In this document: positions 1 through 20,937 of the stretch, in pieces
Layout of the letters: every line of letters begins with the position of its first letter
How positions within the stretch are numbered: position 1 is the first letter of the stretch
DNA from: a virus
Lineage: Duplodnaviria; Heunggongvirae; Uroviricota; Caudoviricetes
IMG/VR virus record: IMGVR_UViG_2609459819_000002
Coordinates: 1-20,937 of that record
Direction: 5' to 3' (one strand)
Length of the DNA stretch: 20,937 nt
Made by a program: the position numbers and the translations under genes
Notes under the pieces: generated by a model
Database searches by the model: none
What the model was told of the DNA's origin: nothing
What the model saw: the letters and a program-made list of their open reading frames with translations, nothing else

Positions 1-549
1 TCAGCTAGCTGGAAACTTTTTATACAGAGTTGAGAGCCCTACTCCATACGTTTTTGATACGCTTTGTCGTGATTCACCGGTTGCCATCCGCTCCCCCATT
101 TCCCGCCATTGCTCATCCGTGAACTTAGGCCTGCGACCACCAACTCGCCCTTTTGCCCTGGCTACGGCCAGCCCTGCTAAGGTACGTTCGCTATTAAGAT
201 CAGATTCATATTGTGCTGCGGAAAGGATGTTACGAAAGTTATAGCGGCCGCTGGCTGTTTTGAGATCCACGCCATCGGTAATACTGCGGAAGTTGATACC
301 CTTTTCCTGTAACTGCTGGAACATCAACAGCGCATGCAGAACGTTGCGGCCTATCCTGTCCAGCTTCCAGACCACCAGTTCATCCCCCGGCTGCATAGTG
401 GCGATCAGCCGTTTTAGAACCGGCCGATTCGATTTCCTCCCGCTGGCATGCTCTTCAAAAATTTTCTCACAACCCGCTGACTTGAGCGCCGTTAGTTGCA
501 ATTCAGTGTCCTGGTGGTTTGTTGATACTCGGGCATAACCGTAAATCAT
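1..549 (-). CDS. Serine recombinase, DNA invertase (Hin/Gin/Pin family)
   Basis: 183 aa from ATG at 547-549 (MIYGYARVSTNHQ...), with the catalytic Ser in the N-terminal RVST motif and a C-terminal HTH (GLSTLYKKFPAS). AGGAGA RBS 6 nt upstream. Sits next to tfa and a tail-fibre fragment, as in Mu G, P1 C and e14 P inversion systems. Confidence 0.85.
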   Translation of the reverse strand: MIYGYARVSTNHQDTELQLTALKSAGCEKIFEEHASGRKSNRPVLKRLIATMQPGDELVVWKLDRIGRNVLHALLMFQQLQEKGINFRSITDGVDLKTASGRYNFRNILSAAQYESDLNSERTLAGLAVARAKGRVGGRRPKFTDEQWREMGERMATGESRQSVSKTYGVGLSTLYKKFPAS

Positions 550-554
550 GGGAT

Positions 555-580
555 TTCTCCTGTTATGAAAACAGGAGAAA
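555..580. repeat. Imperfect 26-bp palindrome (TTCTCCTGTT-ATGAAA-ACAGGAGAAA) just upstream of the invertase start; candidate crossover site or RBS hairpin
   Basis: Inverted arms tctcctgtt / aacaggaga read directly from the sequence. Loose resemblance to the ACAGGAA half-site of gix-type sites, from memory only. Confidence 0.25.
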
Positions 581-717
581 CGGCGAAGCATCACCAGATT
601 TTTGATGGTTATAAAAAAGGTTCGTTTCGAACAGGAGGAGTAGCGGAGGGCTATGTTGCTTAGTTTGAAAATAGCTGGTCTTGCTGATGCGCATTGATGT
701 AGCAAGACCAGTATGGT

Positions 718-1086
718 TTAAAGTTCCGGGATGACAGGCCAGTTAACATGCTCAGGGTCGGTTGTTACATCAACAGCCTTAACCTGATTCTTATATAAAA
801 GCCACGCCGAAAGTTTAGCTCTGTTGGCATCGCTGATTTCACCCAGCATCAGCTCTGTGCGCCAGTCGAGCATAATTGCATCAGCGGCGGACAGTAATCG
901 CTGTCGCTCATTTTCAGCAGCCTGGATGAGTTGTTCATGAGTCGGTGGGGGATTAATAATTGCCATAGCCTCACTTCTGGTGATTGGCACAAGCCCTTCT
1001 TTGATAAAAGCATCCTGTGTGCCATACGCATCGTAGGCATATACGACGTTATTTTCATCTTTGTAATACTTCATCATTGTTATCAT
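718..1086 (-). CDS. tfa: Tail fibre assembly protein (Tfa family)
   Basis: 122 aa (MITMMKYYKDENNVVYAYD...), with a C-terminal VNWPVIPEL-type ending typical of Tfa chaperones. GGTGGA RBS upstream; start overlaps the stop of the tail-fibre fragment; lies between fibre fragment and invertase. Confidence 0.7.
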   Translation of the reverse strand: MITMMKYYKDENNVVYAYDAYGTQDAFIKEGLVPITRSEAMAIINPPPTHEQLIQAAENERQRLLSAADAIMLDWRTELMLGEISDANRAKLSAWLLYKNQVKAVDVTTDPEHVNWPVIPEL

Positions 1087-1751
1087 TTTTTATCCACCTC
1101 TACCCAGGTAACATCTGACACTGTTCCTGAAAACTGCTGCACAATATAGGTCGCACCGGCAGGAACCATGAATGCGATAGTTGCTCTTTGCCCTGCAAGA
1201 TTTGTTGTCTGAGAGCCGCGAAAATTAGCCGAATTACCATTCACATTAACGTTGGCGCTCAGAAATGAACTACCGTCAGACAGCACCGCATTGACGCTTA
1301 CAAATATGGCGAAAGACTGGCTGTTGGTGTATACGACACCGAGATTTCTAGATTTCATTCCGCATTGACCAAACAACCCTTTCATATCTGAATAGTTTTG
1401 TGATGCAGCAAGTGATGATGCAGCAACACCAGATTCTGTTGATGTTCTGGAATCAGATACGCGGATAATTCCCTTGTTTGTAGTGGTTGCATCATTAGTC
1501 TTGCCTTGCAGAGCTACAATATCCGCATAATTCATCGCTGCCGCTTTTGCTGTTGCAGCAAGCGTTTCAGATTCGGATACCCTTGATGATGTAAGTTGAA
1601 CAATTCCTTTCTGTGTCGTAGTTGAATCCTGAGTTTTGTTTTGCAAAGATTTTATGTCCGTATAGTTTTGCGCGACAGCATTAGCTGTGGCTGCAATATC
1701 CTCTGCACCCGATATCCCCCCACCATCCCATCGGGACGTCGGCGTTGTCAT
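1083..1751 (-). pseudogene. Side tail fibre protein, C-terminal (variable) fragment
   Basis: 222-aa frame with three tandem fibre-like repeats (QNYTDIKSLQNKTQDSTTTQKGIVQLTSS / MNYADIVALQGKTNDATTTNKGIIRVSDS / QNYSDMKG). The frame opens abruptly with no N-terminal anchor domain, right after a baseplate gene fragment. Confidence 0.55.
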
Positions 1752-1862
1752 CAGGCTCCGCCCGCCGCCAAGTGAACAGGGAAATCACCACGGCGCGGGT
1801 CAGCGGATCCAGCGGTGCGCTGGCGCAGGTGCGTTTACCGTTCACCGTCAGCCACAGTTCCA

Positions 1863-2411
1863 TCATGCCTCCATCGCTTTATCAGGTTTGTCGGTGTTAC
1901 TTCCCTGACCGTTCTCTCTGTGACGATGCCCGTTATAGGCAAGCCGCATCGCTGACATGGTGGTGCCGCCGGAGTCGCACAGGTCTTTCACCTGTCCTGT
2001 CACTTCCAGGTCCATTTCAAAACGTGCCTTAGGCGCATTGCGAAACGTGATCGTTTTACCTGCACCGTCCACCACGATCCCCTCCCGGGTCAGCGTCACG
2101 GACTGCCCCTGATCGTCATAGACAGCCACCTCCCCCGTTTGCAGCCCTTTCAGGCGGTAGCGACGGTCCGACACCGTAACAACCACCGCATGAGAACGGT
2201 CGCCATCCGGAAACAACACCACCGCTTCCGCACCGCTGTTTGCCCTTGCGGTAAAACCGTAGGGTTCAAGATGTTCAACCCCGGCTTTGGGTTCACCGGC
2301 AATCAGGGACACATCCACGGTCTGACATTTCGTGGCGGCACTGATGCTTTTCACCACGGCCCGCCCAATCAGGCCGAGGAATTGTCGCTGCATGGCTTCA
2401 ATCGTCCTCAT
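1863..2411 (-). CDS. Baseplate spike / assembly protein (P2 gpV, Mu gp45-like)
   Basis: 182 aa; position and size in a Mu-like tail cluster, with start overlapping the upstream gene stop at 2411. Family assigned by recognition, not search. Confidence 0.6.
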   Translation of the reverse strand: MRTIEAMQRQFLGLIGRAVVKSISAATKCQTVDVSLIAGEPKAGVEHLEPYGFTARANSGAEAVVLFPDGDRSHAVVVTVSDRRYRLKGLQTGEVAVYDDQGQSVTLTREGIVVDGAGKTITFRNAPKARFEMDLEVTGQVKDLCDSGGTTMSAMRLAYNGHRHRENGQGSNTDKPDKAMEA

Positions 2412-3490
2412 CAGAACGGGTCCTCCTGTACTCTGGCTTTTTTCTTTTTCCGCGCGCCGGGGGCTTCGGGTTCAGGCAGATAAGCATCAGGCGGGCCGAC
2501 ACGGATTTCCGTCAGGGTGCCGTTCTGGTCCTGAGTAAACGTGACTTCCGAAACAAGCAGTTCGGTATTGTCGAAACCACAGACCGGATCAAAGACAATC
2601 ACCCGCTGGTTGGGCTGCCACAGCGTACCGTTACCCTGTCGCCAGCCCTGCACCACATAGGTGGTTTCATCCGTCCGCGCCGCCCGTTGTCGGGCTTCAA
2701 AGTCCGCACGGGCAATACAACCTGCCCCCGTAGCCTGCCCTGTCTGCCTGATATACATCGGACGGTAACGGGCAATAAATGCGTCCTCTGTGCGGGCCCG
2801 CAGCGCGGTGGTGGTGGCCTCACCGAAATCATCGTCGTTTCCGGCACGCTGCCCCGCCACCTGGTAAACAGAAAATCGCTCCCGGATACTCTTCTCCGTA
2901 TCGCAGGAAAGGATGTTTTCCCCGAGTACCAGCGCGGTATGTGCCCGCGTTGAGCCAATACCGCCAATCACCAGCCTGCCGTGCGGGTCGTCATAAGCCA
3001 GCGCCTGCTGCTGACCGAGTATTTTGTTAATCACCTCGATCACCGTTTCACCGTGATCAGGCTGGACATCAGGAATAACACCCGACGGCGCACCGCTGTT
3101 CACCACCTCAATGCCGAAGGGCGCAGCAAGCGCCTGCGCAATCTGTACCAGTGATCGTCCGTTAAACTGTGTCGGTTCGGCTGCACAGTCAATCAGGTCA
3201 GCCGTCAGACTACGTCCGGCAATACCGGTGCTGACCGAACGGGCATCGTAACGAACGGGCGTCGCCTCCACCCAGCCGGTGATCACCAGCTCATCACCAA
3301 TCAGCACCTCCACTTTTGAACCGTTTTTAATGCGCGGCTGAAGCGTGGTAATACCCTCATCACCCGGCCACTGGCGGGGGATCTCCACACTGAAATCCCG
3401 CGCCAGCCGTTCAATACCGGCACCGATGCGCACCGATGTCCAGCCATTCCACTCCCGGCCATTTACCCGTAGCGTGACATTGTCGTTCAT
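2411..3490 (-). CDS. Mu gp44 (P)-like baseplate hub / tail protein
   Basis: 359 aa; coupled overlaps at 3487-3490 and 2411; gene order matches Mu N-P-Q. Confidence 0.6.
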   Translation of the reverse strand: MNDNVTLRVNGREWNGWTSVRIGAGIERLARDFSVEIPRQWPGDEGITTLQPRIKNGSKVEVLIGDELVITGWVEATPVRYDARSVSTGIAGRSLTADLIDCAAEPTQFNGRSLVQIAQALAAPFGIEVVNSGAPSGVIPDVQPDHGETVIEVINKILGQQQALAYDDPHGRLVIGGIGSTRAHTALVLGENILSCDTEKSIRERFSVYQVAGQRAGNDDDFGEATTTALRARTEDAFIARYRPMYIRQTGQATGAGCIARADFEARQRAARTDETTYVVQGWRQGNGTLWQPNQRVIVFDPVCGFDNTELLVSEVTFTQDQNGTLTEIRVGPPDAYLPEPEAPGARKKKKARVQEDPF

Positions 3491-4815
3491 TGCACTGGCA
3501 CCTTCAGAGGGATCACCGGCACAAAGCCGGGATGCGTAATGGCATTACGCCGGATAATGTCCGCGTCACGCGCCGCGTTATCAAACCAGGTCGCCGCCAG
3601 CACCAGCGCGGGTAAAACCTCATCCGGTGTGCGCTGAATGATCCGTGCAGACTGTTCAAGGCGCGTGTTGATATCCGCATTCAGATCTGCTTTCACCCGG
3701 CGCAGCGCCAGAAACAGCGCATCGCTGGTTGTACGGGACAACTCCTTATCAATTGCCGTATTCAGTGTGTCGCGAATGTCAGTCAGTTCTTCCCACGTCG
3801 GCAGGTCAACCGTGTTTTTCACCGCCGGTGCATTGTTCAGTGCCGGATGCGTGACGGAAGGCCAGCCAGTGCTCTGCGCGGGTGTTGTTGCCTGCCCCAC
3901 TGTGGCATTCTGCATCACCGCGGAAGTTGTTGGCGCAGGCAATCGGATGACGGCATACGCCGCTTCGCTGATTGCGGTCGTACGAAGGGTGCTGGCAACC
4001 ACGTTACGCTGCTGCGTCGCCGTGGCGGTGGTTTTACTGTCCGTTTTCCAGACGCCGCGCGGTTGCAGATCGCTGCCGAGGCTGACACCGGAAAGCGTTT
4101 TGATCATGGTGACCAGGTCGCTGGCGTTACCATAAAGGCGTTTCCCGGTACGCCACATTTTCTGCACCTGCTCAACGAAATTTTTGCCTGACGATGGCGG
4201 CGGCAGAAGTACCGAGATATCACCCTGCAACAGCCTGGCGGCATCCGATACGGCAGAATCCACCACTTTCATCGCATCAGAAACATACCCAAGCATTGTG
4301 CTGGCATTACCGATAACGTCGTTCTGCACAAAATCCGCCACGCCATCGATACTGAAACCGCTGAAGCTGTCACTGATGCAGTCATCCAGTGCAGAACAGG
4401 ATGACATCAGCGTCTGCGCCGTCGCCACGCCTGATGTGGGGTAAGAGAGATCTCCCGCTTCGACAAACTTCAGGTCAAAGCGGACAATACGCCCTTCACT
4501 CTTCGATGTGCTGACCCGAACTTCCCCGTCAACACAGACTTTCAACTCACCGTATGTCGGGTGGACAAGCGTGCCGGGACCGGGTTTATTCAGCGCGTCA
4601 ATCAGGCGATCGCGCTGGTCAAAGCAGTCATCTCCCACCACATAAGCCGTGATGGACGGGCGGAAAGTGACTTTTCCCAGATCTTCGGTATAGGTTTTGT
4701 CGCGGTTCGGATATTCGTGTGTTTCCACACGACGGCCGGTTCCCGCACTTTCTTCTTCAACCTTAAACGGCACACCTCGAAATGACGCATCCTGAAGCCT
4801 GTCTTTCCACGTCAT
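3487..4815 (-). CDS. Mu gp43 (N)-like DNA circulation / tail protein
   Basis: 442 aa from ATG at 4813-4815 (MTWKDRLQDASFRGVPF...), GGAG RBS 5 nt upstream. The track start at 4821 is a GTG two codons further up. Confidence 0.65.
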   Translation of the reverse strand: MTWKDRLQDASFRGVPFKVEEESAGTGRRVETHEYPNRDKTYTEDLGKVTFRPSITAYVVGDDCFDQRDRLIDALNKPGPGTLVHPTYGELKVCVDGEVRVSTSKSEGRIVRFDLKFVEAGDLSYPTSGVATAQTLMSSCSALDDCISDSFSGFSIDGVADFVQNDVIGNASTMLGYVSDAMKVVDSAVSDAARLLQGDISVLLPPPSSGKNFVEQVQKMWRTGKRLYGNASDLVTMIKTLSGVSLGSDLQPRGVWKTDSKTTATATQQRNVVASTLRTTAISEAAYAVIRLPAPTTSAVMQNATVGQATTPAQSTGWPSVTHPALNNAPAVKNTVDLPTWEELTDIRDTLNTAIDKELSRTTSDALFLALRRVKADLNADINTRLEQSARIIQRTPDEVLPALVLAATWFDNAARDADIIRRNAITHPGFVPVIPLKVPVQ

Positions 4816-4825
4816 ATACACTCCG

Positions 4826-4856
4826 AAAATAAAAAAGCCACCTATTAGAAGGTGGC
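4826..4856 (-). terminator. Rho-independent terminator after the tail-operon moron
   Basis: On the minus strand: GCCACC-ttctaata-GGTGGC stem-loop followed by TTTTTTATTTT. Lies between the moron stop (4877) and the RBS of the next tail gene. Confidence 0.5.
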
Positions 4857-4876
4857 CTTGTAATGAATTTTATTAA

Positions 4877-5407
4877 TTAGCGAGTCAGAAACAACGAATC
4901 TTTATACTTTTGCTGTTGTTCATTTAAATACTTAGCTGTTTCATCGCTGGCAAATGGAAATATTACCGTATTTTTAGGCATGGTAATTTCTTTTTTGTCC
5001 AGCGTCAGAGTAAACATAGGAACATACTGAGCAGAGTAACGCACCGCAGAAACGAGCTCTAGTTTAGACTCTTCAATAACACTTAAATTATCCAGGCTAA
5101 CTTTCTCTTCATCTTTTTTCTTTGACGCATTTAAAGTTTTTATTACTTTATTTAATTTCTCCTGAAAATCCTCCTTAAAGTTTTCAGGATTGCCGTCGAC
5201 AACAAGAATCTGTTCACCCTGATTATCTGGAAAAATAATCTTTGCACTTATCAATTTATTTTCTTTATAAACATCACCAAGTTTTATGGCTCCTCCAGAT
5301 AACTGAATAATATGTTCATCTTTAAAGGAGATGTTGCCAGAGATTATGAGAGATGAAAAAACAGCCGCTGCTCCAAGAATTACACTTGCTGTGATATAGC
5401 CTTTCAT
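4877..5407 (-). CDS. Hypothetical signal-anchored or secreted protein (AT-rich moron in the tail operon)
   Basis: 176 aa; hydrophobic N-terminus (MKGYITASVILGAAAVFSSLIISG) followed by a K/E-rich soluble part. Markedly AT-rich compared with the flanking tail genes; has its own candidate promoter and a terminator. Confidence 0.6.
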   Translation of the reverse strand: MKGYITASVILGAAAVFSSLIISGNISFKDEHIIQLSGGAIKLGDVYKENKLISAKIIFPDNQGEQILVVDGNPENFKEDFQEKLNKVIKTLNASKKKDEEKVSLDNLSVIEESKLELVSAVRYSAQYVPMFTLTLDKKEITMPKNTVIFPFASDETAKYLNEQQQKYKDSLFLTR

Positions 5408-5442
5408 TTTTCGCCTATTAACATTTTTCTAAATGTGCATTA

Positions 5443-5470
5443 ATTCTATCACTCTATTTATGACTTACAA
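5443..5470 (-). promoter_or_regulatory. Candidate sigma70 promoter for the tail-operon moron
   Basis: Minus strand TTGTAA (-35), 16-nt spacer, TAGAAT (-10), about 35 nt upstream of the moron ATG. By eye only. Confidence 0.25.
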
Positions 5471-5498
5471 CCAGCAATACCTGTGAGGGGAATCCTGG

Positions 5499-7331
5499 CT
5501 ACCAAAATCGGGTATAGCCAACATCGTGATTTATATCAATGCCACTGGAGCGTGTTTCCGTAACCCGCATACCTGGTGGCATATTTATAAATGATACCTT
5601 GATCTCACCATCAACTTTTGGCGCAGAAGCTTTGTTAATCATGAAGGGATTCGGGCCTGTGGCATCGGAGGCGTTGTTTGACTGAGCCAGATCTACCGCC
5701 GGATAAGGTGTGTATCCCCGCGCCGGTATTCCCGTCCCATAAGCATCATAAGCACTCGCGCCCCACTGCGCAGAGTTAATGGCATCGACCGTGTCACCGG
5801 AACTGTCGGTAAACCACTCAATAATTGGCTTCAGCTTATCCCACATATCCTGAAACCACTTAACAACCGGTCCCCAGTTATTGATCACCATCCCCAGCGG
5901 CGACCAGGCAAAAACCTTCTTCAGAAGTTCCCAGCCAGCCTCAAAATAAGGACCAATGGTTTCCCAGAGCTTCTTAAAATAAGGTCCGACAACATCCCAG
6001 TTAGTGATAATTAATCCCGCAGCCAGAGCAATCGCCGTCGCAATCATGCCAATCGGCGTCATCGACATAATCCTGCTGACAATACTGATGGCACTGCCCA
6101 CGCCCATCAATCCCAGTTTCAGAATCGCAAGACCGGCAGCAAGCCCGACGACGCCGCGAATAACCCGGGGATTTTCATCCGCAAACTTCGTGAATTTCTC
6201 CCCCAACTCCCCCAGCCACTGCGTGATATTTTTGGCGTCACCAGAAAATGCGCCGCCAATAGCTGCAAGACCGTTAGTTGCGGTCCCCGTCATTGCCTCC
6301 CACAGGTTGGACAGCGTACCAAGCTGAGCCTGAACACGTTTATTCAGGCTGGCCTGTTTATTCATCTTCTGCTGGATCTGATCGTAGCCATCCTTTCCTT
6401 TATCGATTAGTGCATTGACCACCTGAAGGGTTTCGGCATCATCACCAAATATTGCCTTAAGTACGCCTGTTCGCTTAACGTCGGTCAGTTTTCGCAGCTT
6501 TGCCAGTTGCCTGAACATGTTATCAAGACCGCCAAAACTCCCTTTGCCGTCAGTAAAATCGAGCTGTACCCCGAGTTTCTGGCGGGCCATGATTTTATTG
6601 ACGTCCCTGATTTTCTTAACGCTTAATCCGGACTGGATAACTTTTCGCAGGGCGTTACCTGCCGACTCCCCGTTCATCCCCATCTGATCCATCATGACGC
6701 TGATGGGGGCAAGGCTCTGTGCAGCCTGAAGACCGTCCTTGTTCACCATCTTCAGAACAGAGCTGGTTTTAGTGAAGAAGGACAACATGTTGGTATCGTC
6801 AACGCCCAGATAAAACGCCTTCTGGATAGTGTCGAACAGCCCCATCATGTCTTCTGACGCCGTTCCGGTAGCATCCTGCATCTTTGCGGCAAACTCGGCA
6901 GCCGCTTCCGGTGTTTTTTTCAGTTGTACCGCAAGATAAGCTGTCGCTTTACCCACACCGCCAAGAATGTTTTCTGCCGGGATCCCCTGACGCACCAGCA
7001 TCTGCATCATGTTCTGGAAATCAGCCGTTGTACCGGGTAGCTGATTACCCAGGCCAATAGCCAGTTTATTGATGTCCTGAAAGCTCTTTCCAACCTCGCC
7101 GTTCGCATCCATCATGGCGACTTTCAGCCCGGTGGCGGCGTTTTCCTGATCGGCATAAGATTTCAGGGAAAGCGTCAGACCCGCTGCCAGTCCGCCACCA
7201 AGCGCTAGCCCACCCTGTGACGCTTCTTCCGCCTGGCGTTTAAATCCCCGGATTTTCTTTTGCATTTTCGACAGCGCGGGAGAAAGCCTGTCGACACCGG
7301 TGATCAACGCCTTAAGCTCAAATTCCGCCAT
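5499..7331 (-). CDS. Tail tape measure protein
   Basis: 610 aa; Gly/Ala-rich and hydrophobic central segments and a Trp-rich C-terminal part (WDVVGPYFKKLWETIGPYFEAGWELLKKVFAWSPLG). Positioned after chaperone-like ORFs and before baseplate genes. Confidence 0.8.
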   Translation of the reverse strand: MAEFELKALITGVDRLSPALSKMQKKIRGFKRQAEEASQGGLALGGGLAAGLTLSLKSYADQENAATGLKVAMMDANGEVGKSFQDINKLAIGLGNQLPGTTADFQNMMQMLVRQGIPAENILGGVGKATAYLAVQLKKTPEAAAEFAAKMQDATGTASEDMMGLFDTIQKAFYLGVDDTNMLSFFTKTSSVLKMVNKDGLQAAQSLAPISVMMDQMGMNGESAGNALRKVIQSGLSVKKIRDVNKIMARQKLGVQLDFTDGKGSFGGLDNMFRQLAKLRKLTDVKRTGVLKAIFGDDAETLQVVNALIDKGKDGYDQIQQKMNKQASLNKRVQAQLGTLSNLWEAMTGTATNGLAAIGGAFSGDAKNITQWLGELGEKFTKFADENPRVIRGVVGLAAGLAILKLGLMGVGSAISIVSRIMSMTPIGMIATAIALAAGLIITNWDVVGPYFKKLWETIGPYFEAGWELLKKVFAWSPLGMVINNWGPVVKWFQDMWDKLKPIIEWFTDSSGDTVDAINSAQWGASAYDAYGTGIPARGYTPYPAVDLAQSNNASDATGPNPFMINKASAPKVDGEIKVSFINMPPGMRVTETRSSGIDINHDVGYTRFW

Positions 7332-7506
7332 GTGTGCGTTTCTCCTGCTCTATCCTGTTTGCCTGACTGACCAGCAAGGGAATTTCACTGATCGGCATAT
7401 TCAGCAATTCGAAGGGATTAATGCGCCAGTAGCTGGCGCAGTCAAAGAAGCGATCAGTGAGGTATTCAGCCGTCAGGCCTGGAGGAAAAAACCAGCCACA
7501 AGCCAC
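7318..7506 (-). CDS. Tail assembly chaperone, -1 frameshift extension ORF (T-like)
   Basis: 62-aa ORF in the -1 frame relative to the ORF at 7473..7679, overlapping it by 34 nt and the tape measure start by 14 nt. Confidence 0.4.
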   Translation of the reverse strand: MACGWFFPPGLTAEYLTDRFFDCASYWRINPFELLNMPISEIPLLVSQANRIEQEKRTHGGI

Positions 7507-7679
7507 GCCGCTGCATTCAGGTCTGCCGGAGACATCTGGTCGACAGAGCTTTGCGGCACTTTCGCCAGCCGCACAATGTATTTCGACACCACATGCGCCA
7601 GAAGTCTGACGGACTCATCCTGATTCATCTGGTAGGGATAGCTCCAGCGACCGCTGGTATCGTTCATCTCTGTCACCAT
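7473..7679 (-). CDS. Tail assembly chaperone (G-like), possibly N-terminally truncated
   Basis: 68-aa ORF immediately upstream of the tape measure gene, containing an in-frame slippery heptamer near its 3' end. Confidence 0.4.
7485..7491 (-). other. Candidate -1 programmed frameshift slippery heptamer (T_TTT_TTC)
   Basis: On the minus strand GGT TTT TTC is in the zero frame of the 7473..7679 ORF, 12 nt before its stop; the -1 frame continues into 7318..7506. Confidence 0.35.
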
Positions 7680-8241
7680 CCTCCGGACGGTTCATGTTTG
7701 AGGCGTTAACCTCAATCCCGAACGCTTCCGTCAGCATGGGTGTGCGTTTACACATCAGTCTTGCCGGACGAAAGACTTCCCATGCCTGTTTCTCCGTCGT
7801 GGCACCGGAATACACTTCCGCGCCGAACTCGTTATCACAGGCAAAACAATACAGGGCGACACCGGCAGAGATTGCCGATTTGCCGTTCTTACGGGGGATT
7901 TCGGTATACACCTCACGGAAGCGGCGCAGCCGGGAGCCTTTATTGACCCAGCCAAACGCGCAGCAGATCACAAAGAGCTGCCACGGCTCCAGCGTGATGG
8001 GCATCCTCTTGAATGCCCACTCACCCTTGGTGTGCGGCAACAGCTGAATAAATTTGGCGGCCCGTTCAGCCAGATCCTTGTCGAAGCGGTAACGAAACGA
8101 CTTACTTTTTTCCGCCATCAGGTCATCAAGATGGCGCTGGCAGGCCTGAATCACAAACTGGCAGGCCACAATCTTTCCGCGCACGACATCCCGGGCATAC
8201 TGATTGGCAGCATTTACGTTGGGGTAAGATTTCCGGCTCAT
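7615..8241 (-). pseudogene. Terminase large subunit, N-terminal fragment (truncated by deletion)
   Basis: Only 208 codons; Walker A-like PRKNGKS present. The frame ends in a non-terminase-looking tail and is followed within 1 kb by the tape measure gene; portal, protease, capsid, sheath and tube genes are absent. Confidence 0.7.
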
Positions 8242-8254
8242 GATTCGATGATTT

Positions 8255-8740
8255 TCAGATTGTCAGAAACGGGTTAGTGGCTTTCTTCTTCCCCGCCAGG
8301 CCAATCAGACGCTGGCGGCTGCTGGGGTCGAGTCCGAGCATTGCCCCCGTGCTGCTCATCTCGGACTCCTGTTCTTTTTTGGCGGTCAGCTCCGGATTTT
8401 TGACCATGCCGCCCATTGCACCGGTGATGGTGTTACCCTGTCTGGCAATATTTTTCACGGCACGTCGCCAGAACTCATAGGCCACACACCACCGCTCAAG
8501 TACCGCCAGGTCAGTCACGCACAGCAGGCCCTGACCGCAGAGTTCTTTGGTTGTCAGTTGCCACATGATCGTGGCGAGAGGGAGATCTTCTTCAGCGAAC
8601 CACTCCGGTGGCTCAACACCTTTGATGGGTGTAAAAACAGGTTCATCTTTATTCAGGGCTCGCTTGCCGGGGTTTCCGGCCAGCGCCTTGCGCGCCGTTG
8701 GCTTGGGGCGACGCCCGGAACGCCCCGCCGTTCCAGCCAT
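8255..8740 (-). CDS. Terminase small subunit (P27 family)
   Basis: 161 aa from ATG at 8738-8740 ([18 protein letters not shown]...), AGGAG RBS upstream. The track start at 8749 is a GTG. Confidence 0.8.
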
Positions 8741-8790
8741 ATGCGGCACTCCTGGTTAAATTTCATTTTTCGCGGGTATAAAAAAACGAT

Positions 8791-20937: not shown

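Follow-up and report, generated by a model that had tools for sequence, protein, structure and literature searches.

An optional AT-rich cassette for a predicted envelope protein at the tape measure/DNA-circularization junction of SfV-type prophages

Introduction

Morons of tail operons are a recognised source of the phage resistance and host-fitness traits that prophages confer, and few of them have assigned functions. Among the phage products that act against superinfection, T5 Llp, Cor (phi80, N15, HK022), and Ltp (TP-J34) are small, lipid-anchored envelope lipoproteins that mask receptors. A moron, in the sense of Juhala and Hendrix, is extra DNA present in some and absent from other closely related phage genomes (PMC3594210). 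HK97 gp15 is the product of a moron that adjoins the tape measure gene: a small inner-membrane protein, related to YebO and expressed from the prophage, that blocks DNA entry in a manner dependent on the tail region of the superinfecting phage (Cumby et al., 2012; PMC3594210).

Here we analyze a cassette in a 20,937-nt stretch of Caudoviricetes DNA (the whole of it is referred to as the window). The cassette occupies positions 4822–5498, which is the exact gap between two minus-strand tail genes, and contains a single ORF of 176 codons. Like the gene of HK97 gp15, it is an optional tail-operon cassette of deviant composition that adjoins the tape measure gene, has its own terminator, and encodes a protein with an N-terminal membrane segment. 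Unlike gp15, with which it has no detectable sequence relationship and no PHROG or Pfam family in common, the 176-aa protein carries a predicted folded periplasmic alpha/beta domain of ~145 residues; the gp15 gene is located upstream of the tape measure gene of a siphovirus, whereas the 176-aa gene is located downstream of it in a phage with a Mu-type contractile tail. The protein resembles Llp, Cor, and Ltp in that its sole significant structural match, a phage protein, is annotated as a lipoprotein, but it has neither a lipobox nor a single Cys, shows no sequence similarity to these proteins, and is predicted to be anchored by a transmembrane helix instead of lipid.

Results

Prophage and flanking genes

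In its tail module, the window matches the Shigella/E. coli phages SfV, SfI, and SfII, with 96% nucleotide identity. Intact E. coli relatives of this prophage combine an HK97-type head and a Mu-type contractile tail with an annotated Q-type antiterminator and lambdoid lysis genes. The prophage of the window itself is decayed: a deletion of ~8.6 kb has brought together what is left of the tail-assembly-chaperone gene, a 41-bp piece of the sheath gene, and the 5'-most ~190 codons of the gene for the large terminase, while at a second break gp46 is truncated and the genes of gp47 and gp48 are gone. The cassette is intact here, as it is in an independently deleted prophage of E. coli O155 strain NWU_3; its retention in decayed prophages could be due to chance. 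The features of the cassette and of its neighbors are listed in Table 1.

Table 1. Features of the cassette and the flanking tail genes, with positions in the window
Feature	Position	Strand	Remarks
DNA-circularization gene, Mu N / gp43 type (right boundary)	3487..4821	-	PF07157; homology between slot alleles resumes at its RBS
Intrinsic terminator	4824..4859	-	10-bp GC-containing stem, 6-nt loop, T-run; free energy -15.6 kcal/mol
CDS, 176 aa, ATG start	4877..5407	-	WP_000679481.1, annotated 'hypothetical protein'; PHROG 5485
N-terminal hydrophobic segment, codons 5-23	5339..5395	-	Kyte-Doolittle 19-mer mean 2.09
Shine-Dalgarno-like AGGCG, 5' of the ATG	5412..5416	-	read from the sequence
Promoter-like TTGTAA-16-TAGAAT, TG extended -10	5443..5470	-	36 nt 5' of the ATG; 9/12 consensus match
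Tape measure gene (left boundary)	5499..7331	-	PF10145; homology between slot alleles stops at its stop codon

The ORF and its predicted product

An earlier note on this DNA had described an ORF of 176 aa with one hydrophobic N-terminal segment and a Lys/Glu-rich body, flanked by tape measure and Mu N-like genes, and all of this is borne out, the neighbors being identified by their Pfam matches (PF10145 and PF07157). The hydrophobic residues at positions 5–23 of the protein are ITASVILGAAAVFSSLIIS. The 148 residues beyond the segment are rich in Lys, Glu, and Asp (20 K, 14 E, 10 D); their calculated pI is 5.6, and they contain no Trp; Cys is absent from the whole protein, and hence there is no lipobox Cys. 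From hydropathy and charge, a signal-anchor is predicted, which would keep the N-terminus inside and place the body of the protein in the periplasm; a Sec signal, cleaved or uncleaved, could be present instead.

The GC content of the ORF is 0.345 overall and 0.30 at third codon positions, compared with 0.515 in the tape measure gene and 0.561 in the DNA-circularization gene, in agreement with the compositional contrast that had been noted before. Orthologue pairs yield dN/dS of 0.08 (dS 1.07) and 0.13 (dS 0.07). The gene is real, protein-coding, and under purifying selection; a spurious ORF was considered and rejected, given this dN/dS range (0.08–0.13) and a family of 77 clusters.

The AlphaFold model, built with 22 sequences, has a mean pLDDT of 75, with values of ~70–90 for residues 30–176 and <50 for residues 1–29. 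The predicted fold consists of four beta-strands, a long helix, a beta-hairpin, and a long C-terminal helix. A sequence-profile search of the PDB with the 176-aa protein produced nothing below E = 0.18, and Foldseek against BFVD produced one significant match, A0A2H4P829 (E = 2.7e-6, TM-score 0.55/0.64), which is a 144-aa uncharacterised protein of Pseudomonas phage ventosus annotated as 'lipoprotein'. The modeled fold is thus a hint compatible with an envelope location and gives no mechanism; the sequence and fold searches taken together (Pfam, NCBIfam, PADLOC, PDB profile, Foldseek against BFVD) assign no function to the protein.

Promoter-like site and terminator

The earlier note had also credited the gene with a plausible promoter of its own and with a terminator directly in front of the next RBS, and each of these claims stands in part. 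The promoter-like sequence is indeed present, in the 91-bp spacer that follows the tape measure stop codon. However, a scan of positions 4500–5900 reveals one site, while 2.6 are expected in shuffles; hence, the match is no better than chance and carries no statistical weight by itself. It is also only partly conserved: at the aligned position, orthologous cassettes keep TTGnnA-like hexamers, while the -10 element varies. A promoter of the 176-aa gene is therefore plausible by position only.

The terminator is present as described: its stem, at 4859..4834 of the minus strand, is followed by UUUUUUAUUUU, and the element ends directly 5' of the GGAG RBS of the DNA-circularization gene; the hairpin is more stable than dinucleotide shuffles of the same sequence (z = -4.7). 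It is not, however, specific to the cassette. Each same-strand allele of the slot, the empty one included, has its own, different hairpin with a T-run, and the SfII record annotates a rho-independent terminator at the empty junction; hence, the terminator is a trait of the phage group and not of the 176-aa cassette alone. In an Rfam scan of positions 4600–5700, the terminator hairpin gave leader-like matches below threshold, and nothing else was found.

Polymorphism of the junction and alternative cargoes

Of 5,426 complete E. coli genomes, ~1,093 contain the tape-measure/DNA-circularization junction, and only ~172 of the junction-bearing genomes carry the 176-aa gene, at 97–100% identity; the encoded protein shows 99–100% conservation across the ~172 genomes and 80 IMG/VR contigs. 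The empty allele, a 60-bp spacer, is seen in many junction-bearing E. coli genomes, and the slot is likewise empty in the cultured phages SfV, SfI, and SfII. Tail modules with and without the cassette are otherwise 94–99% identical, and allele alignments confine the variable region exactly to the stretch that begins at the stop codon of the tape measure gene and ends at the RBS of the DNA-circularization gene. The 176-aa gene is a genuine optional cassette, dispensable for virions, and the description of the region as a self-contained AT-rich moron is upheld by the presence/absence pattern and by the exact slot boundaries. Presence or absence among close phages, deviant composition, and a terminator are all observed, although the empty allele, too, has a hairpin. 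The anatomy of the cassette is that of a textbook moron, and very probably this moron encodes an envelope protein.

The slot is polymorphic across roughly one in five complete E. coli genomes, and its most frequent cargo is the 176-aa gene (Table 2). All four cargoes are envelope-targeted, and all have low GC content (0.31–0.42). The idea that the alternative cargoes descend from a single gene as divergent alleles was rejected: comparison of the 176-aa family with the two other same-strand cargoes by hhalign gives a probability of <1%, and the OB-fold cargo matches different Pfam and PHROG families. The alternative cargoes, notably the OB-fold protein, share with the 176-aa cassette exactly the same junction in 94–99% identical prophages, a low GC content, a comparably small size, and a signal for export or membrane insertion at the N-terminus. 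They differ from it in their unrelated sequences, and the OB-fold gene also in lying on the opposite strand.

Table 2. Cargoes of the junction slot in complete E. coli genomes
Cargo	Envelope-targeting feature	Strand relative to tail genes	Number of genomes
176-aa protein	N-terminal hydrophobic segment	same	~172
164-aa protein	Sec-type signal	same	84
148-aa OB-fold protein, PF12869 (tRNA_anti-like)	N-terminal membrane helix	opposite	70
225-aa lipoprotein	LLGGC lipobox	same	54

The PHROG family matched by the OB-fold cargo (PHROG 8545, E = 1.5e-49) bears the label 'superinfection exclusion Sie-like', which is a database annotation and for which a literature search found no experimental basis; a literature search for exclusion genes at the tape-measure/DNA-circularization junction found nothing. 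The 'Sie-like' label attaches to the OB-fold cargo, which is unrelated to the 176-aa family. The pointers to the superinfection-exclusion or surface-modifying role suggested in the earlier note are indirect: the predicted envelope topology, the envelope-targeted alternative cargoes, and this one PHROG label.

The family and its genomic contexts

The 176-aa protein matches PHROG 5485, an uncharacterised family of ~175-aa proteins, over its full length (E = 4e-108), and its strong PHROG matches are only to families without an assigned function. Scans of the protein and of its distant relatives against Pfam, NCBIfam, and PADLOC gave no match. The earlier note had recognised no family for the protein, and the results agree, PHROG 5485 itself having no assigned function. 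Neither homology to any characterised exclusion protein nor membership in a characterised superinfection exclusion family of the HK97 gp15 or P22 SieA type was found with Pfam, NCBIfam, PADLOC, and PHROG; the family is outside any characterised exclusion family. A tblastn search of 50,697 deposited phage genomes with the 176-aa protein and a Pseudomonas relative gave no match, and in a literature search WP_000679481.1 was mentioned in no paper.

A word-indexed search retrieves only the E. coli copies (99%) and copies of 52–59% identity, the named ones of which are from Leclercia and Lelliottia. An exhaustive HMMER profile search of 1.84 billion representatives yields 77 clusters, the full-length members of which are nearly all 170–200 aa long. 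The family shares the N-terminal hydrophobic segment, the motif G-x-V-x-L-G-x-V-Y-x-E, and the invariant residues Tyr124 and Leu134. An n-region with 1–2 Lys/Arg followed by an uncharged stretch, mostly of 21–28 residues, is present in 36/36 aligned members, and some distant relatives have a lipobox-like Cys inside the hydrophobic segment.

Family members occupy the same slot in Leclercia-type prophages and in Edwardsiella anguillarum (41% identity). Elsewhere, one relative is found directly 3' of the Q antiterminator gene of a lambdoid prophage, beside kinase and phosphatase morons; another lies inside the baseplate cluster of an E217/Pam3-type myophage, where its GC content is 0.33 vs. 0.50–0.52 and it has its own terminator. 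The latter gene begins inside the upstream tail gene, with an overlap of 4 nt, and this suggests co-transcription with the late operon rather than lysogen-specific expression in that context. Further relatives adjoin resolvase genes in small integrative islands of Pseudomonas; a neighboring 180-aa gene in these islands was considered as a paralogue and rejected (hhalign probability <1%). In Lelliottia amnigena, a lone intact copy adjoins icd, the attachment locus of e14-type prophages; around it, only the terminator and the last ~190 nt of the tape measure gene are left. By the earlier note's own standard, its reading would fall if homologues proved to be conserved structural tail components; they do not, as the viable phages SfV, SfI, and SfII are without the gene and relatives occur in accessory positions outside tail modules.

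Age and composition of the cassette

When E. coli phages are compared with four Leclercia-type phages, identity of the tape measure protein is 75–77% for three of them and 35% for the remaining one; it is 67–70% for the DNA-circularization protein and 52–59% for the cargo. The 176-aa gene is thus an old resident of the slot that evolves faster than the tail proteins. Enterobacterial orthologues have GC content of 0.35–0.375, and synonymous sites are saturated between most pairs; since GC is low despite this saturation, AT-richness is maintained and is not merely the trace of a recent transfer. To describe the cassette as recently inserted would be too simple: the slot has been held since the phages of E. 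coli, Leclercia, and Edwardsiella diverged to 41–59% identity, and the gene is AT-rich throughout.

Discussion

We tentatively propose, as the most likely of the explanations considered although with a probability somewhat below even, that the 176-aa protein is made by the lysogen and excludes superinfecting phages at the envelope; HK97 gp15 is a precedent. The product would be a small bitopic protein, held in the inner membrane by its single N-terminal helix, with the alpha/beta domain of ~145 residues facing the periplasm. In the lysogen it would be expressed from its own weak promoter or by read-through. It would stop a superinfecting phage after adsorption, at the stage when the tail tip and the tape measure protein cross the periplasm and open the inner membrane, the mode of exclusion being that of HK97 gp15. 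The terminator 3' of the gene would insulate the cassette in the lysogen, while during lytic growth Q-antiterminated late transcription would pass it. Reading through terminators by Q-modified polymerase is established lambdoid biology.

If the family does exclude phages, it would supply a resistance determinant that has so far gone unrecognised and that bears on phage therapy and on the phage typing of E. coli and Shigella; a new exclusion family would thereby be defined, and the slot would become an easily recognisable hot spot for mining envelope-acting exclusion genes. A broader version of the proposal is rather doubtful: PHROG 5485 would be a new, widespread exclusion family, the periplasmic domain of which intercepts the tape measure protein or the tail tip of contractile-tailed phages; the junction would be a dedicated hot spot exchanging unrelated envelope-targeted exclusion proteins; and host domestication might follow prophage decay, e.g., in the Lelliottia icd relic. 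If exclusion is not the function, the gene would be an ordinary uncharacterised lysogenic-conversion gene. The more interesting by-product of the analysis is the slot itself, a hot spot that swaps unrelated envelope-targeted genes.

An envelope factor of lysogenic conversion, unrelated to phage exclusion, is somewhat unlikely. It might shield the periplasm or serve there as an 'orphan immunity' protein, the target being colicins or the effectors of T6SS or tailocins, or else, in the manner of morons of the Bor/Lom type, alter envelope stress tolerance or colonisation fitness; however, there is no similarity to known immunity, serum-resistance, or adhesin families, and the family is tightly associated with the tail operons of three tail types, which a purely host-directed role does not predict. 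Location of the gene on the same strand inside the late operon, where antiterminated late transcription would cover it, is also compatible with an accessory protein that is expressed late, serves the lytic cycle of the phage itself, and acts in the envelope of the dying cell, e.g., masks receptors against the loss of progeny on debris (as in the logic of T5 Llp), blocks lysis from without, or tunes lysis. The Q-type antiterminator annotated in intact relatives, the overlapping start in the E217-type phage, where no intergenic space is left for a promoter, and the weak promoter evidence in the window all agree with this role. At the same time, the copies in Pseudomonas islands, the copy 3' of Q, and the Lelliottia relic are outside late tail operons, and a strong terminator combined with separate AT-rich composition is among the classic signs of a lysogen-expressed moron (PMC3594210); on balance, we consider a lytic accessory quite improbable.

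A structural or assembly component of the tail, e.g., a membrane-interacting tail-tip or ejection protein, would explain the position of the gene between the tape measure and baseplate-hub genes, which is kept in prophages of E. coli, Leclercia, and Edwardsiella, and the relative within the baseplate cluster of another myophage. Yet the presence/absence data largely refute this role, and its probability is very low: the gene is absent from the cultured phages SfV, SfI, and SfII, the tail modules of which are 96% identical to that of the window, and many E. coli prophages of the SfV type have an empty slot or an unrelated cargo in its place; moreover, relatives are found outside tail operons, and the composition of the gene is foreign to the operon in which it resides.

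Deletions in the Prophage and Its Relatives

The SfV-type prophage in the window is defective: about 8.6 kb have been deleted, and it lacks the genes for portal, protease, capsid, connector, sheath, and tube. The deletion has brought together a truncated gene for the tail-assembly chaperone, 41 bp of sheath gene sequence, and the large terminase gene's first ~190 codons. This exact junction was found in none of the complete E. coli genomes of the collection. At a second break, homology with intact prophages stops inside gp46, at ~1713; the baseplate J/gp47 and gp48 genes are absent here, and a tail-fibre gene (1083–1751) follows the break in gp46 directly.

Separate deletions are seen in E. 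coli FT130 and E. coli O155 NWU_3 (loci L102 and L103, respectively), where an over-long "tape measure" ORF, apparently a terminase::tape-measure fusion, directly abuts the small terminase gene. Both strains have kept the cargo of the slot between the tape measure and DNA-circularization genes: FT130 has the OB-fold gene, and NWU_3 has the 176-aa gene. The head and tail-shaft block is lost recurrently, in a way that looks non-random.

An intact, lone family member is observed in Lelliottia amnigena (locus L006). It is flanked only by ~190 nt of the 3' end of the tape measure gene and by the cassette terminator, with no further phage genes within 8 kb, which suggests a remnant, now domesticated, of an e14/SfV-type prophage.

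Coordinates of the described features in the window and in compared loci
Feature	Locus	Position	Strand	Remark
~8.6 kb deletion	window	7600–8241		junction ~7638–7678
Second break of the prophage	window	1083–1866		
DUF3800 protein	window	11522–12325	+	
234-aa ORF	window	13007–13711	+	no assignment
BD-FAE/alpha-beta hydrolase	window	15085–16128	+	
Over-long "tape measure" ORF	L102 (E. coli FT130)	4500–6983		2,484 bp vs 1,833 bp
Over-long "tape measure" ORF	L103 (E. coli O155 NWU_3)	4500–6668		2,169 bp vs 1,833 bp
Intact lone family member	L006 (Lelliottia amnigena)	7810–8581		adjoins icd
GC hairpin and T-run	L008 (empty slot)	717–776		
GC hairpin and T-run	L104 (phage SfII, empty slot)	1439–1477		
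Family member	L106 (metagenomic E217/Pam3-type myophage)	8001–8513		0.33 GC

Terminators and Insertion Context

The "empty" allele of the slot also carries a GC hairpin with a T-run, placed downstream of the tape measure stop codon and ahead of the next gene's ribosome-binding site, and annotated as a rho-independent terminator in the SfII record; therefore, the mid-tail-operon terminator is general to SfV-type phages. In the E217/Pam3-type myophage, whose contractile tail is unrelated to the SfV type, the family member is wedged between a baseplate gene and the sheath-initiator gene; there is a 4-nt overlap between its start and the upstream gene, and the next gene is immediately preceded by a terminator.

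Base Composition and Possible Lipid Anchoring

All enterobacterial orthologues of the 176-aa gene (window 4877–5407; L002, L007, L101, and L006) have a GC content of 0.35–0.375, and of 0.29–0.37 at third codon positions. Since the GC content stays low even though, for most pairs of these orthologues, synonymous substitutions have reached saturation, the AT-richness is being maintained, one possible reason being H-NS-dependent regulation.

Some distant members of the family (e.g., P0032, P0035, P0037, and P0050 in alignment A2) carry, within the hydrophobic segment, a Cys residue in a lipobox-like setting (V/L-G-G/A-C), and the sole significant fold match of the 176-aa protein bears a lipoprotein annotation. 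Some of the family may be lipid-anchored.

Other Regions of the Window

Two further regions, 9300–9900 and 11500–17000, are of note. An AT-rich stretch (0.38–0.44 GC) follows the HNH gene, and the interval from the lysis genes to the integrase gene (18316–19479) holds cargo-like plus-strand genes, namely those for the DUF3800 protein and the BD-FAE/alpha-beta hydrolase and the unassigned 234-aa ORF.

Follow-up and report, generated by a model that had tools for sequence, protein, structure and literature searches.

The 20,937-nucleotide stretch of DNA analysed here (the window) appears, by its sequence, to be an ordinary decayed, or cryptic, SfV-like prophage of Escherichia coli, and its late operon carries a compound deletion scar in which the first third of the large terminase gene is joined, through a short relic of the tail sheath gene, to the 3' part of the tail chaperone gene. 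We hold it very probable that the scar arose by illegitimate recombination at short homologies, that it has no function and that the element yields no particles. The kind of event is already known, namely routine prophage decay. A head-module deletion truncating terL beside the chaperone and tape measure genes had been proposed in the first-pass annotation, and base-level comparison with phage SfV and with the prophage of E. coli S51 bears it out.

An SfV-like prophage at thrW

Phages of the SfV group integrate at thrW beside proA and package their DNA from a cos site (PMC3851460, PMC3636060). The window shows this SfV-type integration at tRNA-Thr thrW adjacent to proA: an intact integrase gene encoded in the element (18316-19479) is followed by the gene for tRNA-Thr(CGT), thrW (19494-19569), and then by proA (19684-20937). 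The proA-thrW host flank matches many E. coli genomes at 100% identity, and the int/xis region is 97% identical to SfV by blastn. At its other end the window stops at a Pin-type invertase gene, also encoded in the element (1-546), short of the far end of the prophage, and the searches reported here cover the 20.9-kb window. The pin gene belongs to a left-end block of fibre, tfa and pin genes (1-1712); apart from this block, the genes of the window are ordinary SfV-like prophage genes or cargo (emrE and an esterase), with the late genes on the minus strand.

Across the HNH-cos-terS-terL' and chaperone'-tape measure-N-P-gp45 stretches, the window shows 95-98% nucleotide identity to SfV, SfI, SfII, SfIV and intact S51-type prophages, and it has in common with the SfV group and S51 the thrW/proA site, the integrase and the cos-type packaging module (PMC3851460, PMC3636060). 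Those phages and prophages are complete and produce virions, whereas the window is without 8.3-8.6 kb of the late operon, gp47 and gp48, and the immunity and replication genes. As in a cryptic prophage, essential genes have been lost or truncated while what remains is colinear with, and highly identical to, a functional phage; terL, the chaperone gene and gp46 are truncated, and the early region has been replaced.

The packaging module itself has the arrangement HNH-cos-terS(P27)-terL, with terL present only as a 189-codon stub. The HNH endonuclease gene (8866..9216, minus strand), upstream of cos and terS, is intact, as is the gene for the small terminase subunit, terS, of the P27 family (8255..8740, minus strand). 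The cos region (8800..8815) is retained, since it is at 8807/8808 that the two termini of the SfV virion DNA (37074/1) meet.

Two joints and a sheath relic in the late operon

Compared by blastn with SfV (NC_003444), the late region resolves into three colinear pieces. Window 7676-8807 corresponds to SfV 1124-1 (terS and the 5' part of terL), window 7638-7678 to SfV 8269-8229, which lies inside the tail sheath gene, and window 5505-7648 to SfV 11600-9458 (the 3' part of the chaperone gene and the tape measure gene). The same three pieces recur against the intact prophage of E. coli S51, at the matching thrW/proA site and in the matching orientation, and the flanks and relic are 97-98% identical and colinear both to SfV and to the S51 prophage.

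The first junction, J1 (7676..7678, minus strand), is a 3-bp microhomology, TGG, between terL (SfV 1122-1124) and the sheath gene (SfV 8229-8231), and it reads CCGGAGGA, then TGG at 7678-7676, then TGACAGAG. The tail sheath relic that begins there (7638..7678, minus strand) comprises 41 bp from codons 240-253, 35 bp of them unique to the relic and 3 bp shared at each end, and matches both SfV and S51 at 40/41 positions. At the second junction, J2 (7638..7640, minus strand), the relic meets chaperone codon 35 over the microhomology TAT; the sequence runs CGCTGGAGC, then TAT at 7640-7638, then CCCTACC. This TAT sits inside an imperfect repeat, GCTGGAGCTAT in the sheath gene and GCTGGGGTAT in the chaperone gene, which can be described as GCTGGRG(C)TAT. 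Against S51 and SfV the J2 microhomology measures 3 bp; a lost chaperone allele of the GGC type, a variant that occurs in IMG/VR, would extend it to as much as 5 bp. Its length is uncertain because the true parental alleles are gone. Read base by base, neither J1 nor J2 contains foreign bases.

The first-pass annotation had pictured a single deletion joining terL to the chaperone and tape measure genes, with its junction somewhere in 7680-7720. The deletion stands against both SfV and S51, but the single junction gives way to two with the 41-bp relic between them, and the interval was slightly misplaced, as the terL breakpoint at 7676-7678 falls 2 bp outside it and the other junction lies at 7638-7640. 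The short repeats that it had suggested looking for at the junction exist at both joints, TGG at J1 and TAT at J2, 3 bp each.

We propose that RecA-independent illegitimate recombination, acting at very short homologies, would have removed two adjacent blocks from an ancestor with a full late operon (HNH-cos-terS-terL-portal-protease-capsid-connectors-sheath-tube-chaperone-tape measure). The first block, which ran from terL codon 190 to sheath codon 240 and measured about 7.36 kb, would have been joined at TGG, and the second, spanning 1.20 kb between sheath codon 254 and chaperone codon 34, at TAT, leaving the 41-bp sheath island between them; these are the deleted intervals that comparison with intact relatives, as the first-pass annotation advised, delimits. 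We lean towards one compound event, by serial template switching or by end-joining with a retained patch, over two successive deletions, because two independent endpoints 35 bp apart are improbable: with random endpoints in a remnant of about 25 kb, such proximity is expected by chance in well under 1% of cases. No intermediate carrying J1 alone or J2 alone was found in the GTDB representatives, the JGI metagenomes or the genomes and phages searched by BLAST.

A mobile element or a site-specific recombinase could also delete such a block, through IS-mediated adjacent deletion or through Pin or Int acting at secondary sites, and the element does encode a Pin-type invertase and an integrase, while relatives at the thrW locus carry IS elements. 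This origin is nonetheless exceedingly unlikely: both joints are seamless, and a hix/gix-like core is lacking around 7638-7678; moreover, there is no IS sequence, terminal repeat or target duplication at either junction, and the partners share TGG and TAT only. Deletion mediated by Pin in particular was rejected, as the junctions have no hix/gix-like core.

As a separate observation, three of the four parental breakpoints fall within 0-6 nt on the 3' side of GCTGG, as do 3% of all positions, and one of them reads GCTGGTGA. With regard to a Chi/RecBCD effect this stands as a remark only, as the orientations misfit a simple Chi model and the GCTGG motif is part of the microhomologies themselves.

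Losses and remnants

The window is missing 7,355 bp and 1,198 bp relative to S51, and 7,107 bp and 1,198 bp relative to SfV, a total late-operon loss of about 8.3-8.6 kb. On the terL side this removed terL codons 190-577, ymfR, the portal, prohead protease and major capsid genes and a 66-aa ORF; in the middle, the genes for the head-tail connector, head closure, neck protein, tail terminator and a DUF2635 protein; and on the tail side, the sheath gene except codons 240-253, the tube gene and chaperone codons 1-34. When 25 late proteins of the S51 prophage were used as tblastn queries against the whole 20.9-kb window, matches were obtained for HNH, terS, the terL stub, the C-terminus of the chaperone, the tape measure, a 176-aa ORF, N, P, gp45 and the first part of gp46. 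The portal, protease, major capsid, connector, head-closure, tail-terminator and tube proteins had no match anywhere in the window, nor had gp47, gp48 or the S51-type fibre protein. In all, 13 head and tail-shaft proteins are undetectable in the window by tblastn, bar the 13-codon relic of the sheath, so that the head, connector, sheath and tube genes are missing as had been claimed from the sequence alone. The window does not hold a complete HK97-like head module together with a Mu-like contractile tail module.

What remains of terL is an ORF (7615..8241, minus strand) of 189 native SfV-type codons, followed by 19 out-of-frame codons and a stop, with a product of 208 aa. Aligned by BLASTP with SfV TerL (577 aa), the stub is colinear, gap-free and 98% identical up to residue 189, where the homology ends. 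The Pfam TerL_ATPase domain is recognized on stub residues 86-170, covering profile positions 1-83 of 178 only. The Walker A motif PRKNGKS can be read from the sequence at stub residues 116-122, and the stub is without Walker B (VVDEYHE, about residues 205-211 in the intact protein) and without the whole nuclease half. Because both are absent, the stub would be unable to power packaging or to cut DNA, and we predict that it is dead, with neither productive ATP hydrolysis nor DNA cleavage.

These measurements agree closely with what the first-pass annotation had stated, namely a terL frame with Walker A that ends at 208 codons, about 190 of them native, and some 900 bp between the terL and tape measure starts. 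The alignment to a full-length terminase that it proposed places the end of homology at residue 189, short of the ORF end, and the distance from the terL start at 8241 to the tape measure start at 7331 is 910 bp. The outcome that it had named as contradicting its reading, homology running to the end of the ORF with a nuclease half and head genes elsewhere, was not seen within the window by BLASTP or tblastn. Its description of terL as fused onto the chaperone gene is correct at the DNA level but not as an in-frame fusion: the terL frame crosses the relic into the chaperone gene out of frame, runs for 19 codons and stops at 7615.

It is the relic that is fused in frame to the chaperone gene, in a chimeric 68-codon ORF (7473..7679, minus strand) made of 13 sheath codons and chaperone codons 35-89, both in their native frames. 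Its product matches Phage_TAC_7 over profile positions 39-78 of 79 only, and is therefore a chaperone without its N-terminus. This chimera is present in RefSeq as WP_050488381.1, a 'phage tail assembly protein', and also as WP_251983600.1, and is called at 64-68 aa. The -1 frame extension of the chaperone gene, of the G/GT-like kind (7318..7506, minus strand), is intact and colinear with S51 and ends 11 nt into the tape measure gene, and a slippery heptamer, T TTT TTC, can be read intact at 7491-7485. The tail tape measure gene (5499..7331, minus strand) is full length, encoding 610 aa with 98.7% identity to S51.

Two further lesions lie outside the scar. The gp46 gene breaks off at 1713-1716, about 50 codons in, where the C-terminal part of a fibre gene takes over; gp47 and gp48 are not present. 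Between ybcN and Dam/TraR, 2.3 kb containing emrE and a BD-FAE esterase gene take the place of early genes that measure about 9.7 kb (repressor, cro, O, P and exo/bet/gam). The Q gene, the holin-endolysin-Rz cassette and Bor/Iss are intact in the window, and no gtr genes lie within it. On this gene content, the element should be unable to make virions on its own and should likewise be non-inducible: particles would be impossible because there is no capsid, connector, sheath or tube, gp46 is truncated, and gp47, gp48 and the immunity and replication genes are missing, the baseplate and early-region lesions strengthening the case.

R-type tailocins likewise have no head genes and keep tail genes and a lysis cassette, but a contractile particle cannot do without sheath, tube and baseplate wedge genes, and the window is missing these. 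It therefore does not match an R-type tailocin, in which sheath, tube and baseplate are intact and head genes absent; here the sheath, the tube, gp47 and gp48 are all absent.

Carriers, sister prophages and the question of function

In an exact look-up, the 208-aa stub turned up in Logan SRA assemblies and in one ENA metagenome, on at least 15 contigs in all. Ten of these loci, one per sample, were fetched from nine Logan SRA run assemblies and one ENA metagenome assembly, and the 61-nt double junction is identical in 10/10. Neither 5,426 complete E. coli genomes nor 50,697 phage records contain the junction. Exact patterns for the 61-mer, for J1 only and for J2 only had no match in GTDB species representatives or JGI metagenomes, and BLAST with a 141-nt junction query returned no genome or phage with more than one segment contiguous. 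The absence of the junction from all four of these collections is what could speak for an assembly or chimera artefact of one sequence. We give that reading next to no credence, as the identical double junction in independent assemblies from different samples refutes it and the chimeric ORF is present in RefSeq.

Most carrier loci match the window at about 99.98% identity. One (L013), at 99.0%, has an SfV-type terS 3' end, another (L006) keeps exo/bet/gam/O/P, and a third (L007) has a larger early deletion, from Dam to holin, and an acyltransferase gene in place of pin. Because the carriers share the scar yet differ in the early region, the scar is older than those differences; it is passed on within an E. 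coli lineage, and elsewhere the remnant continues to change.

Persistence of the scar in at least 10 samples while other parts change could also be taken as a sign of selection. The element would then be functional, either as a helper-dependent satellite that uses cos, HNH and terS, or through TerS and the TerL stub poisoning the packaging of a superinfecting SfV-like phage, and the intact cos, HNH, terS and integrase, together with a stub that retains its N-terminal region and Walker A, are compatible with this. We nevertheless consider it distinctly improbable. All retained pieces are 97-99% identical and colinear to an ordinary intact prophage, the truncated terL runs out of frame, the chaperone and gp46 survive as useless fragments, and a PADLOC scan of the terL stub returned no match. 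Hallmarks of a satellite, such as its own replicase or primase or capsid-redirecting genes, were not seen in the window, which also does not show the compact dedicated architecture, with its own replication and helper-manipulating genes, of PICI or P4-like satellites. With carriers about 99.98% identical, the persistence may simply reflect recent common ancestry.

Several sister prophages of E. coli lack the stretch that separates terL, or a gene before it, from the tail genes, with short-homology joints of 1-9 bp. In NWU_1, terL codon ~179 is fused in frame to tape measure codon ~66 at a 4-bp microhomology, giving a product of 722 aa that carries the annotation of a tape measure protein. In KFu022, tfa comes immediately after a complete terL, which is 100% identical to the window stub over the compared stretch. 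In S1, which has the proA flank of the window and the right-hand neighbours of L007, lysozyme is joined to the fibre gene, and in H3 a DUF968 gene is joined to the chaperone gene. Each of these has its own breakpoints and a simple single joint, unlike the compound scar with its 41-bp island, which occurs in the window type only.

Another parallel is e14 of E. coli K-12, which is related to SfV and SfI (PMC3636060). It shares the SfV-like late-gene lineage and has a terminase broken by deletion (ymfN, annotated as 'chimeric replication protein/phage terminase', and the aaaE pseudogene); fibre, tfa and Pin are kept and the head and tail-shaft genes are absent, and it carries a portal fragment, beeE, and a baseplate (gp47) pseudogene, jayE. 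Unlike the window, e14 lies at icd rather than thrW, has the 3' part of terL but not the 5' part, and keeps gp47'/gp48 while losing the tape measure, N, P and gp45, the opposite of the window on both counts, so its junctions are different events. Judged from their breakpoints, e14 and the deletions of NWU_1, KFu022, S1 and H3 represent independent losses of the same block. Incomplete prophages lose packaging and structural genes preferentially (PMC7744054), and the window scar and the deletions of its relatives fit this published pattern.

Across these prophages some endpoints are reused: the chaperone site in J2 of the window and in H3, and the fibre site in the gp46'/fibre joint of the window and in S1/L058. 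Both sites read GGG^TATC in the intact genes, which was noticed post hoc under a ranking that favoured such coincidences. The idea of an EcoRV site at the fibre junction, which reads GATATC in the window and in S1, was discarded, as the intact fibre gene reads GTATCG. Scanning IMG/VR for a non-G base before TATCCC returned only intact chaperone alleles with wobble changes, and the fibre pattern returned the S1-type junction only. If the chaperone gene carries GGT, a known wobble allele, the joint in H3 becomes an ordinary 9-bp direct repeat, which weakens the idea of a GGG^TATC hotspot. It is, in our view, very unlikely that the scar is anything other than inert, whether as a preferred GGG^TATC break or template-switch site driving decay, or as a cos-HNH-TerS unit with a Walker-A-only TerL stub that blocks SfV-like packaging.

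For annotation, the 'terminase large subunit' of 208 aa and the 'phage tail assembly protein' of 64-68 aa are deletion fragments, and the prophage should be scored as defective; beyond this the finding has little import. The locus is a clean, base-pair-resolved case of stepwise prophage decay, with one compound scar common to isolates that later diverged in the early region and sister prophages that carry independent deletions.

Chaperone slippery site and sequence context of the double junction

The double junction consists of the terL/sheath joint J1 (7676-7678, TGG) and the joint J2 (7638-7640, TAT) between the sheath relic and the tail assembly chaperone gene. Although codons 1-34 of the chaperone are gone, its canonical heptamer for -1 slippage, T TTT TTC (7485-7491, minus strand), and the extension ORF downstream of that heptamer (7318-7506, minus strand) are both preserved intact. 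Parental breakpoints of J1 and J2 lie at 11164, 11124 and 9935 of S51, the intact E. coli prophage L004. A GCTGG pentamer is found 0-6 nt 5' of three of the four parental breakpoints, versus about 3% of late-operon positions, and the sheath-left breakpoint, GCTGGTGA, matches Chi at 7 of 8 positions; both features were noticed post hoc. Their orientation is at odds with a simple RecBCD/Chi model.

Deletion scars in the window and in related prophages

The window carries a third deletion scar on the minus strand, where gp46 (1681-1866) is truncated after about 50 codons and is followed by the C-terminal part of a tail fibre gene (1083-1751). The joint lies at about 1713-1716 with a microhomology of TA, and gp47 and gp48 are missing. 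In E. coli S1 (L017) and the IMG/VR locus L058, a truncated lysozyme gene is joined at the identical fibre nucleotide (TATCGGG). Further along, in the stretch at about 700-736, homology to L007 (another double-junction carrier), S1 and the related E. coli prophage KFu022 ends at 736, 16 nt short of the tfa stop codon, beyond which those three carry an acyltransferase. A Pin/Hin-type invertase gene (1-546, minus strand) ends exactly at the window edge; between tfa and pin, a hix-like half-site, TTTAAACC, was found, but no full hix site.

Related prophages carry deletions of their own. E. coli NWU_1 (L003) has an in-frame fusion at 6052-8220 from about codon 179 of terL to about codon 66 of the tape-measure gene, with a 4-bp microhomology; this deletion is an independent event, and RefSeq labels its 722-aa chimera merely "phage tail tape measure protein". 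In the e14-like remnant of E. coli H3 (L005, 4981-5041), a truncated DUF968 gene is joined to the chaperone gene; given the GGT wobble allele, which is observed in IMG/VR, this joint becomes a perfect 9-bp direct repeat, GCTGGGTTA. Compared with window positions 7638-7648, the H3 joint has the motif GCTGGGGTATCCC in common with J2.

Cargo, inserts and terS types

Cargo at 14827-17090, namely a BD-FAE/alpha-beta hydrolase, lipoprotein-like (15085-16128, plus strand), and an EmrE-type SMR transporter (16187-16573, minus strand), stands in place of the early region (repressor, cro, O, P, exo/bet/gam). O, P and exo/bet/gam are retained in L006, another carrier of the head deletion. Between Q and holin, on the opposite strand, lies a DUF3800 gene (11522-12325, plus strand, about 38% GC) with a match (E = 6.5e-35) to PDC-M04A, which PADLOC lists as a candidate defence family; S51 carries this gene too.

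A 665-bp insert between the tape-measure and DNA-circulation (N) genes houses a 176-aa ORF (4877-5407, minus strand, about 40% GC) whose product has a hydrophobic segment near its N-terminus and no match in Pfam or PADLOC. Present in S51 and NWU_1 and absent from SfV, with exact copies of its product on at least 1000 contigs, it looks like a moron.

An 8-bp indel close to the terS 3' end (8260-8267) separates two terS types: 13 bp lie between terS and terL in the window and KFu022, and the two genes overlap by ATGA in SfV and L013. Because L013 carries the identical double junction on an SfV-type terS background, a later recombination with another SfV-like prophage is suggested.

Follow-up and report, generated by a model that had tools for sequence, protein, structure and literature searches.

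A probable orphaned relic of a P2-type tail assembly chaperone frameshift cassette in a decaying SfV-like prophage

Results

Organization of the locus

The window, i.e. the whole stretch of 20,937 nucleotides analysed here (IMG/VR record IMGVR_UViG_2609459819_000002), carries a multiply deleted SfV-like prophage with HK97-type head genes and a Mu-type contractile tail, located at thrW beside proA. Its flank carries proA, tRNA-Thr(CGT) and a tyrosine integrase, and the same thrW-proA context is found for a related prophage of E. coli KFu022. The region of interest lies on the minus strand and comprises, from high to low coordinates, a truncated large-terminase (TerL) ORF of 208 residues (7615..8241), a 41-nt fragment of the tail sheath gene (7638..7678), the 3′ remnant of a tail assembly chaperone gene (7473..7640) and an apparently intact tape measure protein (TMP) gene of 610 residues (5499..7331; PF10145 at 1.3e-26; 97% identity to SfV orf14), whose ATG is preceded by an AGGAG at 7346..7342. 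The chaperone remnant corresponds to codons 35–89 plus the stop codon of an 89-residue protein of the SfV orf13 / P2 gpE type. Below position 7648 the DNA shares 98–99% identity with the Shigella phages SfV, SfII and SfI and with vB_EcoM-689R6, a phage of E. coli, the match beginning inside the chaperone gene, and the DNA above 7676 matches their large terminase. The intact phages share the gene order sheath, tube, 89-residue "tail protein/tail assembly protein" (SfV orf13) and tape measure. The chaperone gene is accordingly placed between the tube and TMP genes in the 98–99% identical intact relatives; in the window the TMP gene also follows directly, but the remnant is preceded by the truncated TerL ORF and the sheath fragment. 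Compared with SfV, the prophage is without portal, protease, capsid, connector, sheath and tube genes, and a further break has removed the baseplate genes that follow the gp45 homologue. A search of 7100..8900 found neither promoter-like nor terminator-like sites.

The minus-strand 3′ end of ORF 7473..7679 reads GCG TGG CTT GTG GCT GGT TTT TTC CTC CAG GCC TGA, with the stop codon at 7475..7473. It contains the heptamer T_TTT_TTC (7491..7485) in the X_XXY_YYZ register of this ORF (zero frame GG-T TTT TTC), a candidate −1 frameshift site which is separated from the stop codon by 9 nt or three sense codons. On the minus strand, codons start at 2 mod 3 in ORF 7473..7679 and at 0 mod 3 in the overlapping ORF 7318..7506, so that the latter lies exactly in the −1 frame. 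A tandem slip would be followed by the reading …AGFF|PPGLTAEYL… over 55 codons to the TGA at 7320..7318, and the extension overlaps the TMP ATG (7331..7329) by 14 nt. The first-pass annotation had proposed a −1 programmed frameshift at this place; its coordinates and frames for heptamer and −1 ORF proved correct on the minus-strand sequence, including the run of the −1 ORF into the TMP start and the distance of 12 nt between heptamer and stop, if the stop codon is counted in. The predicted E′-like extension (7318..7485; 55 codons and TGA) lacks a conserved start of its own and matches phrog_32181 (4.7e-40), a PHROGs family of unknown function. Pfam gave no match for the antisense ORFs 7300..7623 and 7694..8047. 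Within the overlap with the TMP gene (7318..7331), the window E′ is two residues longer than that of SfV (…RTHGGI compared with …RTHG) due to a T-to-G change, synonymous in TMP codon 2 (GCT to GCG), which removes the SfV E′ stop. This longer variant is a natural polymorphism and not a sign of decay, since it is also present in two intact IMG/VR contigs (L148 and L151).

The bare pattern, defined as an in-frame XXXYYYZ within the last 25 codons plus at least 50 codons of −1 extension, occurs in 4 of the 79 mechanical ORFs of at least 60 residues in the window (~5%). It is therefore weak evidence on its own, and it is homology and conservation that lift the site at 7491..7485 above chance. Downstream of the heptamer, no stimulatory structure was found at the canonical spacing of 5–9 nt, where only a weak 4-bp stem at +6 is present; the overall fold is not significant (z=−1.6), and no Rfam family was matched.

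Deletion anatomy

Local blastn alignments to the SfV genome, complemented by comparison base by base, revealed how the chaperone gene was truncated. Window 8807..7676 corresponds to SfV 1..1124, i.e. the small terminase gene and the first 189 codons of TerL, and window 7648..5505 corresponds to SfV 9458..11600, i.e. the chaperone gene from codon 35 onward and the TMP gene. Between them lies the sheath fragment, which matches SfV orf11 at positions 8229..8269 with 40/41 identity. Each deletion junction carries a 3-nt microhomology, TGG at 7678..7676 in one case and TAT at 7640..7638 in the other; identity with full-length E. coli TerL extends to 7674. The junction between TerL and sheath is out of frame, and the TerL remnant therefore stops at the TGA 7617..7615. 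This ORF is TerL-derived down to 7676, its last 19 codons being composed of out-of-frame junction, sheath and chaperone sequence, and its PF03354 match covers only profile positions 1–83 of 178. The sheath fragment, in contrast, is read in its native frame and is joined in frame to Tyr35 of the chaperone. According to this map, ORF 7473..7679 is a chimera whose 13-residue N-terminus consists of TerL and sheath junction sequence. Its designation as chaperone in the first-pass annotation consequently holds for 7640..7473 and fails for the first 13–14 codons, which belong to the deletion junction.

The remnant matches PF10109 (Phage_TAC_7, "Phage tail assembly chaperone proteins, E, or 41 or 14") with 27.4 bits at a cut-off of 25, and only over profile positions 39–78 of 79. 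As judged from the alignment with SfV, 689R6 and AH07, the native ATG, the ribosome-binding site and codons 1–34 are absent from the window; in the family alignment, these 34 codons hold 14 of the 26 invariant columns of the E part (residues 1–86). The retained part carries no decay mutations. A GGAGG is located 12 nt upstream of an ATG at 7667, from which a gene caller predicts a 64-residue product. The earlier view that the chaperone pair survives an adjacent deletion has to be given up, because the deletions cut into the chaperone gene itself and eliminated the tube and sheath genes as well; what persists in the window is limited to the recoding signal together with two-thirds of the cassette at its 3′ end.

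The junction-spanning allele was found in none of 5,426 E. coli complete genomes, and an exact junction search of IMG/VR gave no match. Five Logan contigs from different sequencing runs (SRR29703808, ERR9716529, SRR29027567, ERR10986884 and ERR10987060; L185–L189) contain the double-deletion allele without a single mismatch over 961 nt (window 7300..8260). Since the identical allele recurs in different runs, it is stably inherited, and the degraded prophage marks a circulating bacterial lineage. In E. coli H3 (NZ_CP028732, 2990..3020), an independent deletion joins a DUF968 gene to the chaperone gene at a breakpoint only a few bases from that of the window (7638..7650); PGAP labels this independently truncated copy as a pseudogene with missing N-terminus. 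A (C)GCTGG motif beside the junction is common to the three partners, which suggests a microhomology hotspot for illegitimate recombination at the chaperone breakpoint.

Further features of the prophage were recorded alongside. A third break lies at window position 1713, where SfV homology ends ~150 nt into a gp46-like baseplate gene. Beyond it follow an ORF with tail-fibre repeats (1083..1751), a tail-fibre assembly fragment (718..1086) which covers the C-terminal half of its profile only, and a Pin/resolvase-type invertase gene (1..705); gp46–48-type baseplate genes are missing from this region (1..1862). Between the TMP gene and the DNA-circulation (Mu N-like) gene, the window contains ~665 bp absent from SfV (4840..5504), which also occur in the other contigs with the double-deletion allele. 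They include a minus-strand ORF (4877..5407) for a 176-residue protein with a hydrophobic N-terminus, a match to phrog_5485 (E=4e-108; unknown function) and no Pfam match, likely a moron inside the tail operon. On the opposite (plus) strand, a gene for a 267-residue DUF3800 protein (11522..12325; PF12686, E=1e-10) sits in the late-promoter region, flanked by the Q antiterminator gene (12547..13329) on one side and the lysis genes on the other, and is possibly a moron or accessory gene. Another in-frame heptamer, T_TTA_AAC at 18379 on the plus strand, is located in an xis-like ORF (18059..18439); its −1 frame is that of the integrase ORF 18316..19479, open for 364 codons, and the arrangement is probably a coincidence of overlapping genes.

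Conservation of the cassette in relatives

Among species-representative genomes, all 14 of the 14 genuine relatives carry T_TTT_TTC or T_TTT_TTT at the position encoding …AGFF together with a 53-residue −1 extension. With IMG/VR added, 76 of 78 unique loci keep T_TTT_TT[C/T] at AGFF and a −1 extension of 50–55 residues, and heptamer and extension persist in relatives down to ~41–56% protein identity. Across 13 diverged relatives, GGTTTTTT followed by C or T is invariant and the flanking synonymous sites vary. At the codon level, 14 of 68 codons with an invariant degenerate amino acid are themselves invariant in 11 diverged sequences, and GGT TTT TTC CCT account for four of these. In the three most distant relatives (L102, L115 and L123; 41–56% identity over the fusion), the zero-frame stop is found 10, 11 or 13 codons after the site compared with 5 in SfV, and the slip site and an E′ length of 50–55 residues are retained despite the moved stop. 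Between SfV and a further relative (L093), the substitutions downstream of the site are 23 synonymous and 4 nonsynonymous when read in the −1 frame, as opposed to 1 and 24 in the zero frame; by this measure, purifying selection downstream of the slip site acts in the −1 frame only. The candidate E′ start at GTG 7506 is not conserved and is replaced by GTT in AH07, L094, L097 and L099.

A single continuous frame in homologous chaperone genes, which the first-pass annotation had named as a refuting condition, was seen in two small sets of homologues only. Four of them, from the protein database (P0001–P0004), are indel-ridden singletons with frame changes at differing places and were rejected as counter-evidence. 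Two close relatives in IMG/VR (L008 and L009, from UViG_2585427747_000001 and UViG_2585427730_000011) read GCTGGGTTTTTTCC at ~1755; the extra G hard-wires chaperone and E′ into one frame and yields exactly the predicted fusion (…AGFFPPGL…), and it either stems from a sequencing error in the homopolymer or marks a natural "fusion-only" mutant. Both sets are rare exceptions and do not represent the state of the family. The further claim of a conserved tail assembly chaperone frameshift cassette upstream of the tape measure gene was borne out by the PF10109 assignment, the 98–99% identity to SfV, SfII and SfI, and the retention of heptamer and extension. There is thus a strong case that the frameshift cassette is real in the SfV-like family, as far as sequence analysis can show. 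The fusion product is unannotated in all four intact-relative records inspected (SfV, vB_EcoM-689R6, AH07 and E. coli 042), the −1 ORF being listed as a separate hypothetical protein in that of vB_EcoM-689R6, and a literature search on SfV and frameshifting found nothing relevant.

A hairpin downstream of the slip site

Within the E′ coding sequence, a perfect 8-bp hairpin, UGCGCCAG-CUA-CUGGCGCA (7422..7440, minus strand), begins 44 nt 3′ of the heptamer. The stem includes four degenerate codons (TGC, GCC, TAC and CGC), all of which are invariant in the 11 diverged sequences of the enterobacterial clade against the above background of 14/68 (~21%), and the loop and the flanking synonymous sites vary in this clade. 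In L123 the hairpin is disrupted, and L102 and L115 form a weak version of it. At the corresponding position, in or beside the invariant Trp codon of E′, P2 and several P2-like groups have strong stems of a different sequence. The RNAalifold covariation term for the hairpin is ~0. A 20-bp stem occupies the corresponding position in P2-like sequences of the Burkholderia type; over 34 of these, its pairing amounts to 80.4% compared with 79.4% in shuffles, and the single A-U to G-C swap found among them is not convincing as covariation. The spacing of the hairpin is wrong for a classical stimulator. That a Trp-codon hairpin ~45–60 nt 3′ of the heptamer constitutes a real, so far undescribed functional element of E/E+E′-type cassettes is in our view doubtful; if so, it might tune frameshifting or the expression of E′ or of the tape measure gene.

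Discussion

A mechanistic scenario for the intact phages can be transferred from P2 and lambda, on which both the presumed slippage and the presumed chaperone role are modelled. In this scenario, a minority of ribosomes would slip back by one base at GGU UUU UUC. Phe-tRNA would decode both the UUU in the P site and the UUC in the A site, and each of the two tRNAs could re-pair on UUU UUU. Translation would then proceed over 53–55 codons in the −1 frame and generate a fusion protein of ~139 residues. In analogy to lambda G/GT and P2 E/E+E′, the short and the long form might act on the tape measure protein and bring in the tube subunit. In the window, two microhomology-mediated deletions have joined TerL codon 189, the 41-nt sheath fragment and chaperone codon 35. 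The resulting remnant is devoid of its native initiation site and of the conserved N-terminal third, and the tube and sheath genes that it would serve are gone. Fortuitous initiation at ATG 7679 or 7667 might at best give rise to a peptide of 64–68 residues and, rarely, to a frameshift product of 116–120 residues; some translation of the remnant from ATG 7667 is possible. We therefore consider the window site to be, very probably, a recent, unmutated but functionally orphaned relic of a P2-type frameshift cassette in a decaying prophage, the loss of function being attributable to the missing N-terminus and partner genes and not to sequence degradation.

A still working cassette would imply that the chimeric ORF 7679..7473 is translated from ATG 7679 or 7667, undergoes frameshifting and provides either chaperone function or a dominant-negative product that disturbs how superinfecting SfV-like phages assemble their tails. 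In favour of this, the sequences of heptamer, E′ frame and TMP gene are all intact, the reading frame continues from the sheath fragment into the chaperone, and ATG 7667 has both its upstream GGAGG and the support of the gene caller. However, the 34 missing N-terminal codons include more than half of the invariant E-part columns, the prophage has no tube, sheath, portal, protease or capsid genes left and has also lost part of its baseplate module, and a promoter-like site is absent nearby. The identity of the allele in several independent samples, which might be taken as a sign of maintenance, reflects recency or clonality and not selection, and PGAP treats the equivalent copy in E. coli H3 as a pseudogene. 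We thus regard a functional window cassette as highly unlikely.

For the intact relatives, one might ask whether the fusion arises by slippage of RNA polymerase on the T6 run, with a U inserted or deleted, instead of by a ribosomal −1 shift. The homopolymer of six or seven T and the lack of a nearby stimulatory RNA structure are in line with this idea, and the nucleotide sequence does not separate the two mechanisms. Efficient bacterial transcriptional slippage, however, usually needs runs of ~8–9 or more, and the run keeps the exact X_XXY_YYZ register in every relative. Given in addition that translational frameshifting is what has been described for the homologous site of P2, polymerase slippage seems a remote prospect compared with ribosomal frameshifting.

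Hardly credible, finally, is a coincidental heptamer beside an open −1 frame, with ORF 7318..7506 being an independent small gene started at GTG 7506 or non-coding: the ~5% frequency of the bare pattern, the separate annotation of the −1 ORF for vB_EcoM-689R6 (and often of a "GpE family" ORF in P2-like records) and the unknown function of the PHROGs family would fit it, but the GTG is unconserved, purifying selection is seen in the −1 frame starting at the slip site, synonymous constraint acts on the heptamer, whose position stays fixed while the zero-frame stop moves, and the homologous P2 site is annotated as a −1 frameshift site and described as such (PMC3091744).

The main value of the relic reading, combined with a ribosomal −1 shift in the intact relatives, lies in annotation. 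The records of SfV, vB_EcoM-689R6, AH07 and E. coli 042 give either the 89-residue chaperone only or a separate hypothetical −1 ORF, and the comparisons presented here provide strong evidence for a predicted P2-type E/E+E′ frameshift product in this widespread group of SfV-like prophages. The window site itself should not be counted as a working recoding event, as it resides in a 5′-truncated pseudogene of a prophage without head, sheath, tube and some baseplate genes. The anatomy of its junctions, where 3-nt microhomologies flank a 41-nt sheath fragment left behind by two deletions, offers a small and clean example of stepwise prophage decay.

Comparison with known systems

The closest counterparts of the window copy are SfV orf13 and its equivalents in SfII, SfI and E. 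coli prophages ("phage tail assembly protein"), with 98–99% nucleotide identity from codon 35 through the TMP gene and an identical heptamer and E′ frame. They differ from it in that they are full length (89 residues) and follow the sheath and tube genes, whereas the window copy is fused to a sheath fragment and a truncated TerL gene.

Lambda likewise encodes its chaperone just ahead of the tape measure gene, and an infrequent −1 shift close to the 3′ end of the chaperone gene produces a C-terminally extended form (PMC5009743). The resemblance to gpG/gpGT comprises the functional logic and the gene position. It does not extend to the protein families, as the window protein has no family match to lambda-type chaperones and only PF10109 was matched in Pfam, nor to the tail type, which is a non-contractile siphovirus tail in lambda in contrast to the sheath and tube genes of the SfV-type relatives. 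The slippery heptamer of lambda is G_GGA_AAG. The first-pass annotation had seen the conserved G/GT arrangement in the locus; by descent, the cassette appears instead to be of the P2 gpE/gpE+E′ type, and lambda provides a functional analogue only.

Phage Mu is related through the neighbouring tail genes of SfV-like phages, which are Mu-like (homologues of L, M and gp42–48), and Mu gp41 scores weakly on PF10109. However, gp41 has 144 residues and belongs to PF23746 (Gp41_Mu, 9e-35), for which the SfV-type fusion gives no match, and −2 frameshifting is reported for gp41 (PMC5009743) as opposed to the −1 frame of the extension here.

P2 shifts into the −1 frame at TTTTTTG and thereby produces proteins of 91 and 142 residues, and the site is conserved in other P2-like phages (PMC3091744). 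For this E/E+E′ frameshift at T_TTT_TTG in the FETUD tail operon, that source cites Christie et al. 2002 and Xu et al. 2004. The lack of a stimulatory structure at canonical spacing is reported for P2 as well (PMC3091744). The P2 record annotates E (91 residues), the joined E+E′ (142 residues) and the −1 site, and E′ overlaps T by 8 nt. The SfV-type cassette shares several traits with it. The zero-frame part belongs to PF10109 (E=2.5e-15 over profile positions 2–78 for the full SfV-type protein, 1.4e-12 for P2 E+E′), and the sizes of 89 and 139 residues are close to the 91 and 142 of P2. The T-run heptamer occupies the aligned …(V/A)-G-F-(L/F) position, encoded by GTC GGT TTT TTG in P2 and GCT GGT TTT TTC in SfV. 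The −1 extension of 53–57 residues has no start of its own and overlaps the TMP start by 8 nt in both P2 and SfV, and in the intact SfV-type phages the chaperone gene is flanked by the tube and tape-measure genes, which belong to a contractile tail. The same layout and heptamer were found in 6 of 6 other P2-like phages; the relatives of P2 from IMG/VR are 99–100% identical and hence uninformative. An hhalign comparison of the SfV-type fusion profile with P2 E+E′ aligned 118 columns across both frames with the slip sites in register (E=1.1e-4), at a probability of only 56%. Pairwise BLASTP between the SfV-type and P2 proteins reached E=0.017, and the SfV-type extension had no HMMER match to the P2 E′ family PF06528 (Phage_P2_GpE) even at E up to 10.

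The differences from P2 concern the last base of the heptamer, which is C here (A-site UUC, Phe) and G in P2 (UUG, Leu), an overall identity of ~25%, and the SfV-like backbone with HK97-type head and Mu-type baseplate, which is not that of Peduoviridae; the window copy is, in addition, 5′-truncated and orphaned. On the grounds of PF10109, the slip site aligned with that of P2 and the hhalign score, we assign the cassette to the P2 gpE/gpE+E′ type by apparent descent. With the tube and sheath genes deleted in the window, its copy is a remnant of a member of this type and not a functional member, and the recoding system to which it belonged is of a kind already known.
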